A DNA stretch of 61,347 nucleotides, filler included, from Sluysia triapertura (Eukaryota): NCBI GenBank assembly GCA_046118255.1. It is 4 parts of 4 records of this genome, joined end to end, with 100 filler letters (N's around TTAATTAATTAA, not from the genome) between each part and the next. Parts side by side here need not be neighbours in the genome. Positions count along the whole stretch, not along the records: positions 34,922 to 50,262 come from JBJNIA010230900.1; 3 more parts are not named here. The stretch is one strand, 5' to 3'. Made by a program: the position numbers and the translations under genes. A model generated the notes under the pieces. That model saw only the letters and a program-made list of their open reading frames with translations. It did not search any database and was not told the DNA's origin. Of the stretch, positions 1 through 61,347 are shown in pieces (position 1 is the stretch's first letter; each line of letters starts with the position of its first letter).

Positions 1-1527
1 TATAATAACCAAAATAAATTAGATCATTAAAGGGATAAAATAAGGAAGAATTAAAATTATCAGGAAGACCCTCTTATTCAAACAAATTGCTAACAAAGAA
101 CTATCCACTTGAGAAGAATTAAGGAATCTTATTCGTAGTTTTAATTCATAAACCAATAGCCAAGTCTTCTTCACGATTTAAAACTTGAGTTATTGGCGAA
201 CCCTATATTAAAATCATAATTGTTAAATCAAAGAAAAAATCACTAGCATTTGCTACTCTTGATAAATGTACTCGAGTTCCATTTTCATATTTGTTTTATT
301 ATATTTTTAAAAATTACTATCGTTCCTTGTGTTTCAAAATGTTTTTAAAATTACTGACAAATATGAAAGACAAAGTGTAACGTTGTAACAAATTTCATTT
401 CGGTCCAAGTTAAAAATGATATCTCATCGAAAAAAATTTTTATACCTTTTTGCATACTTTTTTAATACACATTTAATTGCGGCTCGCGAAAAATTTCAAA
501 TTTTGAAAATGGCTCCTACTATCAAGGAATTTGGTCACCCTTGATATATGCAACCCTAATATCTATTAGAAATAAATACTTAAAAGCGCTTCAAATAAAA
601 CATTCATCGCGTTATTAAAATATATTATAACCTTTTAAAGCATTTTTTCTAATTTTTAAAAAAATCATTTTAATACAAATACATTGAGCTAATATCATCT
701 ACTACAAAATAAATGCTTAAAAGAGCTTACAATAAACCATTTACTATGATATTTCTGCAACATAAACGCCACATAACCTAGCATCTAGCTTATTATCACT
801 GTGATCCAATAACTTCCAATAAATATGAAATTATTTTCTAAGTTTAACTATATTTTCTTAATTCGTACACATACTCGATATACAAATAGGTTTACACGAA
901 ATCGTGGTAAAAATAGTGTTAAATAATAAAAAACAATCACTTTCTGAAATAATTAATTTTAGCAATCAAATTTTAATTCTAATAAAAACATTCGTATACT
1001 TAATTTTCTAATACTTGACAATTCTTAAAGAAATAATCTATTTTAAAAAAATCAATAATTTATATTATACGTTAAAACACGAAAAATTCTTAGTAATAAA
1101 CTTTAAATTATAAATATATAGATTAAATGAAAACAATACGATAGTATTCAAATTTCTTAAGTACATTCGCTTTATTTATTATGTAAAACTTTCAAATTAG
1201 CTATTTGAATTCATCAAGTTGGGTATAAATTGTATCTAAATAAATAAATAAATAAACATTTTTAATAAATAAACAATATTTATGTTGAATAAATAAAATT
1301 TGAGTGTTTGGGAGGGAGATCTTTTAGTTTATATTGAAAATATATTATTATATGTACAATTTAAAAAACGATATATTTTATTTTCAATTGAACACATTTA
1401 GCTGCACAATAACCAGTACTCATCTCGGATCTTTTATTCGAAGCGATTTTTTATTTGACACTTTAGCCTATAAAGTATTCTTAAAACACTAAATTAATTT
1501 TATTTGTTTTCGTAAATTTAAATTTAA

Positions 1528-1667
1528 NNNNNNNNNNNNNNNNNNNNNNNNNNNNNNNNNNNNNNNNNNNNNNNNNNNNNNNNNNNNNNNNNNNNNNNNN
1601 NNNNNNNNNNNNNNNNNNNNNNNNNNNNNNNNNNNNNNNNNNNNNNNNNNNNNNNNNNNNNNNNNNN
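1528..1667. other. Assembly gap
   Basis: N run. Confidence 0.99.
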
Positions 1668-2360
1668 TTAATTTATATTGTGCTCATATCTATTATGTAA
1701 GTACTCAAAAGCGCTTAAGGCAAATCATTCACCATAATATTTCTGAAACAGAAAGAAATGTGCCTTTTTCTTAAATATTTCATAATCTTTCAGTAATTTG
1801 ACATTCTCTGGTAACTGGTTTTATATTTTTGAGACATAAACGGTATATAACCTATCACCTAGCTTGTTATCACTGTGGATTCTGTACAGATTATTATGTC
1901 TCAATGAAATATTCATCTTGGTTTCCAATTTTCGTATTATTTCTACAAGGTATTTAGCCCTTCCGTAATGTAAGCATTTGTAAATTATTTTCATGATTTT
2001 GAATTCTGTTCTTGCTTTTATTGGCAACCAATGTAATTCTTTAAGATATGGTGTTACACGAGATCTTCTTCCAACTTGGAGAATTAGTCTTGTTGCTTGA
2101 TTAATTATTAATTTTAATTTTTTCACTTTTCTATATGAAATTGAGTACATGAAACCATTGTTAAAATCTATGTTGCTAGTTATCAATGAATGAACAATGA
2201 GTTTAGCTGTTTCTTTATTAATACATTTTCGAATATGTGATATTTTATTTAATTGATATTTACACTTTTTAATAATACAATTAATATTTTCTTTCATGTT
2301 CATTTTTGAATACATATAACAACCTATATTTCGTACTTTTTGCTTCGTGTCTTATCGCTT
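1668..2360 (-). mobile_element. L2/CR1-clade non-LTR retrotransposon, 3' end of ORF2
   Basis: ORF 1821-2315: IRKCINKETAKLIVHSLITSNIDFNN...NQATRLI...VTPYLKELHWLPIKARTEFKI, the typical region C-terminal to RT in these LINEs. Confidence 0.85.
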
Positions 2361-2885
2361 ACAATTAACTAATAAAATACTTCATTTTGTATTATGCAAA
2401 AGGTAATTTATTATTGCTTTATCATCATAGATAACCAATTTAATTAGTAAATATTGGTTGAATAATCAAACATTATTGTTTGTTGTAATTCATCGACTTG
2501 GTTTTATTAACTATTTCAGAACTAATGGTTATCTTAACCCACTAGTACACTTATAGGCAACTTAATTAGCCAACAGATTATTTATTAAACAATGCTCTTC
2601 TGATACGACATTTAAGTAAACAAACCTACAAAACTTTTCTAGCATTTTTATTATGCATAAATTTATGTAAAACCAAACAATGGAAATCTCTCTTAAACAC
2701 GTACACTTGGACTTCGTTATTTTTGTTTTATTAGGTTGACAAGTATGAAATGCGTAGTTAATAATACAACCAACTTTAGCAGCTTATTATGTGACATTGA
2801 TTTAATTATTTTACTGTTCTGTTTCTTTTTGTTGGAAAGTTAAAAGAAATCATTGTAAGCTCTATTAAATTAAATATTTTGAAGC

Positions 2886-3193
2886 TGTTGGTAGATACAG
2901 GCCTAAAGTGCTATTTAGTGCAATTGACTCTAATAATCTAAAATTGTTAGACGGGCTGATAGCTCAGTGAGCAGAGTATCGAACTGCGCAACGAGGTCCC
3001 AGTCCACCCATTTGGTGAGCCCACATATCGAATACCATTGGGTGAACATAATTGGGTGAAATGTATTGGGGTACATTTAGTATAATTGATAATAATAATC
3101 TAAAATTGTTAGACGGGGCTGATAGCTCTGTGGGTAGAGCATCGAAATGTCCGGGGTTCGATTCCCGGATAGTCTATTTTATGAAGTCTAACA
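2886..3193 (+). mobile_element. Two tandem copies of a tRNA-derived repeat
   Basis: A box TAGCTCAGTG, B box GGTTCGATTCC; flanks ctaaaattgttagac and ttttatgaagtctaaca. Confidence 0.8.
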
Positions 3194-3202
3194 CTGTTAA
3201 CA

Positions 3203-3875
3203 AGCGGAAATTCGAATTATTATGAAGAATGAATTCTTACCTGGAGTTACGGTATCCCAGACCGCGCAAAACGTTAATAGTGTATTTGGCTCTATTGTTC
3301 TCTTGTAATTGTGCAGCAGCAAATATCAAATTTGTTCGTCAAATTTCGTACAAGTAACTTTGGCCTCACAAATGAGCCATGTAGTCATCCAGTATCAAAG
3401 GTCAACAATGACGAACTGAGGGTCACCACTGAATGCAACCCGCCTTGGAATACCTATGGAGTGTAATGTCAGTAATATTAACTTATTTAGCTCAAATTGG
3501 TAATGTAAACAAAGTTGGATGAGTTCCACATGAAAAACAAAAGCGTTTCGAAGCTTGCTTCATATTATTTTTTGTCAAATCTTATTTATTTTTAAATCGA
3601 ATTGTTACTTGTGATGAGAAATGAATCCAACATGACAATTGCAAATGTTTAGTATAGTAGTTGCCAAAGATAAATAACCAAAACACACCACAAAGTATTC
3701 ATCAAAAGAAGTTGATGGCGAGTATTTGATCGTCTAGCGCAGGTGCGATCCATTATGATTTCATGAAACTTGTTTCATCGATTACAGCAGAAATGTACTG
3801 CAACCAACTGGCAAAATAATGCAAAAACACTCTAGATTGGTCAACAAATAGACTCCTCTCTTGTTGCGACTGTGA
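3203..3875 (+). mobile_element. Mariner (DD34D) transposase pseudogene
   Basis: Broken frames read EIRIIMKNEF...QTAQNVNSVFG (HTH), LNRIVTCDEK*IQHDN (first catalytic D), HQKKLMASI, AIHYDFMK...ITAEMYCNQL. Confidence 0.85.
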
Positions 3876-5338
3876 CAAAACTGCAGAAATTGGAGTAGGA
3901 ACTTCTACATCATCCTCCATACTCACCAAACTTAGCCTCTCATTGACCACCACTTCTACTACAATTCGAACTTTCAGTAGGAAAATAATTTAATTGTAAC
4001 AATGCTCTGAAATTTCCCTTCCAAGAATTCTCATCTGCCAGTGTTTTACATCATCGGCTTAAATTGCAAATACACATACAATGTGGATACATACTTTGAT
4101 GAATAAAACAATTATTTTTATTTGTAAGTTATCAATCAACAATACCTTTTTTCTACAAATTTCGCCCTTGACCATTCTAAAACACGCTAAAATTTATATG
4201 TACTCATGCATGAAATAATCAAACACTAGTTATCAGTTTTTATATTAAATATTTACAAAAATAAGCGATAATTAAGCAATTTTACAAGTCATAACTTCTG
4301 CTTCAATATTCCAACTCATGTATTGAAATGCACAAATGTTAAAATTTGTTGAATATATGTTTGCATTATTCCGATAATTGTAATAATTACTTAATTATGT
4401 TGATTGTATAAGTTTACCGTACGAATGATACTACTTTACAAAAATACAGTATTTGCACACCCACATTTTGAATAAAATTCATTCTAAAAACACAAAAAAA
4501 GTATTAAATGGAAAAACTAGTATTTAATTCATCAATTACAGTTATTTCTTTTCTTGATATATGTATTGTTCAAATATGAACTAATAATTATTTCATTAGA
4601 AAGTATTTTAGGTTAAATTAATTTTTTAAAATTGATTTACAAATTTTCAACCAAAAAAATTATGCAGATAAAAACTAACAAAAGATCAATAATTTAAAAT
4701 GCAATTTTGTTTACAAACAATAAAAATGAGAACATATTTCTTTGCAACAATGCACGCATTATGTATAATTTTTAAAAAATTATTTTGCAAGTTAAAAATG
4801 CCAAAAAGGAAAAATTCAGCTTAATTTGGTAAAAGAAATCAATTATGACCATAAATAGATACAAATACATATTATAATTTGTAACAGGTGATCTTTTCCA
4901 AATAAAGTAACGATCATAAAATAGAAATACCACGAAGTGTTTTTATTGCTTAATTAACAATAAATAACTGATGAACACACGACTGTATCTATATTTAATG
5001 AATCTTTGTAATTAGTCGTAAATTTTGTTAAAACATATTTCATTAAATATTATCCAATGAAAACTTTTCTAAAAATATAATTTTCTTATGTATCTTATGT
5101 ATGCAGAATACATCTTAAAAGTAAACGAATGGAAAAAAACCAATACGAAAAAATATCGAAAAATACTATATTTAATAATTATCAAAGACTTCATTGTTTG
5201 CCGTTTGTTGTGTGATTTTACAAAAACCATAAAAACATAATAACAAATAAAATAATAAAAGATAATTTAAAATAACAATAACAATAACACAAATCTAAAC
5301 AGTATAGAACTCATAAATAAATGTTTTACCGATTGAGT

Positions 5339-5567
5339 TTATAATTGAACAAGAACTATATTTGGATCTTCTATGAACGCTTTAATTTTTCTTAGAAATG
5401 TTACTGCTTCTCTTCCATCAATTAAACGATGATCGTAAGTTAATGCTAAATACATCATAGGTCTAGCTGAAATTGTGCCATCTGGCAAGACCACAGGACG
5501 CATCTGTGTAGCGTGTATACCTAGAATAGCTGATTGTGGTGGATTGATTATCGGGGTACCAAGTAAA
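5339..5567 (-). CDS. DLST: DLST exon 4: catalytic C-terminus
   Basis: cag|T completes Ser; [17 protein letters not shown]...[14 protein letters not shown] (catalytic His motif); TAA stop. The four exons total 1365 nt = 454 aa. Confidence 0.95.
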
Positions 5568-5672
5568 CTGAAAAAAACAGAAATCACACTAAATCATAAT
5601 TAAAATGGCATGTGGAAGTATGATAAGTAAAACATAAGTAAAAAATAATAATTATTAATTATTAGTTATTAA

Positions 5673-5822
5673 CACGTTGAATACATGGTTTGCCCGTCTG
5701 ACCAAAATGAATTTCTCAGTATGTGTTGCATATTTTGATGAAATATTATTTACAAATTATTAACAGTTAATTTTTGTAATCATTCACTTAAGTCACCGAT
5801 GACCCCAATGGCATTCAACGTG
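5673..5822. mobile_element. piggyBac-type MITE in DLST intron 3
   Basis: TTAA on both sides (5669-5672, 5823-5826); terminal inverted repeats CACGTTGAAT / ATTCAACGTG. Confidence 0.8.
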
Positions 5823-6479
5823 TTAATAATTAGTTGAATATTATATTCATTCCATTAAACTGAGTCTTTTTTAAAATTTCGTAGATATATAAAACCGATA
5901 GAAGTTCAAACCAATAAGAATTTCCCGTTCTACAGAAATAGAGATATTTGGTAAATTAGAGATATTTACTAATATTGATGTATTAGTAAAAAAATTTCAT
6001 ATAAAATGTCAATTTATTCAAATTAATTAATTGAAACGCAGTACTCTTATAACAAGTACTAAGTTTTTGTTATATGTCATTTAAATATTTAATTAAATAA
6101 AACTTAATAAAATAAAAAATACTTCAAAATGATTTTTGATTAAGTAAATAGGTATTGATTTTGATCAACATTCAGTTTATTATAGAAAAAAATATAAAGG
6201 AGTTTAAATGTTATTTAGAAAATTGATATTATTCAAATAATGACCTAGAATGAATGTATCGCCTATCACAAAAGATTCATTTCTACGGTTTACTTTTATC
6301 ATCTACATTTATTTGTTTATGATTGTTCGCACTTTTTGTGTAAGCATAAAGTGTTAAAATTTTTAATCATTTTAGATATGGATTTAGAAACTCGAATCTC
6401 TCATTCGTAATTATTATTCATCAAATAATAGTGCCAAAATTGTAATACACGGAAAAATAATAATGTACTCACAAAATGT

Positions 6480-7340
6480 CCAGGAATTCGAAGATACAAA
6501 CTGTTAATAAATAAGCCCAAAATTTGCGTACTCGTCAAATGACAAGTTTGGACAAGAGGAAATGATGAACACAAGAAGTAATTTGTAGTGGAATGACTGT
6601 AGTTTTCGATGATCATAGTGTTGAAGAACTGGTGAATGGTAGCGTTGATAGCACTGATCCTCTTATATCACCCATCTGACCCATGAGAGCGTTCCCAGAA
6701 AGCTGAACTAAGGGGGGTTCTGACAACCCTCACGTGTGTCAGAATAATGTAACAACTCCTACTGTAAACCCGGTTAATTTTTTTATTTTTTAATAAGGAC
6801 AACTTATTTGCCTCTGTGAGGCTGCACCAAAACATTCTGAAGATCACACGATCCATCCGAGGTCAACCAAAGGGCGCTCATATCTTTATCTCATCCAAGG
6901 GCTATATTAAATGTGCAAAGGATGAATACACAACGAAACAATTAAGAATCCCACCGTTGGCAGGGAAAAAAAAGAATTTTAACCGCAAATACCATCTTCA
7001 TCACGTCCCATATTGACCACAAATGTGTGTGGGTAGAAGGATATCAATTTTTGCCATTATTTCTTATAATCAAACCCAGATTCCCTATAAGCTTATTTCG
7101 CCAATCCAGGTGAAATGAATAGCTTGTGGAATAACCCAGCCAGAGCGCTGTGAGTAGCTTGTAGCACTAGCAACGACAAAAGCTAAAAATATCAGGAAAC
7201 CCCATTATAACACAGTGCTCTTATTCCCTATGTTTGATAGTCATGTGTTATCAATCCAATTCTATTCTGACAACATTTCCACTGCTCCCACAACAGTTGA
7301 GCTTGACTCAGTTGTTGACTGACATTTTTTACCGCGTATA
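6480..7340 (+). mobile_element. Possible highly decayed piggyBac-like transposase in DLST intron 3
   Basis: GC-richer segment; fragments FYSDNISTAP (compare DNxFTS) and ANPGEMNSLW (compare KPGKYGIKxW); many stops. Confidence 0.35.
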
Positions 7341-8286
7341 TCGCCGTTCTATACATACTTTATAGTTCTCGAATGTACCACACCCGGCTTGTTGTTCAGC
7401 AATGCAGAAGCCTTTTTGAACAATTTACTCATCCAGTTGTTTGATCGAATGCCATTTATAATTATTTATTATACGATAATTGATATCTTGTTTGTTTCAC
7501 TTTCAAATTTTCTTCTTCGTCCTTTCCTAGGTAACGCGCTTCCATTCTTTTTCAATTTCATTCTTCGTATAATAAAGTAATTGTAAACTAAACTGTTTGT
7601 AAGCAATTCTCCCTCTGTTTATTTTGTATACCTCTGATGTTTCCTCCTAATTTCTTGATTGTTTGCTAGTAACATTTCTCTTTATCTCATCATCTCATTT
7701 CAATATATACTGGCAATATTGTTCAGCAGTAGCAGGAACAATATTAACAATTCCTAGTAGACTAAAAACATTTATGCGTGTATTATCGAACTGATTTATT
7801 ATTATTAAAATTAAAATATCCCACTGTCTATTCTTATTTACCAAAACCATTTATCTTTGTTATGTAAGTACCTTATATGATAAAATATGTTTCAAATTCA
7901 GTGATCAAATGGATATTTTGTCAACATCTATTCCTATGATCCTTAGGAAACCTTATGGGTCAGAACTGGATCACAGAATTACTAGCTGAGTAATTTAGAG
8001 AATGCACTTTCACATTAATAAATCTATTTATTACGTGAAAAATAAAATATAATTACATATAAACCAAATCTATGTTTATTTTCTCCAGTGAAGCTTTCTG
8101 TTGAAATATATATAATAAATGATACTCAATTTAGTTTTATATGGGAAAAATTCACCTACAATAAGATGTTAAATTACTAAAATAGTCGTGCTTTCAATTT
8201 GATCTATATTTAATATACTAAAACTTAAATAAGTAAATTGGGAAAAAGTACCAAAAATCAATAATAAAATAATTCAAAGTGCAAAC

Positions 8287-8615
8287 CTTCCAAAAACACC
8301 ACCATTACTAATAGTAAAAGTTCCTCCATCCATATCCTCAATCGCCAATTGACCAAGACGAGCACGTTCTCCCATGTTTGCAACAGCTTTTTCGATATCC
8401 GCCAAACCCATCCTGTGCACATCACGAACAACTGGAACTACTAAACCCTTTGGAGTTGCTACAGCTACACTGATGTCTATATAATCTCTATAAATTATAT
8501 CAGTACCATCAATAACAGCATTTACAACTGGTTGATCTTGAAGTGCTACACAAGCTGCTTTGATAAAAGCGGACATAAAACCCAACTTTACTCCGTGGCT
8601 TTTCGTAAATGCTTC
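8287..8615 (-). CDS. DLST: DLST exon 3: catalytic domain
   Basis: tag|GAAGCA acceptor; [17 protein letters not shown]...[16 protein letters not shown]...[13 protein letters not shown]; phase-2 donor AG|gtttgc. Confidence 0.95.
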
Positions 8616-9992
8616 CTAATATAATCAATAAAACTTTACATAAATTATATACTTGGTTTATATCGAATAATAATTTAAACACCAATTAATAAAAAAATAC
8701 CAATTTATTATTGGTTGGGATTTTTCATCAATTTTTAAATAGTGGAGTCAAAAATAATATTGTTATTTAAAACTCGTACATATTTCATGATATAAATCTA
8801 CGAACAATAAAATTTTCCATTTTTTAATTTTATGCATCTGAAAATTTAGTAATTATAAGTACTCAATCATCCATATTTGGATTTAGTTATTTATCATTGA
8901 TAGAACGGGTTTTATTAATTATTGATTTTATTGATTATTTTACTCTGGAAGATTTCACAGTATTTGACTTTTGTTTTAACAATCATGGAATTCTTTTTAT
9001 TTTGATTTTGTATTACTAAATTATTTTTAGAATTTTCACAAAAATTGTTGCAAATAATAAATTCCAAACTTTAAAATTACAATAAATCACATTTAATACT
9101 ACTTTAATCAAAATTCAATTATTTTTAAAGTTAAATTTATTTAGTAATTTACATAATTAATTTTTCTCCACGGAATTCGGACCCTAGACAGTTGTCTATT
9201 GGTTCTTCAGGTCCAGAATAACAATTATTGATAAGCTGATTTTGTGTATAATAGGTTTTTATAACAATAGAATCATTATTAAAATATTACATAATTTTAC
9301 TCAACAGCTCAAATCAAGTACGTATATTCAATCTTTTATTAAAATTCAATTCTTTAATAAAACATTTAATTATCTCAAATTAAGTTCGAATTTTTAGATT
9401 CGAAACAACTCAATATAATACAAAAAACCATGTTCCATTTATTCATAATTGAATATTTTTTACGTTTCATTTCAAATTAACTACTTTATAATTATTAGGA
9501 ATTTGACAATAATTTGTAAGAATTTCAATTTGCGCACAGGAACATGCTGAATCATGCTTCTACAATGTTATGTACATGAGTATTACTTTTATTCCCAACA
9601 CAAATAAACTAGCAACTCATTAAAACTGTTTATCAGATTAAAGTTTCAGTAATATCATTTAACAAGTAATAGTCAATTTAACAAAGTAATCTATCATAGA
9701 GCTATAAAATCTATTAAAGCCTATTTACTCTTTAGGCTTCATTTTAAGATTTCAAACCACATCAAATCTCAGAATGCTTTAGTGGATCAATTATTTCGAA
9801 TAAATAATTAGATAAAACTAAGTTGTCTGAAAAGTACAAAGTGAGCAGATAAGTTTCGCAATTGTAAAATGTAAAACAAAATTGGGATCAGAAACTGTGT
9901 AATAAATTAAAATTTATCAATTAAAAGCAACTTTTTAGTATTACTAAAAGATCGTGTTTATATTTATAAGTATTAAATAAAAAAAATCGCAC

Positions 9993-10289
9993 TTGATATT
10001 TTTTTCGCATTTTAATAATTTCTGACATATCACATTCATTAAATGTAGTTAACATGGCACAACTATTTTGAGCATCTTTTAATCGTTGTGCAATTCTCAA
10101 ACGCATCCTGTTCATCTTGATACGCTGCTCACCACGGCTACCACCGATAAAATCAATACCAGCTTTTCCTTGTGCCGAAACGACATCTTTAATCGGAGTT
10201 GAAACTTGTAACGAAGGTGGGGGAGTTACTTCACGAATTAACTTTTCACTCTTTAGAGATTCTGATGCAGCCGTTGACGATGGTGCTTT
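9993..10289 (-). CDS. DLST: DLST exon 2: linker and start of catalytic domain
   Basis: tag|AAAGCA acceptor; [38 protein letters not shown]; 297 nt, phase 0; donor KKYQ|gtgcga. Confidence 0.95.
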
Positions 10290-10441
10290 CTAATAGCAAT
10301 AAATATTTCATCGATTTAAATACTAAAAAACAAAATAATAAATCTATATTATCATTATCAAAATAAAATCTAGTTTAAATGATTAAAATTTTACTGATAA
10401 AAGATTGAAATTTTTAGTTTTAATTTTTAATAGTCACATAC

Positions 10442-10951
10442 TTGTTCCACTTGTTTTGGTGGTGGTGGTGGTCGTGAAACTTCTTCAATTTTGTCATCTT
10501 TTTTAACAGCTGCTGCTCCTTCTTTGATCTTCACAATATCTTGATTTGCAACTACTTTCCCACCATCTTCCACTAATAATTCTTGAATTGTACCGTTGCA
10601 AGGCGCATGTATTGGAATTGCAGTTTTATCAGTTTCAATCTCACCAATTACTTCATCTACCTCTACAGAATCACCCACAGCTTTAGACCACCGAATATCA
10701 CCTTCACTAACTGATTCAGCAAACGTTGGTGTTTTAATAACTTTAATATTTCTTAATAAATTAGAACCAGAAATAAAACGTGTCAAAAATAAAGCGTTCT
10801 TTGATTTAGAATTTGAATAACTCCTATTCCTGGGACAATTAATTGAATAAAAACTAACAGTACTAAGATAAATGTTACGATAAATTAATTTATTTGTCGA
10901 CGAAGTTAATTTGAAAGATTTAAATATAAAAGATCTTGCAAAAATACTCAT
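10442..10951 (-). CDS. DLST: Dihydrolipoamide succinyltransferase (OGDH E2), exon 1: mitochondrial presequence and lipoyl domain
   Basis: ATG at 10951; basic/Ser-rich presequence; lipoyl motif EIETDKT within TPTFAESVSEGDIRW...; GT donor after CAA (KQVEQ|gtatgt). Confidence 0.95.
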
Positions 10952-11747
10952 TGTATTATTAGATTCAAATAAATGTCATAAATTGTGCATTTATATAAAC
11001 AAAAAATATACATTAATGATTACTCAACAGGGAAACTAATCTAAAATATTTTGGTTGGCAATTATTAATCCAATAAATAAATTGTTAAAAACTATATATG
11101 ACGTTAAATTTTACAGTGAAATAATGGGTAAATAAATACGATAAAACGTTATCAAGAAAATAACTTAACTTTAATTAAAAACTAAGTTCATATCAAAAGT
11201 TAATTTTAACATTAAAATTAATGAAAATATTAAAATTGATAAATTAAATTGTTATAAATTCAACAATTCAAAAGTGATGTTATACATGAAATGTTTTTGA
11301 TTTTGTCTAAGTAAAATTCATTAGGATCAATCTGCTTTATTATATAAAAAGATATGTTTATAGAAACTAGTTATTCTTCAGAATATCCTTTAAGCAAAAT
11401 AATTTTTACTACATTTAATAATTATTATTCGCTAGTTCTGATCTAAAATTTATACATTCGCATCAAGTTATAAATATTGGCAAGAAGTATATACTCTACG
11501 TCCAAAGGTATGCTACTCTGTCATTGATGTGATATTCTTTGGATTTCATTATGTTGAGTCTTTTATATTATTAATTTTGAATATCTTTCAAAATCAAAAT
11601 GTTATTTAATTACACTTATATAATAATGTATTACAAAATTAAAGAAATAAAATATAATAATATGATTAAATGTAAATGAAGTAATCAATTACTAATTCTA
11701 GTCATAGAACAAAAATGTTGGATTGAGCTAACATTCACATCCGTGTA

Positions 11748-11892
11748 TGTGATGAGGTACAGACCTAAAGTGCCATGTAGAATTATTATAGTAATATTGA
11801 CTATAAAAACATAAAATTGTTAGACGGGGCTCATTGATCAGAGCATCGAACTGCACAGGGAAAGGTCCCGGGTTCGATTCCCGGTCAGTCTA
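11748..11892 (+). mobile_element. tRNA-derived repeat copy
   Basis: aggtacagacctaaagtgcca...aaaattgttagacggggc...ggtcccgggttcgattcccggtcagtc. Confidence 0.8.
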
Positions 11893-11915
11893 ATATATAC
11901 CTAATATAATAATAA

Positions 11916-12053
11916 TGTTAGACTTCATAAAATAGACTGAATGGGGATCGTACCCAGGACCGCTCGCTGCGCAGTTCGATGCTCTACCATTGAGCTGTCG
12001 GCCCGTCTAACAATGTTCAGAATATTATATTCAATTATACCTAATGGCGCCTG
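11916..12053 (-). mobile_element. tRNA-derived repeat copy, tail-to-tail with the previous one
   Basis: tgttagacttcataaaatagactga...gctctaccattgagctgtcggcccgtctaaca. Confidence 0.8.
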
Positions 12054-12054
12054 C

Positions 12055-12680
12055 AAGTGTTTCTTTTAAAAACTTAAACTTACAAAATATCCAAGGACTC
12101 GATCCACCTAATATATACGATTTATATCACTGTTGGAGACGTATTATTAGGGATTAATACTTATACTTAATAGAGATTTTAAAACTTGCATTTAAATCAA
12201 AACTCTCGTTTATAGGCTGTCAGTCAACTTCTTAATAGTTTAGTTAATTAATTATATTTTATAATTACGCAACCCGTTGTTTTCTCAAAATAAATGTAAG
12301 TTTCGAAACCCGCATTAAGGTGTTGCTTTAAAAAAATTTGATTTTAAAAAATTAATTAGTAAAACTTAACTTACTAATGTTTATTATGACAATACAAATT
12401 GTTTATTATAAGGAATTTACACTTGATAATAATTATAATAACAATAAGGATTTTAAATTATACAATTCAACCTTGGTTGATTGTAATGCAATTTTATTGT
12501 AAGGTTGCACAACCGTTTTTAAGATGTTGCATAAAAATGAAAAACATTTTGAGTGACATTTTACGATTCCATAGAATTGGTGAATTAAGAACTTAATTAA
12601 AATGAAATTACTTGTTCATGGACAAAATAATTTTGAATAAGACAAATGATTCTTTTAAATCCTGTTGAAAATTATTGTTC
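12055..12680 (+). repeat. Hairpin-array element, copy 1 (5' truncated, decayed)
   Basis: Shares cctaatatatacga...gagacgtattattagg and the caacc...ttaaggtgttg units with 13.3-13.9 kb. Confidence 0.75.
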
Positions 12681-13049
12681 CCCAATGTAAATTAGTGCCT
12701 CCCAAATCTTGTCTGAAATATTTTTTTTAATTTTTTCCAACCTATTTATATTCTAATTTACAAGCATCCATTTTGCTTTCTTCCATTTGCAAATTATTTG
12801 ATTAAAACAAAAGCTTATTTTTCTCAATGTTATTTAATAATTTAAATTTTTATTTTATTTTTTCAAATTTTTTTAATTTTTTAATTTATTAATTTTTTCT
12901 TTAATTTTATGAATTTAATTTATTTATTTAATTATAATAGAAATAATATTAAAATTAATAAAATAATATATATACAAAATATCATAATAAAATACTAAAA
13001 TAAAATGATAGCACTTTATAAAATACTTAAAAAATAACTATGACACACC

Positions 13050-13920
13050 TTAGGCCTATATCCCATCAGTGATAATAATGTGTTGTCTTTTAATACTTTT
13101 ATTTTTAAAATATCAAATTAAAACTCAATATCTAAATAAATTCCGAATCTCGATATATTATTCAACAAATCACAAGTATATAAAGAAAATTCTTTATGAT
13201 GATAATACAAATTTTTTAATAACAAAACGTAATAGATTATAAACTTCAAAAACTTTTAAATCTTTTAATATTGCGAGTTTCTTTTCTTAAAAACTTAACC
13301 TACTTGAAAAATATCTGAAGAGTCGTTCCGCCTAATATATACGACTTATACAGTTAGAGACGTATTATTAGGATTTTTATAACTTGTACTTAATTTAATT
13401 TATATCGATTAATCTGTACTCTAACAATTAATTATTACCTTATAATTATAGATTTTATATTTGCACAACCCACTTTAAGGTGTTGTTTTTAAGAAAAATA
13501 AGTTACACAACCATCTTTAAGGTGCTGCTTTAAAACATAAATTTGATTTGAGTTTATAAATTACACAACCCTTTTATTAAGGTGTTGTTCAGAAATCAAT
13601 ATTTTATTTTAATTAAAATATAACAATAATCCTACAAAAATTTATTAATATACAAAACGTGTATCTTATAAGAAAAATTCTATACAAAGATTTAGTATTA
13701 TAATAATGATGCACAAGTTAATAACTCAACCGTAGTTGATTATGGATAAATTTAATTCGAAAATTAACCAACCTTCTTTAAGGTGTTGGTACAAAAAATG
13801 TTAAAATAATTTAAGTATATTTTAATACTCCTGATATACAGTGAATACAGAGACTTATCAAGGAAAAAATTACTTGGAATGCATGGATCTTCTTAAAGTT
13901 TGCTGATAATTTCTCCAATA
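13050..13920 (+). repeat. Hairpin-array element, copy 2
   Basis: Leader hairpin 13331-13372; units at 13465, 13507, 13565, 13721, 13767. Confidence 0.8.
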
Positions 13921-14286
13921 CTATATTGTGGTTGCTATAGTGGTTAACGTTACTGTTCTTGAGTTTTCTACGAAATTCTAATTTTTTCTCACTGCGTTCC
14001 CTACAAAATTCTAAAGAATTTATATAGTATTTTACGCCATTTTAATTTACCTAATTTTTCTACATATTAATTTACATAAAAATAAATATTAAAATTATTC
14101 AACAACAATTATCCAAATTAATTATTGTGGGTTTTAAATTTTAATTTATGATTATACTTATGTTTATGCAATTTAAATGTGTATTTTTATTTTTTTATTA
14201 AATATTTATTATTATTATATTAAATAAATTATTAAAGTAAATATGTTTAAAATATAAAATAATTTCAAAATAATAAATGGAATTGA

Positions 14287-14386
14287 NNNNNNNNNNNNNN
14301 NNNNNNNNNNNNNNNNNNNNNNNNNNNNNNTTAATTAATTAANNNNNNNNNNNNNNNNNNNNNNNNNNNNNNNNNNNNNNNNNNNN
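14287..14386. other. Assembly gap with TTAATTAATTAA linker
   Basis: 100-nt N44-linker-N44 block. Confidence 0.99.
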
Positions 14387-15365
14387 TTGACTCGTAGTTA
14401 ATTTCACAGCGATACTCCTCTAATCGAAGGTGCGGAGATCTCGCTAATAATCGAATACCAAATGGAATATCTGTTGGCGATGGTGTTATACCACTTGTGA
14501 CGAATTGATATCAGCTTACCAAATGGCGAAGACAAAACGTTGGTGATGACTAACTGAATCTTTGTTATTGCTAACTTTGTTGTCGTTGTTGTCGATTAAT
14601 TGAGTCTTTGTTTTTGATGTTGTGATTGTAATTATGGCTGCCTAGTCTTTATATAGCTATAAAGACATCTTTTTTAATTTATTTTAATAAAACAAACTTC
14701 CTTCGAGAAGTTTCTTTTGTCATCATTTTTTATTTATAATAGTAATAATTTTTATTTTAAAATAATTGATTTAATAAATTTTTACAATAAATAAATTTTA
14801 TAATATTATTATAAATTTTTTAACAATTAAAAATTTCAAAAATTTAAAAATATAAATAAAAATTATATACATTCTTACAAAGGTTATTACAGAAATTGAT
14901 GAATTACAGTGCAAAATTAGGTACAACATTTAATAATTTTGTTGCTATTGTAAGTTAACTTAATTGTATGAACTTCGAAAATATTGAAAAATAAACCAAA
15001 ATGTTAAATATTACACATTTAAAAATTGCTTTATAGTAAGAAAAATATTTTTAAAGTATGACTATTTATTATCGCTGCATCTTTAAATTATGCATCATCT
15101 GTATTACTAAACTATGTCGTTCATCGCTACTTTTATATTTGATTTGTGTTACTACAGTAGTTATTGTAATTATTTCAAATAACTTACTATCCTTAAACAT
15201 ACATTATAATCAAATTAGAATATAATTACAAACATGGATATCTAGTTTTATGACATTAGATCATTATAATTTAATTAATTATTTTTGAAAATCTTCTAAT
15301 AATATTTATACAATTTTCTATCACTTCTAAATTCAATTTTTAGTAATACTTTTGAAATGATAAAA

Positions 15366-15926
15366 TTAGTTGTAAATTCGAAAACCAAACTTTCTTGCAC
15401 AATCAACACGATAAATTGTCGAATATTCTTCGAAGCAGTTGTGATAAGATCCTCCATAATAATCACTAATTGGACGTTGAACCAGTTGTTGAACCAGAAA
15501 ATGATGATCCGATTCTAGATAGTAACATAAAGGTTGAACCTTGAAGTTGCAACGTGCACTAGTAATCCTGTTTTCGAAAACAATTCCGCAGTTCCGCGTA
15601 TCATATACATTTTTCCAATAAAATTCTGAATTGAACACTTTTAGAATTGAACCATTTACACACATCAAGTAAGATCTAACATTATTATATCTTTCAAACA
15701 TTAAATCATTTACACCACTCCAATAAGGTGCCTTAAATTTAAGTTTATTGAATTGATCTGGACACACCAAAGAACCTTTATTTTCAGCACAAAGTCTTTC
15801 AGCTTCACAATATGTAACTGTTTGATTAATTATCAAATAGCAAACATTATTCACTAAAGTATACGGACTCGGACAAGCTTCTGAAACTAATAATTTTAAT
15901 AGAATTATTAATACAATAAACGACAT
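15366..15926 (-). CDS. Secreted C-type lectin domain protein (3' end may be spliced at about 15391)
   Basis: Hydrophobic signal peptide; CPSPY...CY, TYCEAERLC, YWSGVND (WIGL-like), NCG...SARC...PLC cysteine pattern of C-type lectin domains. Confidence 0.75.
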   Translation of the reverse strand: MSFIVLIILLKLLVSEACPSPYTLVNNVCYLIINQTVTYCEAERLCAENKGSLVCPDQFNKLKFKAPYWSGVNDLMFERYNNVRSYLMCVNGSILKVFNSEFYWKNVYDTRNCGIVFENRITSARCNFKVQPLCYYLESDHHFLVQQLVQRPISDYYGGSYHNCFEEYSTIYRVDCARKFGFRIYN

Positions 15927-16924
15927 AGTATTAATATAATTATTAATTTAATATATTTAATATTTCTGTAATAAAAATGTAATCATATATCTATGAAAAT
16001 AATGCCGAAAATAAGTATCATTTATCTTTTTCCAATTTTAGATTTTATTTTATAATAAAGTCAGACAATAACATTTGTTTAATTGTTCAAAATTTAGGCA
16101 AAATTATTATAAAAGAAAAATATGGACAAGTGAGAAAAATAAAATTTATAATTCTATCTATATATTTAACTTAATATAACTAGTTTTAGTTTTATCTTGC
16201 GTCACGTTTATTTTTCAGGAAATTGTGAGAATTTTAAAATAAGATAAAATTATAATATTTTCATAATGTGCTATGCTTAAAGAAGCATCTGACGAGTTCT
16301 CAAATCAATAAAGAAATACTTCAAATATCTACTTAATTGAAGAAGTAAACAAAGAAAACAAAAGTAGAACATACGATACATTAAATGGTAACTTTCACTC
16401 TTTATTATGAAATGATAATTATAAATTATAAAAGACAATTAAATGAGATTGAGTCTCAATAAATTACAAATAATAATTAAGTCTATATAACACTGTCATT
16501 TATGATAATTAAATTTTCAATAAAATAAAATTCAATTATAATACTCAATCTCAGGAGTTACACAATTTGGAGGGATTTTTACTTTTGGTATTAAAAATAT
16601 AAACTTTTATAATTACACATTTAAACAAATTTATCAAGGTATTTAGAATTTTAATTGTTAAAAAACTAATTAACCAAGCAATAAAATTTTAAATACTAAA
16701 CAATTTAACAAAATAGGCATATAGCATTGAAACAATAAACGTAATTTTAAAATTAAACCAGTAAAATCTAATTTTTTATTAGATATAAAAACATTTAATG
16801 GGATAATGTGTATAACCGTTAAAATCTTGATCAGAATTTCTTTTAATAACGATGATACTTCTCACTAATTAGAACTGCTTTTTCCGTGTACTAATGGTGA
16901 ATTGATCAAGAAAATTGCCATATT

Positions 16925-17400
16925 AATTAAACGAAATATTACAAGTGGTAATTATAATTCCAATTAAAGAAATTGAAATTCGATAATATTGTAAATTAAT
17001 TAAAGAATGAATAACTTTAATTATTGCTTTTTTCGCTGAACTCAAGTTTGTAAACGATTGTTTGATATTAGCTATTTCAAACCACAAAATGAAATCCTGT
17101 ATTAGTAAACCGAATTCAATACATATAATAATTACAGAAAATATAATAAAAATAAAATGATTAACGTTTTATTACATTTTCTAAAGTGCGTAATTAAATT
17201 AATTATCATAAATAAGAATCCAGATATTATACCAGAACAGTGATGCCATGGCTGTTGAATGTTTTTCGCATACACAGTTCTACATAATAATTTAGCAAAT
17301 CCAAGACTGCAGCATAATAATCCTATTATTATTTTGTTAATATTCAGTTTAACTAAACTTCTGTATAGTGAAAAAACTTTAATTTCATAAATTGATTAAT
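16925..17400 (-). pseudogene. MS4A/CD20-like multi-pass membrane protein, frameshifted
   Basis: KIIIGLLCCSLG...SGIISGFLFMIIN...RKCNKTLII / FIIFSVIIICIEFGLLI...ISISLIGIIITTCNIS; frame change at about 17150. Confidence 0.45.
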
Positions 17401-18899
17401 TTTTGGCATGATATTTTTATACATATCTTTTATAATTTCAGATTTAATCAAAATGAATCTCAGTACTGCTGTTGAAGTGATTATGGTGATAAAAATGGAT
17501 CAAATTTATATCAAAATTAATTAATTATTATTGTTTCATTAGTGAGTATTGATAATTTAATAAACTATTGACGTCAAGAAGTTGATGTTAAGGAAATTTT
17601 ATTTTTTAGGACTAATAATCTTTTGACTATAGAAAGTAGTATATAAAATACAGAAAATTTTATGAATGTACTACAAATTTTTATGATTAGTTATTAACTA
17701 AATAATATCACATTAATTAGCAATGAATATTCTTAATTTCAGTTAAGTACGTGATGCGGTGGTACAGCCCGTTAGATCACATGCATTGTACTCACTCTAG
17801 TCACAAACTATGTAAACCATATCACAAAACCATATTACAATAAAATTCATCCGTGATCCTTACACTATTACAGCTTTCATCATTAACAAAGCATAGACGC
17901 AAGACAAAATCTCTAACATCTTATTAATATTGTGCTCATTAACATATAAATAATGCTTATCATCATTTTGTCATAACTAAAACACCATTCTTTTAATGTA
18001 TTTTATTTGTACACGATTTAAATGTTTAATTGTAACTTAAATCTAGATGCTAAATCTTCTACTTTTTTGGTAGGATGTTTTTTTTGTTAATAACAACGTA
18101 AGATGACTTTGAGGAAAGTTTGCAAAATTATTATCAGACAAGCTTACGTTATTCGTCGACTTAATCAACAAATCAATGCATACATATGTTCTGACCGATA
18201 CGGTATTTGCAGTCAGTGTATTCAAGACTAAAATACAATAATTAATAACCGTTTTTTTAATCAACATGTAGTAGCAGATCGAATTATAACATAATCACAA
18301 TTCGGTACTCATTACATTCAAACCTTGTTTTTCTATTTAGTGTATATCGTACTTTGATCCAATTTATGTGATTGCAATTCTGATTATATCATATTTATAG
18401 AAAATTTGTTATTTTTCTCCGGTTTTGATTTTGTTAGCAGCTATACGATATAATGTTTTTCTTTTAAACATTATAAATTTAATACAAGACGCAAACAAAA
18501 ACTAATTTTGAATAAATATGAGCAATATTTTTAAATCATGAGTTAAAATTTAATTCGGATTAGGTTTTATACAAGAATGGTTCTTGTTTTCGTTCATATT
18601 TATTGTTTGTTTTTTATTTTAAATACAATTGCAATTTTAGTGTGATTGCTAGCAGTTCTTACTCTTCGTAATCGAACTTACTTAATATCACCCAATCAGA
18701 TCGCTCCACATCAAAAATACTAAATAACTAATTATTTACGTCTGATTGGGTGAATCTAAAAATAGAAAATAACTGTATTAACTATCACAATTAAAAAATT
18801 TAACTCACTTCATCAATAGTGGACAATTTCAAAAATCTAATTGCTGAGTGATTATTCAAGTTTTTATCGTACTATACTCATAGTCATACGTTTAAATTA

Positions 18900-20663
18900 A
18901 TGCTTCAGTCATCAATTAATTCTCACAAAATTTATATTTCAAAGAATTTTGATACTAATTTGCTATATGAAATGTTGGATAATGCAAAACAATCACGGCT
19001 TCCGAATTCAATTTTAGTACATTCACAAAAAGTTATCATTGATATGTTTAGCGAACTTGTTATGAGCATTGGGAAAAGTATACACTTTGTTGATCAGGTA
19101 TTAGTAACATGTTACGTAAATAGTTCACTAAAAGATCCTTTCCAATTCTATATTCTCGATGTGCACGAAAATTCATCATCATTTAATTATGAGACAAAGC
19201 ATATATCTAAAATTACAGTTCGTATTGCATATGAAAACTACACCAATATATGTTCTCATCAATTAGATAAATCCGTCAATATTTATGTGAAGTCGGATTA
19301 TGTTTCCGAACAAGGGTATTACGATCCAGAATATATACTCATATTAGTAGGATTATCTTTCGAGAATAGTAAATCGAACCGCTTTAGAATGGCCAAGAAA
19401 TTAGATAAATCAAAAGAGAGCTTCATGAGCGACCAGAATCCGGATCCGCATGAACTGTCTCTGAATTGTTTGTTAATGTTATTGACTGTGTCGACACAGG
19501 GACAACGAAATTTAATTGATTATCAAAATTATGAAGAAATTTTCATTATGTTGAAAGGTTATGTTAACAAGAATTTCATTTTGATCGTAAAGATGAATCA
19601 ATCTAAAGCTAATGAAATAAGTATACGCGAAATCCACGACGTGAGAGGATCCTTAGTTCCGACAACCGTACGCTACTCCTCCAGTACATTTAGTCCTAAA
19701 TCAAATGACAATCTAGATTTGCTACTCAATAATCGAGAACATAATTTATGTACCAATTATAAAGACAATATGTGCAATAATATATTAAACAAATCATGTT
19801 TTATTTATTTCATCAAGCGAAATCATGAAAGACTTAAGATTAATGCCGATCGATTCGTGTTAAACTTGTCTGAAGGTAATTATATAATTTTTAGTTTGCA
19901 TTCATTTGATCACTATATGAATTATAAATTTATTAAATCATATAATTATTTTTTTATTAGGTCAAATGTGGTTCGGGATCTTTTGAAATGCTGGACAGCC
20001 AGATCAAATTGTACCCACAAAAATTTTAAGATAAACAAAGTTTTAGTAAATATAGTAAATTCTGTTTGTTATTTTCTACATCAATTTTATGCTAGTAATG
20101 GAATTAAATTTAAAATTAATATAAACCTTGTTAAAATAAACTATCTAAAACGTATTAAGTCTACAGAACAATTTTACATGAATTGTTGTGATAACAAAAC
20201 AAGTTTTAATCATAGATCGAATAAAAATACGATATCTTTCGTCAATTATAAGTCAGTCTTAAAGTATAATGTCTTGACTTACGAAATACTAAAATATACA
20301 TGTCATAAAAAAGAAATCAATTTTATTAAATTACCGATTGATCCATATTATTTTATTTTGCCTTTTTCGACGCCCTCAACATTAACTTATACACTTTATA
20401 TGAGCTTGCATTCCTGTTTGATATTTCTAAGACTTGAACTTGTATCGTCTTGTTACTATCTAAATAGTGTCAATATAGTGCAAAAGGTGTCGTTACTCTC
20501 GAACTTCCAGAATAGCTTTAATAACTCTAATTATCAAACAGTACATTATCCAAGTTATCTTTCGAAAATATCTCATACAAAGACATTTTGTCACTTAACA
20601 CTAAAAAATTGGTGTCGGGGACAATTTCTCCTAAATCGTTTTTTGAAAATTAGATTTGAATAG
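18900..20663 (+). CDS. Uncharacterised 587-aa intronless ORF
   Basis: 1764 nt without a stop in highly AT-rich DNA; no domain recognised. Confidence 0.65.
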   Translation: MLQSSINSHKIYISKNFDTNLLYEMLDNAKQSRLPNSILVHSQKVIIDMFSELVMSIGKSIHFVDQVLVTCYVNSSLKDPFQFYILDVHENSSSFNYETKHISKITVRIAYENYTNICSHQLDKSVNIYVKSDYVSEQGYYDPEYILILVGLSFENSKSNRFRMAKKLDKSKESFMSDQNPDPHELSLNCLLMLLTVSTQGQRNLIDYQNYEEIFIMLKGYVNKNFILIVKMNQSKANEISIREIHDVRGSLVPTTVRYSSSTFSPKSNDNLDLLLNNREHNLCTNYKDNMCNNILNKSCFIYFIKRNHERLKINADRFVLNLSEGNYIIFSLHSFDHYMNYKFIKSYNYFFIRSNVVRDLLKCWTARSNCTHKNFKINKVLVNIVNSVCYFLHQFYASNGIKFKININLVKINYLKRIKSTEQFYMNCCDNKTSFNHRSNKNTISFVNYKSVLKYNVLTYEILKYTCHKKEINFIKLPIDPYYFILPFSTPSTLTYTLYMSLHSCLIFLRLELVSSCYYLNSVNIVQKVSLLSNFQNSFNNSNYQTVHYPSYLSKISHTKTFCHLTLKNWCRGQFLLNRFLKIRFE

Positions 20664-21339
20664 GCATATTTTAATTCAAATGAATGATAGTAAATTACAA
20701 GATATCGGCATTGATTGTCCAGATACTCGAGCTGAATTTTTATCTAGAATATCAAAATAAAAGTAAAAAAATTAAAATATAATAATTATTGATTTTTTTA
20801 AAAGTGAAAATATAAAATGAACCTGTCCAAAATTTAATAAAAATCAAAAAGTGATTTCAAACTTGCTGAATTGGAAACATCTACGAACAAAAAAATAATA
20901 GAAGCAAAAGGCCTTAAAATTGATGAAAATGGGTTAGTAATAGTAACCAACACTCAGCAGCGAGTTACGGTGGAATAAGTAAATCGGATAAAAATATTTC
21001 ACAAGCTGATTGTCACGGTAGAAATGTAAAAGATTGGCTAAATTCAAAAATTCTAAAACATCCAGTTGAACTTTTCGCTCCAATCATCAAAAATAACAAT
21101 ATATTAAAACTTGGACGTGTATTACTACTTTATTTTTGTATTTTAAGTATATTTTTATGTTTTACTTCAATGTTTTATTGTTTTATAAATAAAGTTTCAA
21201 ATTTCGTCGTTTTTGTTACATTGTTATTGTTTAAAGCCTTTAAGCCTAGTTTAGTAATTCATAAATTTAATAGTTTGTTAATGGTTATAAAATTAAAATT
21301 AAAATGTTCTTATTTAGATAAAATGTTTTAATTGATAAG

Positions 21340-22270
21340 TTAAAAATAGCCTGCGCTCAGAGTTAAGAGAGTATGTAAGTTTAATTGATGGTTTACCTTT
21401 TAGAGATATTGTTAAAAATGAAGGGGAATCGAGAATTCTCGAGCCGAAGAAAAAGATAGCATAAGTTACGTAAGTGATAATGAAGATAATTATTAAAATA
21501 GAAATTTTAAGAAAATTGAATCCCCAATATTTGAACGTAGGAACTCTCATTTTAATGCTGGATATGATAATAATTTGGACAATAGATTAAATACTACTAA
21601 TCCTAATTTTAGAGAAAATAACTCTCAAGCTTTTAGAAATAATAATAATTCCGGTTTTAAAAGTAATAATAAATCCTCAGGCTTTAGTGGTTACGAACAA
21701 AGACCTAAAGCGCGTTGGTCAAATTGGGCTGGTGAATATTTTGATCGAGATTATTCGAGAGGGACAAGCTCAGATAGAAAAGTAAGGTTTAAGAATGAGA
21801 GTAATGTACAAATAAATTATAATTATAATAAAATGCAAAATAGTTACAATAATTATGATTAAGAAACGCATGGAGATTATGACTCCAAAGAAAACTATAG
21901 GAGTGCGACGGAGTATAACAAAAGACAAAGATGCATTTGTTAACGAGTTCTCTAGAATAAAACTAGACGGTGGTGTTGATGATGATAAAAATGAAAAGAC
22001 AAAAAGAAGACGCATTTATAAATTGTGTACGAGTATTATTTTAAAAATTTAAAAAGAAATCAAAAGTTGAAAGGTAAGGAGTTGCAAAAAAATGCAAGTG
22101 AAACAAATAATAAAAATCAAATAGATGACCATAGTGACAGTTCGAGTTTAACATCAGATGAGAATACTGACACCGATTCGAATACTAAATTCAATTTGGA
22201 AAAAGATAAGACAACAGATGCGAAATCGATGACATGTGAATATCTCAATTTGGCGCCAGAATTGGGACCA
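21340..22270 (+). mobile_element. Paralogous gag C-terminal remnant followed by a PBS-like site
   Basis: QRPKARW, RKVRFKNESNVQINYNY and EFSRIKLDG match QRPRS*W, RKVRFHKKNDRAQVNYNY and EFHWMKLDD at 45.9-46.3 kb; TGGCGCCAGAATTGGGAC at 22251-22268. Confidence 0.7.
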
Positions 22271-24406
22271 ACATAAGTTAAGATATACGTTAAATTTTTG
22301 AGATAATTTGAGTTTTGACCTTTTTATCATTTTTGCATTTAATTTTTAAGTTTTGACGATTTAATTATGGAATTATTAAAATTTGAATTATTACTAGAAT
22401 TTGTTATAAGTATGAAATGCTATAACGTTTTGCGAGAAATAAATTGAATAATTGTGGAATCGATGAAATTATATTAATTATTATAATTTGTATTGATTCT
22501 CAAACATTTATAAATCACAAATCACAATAAAAACATTCCAAAAACAAAATACTATAATACGACTGAGCTCGAAAATTAGAATAAAATTGAAATAAGTAAC
22601 ATTCTAATAATTCCGATTCACAATATTCTTGACCACTACTATTATTATTGAAATATTGATGTTTCTTTTTTGTCTTGCCTGGCAATATCGCGAAATTTTG
22701 TTATTTCATCATAAGTTTCTTTATAAGTTGGTTGTTCTGGAAAGAGCTACTTGTTCACGCTGGTACTTCCACCATTTCTTCTTTAATGCAAGTTTTTGGC
22801 CACTAACAAATCTATATATTCATCCGAAGTTGATTGACTACTGAAATTATATTTTTAGGTATATAATAGATACATGTAGCATATCGCATCCCAAATGTGT
22901 AATAGAAAAAGCAACCGGAAAGCAGTCTTTATTTAAACCTTTAACGACTTCTATTTCAAATGTAGAACTCCTCTAAAAATGCTTCACCAAAATATTTACT
23001 CAAATAAACTGAATATATAATTCCGAATAATAAAATAAATTTAAAATCTAACTGCAAACAAACTGTAATTTAATGATACACAAAATTATTTAATAATTGT
23101 AAAATAACAAATATAAAGTATCATGCACTTGAGTTTGTAATCCCCCTAGGTAATAATCAAGAAAAGGTCTGAATATCGTTTAAAGGGATTTAATTAATGT
23201 TGCACTTTCTCAGCATAGTTATACCATAACTACTTCCTAAAGTGCAATTATCAGAAATGAACTTTTCATTTTGCAAAATGTAACACTGCTTACGGCATAA
23301 CCAAATAATAAAGTGATTACTTCCTACAGTGTCTTTCATTTACTCCCACCCTGGCAATAGAAAAGCTTATACTTTCTATCGTTTTAGCAGGAGAAAACTG
23401 TACAATTTCAAAATTATAAAACTTATAATAAGTGAAATATTAAAACAAAATAATCAAATGATAAAACAGAGGTCAAATTTTATCTTATGCTAATAGATTA
23501 AGCAAACTATTGTGTTTGAAACATCTTGTTTATTAAAAGCACTCAAATAAAAATTTAATTCTTATTTTGTCATTGTATTAATTAATTATTAATATTGCAT
23601 CATTAACATTTAATGCGCTTTAAATAATTCAGAAATAGAATAATTGTAATGTTTAGAAAAATATTCTGAATATATTTTCGTATTACATTTTAGTACATGT
23701 TGCGCACGTTTAGATTGTGAAAGATATTAATGATATAAATTTATACGTAAAGAAATAAAAAATTAAGCTAAATTTAATGTTATTTAAAATTAAAATAAAT
23801 AACTAAGCAAAATAAGTTTCACTATATAAATGTTTATGTTGATTTATGATGTCATTAAAAAATACATTTCCATAAAAACCGGGATATTGATTCAAATTAT
23901 TTCGCATAATCGAAATCATCGAATAGTTCAAATAATTGTGAGCTCTTCTTAGATGCATAATAAGAATTTTGCTTTAAATTAATAAGCAAATTATAAGCCA
24001 CGAATACAATTAACGCATTGGTAAGGATACGAAATTTAAATATTACAATAATTATTATTATTATTGAAATGCACTAATAACACCGCTTACCCAAAACAAA
24101 TGTAATACTTTGGTGGTGTATCATTAACAATGAAATATTTTACTCAAATGATAAATAAGTGTTCATAAACGGCGTGCACATTAATCCCAATATCAGGTAA
24201 ATATGCATATACAAAAGAATCCAAGTGATATTTGGCTCGGTAATACGTATAGGTTCACCAACTTCAAAACAGTGAATTTGCATCAAATAGAAGATAAACT
24301 TAAATAAGATAACTTAATCAAAAAATCTAATCATCTTCCTTGATAACACTTATAAGCCTAAGCTTGTGCTTTACCGGCAACACCACCATTAAATCATCGA
24401 ATTGGC

Positions 24407-25422
24407 GATATTTCCTTCTTTGTAATATTTTTCATCTCTTCTTATAGGCATGCCTTTTACTATATCTGATGCTCCATTAATAGAAATTTATTTATTGGTT
24501 TATACTAGAAACATTTCATTACTAATATTTAATGTAGTACTAAAATTAATAGAAAAACATCGTAATAAAAATTAACAAACCCGAGAAATTAAAAAGGTTC
24601 GTAGTTTTATTACTTGTTAGATCATGATTTAACAATTTTTGTGCGTATTAAAATGATCTCGTAAAAACATCCATTTCCAAGTGTTGCTCCTCTTAAATAT
24701 AAACTCAAATAAAAAAGCACTATTACTTTCAGCTAGACGCATGTAATATAAGCAACATATTCATATTTAAATTAGAATCAATTGATCACTTAATTTACAG
24801 TGAGTAAACAAAATATTTTCAATATTTTATTTTAATATGTTTCTGATAAATTGATGCATTTCGGTTTTAATCATAACGCTCACTTTGAAACCAATAAGAA
24901 TAGCATAAATTCACTTTTCTCGATTACTGACTGTTCCAAATACTCCATCATTATTAATAATGCGTAATTGATAAAATCATAACTGTATTATAAACATTTT
25001 CTGATAAATAACATTAACATTGAAAGGATACGGCATTCGAATACGATTTCCATGAGCTGAATAATTGATTTGCACACCATTCCACATCCAAATATGTATC
25101 CGGTATTACATCATTGTGTAATAATTAGTTTGATACAAGATATCACTACAATGTTTATGATTAACTAATAAAATAGACACACTAAAATACAATGTGTATG
25201 CTTCAAAAAGGCAATTAGCTATTTAATAATTGTACATTTTATGCAGTTGAACTGGATAAACAATGCTCGTGTGATTGACCAAGTTGAAACATTCGTTACA
25301 TATGAAGTAAATACCAATATCAACATGAACTGAGTTGCCAAGCAGCATGTGTCAGTGTTGAGATTTCCGAGTGTTTCCAAATTTTAACAATGAATGCTAT
25401 CAAATTTACGGGATACAATGAA
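24407..25422. repeat. Recent local duplication, copy 1
   Basis: Near-identical to 28488-29332. Confidence 0.92.
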
Positions 25423-28400
25423 ACTGAATTATTACAAACATTGCTTAATGTTTATATTTAAAATATAATTTGAAATGTAAACGTCGTATTTTCATTTGAA
25501 ATTTGAATTGATATACTTCGAGAGTAATTACTTGTTATAAAAGTGAGGCACTAATCGTATGAAGAATAATTATCCAAGATATTATGGAGTTATTGTATCA
25601 ATAAAATGCGGATCGGGAAAAAATATAGTTCAAATGATACATACATATGTTGAAAGAATATTTATCAATATTATTTATTTACTGAATTCATGTTTTCATA
25701 GTTGTCAATACATTCTAGTTTAAACTTACTGGAATAAGTTTTGATAATAATTCCCAGAAACAGATAATGAATGACAATGTATTATAACTTCCGTCAATAA
25801 GATCGATGCTCGAAATCAAATCCAAAAGAATCGACAACACGTAATTTCCATAATAAATTTGGGTCCATAATGTTTGATTAAAGAAATAAAATTTTCTTAT
25901 TGTTTTACTATATCTGATGTTCCATTAATAAAAATTGAATTCTATTATATTGCATTACTAATATTTAATGTAATGATACAATTAAGAGAAAAGCAGCAAA
26001 GAGAAGGTATATCTATCATGGTTATCGGTTCAGCTTCTTCCGCACGTGGCCAATAAAGAAGTCTAAGTGAATGAGTGACAAATTTTGTTTTCATTTCTTC
26101 ATCCTTTACTTCTTCATATTTGTGATGCTTAGCATTAATTTATTTTACGTTAAATTACCTAGTCAAATTTTGTTAGTCGTAAATTACAAAAACATTTATA
26201 TTGATAATACCTCCATTTGGACCTTTGGATCCAATTAAATATTATTTATATGCATTTTATTGTTTGGTATTTTTAAATCCACATAACGTTTATGGACAAT
26301 TATTTTGAACCTAATCAAGCTCAATCGGTTGTAGGTTTTGAAAATACGTTTGTGGAAGAAAAATATCTATCTATTATTATCATTTGACAACTCATCATAC
26401 GCATTTGTGGTGTTGTCGATAATCACATTGCATAAGGATATATATCAGAAATTCACAAAATAAATATAAAATAACTCAGGTGAAAGCAATAATAATTAAT
26501 ATGAAACAAATAATAATAAATAATGATAAAATAATAATATTCTACTTATAATTATGACTAAGTGATTTTAGTCACAATATTTATTTAAATACAATTTTAA
26601 ACAAATTTCATAGTTTTAAATTCATAATTCAAATACATATTAATACTGCATTCAATTACAACTCACGTTTAAAATACTTATAATAGTAATTTGTAGGTCG
26701 TTTTTATCTTGGATAATTTTGCTTTATGGAATCGTTTTGTTCGATATTTACGTGCACTGTATGGAAATACATTAGCTGCAGGTCCATTACTTTCATATAA
26801 TTCTAATATCCTTTATTGCACTAGAGCTTGACGTCTTACTAGTTACAGTACAGTAAACATGCATCGAAAGTTTTGTAAGCAAGTGATTTGGAAAAATTAA
26901 ATGCTATTCGATATTTGTGATTCTCAATCAATATGCGATTGTTAAAATCTCGGCAAAATTTACAAAACCATCAAGTGATTATCTTTTAAGTATACTTGTG
27001 TATAAAGCTGGGATAATGCCAACGATTGCAAGCCTGAATCAAACCCAACTTGAATGTGCACCTACTCCAATATTTAGGATTTCATGATGTCAGTCTTGGT
27101 TTCAACTGAACGCAACACAGTCCTTAATAATTTATCATCCATCCAGTAGTATATTTTTTGATCGTGCTCCCTGAATTAAAATTAACAATGTTTTCCTATA
27201 AATGAAAACGAATTTTATTAAAAATTCGACAATACAGTAGTCCATCAATATATAAAATATTACAATATAAAACATTACTCGCCATATTAACCAAAGTACA
27301 CTGAGCATATTACGGATATTCTTCTTTTCATCCACAAGATCAAAAGATATTCTTCTTTTGATCTACAGTAAAATTCAGCCGCATTAATAAAAATTCAAGC
27401 AACAAAAACCTCACTTAACATATTGGTTTGCGTAAATTTAAATAATACAAATAATTAAATAAATTTTATTTATACTTAAGTGATTGAGATATATAAGGAA
27501 CTCTGAGATTTCCAACTAATAATTGGCTTTGATTGTTCACTTCAGATTGTTCATAACCGGTCTCCGTTTTACCAATACAATTTATTGGAGTTTTGTTTGT
27601 TGAATTGTTGATCATTCTTCAGAAAAAGTTTTCGATATGATTTTTAAAATTTGTGTCTTATATTTGTTATTGAATTTTCTTTTCTATTGTTATATTTTGA
27701 TGTAAGGTTTTTTATAAGATAATGAATTTTTGGCATTGTACAACTAATAACTTTGTATATGTTGAATTTAATTTAATTCTTATTTGTTCAACTTCTTCAA
27801 CATCCATTTGTTTTGTGTTATCTATAAACATTATTTATAATCATTGGCTTGGATTGCTCGATCAAATTTAATTTCAATATGATCAATTTCGTTAGTACTT
27901 CTTAAATCGATTCGTTGATATTTGACATTTACGAAAATCACGATTATAATAAAGTATATTTTCTATTTTTTCGGAAATACATTTTGCTTTATCTAATGTG
28001 TATTTTATCATTGATTTTTAGTTGATCTGCTTTCATGTACAGATTCTTTTGGTAATAAATTTCTAAGTATTCTTCAAATTTAGACCCAGTTGGATTTATC
28101 GAGTGTAGCATGATAACGGTTACATAAAGTAAGTTTTTAGTGTAACAATGGTACTGTTAACTATCAGTAATATATCTGAAACTGTATAACAGGTTAACTT
28201 AAAATTAATCAATATAATCAATGAATTCTTTGGTCACCATTTAATTTTCCAATTTAACTAATTTTAAATAAATACTATTTTTATTTAAATTTTTTGTCAT
28301 CTTTTGCATTGTTTTAATTTTTAAACAAAGCTTTTATTGTATATATTAACGTAGGTTGCTAGTAAGTCCTATTAATAATAATAAAACCAGTATAATTAAT

Positions 28401-28487
28401 AATCATTAAATAAATAAAACTAAAATTGTGTAACGTCTGTGGATTGTCATTTTAAATTTATCCCACGTTTTTATCCTTCATTACACG

Positions 28488-29332
28488 GATATTTTCTCTT
28501 TGTAATATTTTTCATCTCTTCTTATAGGCATGCCTTTTACTATATCTGATGCTCCATTAATAGAAATTTATTTATTGGTTTATACTAGAAACATTTCATT
28601 ACTAATATTTAATGTAGTACTAAAATTAATAGAAAAACATCGTAATAAAAATTAACAAACCCGAGAAATTAAAAAGGTTCGTAGTTTTATTACTTGTTAG
28701 ATCATGATTTAACAATTTTTGTGCGTATTAAAATGATCTCGAAAAAACATCCATTTCCAAGTGTTGCTCCTCTTAAATATAAACTCAAATAAAAAAGCAC
28801 TATTTACTTTCAGCTAGACGCATGTAATATAAGCAACATATTCATATTTAAATTAGAATCAATTTACAGTGAGTAAACAAAATATTTTCAATATTTTATT
28901 TTAATATGTTTCTGATAATCATAACATTGAAAGGATACGGCATTCGAATACGATTTCCATGAGCTGAATAATCGATTTGCACACCATTCCACATCCAAAT
29001 GTGTATCCGGTATTACATCATTGTGTAATAATTAGTTTGATACAATATATCACTACAATGTTTATGATGAACTAATAAAATAGACACACTAAAATACAAT
29101 GTGTATGCTTCAAAAATGCAATTAGCTATTTAATAATTGTTGCACATTTTATGCAGTTGAGCTGGATAAACAATGCTCGTGTGATTGGCCAAGTTGAAAC
29201 ATTCGTTACATGTGAAGTAAATACCAATATCAACATGAACTGAGTTGCCAAGCAGGATGTGTCAGTGTTGAGATTTCTGAGTGTTTCCAAATTTTAACAA
29301 TGAATGCTGTCAAATTTACGGGATACAATGAA
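28488..29332. repeat. Recent local duplication, copy 2, with internal deletions
   Basis: Near-identical to 24407-25422, lacking about 170 bp between two ttctgataa repeats. Confidence 0.92.
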
Positions 29333-32210
29333 TCTAAATAATTTAAGATTCACTAGAAATTATTACAAATATTTCGATGTTTTCCAAAATATAAAAAGCT
29401 AAAAATATAACTGAAAATAGATAGTTAATTGTGGTTATTGGAAAATGAATTTTACTACTATTAATTTGTAAATAAATTGAATTAACATTGGTAATGTAAT
29501 GCAAAACGGATATGCAAATAAATTTTGTATTTAATATTAAGTTGCTCGGCCTTTCGGCTTATAAAAACATAGTTGGGATTGGCAGCATAAGTGCAGATAT
29601 AAAATGAATTATAATTTAAATTAATAAAAGAATTTTCAGTTGTCCTCTTTTTATTACGTGTAAAATATATTTCGATTTGTACTAAATGCGTGTAAAACTT
29701 CTATTGGTTGGTTTGACGTTGGATAATGTATCCAATAAATATTGACGTACTTTATCAAGTTAAAATCATTACATCACTTAAATTAGCACCTGTGGTATTA
29801 TTTTGTGTTGCATCATCATTATCGTTATTGCTTTGGACATTAGATACATTAGTATACAGATTGAAGAAATATCTTAAGTTTCTCAAGTAGTAAGATTTTT
29901 CATCTAATACTCAATTAATTGAAATTTAGTTCTATTACATTACTAATTATTACATCATAATAACAATTAGCAAACCCGAGAAATTAAAAAGGTTCGTAGT
30001 TTTATTAATTTATTAATTGCTAGATAATGATTAATTAATCGATTTTGTGCGTATTACAATAAAACAATACTATTTACTTGGCGCAGATTAAAAATCACAT
30101 TTTCTTCCTAAAAAAACATCTCCATTTGCTTTTATGAATAACGTGATATTTAAAAGAAATACAAAGGCAGTAATGCAAAGTTGTAGAATAATTACTATTT
30201 ACTTATTTGGCCGTAGATTAATAATTACATTTTCTTCTTAAAAAAAATCTATATTGGCTTTCATCAACCACTTTATATTTGCTTTTTGATTAAGTCATTT
30301 TAATTTTATGTTTATTAATAGGTATTATTTACACATTTTTCATTTGATAAATTATTTAATTTTGAAAATACTAAAAATATTTAATATCGCAAAATATTTA
30401 CCATATTCTTCGTACACTTCAAAATAAATTGTATGTGGCTTTGTAATTGTATCACGCCAATATGAAACACAATAGAATCACTTTCATTTTTCTTATCAAA
30501 AGGCATCTTGAATTTAGCATGAAGATCATCAACATATGTTACAACTTTATTACCGATTACGTGACCTTCATTTATTTCTTTCTTGAGCCACGTATTACAA
30601 ACATGTTTATTTAAATTTGTAATCAATATTCAATTCGTATTGACTAAAATATTTTATTTTGCCTTTCTTTACTAATACCTGTAGCTGGTGTATTAGTATT
30701 ACTCGTGCAGCACTAGAGTAACTATAGAAGCAACATTTTCTGTTTCCAATTTTTTAAATGAAAATTTTACGTATTTTATGCTTATTTAAACAAATCAAAC
30801 TAGAATACCCAATTCCAAATTATTTTATAACATTATAAAATTTAACTAGACAAAAAATTAGTCATAGCAATTTCGTAATAATGATACAAATATTAATAAT
30901 TATTTATATAACAACAATAATAATGGTAATAATTCTTTCATAGGCTTTTTTAATATTTTTCAATATATAATAAATAATATACAGAGTTGGTAATTTCTTA
31001 GCATTTTCAACTTAAATTAAAATATTTCTATATAATATGCAATATGAATTACTTGGAACACGTATAGTCGAGTAACTTTAATTATTTATTTCGCATAATA
31101 TTCATTCGATGAAAGGAATCGATTATATTTTTACTGTTTGATTGTAATTGCGTAATTGTTTTAATAAATTTATTGACTAATTGCGGAAAGCCATTAATAG
31201 GTTCAATAATCATAAACACAATTGTAAACAAATTTCAGCACAATCCAAAATATTTCTCAAACAAAATCTTAAACAAACTTCAACACAGTCAAACGCAAAA
31301 GTATCAAATCAACACATAACATTCATAAAACAGAAAGAATCTTCACACTACAGAGCAAAGAAAATTTGATTTTAAAAAAATAAAGTTTTAATATATTTTT
31401 ATTTATGTGCTTTCTATTCATGAGTCCTCTATGACACCGGGATTACGCACTAAGGGCCGATGAATAGATATCAGCGCCTAAAAGAAAGCAAATGTTGGAG
31501 GTTGAAGAATAGTTGTTGATTGATTTTAATCTTTTGCTAATTATTGAACTTTTACTTATTTTCTATAGTTTATGTTTGATCTAAATAGATCTCAAATTGA
31601 ATTTAAAAGTAGCTATTATAAGAAAATTAAATTTTGACTATTAAATTTATAGCTACATAATTTAATTGCGCTCATTAAAAAATTTTAATTTCTTTGAAAT
31701 GTTGAATATTATAAGGATTTAACGTGTGTTACTTTCTTATGTTTTGTGAAAGTTAATCATTTTTAATTTACAAAAACTTTCTTACTAATACACTATAGAT
31801 AACAACTTAGTTAAAAGATAAGCAGAAATTCAATTAAATTCTGCAATTAATTCTACAAATACTAATGCCCTATTAACTCAATAAATATAAAATCAGAAAC
31901 ACTATATTATTATAAAAAGATAGTTATAATAGTTAATAATCAATTTAATTATTATTATTTTTTAATAATACTTTATCTTTATAGTTTGTATGATTGTGAT
32001 TAATTTATACTGATTTAGGATAAACAAATTTATTTTACTAAAATTTATTTTTGCAATATTTTTATTTAAATATTTAATTTTTTTATTATTTTATTTTATA
32101 AATTTTACAAATTAATTCTTTACATTAAAATTTTATTTTAAAATAGTTACAAAAATACTTACATTAAATTCAATTAATCAGTAATATTAGATACAAATGA
32201 TCAATAATAA

Positions 32211-33475
32211 TGTTGGGATTCATAAATATTTGATAGGAAATTAGGGAGAAACATATAGAGCTATAAAATGAAGAGAGAACTGGTAGAAATTGATGGATTG
32301 AACATTATAAACATTGTCGAAATTAGAATCATGAAAATAAAAACATTTATAATAATTACAGCAGCTGAAGAATACCTTGACATTCCAAAGAACTATATAA
32401 GGTATCGAGACCTTTTGGAAGTTTGAAATAGACGTGAAAAAACTTTGATGGTATTAGAGTACTATTGATTTTGTGGACCTTGAGATCATGTGAGGCATTC
32501 TTGAAACCTTGATAATAATCGAAGATCTTCGAGTAACCTTATAGAGTATTTAAAATCTTTAAAAATGTAAAGAAAAAAATCAATGTTTAAAATAATAAAG
32601 ATAGGTTAAATATGGTAATAATTAACATAAAAACGTAGAAAAAGGAATCAGAGAGGTGAAGGTGAAAACATCTAGAGCCTTGAAACTTGACAAAACCTTT
32701 AAATATAAAATAAAATTAAGTCTAAAAATAGATTAATTAATTAAACATCTTAATTAACTTAATTAAGAAAAAGTACATTTTTGTGAATAACTTTTGAATG
32801 CGGAATTCTATGTTAAATTTGATACAATGTATGTATTTGTTTTGAAAAGACCTTTCGGTGAAGGTATGGTTTGACCGAGTCAAATTTTAATTAATTTTTA
32901 ATTATGGAATGCTGAATTTTTAATACTTAGAGTGATGCAAATGTAATGAATGAAATATGAGGTGATTCTATGAAAGAGGATAATCTATAAATGAGTTTGA
33001 AATGTTTGTTGAATGGTTAATTTGAGAATAAGAACCCTAAAACATTTTCATTAGAAAACTAGGTGTGAAAAATCGAATATCAATTTAATCCTAAAAAGTG
33101 AAATTAAATTCATTATTTTTTGTACGTTAATAATATTATTGATCTTTATTTATTTTAATGTGAAAAGTAATTTAAGTAAAAATAGATTGAGTAGAGTAAA
33201 ATGAAATGATGGTTGATAATAAATCAAGTTTCTAAGTTTTGTACTTAATGAAGTTTGACTGACCGTACCATATAATTGTCAAAGTTGTTAATGTCGGTTT
33301 AATTCTCAAAGAGGTTTTGATGATTTGTGTGAGATAGTGTTTGATTGTGAGACTTGGGATTGATTGGATAATGAAGGAGTATAAAATAAAAATTTTTAAA
33401 AATTTATAACGCAATAACAATAATTACACATTCATACAATCCTACTGGCATTGAAGATCCATGTATATGGTAATA
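32211..33475. repeat. Solo-LTR-like dispersed repeat, family A copy 1
   Basis: Colinear with 36392-37696 (tgttgggatt start; cagctgaagaatacctt; aaaaggaatcagag; aaaataaaattaagtctaaaaat). Confidence 0.75.
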
Positions 33476-34531
33476 TTTTTATTATTTTAAATAAAATAAA
33501 ATAAATAAATAAGTTATTTTGAGAAGTATGTCAAGAATAGTCTTGTGGGGACACCCAGCACAATTTATTTTATTTTGAATTAATCATTTTATTTTTAGCA
33601 ATTTTAAGTCAACTTTCTGGGAGAACCCCTGCCCAGTTTATTATTAAAATATTTTCAATTAATTATTTGATTTTTTGCGATTTTAAGTTAAAATCATTAC
33701 TATTTTAAACTTTCTGGATAATGATATTTTTTTAGTTGCGTCAATCCTGGTTTCTTTAATTAGATTGTAGTATCCTTAATATTATTATAAACGCTATTGT
33801 AATTTTAGTCATTTTTAGTATTGTTTAGTGGAGATTCATAATAATAATAATAATTTTATTTTTTAATTTGTACTTTTATTTTTTATTTAATAGTGAATTA
33901 TTGAATTGTTGTTATTGATTTTAATTTTGAGGGGAATAACTATTATTATCAAAGTAAGAGACTTACTGAAAAATTATACTTGATATAGTGACTACTTAAA
34001 TTATTAAGATTCTTTTTAAGCTAAATAAGATAATATTGATTTATCGTAGCTAATAATTTTCAAAAGACACAACATATATTGCTTAGGAGATTAAAGATTG
34101 GAAAAAAGGAAATAATTACTGTGGCGAACCCTAGTCGTAAACACAACTAAAAGATAACATCAACACAAACTAACACATCTTCCTTAAAATAAAATCTTAG
34201 ATAAACTTCAACACAACCTTAAACAAAATATCAAATCATCAAACAATATAAATAAAATACAAACTCAATTTTCATAATATAATACACATTTTTACCATGA
34301 AAATTTAACACTGTTTTTGACATTATTTTTGTTATTTTGTTGTCTCTTATGAACTATTATTATTGTGCAATTTTCATAATGTACTTGAATTTATATACGT
34401 GTTTTATGCATAATTTGACAGATATTCCTTAACTGTTAACATTATTTCAAATGTTTTCATTTTCATGATTCTTATTCCAACAATGTTTATAAAGTTCAAT
34501 CCATCACTTTGTATCAGTTCTTCCTTAATTT

Positions 34532-34595
34532 TGTTAGACTTCATAAAATGTACTGACCGGGGATCGAACCTGAGACCTCTAGCTGCGCTGTTCGA
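34532..34595 (-). mobile_element. tRNA-derived repeat, 3' half
   Basis: tgttagacttcataaaatgtactgaccggggatcgaacc. Confidence 0.75.
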
Positions 34596-34821
34596 CGAAT
34601 TGAATTTAAAACATTTATTTTAAAACAAAAACAAGTACGTACATAATCAAATAACATTGTTGTGTTTCTTCTTTTATTAATATCCCTCTTTAATAACTAA
34701 AAATCAATTATACAATTTTATGTAACAATTATACAAATTAAATCTTATATCACAAATCTTTATATCACAATTATAATTATATAAATCAAACCTTTTGTAT
34801 AGTTAATCAAATTCCCTAATA

Positions 34822-34921
34822 NNNNNNNNNNNNNNNNNNNNNNNNNNNNNNNNNNNNNNNNNNNNTTAATTAATTAANNNNNNNNNNNNNNNNNNNNNNN
34901 NNNNNNNNNNNNNNNNNNNNN
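34822..34921. other. Assembly gap with TTAATTAATTAA linker
   Basis: 100-nt N44-linker-N44 block. Confidence 0.99.
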
Positions 34922-35330
34922 TGGTTATAATTTGTCTTTAAAGAATAATTTACCTTTTTATAAAGAATAATTTGTATTGTTATTGTTATAAAGAATAACT
35001 TGTATTGTCATAATTTATATCTTCTAGTTGTAGTTTTGTGATAATATAACGAATATATCGAGATTTTGAGTTTATTTAGTTATTGAGTTATAATCTAATA
35101 ATCTGGGAAAATAAAAGTGATAAAAGACACAACAAAGGAAATACAGTAGGTCAGCTTCTAGCATAAGTTGTACATATTTACTTCTAGTAGTGCTTTTAGT
35201 TATTTTTTACAAATGACATTTTTTCATATTTTTTCTGTTGTATTGTTTTATTCTATTCCTTATTTATATAATATTTTTGTTTTTTTGTATAAAATAATCC
35301 TTTTAATTAACATTATTTTATTTTTTTTAT
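34922..35330 (-). repeat. 5' part of a further hairpin-array element copy, cut by the assembly gap
   Basis: Reverse complement tgtcttttatcacttttatt...aactcaataactaaataaactcaaaatctcgatatatt matches 13084-13158. Confidence 0.55.
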
Positions 35331-36391
35331 GTGTCAGTCGTAAAAATATATTTCTAGAGTACCAGTTCATACGATTCTCGAGAAAAAAAGAGCGAGCCCC
35401 TTGTTAAAAATTTTACAGCTTACCACTGATTATAAGTATTAAAAGAATACGTCATGTCAGATATCTTGATAATAAAAAATAGACTTCAAAGTAAAGATGA
35501 TCTATAGCCATCATGTATTAGAAATTTTATCTTTACTTAAATTGAGAAAAAGCTAAATAAAACATCTACAGACAGAGACATTCATAAACATAACGTAATA
35601 AGGTTTTTCAATAGTCGCCTTTGTTTTGTCTGCTGCGTATTGATTCTTAATTAAAATAATTTCTTCCTGATATTGCATTTTTCTATGTTTCTGGTTTAAG
35701 TTTTCACTTTCAATCAAAGTTTTATTGGTATCCTGGCCATTTTCTGAATGCAGATTTTGATCTTTTTTACATAAATTATATTAATTCAATGAGTTCAGAA
35801 AAACGTATATATCAAGTCATCGGAAGTTTCACTTGGAGGTTAAGATAAAGCTTCAAGTGCTCACCAAGAATGTTTTGCGGAGAATTAATAGGTTAGACGA
35901 ACAGGAACTCTATTGACAATGTGTTTCAAATTATATTAGGTTATTCCCACGATGAGATAATAATAAACACTTTACGAATACTCTTTGGATGGCATGAATA
36001 TATATTAACTTTAATAAGTACCAATTTAATTTAGTCTGTTTCATCTGACATTTCGTTCGAGGAAAACAGACTATGAAACTTTTGTACCCTATTCCCCCAA
36101 AGTCGATTGTATGCGTTCTGCCTCAGATATTACTAGTTAGTACTAGATTAAAGTATACTATCTTCTTACCTAGCTTTTACTTTAGATAAATAACTGCCTT
36201 CTTATTTTTTTATTTATCTTTCTGAGTTTCGTGCGGTCCCAACTTATATTCCAGCAAGTAAATCTATTCCTCGACCAGATGCCAAACCCTTCATCCGACG
36301 TGAGTGGTTCTCTGCAGTGTATTCATCGAAAATTCTCATCTAAAACAGTCGATTTGGATAAAAATGATAACGGTAACTGATAAATATTTAT

Positions 36392-37696
36392 TGTTGGGAT
36401 TACTCAGCTGGTGAATGGAAAAGAATGAATGAAATGTGAAATTGGAGAATAGAACATTATAAATAATGTTAGAGTAAGAATGATGAAGATGGAAACAATT
36501 ATGGTTATTTTAACAGCTGAAGAATACCTTTGAGTTTCAAAGACCTTCATGGGGTATTGAGACCTTGTGGAAGTTTGAGATTGGTTTGGAAAACCTTTGA
36601 ATTTGTGAACCTTTAGATCATTTAAGACCTTATTAATCTTCAATCTCTCGATAAGTATTTAAGACCTTTGAGTAAACTTATAAATTAGCTGACATCTATA
36701 AGATACTTGAGAAATAAAATCATTGTTGCTAATATCAAAGATAAGTTTGATATGGTATAATCAATATAAATAAGTAGAAAAAAGGAATCAGAGCATTGAA
36801 GATGAAAACATCTAAAGCCTCCTGAATGCCTTAATAAAACGTTTAAACATAAAATAAAATTAAGTCTAAAAATCTTAATTAAGAAAAAGTACGTTTTTGT
36901 GAATAACATTGAATGCTGACTGCTATATTAAATTTAATACTCTGCATTCATTTATTTTAAAGACCTTTCCATGAAGCTATAGTTTGACTGAGTTCATGAA
37001 AAGAAAGCCTTAATATTGAGCAAAATCAAATTTTAATTAATTCTTAATTATGGAATGTTAAGGTGCAGGCCTACAAGTGCCATTTGGAATAAAGATAGTA
37101 TAATTCACTATAATAATCTAAAATTGGTAGAAGAGGCTGATGGCTCAGTGAAGTAAGAGGGTCCGGGTTCGAATCCCGGCCAGTCCATTTACTGAAGTCT
37201 AACACTTAGAATGAGGAAAAGATAATAAATTGAAAATGAGATGATTGCTATGAAAAAGGAGAATCTAAAGGTAAGCTTGAAATGTCTGTAGAGTGGTTTG
37301 GAAATACCAACCTCAGGTGTGAAAAACTTAAAATCAAATAAATTAAAACTAAAATTAAATTCATAATTTTTGTGTCTGTTAGCAATATTGGTGATTGTTA
37401 CTTTGATGTGAGAAGTAATTTAAGTAAAAATAGATCGAGTAGAGTAAAAGAAAATAATAGATGATCATAAATCAATTTTCTTCGTTCCATACTTGGAAAA
37501 GTTTGACAGATAGTACCGCGTCAAAGTTATTATTAATTCCTAAATAATGTTGCGATTATTTGTATGAGAGTGTTTGACTGTAAAACTCAAAATGTATAAA
37601 AAGAAATACTTAAGAATTTTAAGTCAGAAGAAAACAATAAGCAATGAGAAGATCAATGTCAGACAAAATTCGTGAAGATTCATGCCTGTGATAACA
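36392..37696. repeat. Solo-LTR-like dispersed repeat, family A copy 2, carrying a nested tRNA-core element
   Basis: TGTT...AACA termini; colinear with 32211-33475. Confidence 0.75.
37056..37204 (+). mobile_element. tRNA-derived repeat copy inserted in repeat family A
   Basis: tgttaaggtgcaggcc...ggctgatggctcagtg...gggttcgaatcccggccagtcca...gaagtctaaca; absent from the paralogous site at about 32910. Confidence 0.8.
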
Positions 37697-38502
37697 TTTT
37701 TGTTTATTATTAATTTACCTTTTTTGGGCTTATAATATTTATTTATTTTTTGGGAATACCACTTGTTTTTTTTAAAAATCACTTTTTTGGGAATTCTATC
37801 TCGTTAAAGATTATTTTTAGGAGAATTACCATTTTTGTTCAATAAAAATTATTTTTTGGGAGTTCTACTTTAATAATAGATTTTAAGAACCCTCCTGGAA
37901 AATAGGAATTAAATAGCGCACCCTTGGTTGCTGTAAATTTTGTTAATTATCATATGATTTATTGAGAGCTAATAATTTTTCATTGGGTATTTAGTAAATT
38001 TTTTGCTAGTTTTAATAATAACTTACTGTTGGATTTTTCATTAGTTTGAATACATTTGAAGTTATATCTTTTTGATTTAAATAAGTATCATTGTAAAAAT
38101 AAAAACTGAGTGTAGCAATTTGTATTTGATTTTGTAATTATTAAATTATTGAGTTATTGTTATTAATTTAAATTGAATGACGCGACATTTTGGTTTCAAT
38201 AAATATCATTGTTAAAATGAGAAAAATTGTGATAATTTTTATTTGATTTTGTAATTATTAAATTTATTGAAATTCTCCAAACTAAATCGATTTGTTACTT
38301 CTTTTTGTCACTAATATTATCATTATGTACATAATTATTAATGTAATTATATTGACATACTTTTCATTTTATTATTATTGTCTCTATTATTTTGACAAAT
38401 TTTAAATTTGTGGACAAGAAATTTCTGGTTGGAGGAGACCTCTTAAAATATAATAAAAATAAAACAAATAAATTAATTATAACAATAAAATGATAATAAT
38501 AG

Positions 38503-39145
38503 TGTGGTGGCCAACCTATTACTTTTAATAAATTTTATTAAAATTTTTCGTTGGAACACAACAAAACCATATTCACTTTCAAAATCCACAATCTACATTT
38601 TAAAAACTAATAAAAACATTTTTATACATAGATTCATATCAACATAATCAAAATCATGTTTTTCAATATCGCATATTTTTAGAATGCGCCAAAATCTAAA
38701 CTGTAATTTATCTTCTTTACATCCACTAAACCACACTCTTTTCAATATATTTGCAAGTCACAGTCTTCTAAAGTCCAAACTTTATCTTATTCAAAAACAG
38801 CAAATAATATTTAAAAATTCACATAAAATACTTTCAGTTCTTACCTTACAACATTAAAATTATTATCAAGTTTATATTTCTTTAACCTTTATTTATCCGG
38901 AGAGTTTCAAATATGTTGAGATTAAATACAAGAATTAGAAAGAAAGTTTGTGTTAAATTTCAAAAGGTTTATGTATTTTAGATATTTTTATTACTTTTAT
39001 TATTATTATTTTATCCATTTATTTATTTTAATCATTATTATTGTTTTATCACCTTTATCTATCAAATCATACCCTGTCACCAGTCCACAGTTTGATTTAC
39101 ATACATTTTGACATTCATCAGGAACAGTGAACTGTTGACAGTTGC
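38503..39145. repeat. Dispersed repeat family B copy 1
   Basis: Starts TGTGGTGGCCAACC and ends in the ctgtcaccagtc...aactgt...gacagtt inverted repeat, as does 47165-48100. Confidence 0.6.
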
Positions 39146-39149
39146 AAAG

Positions 39150-39870
39150 AAATTTTCACCTAACTTACGATGCAAATAGTAACCTGGAGAGAGTTCGCCT
39201 AACGGAAAACGGCTTAAGTCTGAACGACGGCGGTTTGTTAGGATGTAAATAGAAAAAATTCACTTAGGAAGAGTCACGTATCGGTTATTGGCTTGAGATA
39301 AGGAGTATCTACGAAGAATCTAGAGTTATTTTAATACTTTTAATTATATGTAATTTAAATGATTTTTAGTTAGCATTTTTACGGTCTAACTTTAGTAAAA
39401 TAAGATATTAAATTAGCCGGTTACGGTCTAATTGTTGAAAGCTTCTGATATTATTTTATGATCTTAAGCTAGCCTTATTACGGTCTAGCGTTTAATTATG
39501 ATTTTGTTTTTAAGTAATAATAGTCTGAAGTTTTATTATTCAAAGATATGACTTATACACAAAATAGATACAAGGCGTATGTAATAATGATAGTGATTTT
39601 AAGATACTTAAATTCGATTTAATGAATTTAGTATGATGATTTTGACTTATACGTATTACGGTATAAGCAAAACTATAAAAAGATTTTGAGTCTGAATTTA
39701 CTTCTCCCTTTTACGGTGAGAAGATGAAAAAACTTACAATTAAAAATCTTACTTTCATGGAAAATTAATCTGCGTCCTTTTGAATGAAATTTTCTTGCAA
39801 CTGACTGGTAGAAATTCTGCAAAAGTCACTAACTTAAATACAGAATTTCTAACCGCCATATTGCGGTGTT
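39150..39870 (+). repeat. Hairpin-array element, copy 3 (diverged sequence, same architecture)
   Basis: Leader hairpin 39198-39242; TTACGGT-containing hairpins at 39368, 39411, 39468, 39646, 39701. Confidence 0.75.
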
Positions 39871-40554
39871 TATTAAATTTAAATAATTGTTCTATTAAAA
39901 CAAAATATATTAATTTAGTTTAATAAAACAAAATTTGGACAATTTTAATTTTTTAATTATGATTATTTTCCATTTAATTTTAATTTCGATTTTAATTTTA
40001 ATTTTTTAAATCTTCCTTCATTTTTTATAATAATAATAAGTATTTTTATTAAATAAAATAAACAATCATTAAATAATTATAGTTAACAAACAAATAATGA
40101 ATGAAATAAGTTATCAAATAATATAATCAAAATAGTGTTTGTTTTCAATCCAATCCTCACAGTATTGTGAATGGAAAGGAACATTTGCATTCCGTAATGA
40201 ATCGAAGTTTGTAAAATAAATAAACTCTGCTGTTTTCTTTCTAAATATGAACAAGCAAATATTGTTACAAAATTCTTTTGTGTTCGACCGAAGTTCGTGG
40301 TTTATATTCGTAGAAAATACTGCTTCAGGATTCTTAGCACAATAAAATTATTTTGTAGATATCGGATTCTGAACTCCTATATTAATGCTATAAATGTGGG
40401 TGCAATTATAAATTTTCAAAAAATATCGAGTGTTTATACAATTACAAAGAACTCTAATTATGTGTATTTTAATCTAAGACAAATAAGTTAGCTCACTATA
40501 AAATCACGTAATTAAAACAAAATATATAAATTTTATTCATACAATATTTAATAT

Positions 40555-40595
<41 letters not shown>
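40555..40595. repeat. (AAT)n microsatellite
   Basis: Direct reading. Confidence 0.9.
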
Positions 40596-40596
<1 letters not shown>

Positions 40597-42959
40597 GATT
40601 ACTCTTAATATGAATAATTTTAAAATTTAACGTTGTGCCACGAGTAATTCTTGGCTTAAAAAATTATTAGAATTTAAGCGTGTAAAATCGAGTAAAACTT
40701 CACATTATAGACAACAAAATTCGGTAGTTTAAAGCATGTGCCATTGCCAAATAATCTACAATTGATACTTGAAAAATAATATTGTACTTATGTAAAAAGC
40801 TGACTTATACCAAATTTATCTTACTTTTTATTGTACGATTCCATTCCACATTAATTATCTGCCTATGTCAACATTATAATTATTTTGCTTTACTGTAATT
40901 AAGTCAGAAATAGTCGTTTGTTTTAGATTGTCGTACATAATGAGAACAAGTCATTCTTATTATTTCTAATACGAAATCGCGCCTTATAGTTTTAGTTGAG
41001 TATAAAATTTTTCTGCACATTATTAGTAGTCATTGTTTGTATCGATCAGTTAGTTAGATGTAATATAGGTCAAATTTGTACGACATAATTTTTAATTTGT
41101 CATATGATAATTATTATATGATAAAATTGGTATTGGTTTATTTGATGAGATTTTGAAATACGAAGTACATAATTTGGTGCACTATCATATTGTATAGATA
41201 TGACGTCAAACAGAATAATTCGATTGTGTCTGTAAAAGATTATTCTAAAATTTTAAAGTATTTAATAATTAAAAACAGAGAAGTTGATATATTTTGACGA
41301 AAACTAAAAATGAGATTGAAAATTTACAAAATTGTCAGTCATTTAAATTACAAAATCAACAGCAAACTTTCTTCGAATCATGTCAAAAGTAAGACAAAAC
41401 CTTATCATGTCATAGATTATTGTTCATTAGTTTGCATGTTCAACTATTACGTCACTTTATCAAGTTTCAAGTGTTTTGGGCTGAAATGCAAAACGATGGC
41501 TTTGTAGGCATAATTCAAAAAATTATTAACAGAAGTTCGTGTTTTAAAAAATTCTTTTTGAAGATGTAACGATGGAAGTTTTGACGTTTCATACTTCACG
41601 TTACAATCATTTTGAACAGATAGAAAATCAAATATTTGAATCCATGAGAAAGAATAAAGATGTCCAACGTACGACTTAGATCGCTTAAACTGGAATTTTC
41701 GATATTTGGCGTAAAATTATTGAAGATATGATAATAGGAAGTGGTATTGCTTCCACAATTGTTCCTTATTTTAAAGGAACCAATTTTATAGTCGCTTGTT
41801 CACCCAATAATTAAGCACCTTTGGCATTCCAAATGTCTTTGTTAAATCTGGTTTAGAAATAAACGATCAAGACGATGATGAAAATTTCTATGTAATAAGG
41901 AAGGTGGCGGTGTTTGTAAATGAGCTATATGCCGAAACAGTGCCTCGTGCAATTAAAGATGAACCTACACTCGTAGAATTAGATCACGGTGACGATTCGA
42001 GTCGTGTTCTGAACGATATGGAGCGACATTTCTCAAGGCATGTGATCTTAGGTTTTGTTTTATATCTAAAAGATAAGGTGTTGCTTTTAAACTCAACATA
42101 TGCAGGTTGTTCACGTCTTAATTTTTGGATAAATTTTTGTGATACATTTTAAAGTTGCGTATTTATATGCTTTTAACAAAATTTAATAAAAATATGATTA
42201 ATAATTTTGATAACATAACCAATTAAACATTCTGAAGGACCTTAAGTCCTTTTTGAATTTTAATTTTAAATTTTCTAATAAATCTGACTTCTCTCGGCTA
42301 TTACAATAATATCTCCAAATATTCGGTTCCCAATCACTATTTTTCCGCGTAACGTAAATTTTATAAAATCCATACAGACGTAATAAAATATCGATAAAAT
42401 TATATTTTTCAAATTAAGAAAGTTTAAAGTTTTGGTTTCGAGATAAAATTCAAATCAATAAAATAATAAAATTAACAGACTTTTTTAACCATAATTTTCA
42501 ATTGTTACATAATTTTTAAACTAAAAAAATATGTAAGAATACAATACAAAAAGATACAACAAGTAAAATTCGTAACTAATTAAAGTATTATAATTTGTAA
42601 TCGTAATTAATTAATAAAATATTTTGTAAAAGAAATATAAAATATTATTTTTGAATTCCACAATCCATTAAGAAAATTAAATTTTAATAGATTGAAATTA
42701 TATTAACGGAAAATATTATATTTGTAATTCCATTAATCCATTAAGATAATGGATTTCTGTAATAAATTGATCGAAATTAATGTAAATATTTTACTTATTA
42801 GTCAAATAAAACTAGTTTAATATTAATGGATCATTAATGGAATTAATAAAATTAAATATTGGCTAAAGGAATGGTATATAAAAATTTGCTAAACTCACAA
42901 CAAACTTCACAAGATAGACAAATAGACAGACGACATCGGTAAACAATTATAATCAAACT

Positions 42960-43700
42960 TAGAGTATGTAAAGGTGTAAAAATTTTAGTTATATTTTTAT
43001 TTGAATTACATTTAAAAATTTTTTAAAATATAAAAAATTATTATTAAAAAAATTATAAATTAAAAAATTTTAAAAGAAGGCTCAAGAACAAAGAAATGTT
43101 TTATCGAAGTAAATTTCAAAAATATGTCTTTATGTATATAAAAAGAACACAAAGAAGAAGAATCCATAATTAAAATTTTTACTTCAGTCACAATTAATTC
43201 GTCAGCAACTCAATTACGCCATTTACATCACTAATTCGAAAATTAGCAATTTCTGACATCAATACTTGATTGTTTCGGTACTCCAGCAATTATCAAATTT
43301 ATCAGTCAATCTATCAGGGTTATATCCCGCGTCTACGATTAGAGGGATAACAATTTCTAATCATCAGCAGTTCAATCTATCAACTACTTTGAGAAAAATT
43401 TCTAGAACTTAATCTTCGATTTTATTAATTGAATTTGTAAGTTTGTTCTGTATAGTTTGAACACTCAATTGCAGTTACAATATCTACATAAAATATCAAA
43501 TTTTCTGTTGGTCCTTAAGACAAATCATAAAATCATTCTAAACTCTAATTTCACCGCTTTTTAGTTGGCCCTTAAGGTCAATTATAAAATCTGTATAAAT
43601 AGGTAGAATCTTCGGATTAGATCTTTATTATAAGTAATTTGATATTATTATTATACTTGCTCTTATTTAAAATTAAATTATTTGTGTTTACATTTTTTAT
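42960..43700 (+). repeat. Dispersed repeat family C (TATA-led, hairpin-containing); an inverted copy lies at about 14387-14900
   Basis: Shared atgtcttta...tatataaa...ccataatta...caattaat...cgccattt...cgattagagg between 43125-43345 and the reverse complement of 14415-14670. Confidence 0.6.
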
Positions 43701-44856
43701 AAATTTATAGTGGTTTTATCTTGATTTAATTAAAATTCATTAGATATGTTGTATAATAAAATTTAAACTTATTGAGTCTTATTTTATTATAATTTTTCTT
43801 ACGTTGATATTGTAACATAAGACAAGCTTATACTCTTCATATTCCGGTCAATTTATAGTTAAATACATTTTTCAGTCGAAAGTACTTTGATTATAATATA
43901 AACTCATTAAATTTTCATAGGAATCAAAAATCTAACGATCATTATATTAAGATTTAAGAGTTAAAGATATAAAAAAAACGATACGTTTCTATACAAATAT
44001 TGTCAACTTTATTTTTACACTAACTCAAATATTACATTAGCCAGCGTAGGTCGCGATTAAATAATATTTAATATTTAATATCAGTCGATATAACCGACAA
44101 TTTTATCCATTATTGTTTAAGTTAAGGTGAAGAGTAGTTTTATACAATTAGTTTTTTCAAAGTGTTCTCATTATTAATTATACTGTAAACTGATTCAGAA
44201 TAATAATTTATTTTGCTGCAAGTTAAGCTCTTTATTAAGAAAAAACCCAGAAAGTATAACGATAATACCATCAATTTTCAAAATCCGCGAAGACATTAAA
44301 TTTTAATTAAAGGAATTCAATCAAAGATTTACATTTTGTATCAAGTAGTAAGTTTGTTTGTCTTAGGGTTCTTCTCAATTTTCACGGGAGTCATAAAATC
44401 ATAAATAGACTTTCGTTTAATAACAGTTGGTCCTAGACCAATTATAAAATCATTATCAAAATCAATTATTAGAAGAAAATATAGCCTCTACAACTTAATT
44501 ACGTCCATATGATACTTTGATTTGAATATTCTGACATTATTGGATATTTTTGGAATATTTTAGTAATTGTAATTAAGTTTTTTATTCATTGTATTAATAA
44601 ACATTAGTGTAGTTTAGAAGTGTTTTTATATATTAAGGAGCATTAATTAAGAAGATAAATTAAGTAATTGTTCATGCAGTACAAGAGGCATAGAATTATA
44701 TAAAATGAAAAAACTATTAAGAAAAGACCTTCGTTTTATAAAAAGTTATAATAGTTATCGATTTTATCCTAAGTATACCTCAATATGCACTACAGACGAA
44801 CCCATTATAGAATAAGACATTTTGCAGAGTTTAGGATTAAGAAACGCAGTAAATTT

Positions 44857-46330
44857 TGACACCCGAATTGGGACTAACAACATTAAATATTACATATAGT
44901 TTAGATGTAGTGATTAAGAAGTCATTAATCTTCTAGGTAAGCATTAATATGAAAACTATAAGTTAAGATTAAGTAAGTTATTAAAGCATTAAGGATAAAT
45001 AGTAAAGAAAATAGAAGCGGTCTTATAAGACATTTCCTAGCTGAAAATATTGATAATATTAAAAAGAAAACTAAGAAAGTCAAAATGGCATTACCAGTTG
45101 AAGATTTTAAAACTTATGACTCAACCGACCCACAGTATTAATCCCATTGTTATCCTTTCAGAAATGTGCAAATCTAATGTAGTAGAAGAATAACTTTGTG
45201 ACTCTTTATCTGAATACAACAGCATAGCAGAGGCTAATGGCTGGTCGGAAATAGAAATAAAAATTAAAAGAATTCAGAATTATTTGACAGGCGTCGCCAT
45301 ACTGACATATAAAGAGATAGACCATCCAAAGAAAAATAAATGTAATTCGTAAACGCTTTCACTGAAGAGATTGTCTTAGATGACATAGGAAAATACTATA
45401 CAAAAATGCCCAATATAAGAAACCAGAAACTTCTTGAAACCGTATGTGAGTATACATGTGCACTCAAGAGTTAAGTGACATGAGCCAAAATTCCAGATGA
45501 AAGAAAAGAAATGACTCTAATAGATAAGTTTAAGAGCGGACTACGTCCTGAATTAAGAATTTATGTTAATTTGATATAATCAATGTTTTAAAGAAATATT
45601 CAAAAAATTAAGAGAGATAGAGAAATCCAGGACCGATGAAAAAGATAATATAAGTTATATAAGTAATAATAAGAGAGGTAGGAGCCCAGGATATGATCTA
45701 AGAGAGATGCATTCAAACGTAGGATTTTTTCAGATAATAACAGTATAAATAATTTTGGAGGAAACAATTATCGAAGCAATAATTCTAACCTAAGAAGAAA
45801 TGATTATAACCAAAAAAAGAGGAAAGTTAAGAGGATTTGAAAGGAGTTATCAGAATATTGGAATAAGAGCATTTAAGCAAAGACCTCGATCTTGATGGCC
45901 GAATAATGAAGAATTTATAAGTAGGAGTAAGAGTCCAGGAAGAGTTAACAATTATAATGATAAAATTAATGGCTGACGTAGAAAGAGAAGTAACATGTCA
46001 TAATTGTGCTAGGCAGAGACACTACACACGAAACTATAAGAAATTGAAATTAGATATTTTAACCAATAATTAAGTAGGATGCAAAGTTACCAACCATTAA
46101 GGGGGCAAACTCCGATAAGAAAGGTAAGATTTCATAAGAAAAATGATAGAGCACAAGTAAATTATAATTATGAAAGACAAGAACAAGGCGATTATGTCAG
46201 TTATGGGGAAAATATATGGAAGAAGAAACTAAAGTACTGCAAGAATTTCACTGGATGAAATTGGATGACGATGATAACGAGAAAAGAAAAAATATATCAA
46301 AGAGGAAACAAGAAGATTAATAAATTATTT
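44857..46330 (+). mobile_element. gag: Ty3/Gypsy-type LTR retrotransposon remnant: primer-binding site and gag pseudogene
   Basis: PBS-like TGACACCCGAATTGGGAC (44857-44874); ATG 45085; YNSIAEANGWSE...IQNYLTGVAILTYKE, RNQKLLETVCEY, DKFKSGLRPELR; zinc knuckle CHNCARQRHYTRNY at about 45996. Confidence 0.8.
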
Positions 46331-47164
46331 ATATGAACGTTTATTTCAATTTTCTAAAGAAAAAGGAAGAAAAAAAAACAAGAAATAAGAACACAAAAAG
46401 ATGTAAGTGAAGTAGAAGAAAATAAGAAAGTGGAAGAAATTTTGGAAGGATGGAATAAAAATAAAAATAATACTTACCAAGAATTGATTAAGGACGAAAA
46501 TGAAACCAACGAAAACGAATAAATAAATCTAACTGAAGAGATAAAGAAGGATAAAATAAAAATAACCAAAAAGAAGGCAATTTGAGTGAATGCGAAATAA
46601 TAATTTCAGCCAATGAAATAAAATTAAGAAAAAGGCAGATCCTCATTTAGAATATTAATTAAAGAACAGTTTTTGCATCAAGATTAGGGAAAGCTTAACT
46701 TCATAAACTAACTAATAAAACCTGGAATGTCTTTGCATATAAACCGTTGATTTCAGGCGAACCCTTATAACTTAATCACATTTGCTATATTCAAGGAGAA
46801 ATAGCAGTAATCTGAAGGTTACAGTTCGTTCGTCTCTGATGTAAAAGATTGAAGTCCAATCTTATCTAACAAGTTCGAAATTCAAATTATGTCCTCTTGT
46901 TCAAAATAGAATAAACTAGATTGACTAGAAATTATTTATTAAATGGACAAATGTTTAGTGGAACAATTATAAAACAGTTTATCAAATAGAAAAATACTTT
47001 AGATGATAAAATACAAAGATAAACACAAAAATGTAATAATGAATACCACACGTAATTATTTTATATAAACTTTAAAATTATAAAATTATTACATTAAATA
47101 TTATTCTGATACCAATATTACAATACAGTTGATATTTAATGTGAACTTGTTGTTAGATCAAATA

Positions 47165-48100
47165 TGTGGTGGCCAACCCAATAATTCGAAATTTTATTCC
47201 AATATTTCACAACTTTTCATAACTCATAATAACTCCAAACATTCTAGACATAAAATTCATAACATCAAATTCACATTCAATAACGAAAATCTTCAAAGAT
47301 CTACAAAAATTAATTCAAAATATTGCAAACTTTATTCTTACCTTCTCAAAACATTTTTTAATTTATAACTTTATATCATTAAAATTACATTCATTTTTAG
47401 ATTAACAACATACATTTAAAAATTCATTAGAAACATTTTTATGCATTATTTAATAACATTAAAATCACAATTACACCGTAAATCATCAAACACATATCTC
47501 AATTTCAATCCAAAACATTTCATCTTTTCAATCTTTTAACATTCAGTCTCTAATATCGTCGAAAAACACTAACCTAAAACTTTTAAACTATTTTTAAACA
47601 TTACAATCAAAATGACATTCCTTCAACATCTTTAGTTATGTATGAATATCTCTAAACAATCCTCTATCAATTCTTTCAATTCTATATCGGTAATCACTAA
47701 ATAAAATCTCTTTTAAAGTATAAAATCAGAATATATCTTTTAAAAGCTTTCAAAGATGAAAAGAACATCATTAACATAACTTCAATTATTTATATTTTAA
47801 CTAAAGAATGTTATTTAGAAATATTTTAATTTTTTAAGAAAAGATCGTGTTATGAATAAAATAAATAAACAATTTATGTATTTTCGTTGATTTTAGTGTT
47901 ATTATTAATTCATTTGGTATAATTATCATTATTATTTTATTTTAATCAATAATGATAATCATTTTCATTATCACTACTTTAATGCGGTATCAAAATCAAT
48001 TACATTGCACATATGTATCTTTTTAATCATACTGTCACCAGTCGACAGTTTAATTTAAAACATTTTAACATACCTTATGAACTGTCGACTGATGACAGTT
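47165..48100. repeat. Dispersed repeat family B copy 2
   Basis: Starts TGTGGTGGCCAACC; ends with a 20-bp inverted repeat (48031-48050 / 48080-48099). Confidence 0.6.
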
Positions 48101-49130
48101 AATTACATTCAATGTACTTATGGCATGCATGCATGCTCGTAATTCTTACTCATTAAATATAGCAATTGATTGAACGTCCAATCATCATTAATAAAAAATA
48201 GTATTATTTATTTGTAGATTTCGATTTTTGATACATTAGAAAACCAGAAATAGAAAAATTAACAACTGATTTTATTAAATTTTTTTCTCCAGTATTGATT
48301 GTCAAATTTATACAATTGGAAAGATTGAGTAAATTAAAATTCCTTTCACATGAGATGTCTACAATAACACGAAATTTATCAAAATTTGGTCAATTTTTTT
48401 TATTTGAACAGTAAGACTACGTTAAGCTTAGCAAAGTTGAAATTCAATTTATATTCAATGTGTCAATTTATGTTAATGAAATCAGTGATGAAAGTACACC
48501 AGAAGAATTTTTAGATTGTAATCCAGTTCTATGTTTAGTTTCCTTAAGAAACTTTCTGAACATGATCGTTGCTATGATCTTAAAGTCTCGCCAAAGTTTC
48601 GTAGAGGCAGATCAATTAATATGGTATCATTTCCTATCCTTATGAACGGAGTATTTCACTAATATTGTAATTCTTATGGAACTGGAATCGTTGACAAAGA
48701 TTTTGTTGTTAACAATAAGAAAATATTAATTCGAATTAATATTGAAATTGAACAAGATGCAAGTACTGTTTAAAAGTTTATTTAAATTATTTATCTAATT
48801 CAGAATTACCTAATGACTTTAATAGTCTAAAGCATCTTATGTCACTTAATATCAATAAACATCATGTAATAATAAAAAAAATGTTGTATAATTTATAATG
48901 TGTTGAATTACCTGAAATTATATAAAACGTTAGTGTGTAAATTCAACTTTGAACAAATTAAAATGATTTACTGTAATGGCCGGGTAATAAAATGATATAG
49001 AAGGGCTTTTACATATATTATTTGAAAATTATGATAAGTGGACTTAAGGTCTTTTTCGTTGTTAAAGTTAAACCGATTCATATTGAGGAAATTTGGCTTA
49101 AGGCCTTTGCTACTGTGGTAATATTGTGAT

Positions 49131-49649
49131 TTAAATGGGTGAAATACGACAAAAATAATAAGATCTAGAGATATATTGAGAAAAACACCTAAAATCACCA
49201 CACGTTTTTAAATTTAAAATAATTTCAGGATGAATAATGATAAAACAAATAAAAATTTTAGTGAGGACTAATAATAATACAAAAGAGTTATAACCGTGTC
49301 TTTGATGAAGAATTATTGGAATACCTTGAACTTCGCGATGCGTTTTAAATTGACTATACAGGTTTAGGCTTAAGACAGTCATTTTAAGCATCTTCGTGAC
49401 ATAGATTGTAACGTTTATTTCCAACTTCCTGAACGTTTTCGTAAAATTCATTTCCGTATCTTGAGTTACATCAGGATGGTAAAGTTTTGTTTTTTGAAAG
49501 TAAGCTTCTTTAATTTCTTTATTTGATGCGTTAGAACTGACATCTAATCATTCATATAAATTAAATTGATCTTGTGATTTCATCTTAATACGAGCGGATA
49601 CGTTTTTATGCATATAATTAAGTTGGTTGGTACGAAAAGATATTTTCAT
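49131..49649 (-). pseudogene. J-domain (DnaJ/Hsp40 type C, DNAJC30/DNAJC4-like) pseudogene
   Basis: NLYE*LDVSSNASNKEIKEAYFQKTKLYHPDV: HPD at 49470-49478, in-frame TGA at 49548-49550; downstream hydrophobic segment. Confidence 0.7.
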
Positions 49650-50262
49650 TAGAAATCAAAAAATTTGCCAAAATTTTACATATTATTAAAACAAATTACC
49701 TAAAAGTGAATAATTAAACTCGAATAAAATAATAATATAACTCAAATGTAAGATTTAAAATGAAACTGAAACTTAGACATTCAAACTATGATAAGTTCCG
49801 AAGATAAATATAATAATATTGGATATTGAAAGTATTTCAAAATATTTCAATAGTCAACGAAAATTTCTTTAAAAATACTGTAAGAAAAGAAGAAAAGAAG
49901 ATGAGAAATTGTAGCATACTTAATTATTAAGAAGAAAATGTTATAGTTATTGTAATACAATCTTGAAAAATTTTGGCATGAAATATCTTTCGTTTATTGA
50001 ATTTGAAACATCTTGAAATTGTTGTAATAATAATATATCGTCTATTTAAATTCCATTTTGCAAATCATTTGTAAACTCTACTTCCAAAAGTTTCTTAAAA
50101 TTAGTTTGTGCAGTTTTATAAGAATCGTTCTCCATGAATGTTTCTGCCAAATAAAGTAATACTACATCCGTTCAAAAATGATTGTCTTTTTGGTGAGAAG
50201 CTTTGTTGAAAAGTGATTGTCTTGTCCGTTTTATGCTTCGTCGCTTTAATTAACTCTGAACA

Positions 50263-50362
50263 NNNNNNNNNNNNNNNNNNNNNNNNNNNNNNNNNNNNNN
50301 NNNNNNTTAATTAATTAANNNNNNNNNNNNNNNNNNNNNNNNNNNNNNNNNNNNNNNNNNNN
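50263..50362. other. Assembly gap with TTAATTAATTAA linker
   Basis: 100-nt N44-linker-N44 block. Confidence 0.99.
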
Positions 50363-50424
50363 TATTTTATTACAAAATATTTAATATAGTATTATCGTGT
50401 TATCGCCCCTAAATGAACTTGTAT

Positions 50425-51400
50425 TCACCACCGCCCCCTAGATCCTTGCAGCGCCCACTTTGTGAATCCATGATCTAGCTTATTATCATTGTGGATTCTG
50501 TATAGATTATTATTATGTCTCAATGAAATATTCATCTTCATTTCCAAATTTTTTATTATTTCTAAAAGATATTCAGTACTTCCGTAATGTAAGCATTTGT
50601 AAATTATTGTCATGGCTTTGAATACTATTCATTTTATTGGCAACCAATGTAATTCCTTAAGATAAGGTGTATGAGTTATTTTCTTCCAACTCGGAGAATT
50701 AGCCTTGCTGCTTGATTAATTAAGAAGTGAAAATGAGTAGAAGGAAGATTTGTAAGAGAAAGTTAGTAGAGTTGAGATATTTAATAGAAATTTCATTTGG
50801 TTTTATTTTGAATTTTAAGACATAAATTTAGTAAATTTTAATGTGCTGAGTGATGTATGTTTTGTAGATGTGCATATTGGTGTGTTGTCGAATATTAAAA
50901 TTTTGTGAAACGGTGCTGATCGCCACGTTTCTATATGAAATTGAATACAATAAAATATTGTTAAAATCTATTTTGTTAGTTATCAATGAATGAACAAAAG
51001 TTTAGCTGTTTCTTTATCAATAAATTTTCGAATATTTGATATTTTCGAAATACAATACAATACAATGAATATTTCCTCCCATGTTCATTTTTGAATTCAT
51101 ATAGCAACCTATATTTCGTACTTTTTTGTGTCTTACCACCTACAATTACCTTTGTTTCATTTATTTTGATATTGTAGCTATTTTTATTACTGAAGATTAT
51201 AAATTCTGACTTTTCTTCATTGATTATTTTCAAGTATTTATTTCCAAATAGCCTTTTACAGAATCAGATATTTCCTTTAATCCTTTGATATATGATAGGT
51301 CACTTATTTTTAATTAAATTCGAATATTATTCGTGACTAAAAGTTGGGATTCATCTGTAAAAACTGTAAAAAATTAAAGTGGCTTATGTAAATAGGTGTG
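50425..51400 (-). mobile_element. Second, more decayed copy of the same LINE ORF2 3' region, interrupted by a ~200 bp insertion
   Basis: Shared with 1.8-2.3 kb: attatgtctcaatgaaatattcatctt, ttccgtaatgtaagcatttgtaaattatt, ggcaaccaatgtaattc, gtttagctgtttcttta. Confidence 0.85.
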
Positions 51401-52058
51401 AGCTATAGTAATTTGAGTGTGCTTGAATGAACTCTTAGTTTCTGGTAATAATCTAAACTTCTTTGATGATATTTTCGCTTTATAATACTACTTAAACTTA
51501 TCTGAAGATACGATTCATTATATTGATTCTAATCTACCTGAAGATGTATTTTATTTAAGTTAAGTGAATTTAAAACCAAGAAATGAATAAAGAAATGAAT
51601 TTTGATTACCCACTGGTTTTATTTAATCTCAATTTAATATGCTTTTTCTTGTTTATCATAATATTTTAAATCATGTTTATCGAGTTTTATGTTCTTAAAG
51701 TTTGATTTTATATGAATAGTTATTGATTCTTATTTTAAAATGATTTTATTGACTATGTTGTCTTTATTGAATCTCAATTTAAAGTGATTATTTATACAAT
51801 TTCAATTTAAAATTGATTGTTATGTGTTACTAAATTTTGAATTTATCTAATCTCATTTTAAACTAATACAAAAGCATTTTAATCACAGTTGTAATGATTT
51901 TAAATTTGTTTTGATTTTAATTTATGAAAATTAAAAATGAATTTAAAAGTAAAAAAAATTTAATTTAAGGTCAAAATTTAAAGCGAGCATTATTACATGT
52001 ATTATTAAATATATTATTCGTTGATCATTCAAATTTTTATATTAAACTAACAATTTAG

Positions 52059-52800
52059 AGAATGGGAGGCCAAACTAATGCTTGTTCAAGATATTCTTGA
52101 TGATTGGTTAAAAATGCAAGCGACGTGGTTATACTTGGAACCCATATTCAGTTCTCCAGACATTATGGCGCAGATGCCAGAAGAAGGTCGCAAGTTCACA
52201 TCGGTAGACAAAACGTGGAAAGAAATAATGAAGCAAGTTGTGGTTGATAAACGTGTTTTATATGCGATAACAATCGAAAAAATGTTGGATAAACTGCGAA
52301 AATCGAATGAATTATTAGAACAAATTCTGAAAGGTCTGAATCAATATTTAGAGAAAAAACGACTCTATTTTCCCAGATTTTTCTTTTTGTCAAACGACGA
52401 ACTACTGGAAATACTATCAGAAACTAAAGATCCGACTCGTGTACAACCACATTTAAAGAAGTGTTTCGAGGGTATCGCCAAATTGAAATTCACAGAAACC
52501 TTAGATATTACTCATATGTTAAGTAGTGAAAATGAGGTTGTACAACTTAAAGATACTATTTCTACGTCAAAAGCACGTGGACAAGTAGAAAAATGGCTGT
52601 TAGAGTTGGAAGCAGATATGGTTGCATCTGTTAAAATGAATATCAACCATGCTTTAGAAGATTACAAAAAGACTATTCGTAAAGAATGGGTAAAAAGTTG
52701 GTTCGGGCAAGGAGTACTAGCTATATCCATGTTTTATTGGACTTTTTATGTACACGAAGCAATTCGAGAAGGTGGAGATGCACTGCAAAATTATTTAAAG
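52059..52800 (+). CDS. DNAH7: Axonemal inner-arm dynein heavy chain (DNAH7-like), internal exon, linker (DHC_N2) region
   Basis: tttag|A GAA TGG; [36 protein letters not shown]...[36 protein letters not shown]...TETLDITHM; donor aag|gtaagt. Confidence 0.9.
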
Positions 52801-53308
52801 GTAAGTTATAATTATAATAATCATTTATTAATTAAAATAATTTATTAATTTAGTATAATTAAAAGTAAATTTCTTGGATAAACCATTAAGATTTTTTAAG
52901 GAGTGTATGTTTAAGGATTATCTTTCGTAGAATTACCATTAAGAAATCCTGACTTATAAAACAATGACTTCAGGTGAACCCAAAAGAGGTTTAATAACTA
53001 TATTTGCTAGTTCTTTTTCTTTAGTAAAAAGAAGAACACAGCAGTATTACCGGCGATAATATTAATAATATTTTAATTCATTTTTTGCTCAATAATACTT
53101 GTTTGGCTTTCCTTACGTGTTGGTTTGTAATCGTTCTTACGTTGCTTCTGTTTTCTATTTTGTCTTCTTCATTTGGGAGCTTTTTTTGAAACATTTCGTT
53201 CTCGATTTTATTGGAACCTCTAAAATATTTCTTTTATCTAAGATTACTAAAACTGTCTCATATTTATCCAAAAATTGAATTTTTTATTAATAAATATTAT
53301 TATTACAG

Positions 53309-53541
53309 TTGAACAATGAACAAATCGATGATATTGTGGCACTAGTTCGAGGTAGTTTGTCAAAACAAAATCGAACAACCCTTCAAGCATTAATTGTATT
53401 GGATGTGCATGCACGTGATGTATTGGCAAATTTAATAACTGAAAATGTCACCAATGACAATGATTTTAATTGGTTGTGCCAATTGCGATATTATTGGATA
53501 GATAATAATATGATCACAAGAATGATAAATTCCACATTAGC
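53309..53541 (+). CDS. DNAH7: DNAH7-like exon
   Basis: cag|TTG; IVALVRG...[11 protein letters not shown]...[11 protein letters not shown]; phase-2 donor GC|gttggt. Confidence 0.92.
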
Positions 53542-53689
53542 GTTGGTTTTTTATATTTAATTTATAGATCATTCGAATTTTTCAAAAATTAAGAAACAAT
53601 CGCTTTGTTTATAAAAGGTAACTGTCACTTTGACAACACTTTCGACATCAACTAATAGTTTGGTAGTTTTTTATCAAAAAAAGAATTTT

Positions 53690-54626
53690 TAAAGCTTGAT
53701 ATAAGTAAAATAATGGAAGATGTGGGAATTACTTTGACAAAGACGGTCGTAAAAGATCTAATTTAAGTTCAAGACAAGTTGTTTATTGCGCATTGCTTGA
53801 ATTGAGTAACGATAACAAATTGAAGCAAAGCTCAATCAGGGCATCATAAATTCAATTTAAATGACTGGCATGGGCTAAGCAACACCAACATTTAACTGAG
53901 GATGACTACACTCGTCCTTTCAAGTATTGGATGACAAGACCACCTTTGTAAGAAAGAGACCTAATGAGGAGTTTCACGCTGATTGTGTCATAGTCTTGGC
54001 AGGCTGTACATTGTGATGGAACAATGAATCAACATTAATATAGGAATATTCTTGGAAAAAGGCTTATTCTTCAACTCCAGGATTGGTCCTCGATGGTGCA
54101 CCATACCAAATGACGAAATCAGTGCGAAAGTTTTTCGATGATCATGGTGTTAATCTGCTACCATGGTCTGGAATCTCTCCAGACAAATCCTATAGAAAAT
54201 CTGTAGATTATCAAAAGGAGAGTTTCTACCCATAAACTTAATGAAACCATGATAAAACTACGTTACCACGATGACGAGATCCAAGACTTGTGTCCCAAGC
54301 ACATCCGTGGAATGTCTTTAAGGTTTAGGATAACAATAGAGGGCAAACAAAGTACTGATACAACAGTTTGTACATATTTGATTTGTAGTAAATTGTGTTA
54401 TTATTCCACATGAATAAAATTTCTGTATATTTTGGATCTCAGTATTTTTATCTATTACTTTACTTTAACCAGAATTTTTTGGAGAAAGTAGTTATTTTCC
54501 AACATTTTACATTTTCTGTGACAATGTTTTTATACACTTTTCATTAATAGTTTGATAGTATCCTTGAAAAATGTTGAATTTTATCACAAAAATGGTTTTT
54601 AGTCTAATAATTTGGCCATTACTGTA
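53690..54626 (+). mobile_element. Tc1-like (DD34E) transposon remnant in a dynein intron
   Basis: LAWAKQHQHLTEDDY, VRKRPNEEFHADCV, DGTMNQH*YRNIL, DGAPY...VRKFFDDHGVNLLPWSGISPD-NPIENL; right end ...tttggccattactg followed by TA. Confidence 0.85.
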
Positions 54627-55375
54627 ATTTTATGATTTATTTGGATAATTTTTCAATATTAATTTTTAACTCCATTTCAGAACACCCGATAAAAAATAGA
54701 CAAACAATTTGTTCTAAAACAAATATATGAATTAGTCACATTTATTTGAGTTAAATGTTGATTGGTTGATTTTTGTTCTCGCACAAAATTTTCTAAGTCA
54801 TTAATGGCTTGAGAAAGAACAATTTTCGGTGTGTTAAGTGAATTATTACAGAATTGTGTATTTGTTAATGCAAATTATTTTTTGGAGTTTATTTTGGATT
54901 TTTCATCCATTGCGGTTCAAAATTGACATATATTCAATTTTCCATTTATTCAAACTTTAAAAATGTTACACTTTCAGATTTCCTGCTGAAAACTGATAAG
55001 AACATTTAATTAACACATATTTCTTACAGAAAAACATCACTTTTATAATTAGAAATAGATAATTTTAGAAATGCTGATTTGTGTGAAAATGTCCTTAAAA
55101 GTACTTGTAGAAGGCGATATCAAGAAAAAGTTGGTAAACGAATTTAGCAGTTTTTTGTTGCCTACTTTGGGCTTATTAAATATTATGTAAAATTATCAAG
55201 CAGCAAATGTTTTAGATGGACTTTCGAAATGAGAAAAATGGTGTTATGTTGTATTTTAGTCATAAAATGCGCAAAACATTTTATTGTGTACACATTCTCT
55301 TATTGTAGAAGACCATATTTTGAAGTTCAGTACTTTAAATTTCACAAATATATTGTTTTTGATATATTTATTTAG

Positions 55376-55613
55376 ATACGGTTACGAATATCTAGGAAAT
55401 ACTGGTCGACTTGTTATTACACCTTTAACAGATCGTTGCTATCGTACTTTGTTTGGTGCTCTTCATTTACATCTTGGCGGAGCTCCTGAAGGTCCAGCCG
55501 GTACTGGTAAAACCGAAACCACCAAAGATTTAGCTAAAGCAGTAGCAAAACAATGCGTCGTATTCAATTGTTCGGATGGTCTTGATTATATTGCCCTGGG
55601 AAAATTCTTCAAG
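55376..55613 (+). CDS. DNAH7: DNAH7-like exon, AAA1 Walker A
   Basis: tag|A TAC; [25 protein letters not shown]...[17 protein letters not shown]; donor aag|gttatt. Confidence 0.95.
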
Positions 55614-55638
55614 GTTATTTATTCTCATTATATTATTG

Positions 55639-55639
<1 letters not shown>

Positions 55640-55696
<57 letters not shown>
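55640..55696. repeat. (ATT)n microsatellite in a dynein intron
   Basis: Direct reading. Confidence 0.95.
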
Positions 55697-55697
<1 letters not shown>

Positions 55698-55699
55698 AG

Positions 55700-55930
55700 G
55701 GTCTTGCTTCTTGTGGTGCTTGGTCTTGCTTCGATGAATTCAATCGTATAGATTTGGAAGTATTGTCTGTCGTTGCTCAACAAATTCTAACTATTCAAAG
55801 AGCAATCGGTGCACTTCAAGATACTTTGATTTTTGAGGGTACCGAATTGAAACTAGATCGAACTTGTGCTGTCTTTATTACTATGAATCCTGGTTATGCT
55901 GGTCGATCTGAATTGCCCGACAATTTAAAG
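55700..55930 (+). CDS. DNAH7: DNAH7-like exon, AAA1 Walker B
   Basis: aag|GGT; [28 protein letters not shown]...[19 protein letters not shown]. Confidence 0.95.
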
Positions 55931-57000
55931 GTTGTTTTTGTTTTAATATTAATGTTGCAAAAAATAAAAGATTTTTAAATACGATGATCATGCAATAAGT
56001 CTGTTTTATAGAATAATGGAAGATATTTTTTGAATAATGTTTGTGAGGTCGTTCACTCCATAACTGACAATTTTATCAATGACAAAGACATCAAAACATT
56101 GATAAACGTTCAATACAAATCATTTACAAGTTTAAACATTTCACGCTACAGCTTACATATTTTACAATATATTTAATATCATGCTACACGTCACACAATC
56201 TTCAGTATAACTCGAACATTCACAACATTTATGCATTAGAAGAACTTATAATTTCCTTAAACAAACCGAATTGTGATTTTAAAATCTTTTCAACCACGCC
56301 GTTCACAACACTGAATATCTATTACAAAGCACTTGACAGTGTGTAACATTAATTATTCAAGTCAATATTTCTTAATTAGAAAGAACTTTAACTTCATTAC
56401 AATTCTTTAAGACGGGATGAGATGTGCTTTAATTTTTATTTTTATTCAAGTTTTATCATTAGTAATAATGATCACGTTCAGTTTTCAATTGAGTAATTAA
56501 TGATCATTTTAACTTATACCAAAGATACTTTGACAAATATAAGTTCAAATCTAGTAACGTTAAAGTCCATAACATGATTTATGATTTACAAGTTCTCTAA
56601 ATGAGATTTAGTCAAAAATGTAACATCATCTGTCATTTTTGCCATTCTTCCTAAATATTTAGTATCTATAATTACTATTTCTCTTGGTCCAATGACCCTT
56701 TTATGTTGATATTCCCACCAATTCAACATTATTTACAGATAATTGCTGCAAAGTAGTGCATAAAAAGCTAGTAGGATGGTTTTAAATCTTGGTATCGTTT
56801 TTTAATATTTAATTTTGCACTTAACTGTAAAATATTTAAAATTAATATTTATCTATTAATACAAGTAAGTAAATAAATTTTAATTATAATTGAAATATAA
56901 ATTAGGCTATACGAACACTCTTTTATTATATATAATTATATTTTATATCATAATATAATTTCTAAAATAATAAACCAAGATAATAAATCAATTTATTCAG

Positions 57001-57213
57001 GCCCTGTTTCGTTCTGTTGCTATGATGGTACCAGATTATGCACTTATTGCCGAAATATCATTGTATTCCTGCGGTTTTGTCAATGCTCGTCCATTGGCAG
57101 TTAAAATTGTTGCTACATATCGATTATGCTCGGAACAATTATCCAGTCAACATCATTATGATTACGGTATGAGAGCCGTCAAATCCGTTCTTACAGCGGC
57201 GGGTAATTTAAAG
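57001..57213 (+). CDS. DNAH7: DNAH7-like exon
   Basis: cag|GCC; [23 protein letters not shown]...[20 protein letters not shown]; donor aag|gtgaat. Confidence 0.95.
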
Positions 57214-57292
57214 GTGAATATTTGGATCTATTTTTTTAAATTTACGATATTGAAAAAGGTATTGACATCATTTTCATATTAGTACTATTTTC

Positions 57293-57341
57293 ATACTACT
57301 ACTACTACAACTATTACTATTACTACTACTATTACTACTAC
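57293..57341. repeat. Imperfect (ACT)n microsatellite
   Basis: Direct reading. Confidence 0.85.
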
Positions 57342-57515
57342 AATTAATTCCTTATTTAAATATAGTTCTTCAATTGTTCAAGAAATGGTTACATTCAAAG
57401 AAAATGTTTAGGAATTGCAATTCGTATTCGTAGTCTTCATTTTTTTTTGTTGAAATTTGTTATTTTTCGCGACAAAAAAGCTACAATTAATAATGATTTA
57501 ATTCAATAATTTCAG

Positions 57516-57827
57516 TTAAAATATCCTGAAGAAAACGAAGACGTACTTATGCTGAGAAGTATTATAGACGTTAACTTACCCAAATTTCTCAATCATGATT
57601 TACCCTTATTCAACGGTATTGCTTCGGATCTGTTTCCAGGGGTTCAACGACCTGTTCCAGATTATGATATATTGAATAAGTACATTAAAATCAGTTGCGA
57701 GAAAATGAATTTACAAGCAACTGATTTCTTTATGGAAAAAATACAGCAGATATATGAAATGATGATTGTTAGACATGGCTTTATGATAACTGGGGATCCA
57801 TTTGGTGGTAAAACATCTGCTTATAAA
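57516..57827 (+). CDS. DNAH7: DNAH7-like exon, AAA2 Walker A
   Basis: cag|TTA; [25 protein letters not shown]...[20 protein letters not shown]; donor AAA|gttagt. Confidence 0.95.
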
Positions 57828-57874
57828 GTTAGTTCAATTTTAATTAAGACATATACGAATTTCTTATTGTAATA

Positions 57875-58377
57875 TTTGGCTGTTGCATAAGTTCCCACCC
57901 TTATATGAAACTATTTGTTCTAGAAAGACTTTTTGATGTTTATATACCATTAGAAAACCTGTACTATGTTCTACAAGATTAAAGTAATCGTTTTTACCTA
58001 TATTATTTTTTGTCTTTTTTTAGAAGCGTCAAATGGATTGTTAAGTCGACAAAAATCGCATTTTCGACATCTCCTTTTCGCCTTTAATCTAGGTCAAAGG
58101 ATTAAGCGAGTGAAGCCGTGTATGGAGAGGACGCTACAGCTGAGAGAACTGCTCGGGATTGGTTTGCCAGGTTCAAAGACGATCATTTCGACCTCAACGT
58201 CGCTCCTCGTTCCTGAAGACCAGTCGAGATTGACGAGGACTAACTCGAGGATCTTTAGAATGAAGATGGCTGCCAGACATGCAGAGAATTGGGCGAAAAG
58301 ATGAATTGTGATTTCACGCCACTTTTGATTTTTTTGAAAATGTTTAAAAAACGGCGGGAACTTTTGCAACAACCCAA
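57875..58377 (+). mobile_element. Internally deleted mariner element in a dynein intron
   Basis: TA-flanked TIRs tttggctgttgcataagttccc / gggaacttttgcaacaacccaa; internal HFRHLLFAFN...VYGEDATAERTARDWFARFKDDHFDLNVAPRS*RPVEIDED. Confidence 0.88.
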
Positions 58378-59022
58378 TAAATAATAAAATTCTCTAAAAA
58401 GTATTTTATTCTTTAAATGTCTAATTTCTTCTATAAAAAACTTAATTACGTAGATTTAAAAACACCCATTACATATTATTCTCTTCTTTGAATGTAAAAA
58501 AGAAACATATTAGAAATTATTTTAGCTTTTAGCTTTTTGATAGAATATGTATAACAAATAAAACAGCTTCCTCGGAATGTTGTTGTTTATGATGCTGTGT
58601 TTAAATTTTTCTCTGTACAAATGGCTTTGATTCCGCTCAAAACATCACTGTGTGCAATCTTACAATGTTTCTTCTTTCTACTTGAGGTTTGATTAAGGCA
58701 AAATTAAAATTGAAAATAATAATTAAAAATTCACGTTTTATGAAGCGGAACTTATTTTAAATTGTCCGGTAAAAAAGTTTCAATATGTTTATTAATTATG
58801 AACAATGTAAGGTTAATATATTTCTATCCACCTTGTGTTTACTTGTATTTTTCATTTTTTAGTATTTTCTTATATTGTCTTATTCCTTGAAGGTGTTAAC
58901 TGGGATATTTGAGGTATTTTTACGGTATTGTGTTCTGGTTTAGTTTCACGTGCTTGTCAGAGGTGTATTCTACAATATTTTACAGTAATATTTAAATAGA
59001 AATAATTGCTGATATTTTATAG

Positions 59023-59571
59023 GTATTAGCATCGGCTCTCTGTGATATAAACGATGCAGGTTTACTAAATGAGAACAAAGCTCAATATACCATAATAAAT
59101 CCCAAAGCTATTACGATGGGTCAACTTTATGGTCAGTTTGATCCAGTAAGTCATGAATGGTCTGACGGTATTTTAGCTGTAGCTTATCGTAATTTTGCCA
59201 CTTCCACTACTCCAGATCGAAAATGGCTTGTTTTCGACGGTCCTGTTGACGCCGTGTGGATAGAAAACATGAACACGGTGTTGGACGACAACAAGAAGTT
59301 GTGTTTAATGAGTGGAGAAATAATACAGTTAGCTCCAACTACTAATTTGATATTCGAACCAATGGATCTAGAGGCCGCTAGTCCGGCCACTGTCAGTCGA
59401 TGCGGTATGATTTATATGGAACCGAATTCGATGGGCTGGAGGCCGCTGTTTACTAGTTGGCTTGCTAAACTGCCTCAATCGATTAAAGACGATTATAAAA
59501 AGATTTGGATTGATATGGCAGATAGATTTTTCGATGCTGGAATTGCATGTGTACGGAAATGTGGTGGCAAG
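59023..59571 (+). CDS. DNAH7: DNAH7-like exon, AAA2
   Basis: tag|GTA; [25 protein letters not shown]...[25 protein letters not shown]...[13 protein letters not shown]. Confidence 0.95.
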
Positions 59572-59614
59572 GTTTAAATAATTAAATATTTATTTATTTA
59601 TTTACATTATTTAG

Positions 59615-59980
59615 GAATTATCACCAACCGGTGATATTAATTTGATAAAATCGATGCTAAATTTAATCGATTGTCAAATAGATGCTTTTAATGATGAAGC
59701 TAAAATCGGGCAGATGGAAACACATCATATAAAGGTCTGGTTACAAGGAGTTTTCTTTTTTTCATTCACTTGGGGTGTTGGTGCTACTACAAATCACGAC
59801 GGCAGATTAGCCTTCGATAAGCTAACTCGTGAATTACAAAATGGGGGCATGATGGAAGAAACACGAATGAGATTACAGTTAATTGAGAGTGTGCCTCCGG
59901 CTATGGACGATTACTTGTGTGTATTTCCCGTGAAAGGAACTATTTACGATTATAGATTTATTGCAGAACCCACCGAAACA
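59615..59980 (+). CDS. DNAH7: DNAH7-like exon
   Basis: tag|GAA; ELSPTGDINLIKSMLNL...FFFSFTWGVGAT...FPVKGTIYDYRF; donor ACA|gttatt. Confidence 0.9.
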
Positions 59981-59981
<1 letters not shown>

Positions 59982-60040
<59 letters not shown>

Positions 60041-60051
60041 ATATTATTATT
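59982..60051. repeat. (ATT)n microsatellite directly after a splice donor
   Basis: Direct reading. Confidence 0.95.
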
Positions 60052-60905
60052 AACCTTTTTCGGTTCTGAAGGTTGTTCAGGTCTAGATCTAAACTAAATT
60101 TTTGAATCCTCTTTTTAGTTCTAAAAATAATTAGTAATAATATAATAAATTTATCTCTGAAATTGCACTCTAAGTTTCAATATTTAACCCATTCACTGCC
60201 AACCATGAATAAATTCGTGATACTTTCGATATATATTATAACGTACAACTTGTGGAGCTTTTATGGCCACAAACATGAACATACAAGTGTCAAAACTTGA
60301 AAAGAAACTACAAATAGTTTTTACAAAAATTCTACTTCATTTATTAATTTGTTATGTTTATTTAGCCCATCTAATAATTTATTGATAGGTACTACTTCTG
60401 ACTCTACAAAACTACACTGCTTACACTGATGAGAGAGCTGTTGCACAGATAAACTCAGTTAGAGTCAAATCGTTCAATATTACATGATCCGTTATCTCTG
60501 AGACATAGAAATAGAATCTAACTAATCATCAGCAGTAAATAAGCAGCGTTTGCAAATTTAGAGAAAATTGTATCCAGTTTCTTAGTATTTTTATACTATC
60601 ATCTATTTATGTGATTTATGATTTGTTTTTCTTGCTTAAACGTGTGTTCAAATAAGAAAAAGGATATCGAGTCCTGTTGCATTCCCATTGTCAGCCACGA
60701 GTATACATGTAAATAATTATTATTTATGAAAAAATTTGTTTGCATTTATCTTGAAATAATACAACTTAGATAAACAATAACAACACTCAAAACAGAAATG
60801 GCAAAGCGAATAACTTCATACAATTATTCAATTTTTAAATCTGTATAGAAATTTTCCTTATAATAATCTTTCTTTCGATTGTTTTTCATTTTGTTTAAAA
60901 ATTAG

Positions 60906-61103
60906 GGATTTGGAAAATGGGAACATTGGAATGAATTAGTGAAAGTAAAAGAAAGTATTCCTAAAGATGTTACTTTTAACGAAATAATCGTGCCGACTAC
61001 TGATACTGTGCGATATACATATTTGATGAATTTATTGCTGACACACCAAAAGGCTTGTTTATATGTGGGACCAACAGGAACTGGCAAATCATGTTATATT
61101 ATA
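60906..61103 (+). CDS. DNAH7: DNAH7-like exon, AAA3 Walker A (gene continues beyond the window)
   Basis: tag|GGA; GFGKWEHW...[14 protein letters not shown]...[13 protein letters not shown]; donor ATA|gtaagt; not in the supplied ORF track. Confidence 0.92.
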
Positions 61104-61164
61104 GTAAGTTTTAATTAATAATTGTGAAATTAATTACGATACTTGAAAACAATTTAAATATCAG

Positions 61165-61183
61165 TAATAATAATAATAATAAC

Positions 61184-61229
<46 letters not shown>

Positions 61230-61243
61230 TAATAATAATAATA
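61165..61243. repeat. (AAT)n microsatellite
   Basis: Direct reading. Confidence 0.95.
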
Positions 61244-61347
61244 AAATCAAGGTTAAGATTAATTTATTGGAACATGTACAGTAGTTTGTATATTAGTAGT
61301 GGGTCCACGCATCAAACCTTTTTGAGGATTGTAATTTTATAATAATA

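What the first reader, a model, noticed from the sequence alone, without database searches (positions are those of the whole stretch)
39198..39870. Array of hairpins with a constant TTACGG-T core and bulged T but a different stem in every unit
Seen: five units share only the core, yet each has its own complementary stem: AGTTAG-CATTTTTACGG-T-CTAACT (39368-39391), AATTAG-CCGGTTACGG-T-CTAATT (39411-39433), GCTAG-CCTTATTACGG-T-CTAGC (39468-39489), CTTATAC-GTATTACG-GTATAAG (39646-39667) and CTTCTC-CCTTTTACGG-T-GAGAAG (39701-39723). A sixth, ACCGC-CATATT-GCGGT, is at 39852. Units are separated by unique AT-rich spacers and preceded by a long CCTAAC...GTTAGG hairpin (39198-39242). Inference: changing the stem while keeping pairing, loop and bulge points to selection on a folded RNA or ssDNA structure. 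It could be a repeated protein-binding, packaging or nicking signal, analogous to MS2 operator arrays, integron attC extrahelical bases or HUH nick-site hairpins. No coding sequence is associated, so a non-autonomous structured mobile element or ncRNA is the leading guess. I do not recognise it as a described family.
Basis: partly seen in the sequence, partly recalled or inferred. Interest (0 to 1): 0.85.

Follow-up and report, generated by a model that had tools for sequence, protein, structure and literature searches.

The report
Array of covarying bulged hairpins, unknown family
Five copies of a 33-base unit in AT-rich non-coding eukaryote-like DNA keep the same loop (TTACGGT) but pair through different stems, which points to selection on a folded single strand (probably a protein-binding RNA platform), but it matches no described family and I could test neither its expression nor its spread in the genome.

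Summary
TTACGGT occurs five times on the + strand within 340 nt. Each copy sits in a perfect 5-7 bp hairpin, where chance gives about 0.07 per site. The five are paralogous 33-nt units: ATGATnTTn, a 6-nt arm, CC, a loop ending in TTAC, GG, an unpaired T, then the complementary arm. A covariance model built from four units found the fifth. It found nothing else in the 15-kb piece.

The stems covary. Six of 8 pairs carry double changes (9 cells), with no one-sided change, and 0 of 500 shuffles reach this.

A 19-20 nt imperfect inverted repeat (39138-39157 / 39785-39803) brackets the array. It closes the predicted fold on both strands.

Rfam, plasmid, phage and metagenome searches gave no relative. 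No RNA data were available. The surroundings hold only decayed gene fragments.

Best reading (about 0.4): a multivalent array of hairpins that bind a protein in single-stranded form, built like the transferrin-receptor IREs, roX stem-loops or CsrB. Main rival (about 0.3): the core of a non-autonomous, inverted-repeat-bounded mobile element. Membership of roX, IRE, attC, CRESS/HUH origins, C/D snoRNAs or Ac/Ds was tested and not met.

The parts
39138..39157 (+). Left arm of the imperfect inverted repeat that brackets the module (starts CAGTTGCAAAG...)
   Evidence: Local alignment with the reverse complement of 39785-39803 gives 18 of 19 aligned bases matching, with one 1-nt gap. p=0.0015 against shuffles; 3% of real background windows score as well. 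It forms the closing helix in the MFE and centroid folds of both strands.
39198..39242 (+). Imperfect hairpin CCTAAC...GTTAGG rich in ACGG motifs (TAACGG, AAACGG, GACGG)
   Evidence: Read. Three of the 13 + strand ACGG sites of the piece lie here. The region's fold is not better than shuffles.
39359..39391 (+). Unit U1: ATGATTTTT / AGTTAG / CATTTTTACGG-T / CTAACT
   Evidence: Model score 47.2 bits. RNA fold -3.2 kcal/mol, marginal.
39402..39433 (+). Unit U2: AAGATATTA / AATTAG / CCGGTTACGG-T / CTAATT
   Evidence: Model score 42.3 bits. RNA fold -8.3 kcal/mol.
39458..39490 (+). Unit U3: ATGATCTTA / (A)GCTAG / CCTTATTACGG-T / CTAGC(G)
   Evidence: Model score 47.6 bits. RNA fold -8.6 kcal/mol.
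39498..39531 (+). Possible decayed unit: ATGATTTTG is kept, the core and the hairpin are lost
   Evidence: Weak model hit of 8.5 bits, E=5.8. About 58% identity to the unit consensus by eye. No hairpin. Not significant on its own.
39586..39620 (+). Possible second decayed unit (ATGATAGTGATTTTAAG...)
   Evidence: Weak model hit of 8.2 bits, E=6.6. Direct-repeat family D12. Not significant on its own.
39636..39672 (+). Unit U4: ATGATTTTG / A / CTTATAC / GTATTACG / GTATAAG / CAAAA, a 12-bp helix with a bulged A
   Evidence: Model score 43.7 bits. RNA fold -11 kcal/mol, z = -3.3.
39692..39723 (+). Unit U5: CTGAATTTA / CTTCTC / CCTTTTACGG-T / GAGAAG
   Evidence: Found by a model built without it: 19.7 bits, E=0.024 in 11 kb and 0.00087 in 401 nt. 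RNA fold -10.6 kcal/mol, z = -3.4.
39785..39803 (+). Right arm of the bracketing inverted repeat (...GAAATTTTCTTGCAACTG)
39809..39867 (+). Two further hairpins just outside the bracket: an 11-bp stem (39809-39851) and ACCGC-CATATT-GCGGT (39852-39867)
   Evidence: Fold -19.3 kcal/mol, z = -3.55. The unit model does not recognise them.

Best explanation
The feature is a degenerate head-to-tail array of a 33-nt unit. There are five intact units and perhaps two decayed ones. The array lies inside a ~666-nt non-coding module (39138-39803) closed by an imperfect inverted repeat.

In single-stranded form each unit makes a short hairpin. A variable 5-7 bp lower stem carries two C-G pairs and an unpaired U on the 3' side. 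These present a U/A-rich 6-7 nt loop ending in UUAC. A constant single-stranded AUGAUnUU lies 4 nt upstream.

Most likely the module is transcribed and the hairpins act together as repeated binding sites for one protein that reads both sequence and structure. That would be a multivalent platform or sponge, built like the five IREs of the transferrin-receptor 3' UTR, the tandem roX stem-loops or CsrB.

Shown here: the units, their common strand, the covariation and the bracket. Inferred: that the molecule is RNA rather than single-stranded DNA, that + is the acting strand, and that a protein partner exists.
For: - The motif is clustered and always lies in a hairpin.
- The units are paralogous with sharp boundaries, while the spacers are unalignable.
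- A model built from four units recovers the fifth in register and nothing else in 15 kb.
- Six of 8 pairs carry compensated double changes (9 cells), with no one-sided change. 90% of cells pair against 66% in shuffles, 0 of 500 shuffles reach this, and slid controls collapse to 25-51%.
- The loop core is invariant while the stems change.
- All units lie on one strand, and there is no CCGT in the region.
- The whole module folds better than shuffles: z = -3.3 on + and -3.5 on -. The five hairpins and the closing helix appear in both the MFE and the centroid structure.
- There is no ORF or protein domain over it.
Against: - There is no expression evidence.
- Only one locus was seen, with no orthologue, so all covariation is among paralogues of one array.
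- The hairpins are weak (-3 to -11 kcal/mol), and U1 is marginal.
- Every stem pair is Watson-Crick with no G-U. That gives no strand call and fits DNA-level pairing equally well. The DNA-parameter fold also has z = -2.5.
- One or two units look decayed.
- The neighbourhood holds broken gene fragments and a retroelement relic, which looks more like junk DNA than a conserved gene.
- Template switching during replication can create and re-perfect hairpins without selection (PMC8794818).
Confidence: 0.4

Rival explanations
1. The module 39138-39803 is a non-autonomous DNA transposon (MITE-like, possibly hAT-like). The hairpin units are its internal or subterminal repeats, shaped by selection in the active element, for example as transposase-binding sites. 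They now sit as an inert insertion.
For: - An imperfect 19-20 nt terminal inverted repeat starts with CAG and brackets the array exactly.
- The 8 nt outside each arm match at 5 of 8 positions, ACTGTTGA against ACTGGTAG (read).
- ACGG-type motifs cluster strongly, 8 of 13 in 500 nt. They include TAACGGAAAACGG, which recalls the AAACGG transposase-binding hexamers in the ~200-bp subterminal regions of Ac/Ds (PMC3260210).
- The surroundings hold broken gene fragments and a gag-like relic.
Against: - 3% of real background windows show an inverted repeat this good.
- A 5 of 8 flank match is expected about 6% of the time.
- All motifs point the same way. They are not inverted at the two ends as in Ac/Ds.
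- General TIR/TSD scans found nothing convincing.
- No transposase remnant was found.
- No second copy lies in the 15 kb.
- If the target-site duplication has really decayed at 3 of 8 positions, the 29 perfect stem pairs should have decayed too.
Confidence: 0.3
2. It is a neutral, decaying minisatellite. Its unit happens to contain a quasi-palindrome. The stems are re-perfected by template-switch mutation or intrastrand repair, and neither the host nor an element gains any function from it.
For: - The arrangement is head-to-tail, with irregular spacing of 43, 56, 178 and 56 nt.
- One or two apparently decayed units lie in the long gap.
- Template switching is documented to create and maintain hairpins, producing several compensating changes in one event (PMC8794818).
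Against: - The 33-nt units are 83% identical with sharp edges, while the spacers are unalignable. Neutral decay should be uniform.
- The asymmetric loop core is invariant in all five units.
- U5 differs from U1 at 5 of 6 stem pairs yet keeps the same geometry. Template switching alone does not predict that.
Confidence: 0.12
3. The hairpins act in single-stranded DNA as nick or origin sites for an HUH-type Rep or transposase. This is the design of CRESS virus origins, IS200/IS605 ends or Helitron hairpins.
For: - The loops are 11-12 nt and end in ...TATTAC or ...TTTTAC. U4 has GTATTAC and U3 has TTATTAC, which recalls the NANTATTAC nonanucleotide.
- All stem pairs are Watson-Crick, and the DNA-parameter fold has z = -2.5.
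- There is an unpaired T, as in IS608 hairpins.
Against: - Only TTAC is constant. The conserved GGT is foreign to the nonanucleotide.
- The stems are short and AT-rich rather than GC-rich.
- Five sites sit in a row.
- None of the ORF pieces scanned matched a Rep, helicase or TnpA domain.
- There is no match in phage or plasmid collections.
Confidence: 0.06
4. It is a cluster of separate small RNA genes, such as box C/D-like snoRNAs. AUGAU(GA) would be the C box and the nearby CUGA the D box.
For: A perfect UGAUGA lies before U4. CUGA lies 15-35 nt after U2, U3 and U4.
Against: - No complementary terminal stem lies next to the boxes.
- The C box is imperfect in four of five units.
- Unit spacings of 43-56 nt are too short.
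- The conserved hairpin would occupy the guide region.
- Rfam gives no snoRNA hit even at E<=1.
Confidence: 0.04

Closest known systems
Iron-responsive elements in the transferrin receptor 3' UTR (established knowledge)
   Same: Several hairpins within a few hundred nt of AU-rich untranslated RNA. Each has a constant loop and a constant unpaired base but its own stem sequence. They act together as binding sites for one protein.
   Different: An IRE has a CAGUGN loop, a 5-bp upper stem and a bulged C on the 5' side. Here the loop ends in UUAC, the upper stem is 2 bp (CC/GG) and the unpaired U is on the 3' side. No mRNA or transcript is known for this locus.
roX1/roX2 tandem stem-loops with roX boxes (Drosophila dosage compensation; PMC7528653)
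   Same: U/A-rich non-coding RNA with several tandem stem-loops carrying a short conserved U-rich box. The roX2 SL7 box GUUUUACG shares UUACG with the core here. Three units match the consensus I recall, GUUNUACG, at 7 of 8 positions.
   Different: No unit matches 8 of 8. The box here lies in the loop and the 3' junction, not base-paired in the 3' strand of a long stem. The invariant GGU extension is not part of the roX box. The organism is unknown, the DNA is far more AT-rich than Drosophila, and no roX-neighbour genes were seen.
CsrB/RsmZ-type protein-sponge RNAs (bacteria; established knowledge)
   Same: Many short hairpins with different stems present the same loop motif to titrate one protein.
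   Different: Those are bacterial, with a GGA loop motif, and are small defined sRNA genes with a promoter and terminator. None of that was shown here.
Ac/Ds (hAT) subterminal transposase-binding repeats (PMC3260210)
   Same: A dense cluster of short ACGG-containing motifs lies within a few hundred bp next to a terminal inverted repeat that begins CAG. A possible 8-bp flanking duplication is present.
   Different: In Ac/Ds the motifs are not embedded in covarying hairpins and lie inverted at the two ends. Here all point one way, the duplication matches only 5 of 8, and no other copy or transposase was seen.
CRESS-DNA virus or nanovirus origin stem-loop; IS200/IS605 subterminal hairpins
   Same: A hairpin with an 11-12 nt loop ending in ...TTAC and an unpaired T.
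   Different: There is no NANTATTAC consensus, no GC-rich stem, no Rep or TnpA gene, and five copies lie in tandem.

Membership tests
roX RNA | roX box GUUNUACG (GUUUUACG in roX2 SL7) | tested here: not met
   The units read UUUUUACG, CGGUUACG, UUAUUACG, GUAUUACG and CUUUUACG. The best match is 7 of 8; none matches fully. The box sequence is from PMC7528653; the N-containing consensus is from memory.
roX RNA | The box is base-paired in the 3' strand of a long stem, opposite an inverted box | tested here: not met
   The core lies in the loop or at the loop-stem junction of 5-7 bp hairpins.
roX RNA | Drosophilid host, X-linked, conserved neighbouring genes | not testable with these tools
   The organism is coded. 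The neighbours seen are a TPR plus DnaJ fragment and unassigned ORF pieces.
Iron-responsive element | CAGUGN loop on a 5-bp upper stem with a 5' bulged C | tested here: not met
   The loops end in UUAC, the upper stem is 2 bp, and the unpaired base is a 3' U. Rfam, which includes the IRE families, gave no hit.
Integron attC | R''/R' core sites (RYYYAAC ... GTTRRRY), extrahelical bases, gene cassettes, an integrase | tested here: not met
   The units lack the core sites. Only the separate 39198-39242 hairpin has GCCTAAC...GTTAGGA. There are no cassette ORFs.
CRESS/geminivirus-type Rep origin | NANTATTAC nonanucleotide in the loop of a GC-rich stem, iterons, an adjacent Rep gene | tested here: not met
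   Only TTAC is invariant. The stems are AT-rich. None of the ORF pieces scanned matched a Rep domain.
Box C/D snoRNA cluster | C box RUGAUGA, D box CUGA, adjacent terminal stem, guide complementarity | tested here: not met
   A perfect C box occurs only at U4. No adjacent terminal stem is present. Rfam gave no hit. Guide complementarity was not testable without the organism's rRNA.
hAT-type MITE (Ac/Ds-like) | Terminal inverted repeats (YARNG...) flanked by an 8-bp target-site duplication | tested here: inconclusive
   An inverted repeat is present and starts CAGTT (3% of real background windows score as well). The flanking 8-mers match at 5 of 8.
hAT-type MITE (Ac/Ds-like) | Subterminal motif clusters in inverted orientation at both ends | tested here: not met
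   All 8 ACGG sites lie on the + strand, and there is no CCGT in the module.
hAT-type MITE (Ac/Ds-like) | Many dispersed copies in the genome | not testable with these tools
   Only the 15-kb piece is available, and it holds no second copy.
MS2/PP7-type coat-protein operator array | ANYA (MS2) or AUAUGG (PP7) loop with a 5' bulged A | tested here: not met
   The loop sequences differ. On the - strand the architecture is similar (a 5' bulged A, 2 bp, then a GUAA... loop) but the sequence is not. There is no vector or phage match.

The most novel reading that the evidence does not exclude
An undescribed eukaryotic RNA (or single-stranded DNA) module. A ~0.67-kb stem-closed scaffold displays at least five copies of a new bulged hairpin motif: stem / CC / U-rich loop ending in UUAC / GG / unpaired U, with an AUGAU flank. 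It would recruit or titrate a specific, still unknown protein. That would make it a new family of multivalent hairpin-array non-coding RNA, or a new kind of hairpin-recognised mobile element.
Probability: 0.2. Interest if true: 0.75.

Novelty: new variant of a known kind. Interest (0 to 1): 0.45.

Why it matters
Arrays of hairpins with a constant loop and freely varying stems mark a few well-understood regulatory RNAs: the transferrin-receptor IREs, roX and CsrB. In each, a protein reads the loop and the stem is only scaffolding. A new motif with the same design, clean covariation and no match to any Rfam family would give a ready-made bait for finding its binding protein. If copies are dispersed, it would also give a handle on a new type of structured non-autonomous element. 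If it proves to be a single decaying minisatellite, its interest is limited to showing how hairpins can persist in junk DNA.

Tried and rejected
- Rfam at E<=1 over the whole piece gave only a 17-nt tRNA-like T-arm at 37163. ARAGORN found no tRNA.
- Sequencing runs: one DNA contig run holds 37% of the sampled words, and none is on record as RNA.
The model, Pfam and BLAST calls were run beside them. Only local scripts touched them.
They are nearly all plain tandem repeats. None resembles this array except the bacterial L086.
- Plasmid and phage collections gave no match.
- Full-text paper searches for UUACGG stem-loops and for hairpin arrays gave nothing relevant.
- Organism and neighbour genes: the 113-aa ORF has no homologue. 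The Atlas gave only weak TRAPP and CCHC leads. The exact-protein look-up found nothing. The Pfam scans gave only the DnaJ match; the TPR hits were weak (E about 0.1) and searches gave nothing useful.
- Alternative genetic codes: the ciliate code gives long ORFs in every frame, so it is uninformative. The DnaJ fragment also has an in-frame TGA and a frameshift, so I read it as a pseudogene or assembly error.
- Self-BLAST of the piece gave only low-identity AT-rich matches.
- General TIR/TSD scans gave nothing convincing except the bracket reported above.
- Strand assignment from G-U pairs failed. All core stem pairs are Watson-Crick; the only wobble is in the U5 extension.
- The better z-score of the - strand (-4.5, against -1.3 on +) reflects the weaker-folding C/A-rich shuffles of that strand. 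It is not evidence for the acting strand.

Full report
**Setting**

The piece (34922-50262) has about 25% G+C. Under the standard code it holds only two ORFs of 80 aa or more, no tRNA and no Rfam family even at E<=1.

What can be recognised around the finding is broken.
- On the - strand there is a TPR piece (weak Pfam hits only, E about 0.1) followed by a DnaJ J-domain, an arrangement like DNAJC7 or DNAJC3 (from memory). It lies at about 49340-50171. It carries an in-frame TGA, an in-frame TAA and a frameshift within about 70 codons.
- ORF pieces at 41548-42149 have stops and a frame change. They have no homologue, and only a weak TRAPP lead from the Atlas.
- A degenerate CCHC knuckle lies in a purine-rich stretch.
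- A tRNA-like T-arm lies at 37163.

I read this as non-coding DNA of a eukaryote with introns and retroelement relics. The organism is coded. Only one low-share DNA run holds the region, and no RNA run does.

**Checking the observation**

TTACGGT occurs at 39379, 39421, 39478, 39656 and 39711, all on the + strand. One unrelated copy lies at 47475 on the - strand. The window has 6 matches against 1.03 expected, and no shuffle reaches 6.

The copy at 47475 has no such stem. The same generous geometry applied at every position of the piece gives a stem of 5 bp or more at 7.2% of sites and 6 bp or more at 2.5%. Five out of five is therefore far beyond chance, on the order of 1e-6 or less.

ACGG as such is also clustered. 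Eight of its 13 + strand sites in the piece lie in 39202-39713, and the region has no CCGT at all.

**What the units are**

U1-U4 align over 33 columns at 83% mean identity. The consensus reads ATGATTTTA, AGTTAG, CC, TTATTAC, GG, T, CTAACT.

The spacers are 10-23 nt long, plus one long gap. They do not align, and Tandem Repeats Finder reports no array.

A covariance model built from U1-U4 with the bulged-hairpin structure recovered U5 in register at 19.7 bits (E=0.024 in 11 kb). The next hit reached only 14 bits at E about 0.4. No further copy appeared on either strand of the piece.

Two weak hits in the 178-nt gap between U3 and U4 keep the ATGATTTT flank but have lost both core and hairpin. 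They may be decayed units. On their own they are not significant.

**Covariation**

The test used the model-guided alignment of the five units.
- 90% of stem cells form standard pairs, against 66% after shuffling partners.
- Six of 8 pairs have changes on both sides, in 9 cells.
- No pair varies on one side only.
- 0 of 500 shuffles reach the observed covariation score.
- Sliding the 3' partners by 1-3 columns drops pairing to 25-51%.

The double changes are private to single units: one in U2, one in U3, two in U4 and five in U5. They are therefore separate events. The loop core TTACGGT is invariant.

All core stem pairs are Watson-Crick. This gives no hint of the acting strand and is equally compatible with RNA and DNA pairing.

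As RNA the single hairpins are modest, from -3.2 kcal/mol (U1) to -11 kcal/mol (U4 with its extension).

- The unpaired T between the GG and the 3' arm holds for U2, U3 and U5. In U1 only one upper pair can form.
- U4 prefers another register: a 7-bp stem and 8-nt loop, extended by five more pairs with a bulged A.
- The hairpin at 39852 is real but is not a unit.
- The upstream CCTAAC...GTTAGG hairpin is imperfect, and its region folds no better than shuffles.

**A boundary**

An imperfect inverted repeat, 39138-39157 against 39785-39803, brackets the GC-richer leader and the array. Of 19 aligned bases 18 match, with one 1-nt gap, and the repeat starts CAGTTGCAA. Significance is p=0.0015 against shuffles, but 3% of equally spaced real windows of the piece do as well.

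It forms the closing helix in both the MFE and the centroid fold on both strands. The 683-nt segment folds better than shuffles, with z = -3.3 on + and -3.5 on -, from only 20 shuffles.

The 8 nt outside the arms match at 5 of 8 positions, which is not significant. General TIR/TSD scans found nothing else.

**Search for relatives**
- Plasmid and phage collections gave nothing.
- A metagenome scan for three spaced TTACGGT returned 120 loci, nearly all simple tandem repeats without hairpins.
- The exception is L086, a gene-dense bacterial contig. Three 35-nt units in an intergenic leader carry TTACGGT between differing short stems. I treat this as an unrelated curiosity.
- Paper searches for the motif gave nothing relevant.
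I did not send those letters to any search tool afterwards.

**Interpretation**

The contrast between conserved 33-nt units and unalignable spacers argues that the hairpin and its loop have been kept by selection acting on a single strand. So do the invariant asymmetric loop, the nine compensated changes without a single uncompensated one, and the common orientation.

The design is the one known from multivalent protein-binding RNAs: a constant loop and unpaired base on interchangeable stems, repeated several times in AU-rich sequence. My best reading is therefore a transcribed, stem-closed module whose hairpins bind one protein (confidence about 0.4).

I cannot separate a host non-coding RNA or UTR element from the core of a non-autonomous mobile element (about 0.3).
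- For the mobile-element reading: the bracket, the CAG start, and the Ac/Ds-like ACGG cluster (PMC3260210) are suggestive.
- Against it: the motifs are not inverted at the two ends, the flanking duplication is poor, no transposase remnant was found, and there is no second copy in the piece.

A neutral minisatellite kept palindromic by template switching (PMC8794818) remains possible (about 0.12). It does not explain the sharp unit edges or the invariant loop.

Two further readings fail their defining features and are minor: single-stranded DNA sites for an HUH enzyme, and a snoRNA-like gene cluster.

The resemblance of the core to the roX box (GUUUUACG, PMC7528653) is limited to UUACG. It occurs in a different structural context, so I do not file the array as roX.

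**Verdict**

This is a real, statistically solid, covarying hairpin array of an undescribed sequence family. Its design principle is known, but its function and molecule are unproven. The evidence is limited to one locus, with no expression or comparative data.

Noticed in passing
window 49340-50171 (- strand): A TPR piece (50049-50171, weak Pfam hits only) is followed about 500 nt downstream by a DnaJ J-domain, an arrangement like DNAJC7 or DNAJC3. The J-domain has an in-frame TGA (49548-49550), an in-frame TAA and a 1-nt frameshift after HPD. It is either a pseudogene or the product of assembly errors. The gene runs off the piece's edge.
   Followed up: partly
window 41548-42149 (+ strand): Three protein-like ORF pieces are interrupted by two stops and a frame change. 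They have no sequence homologue and no Pfam hit. The Atlas gives only a weak TRAPP-domain lead (0.82).
   Followed up: partly
window 44900-46900 (+ strand): A purine-rich stretch with strong positive GC and AT skew contains a degenerate CCHC zinc-knuckle piece (45921-46070). It is probably a decayed retroelement gag.
   Followed up: partly
window 37120-37190: A tRNA-like fragment (GGCTCAGTG...GGTCCGGGTTCGAATCCCGGCC) has a perfect T-arm but no anticodon arm. ARAGORN does not call it. It is possibly a tRNA-derived SINE remnant.
   Followed up: no
window 39074-39141: A local inverted repeat with 19-nt arms (84% complementary, 30-nt loop) lies just upstream of the bracketed module.
   Followed up: no
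L086, about 5947-6079 (- strand of the locus): On a bacterial metagenome contig, the leader of a 146-aa gene holds three ~35-nt units after a terminator-like hairpin. Each has a constant ..GCATTAAAT.. flank and TTACGGT between short stems that differ (TCACC/GGTGA, CTTC/GAAG, CCGAC/GTCGG). It shares the 'constant loop, variable stem' logic and the same heptamer, but is probably unrelated.
   Followed up: partly
It was left out of all later searches.
   Followed up: no
window 40555-40600: A long TAT/ATA microsatellite, which reads as a poly-Tyr or poly-Ile run in translation.
   Followed up: no
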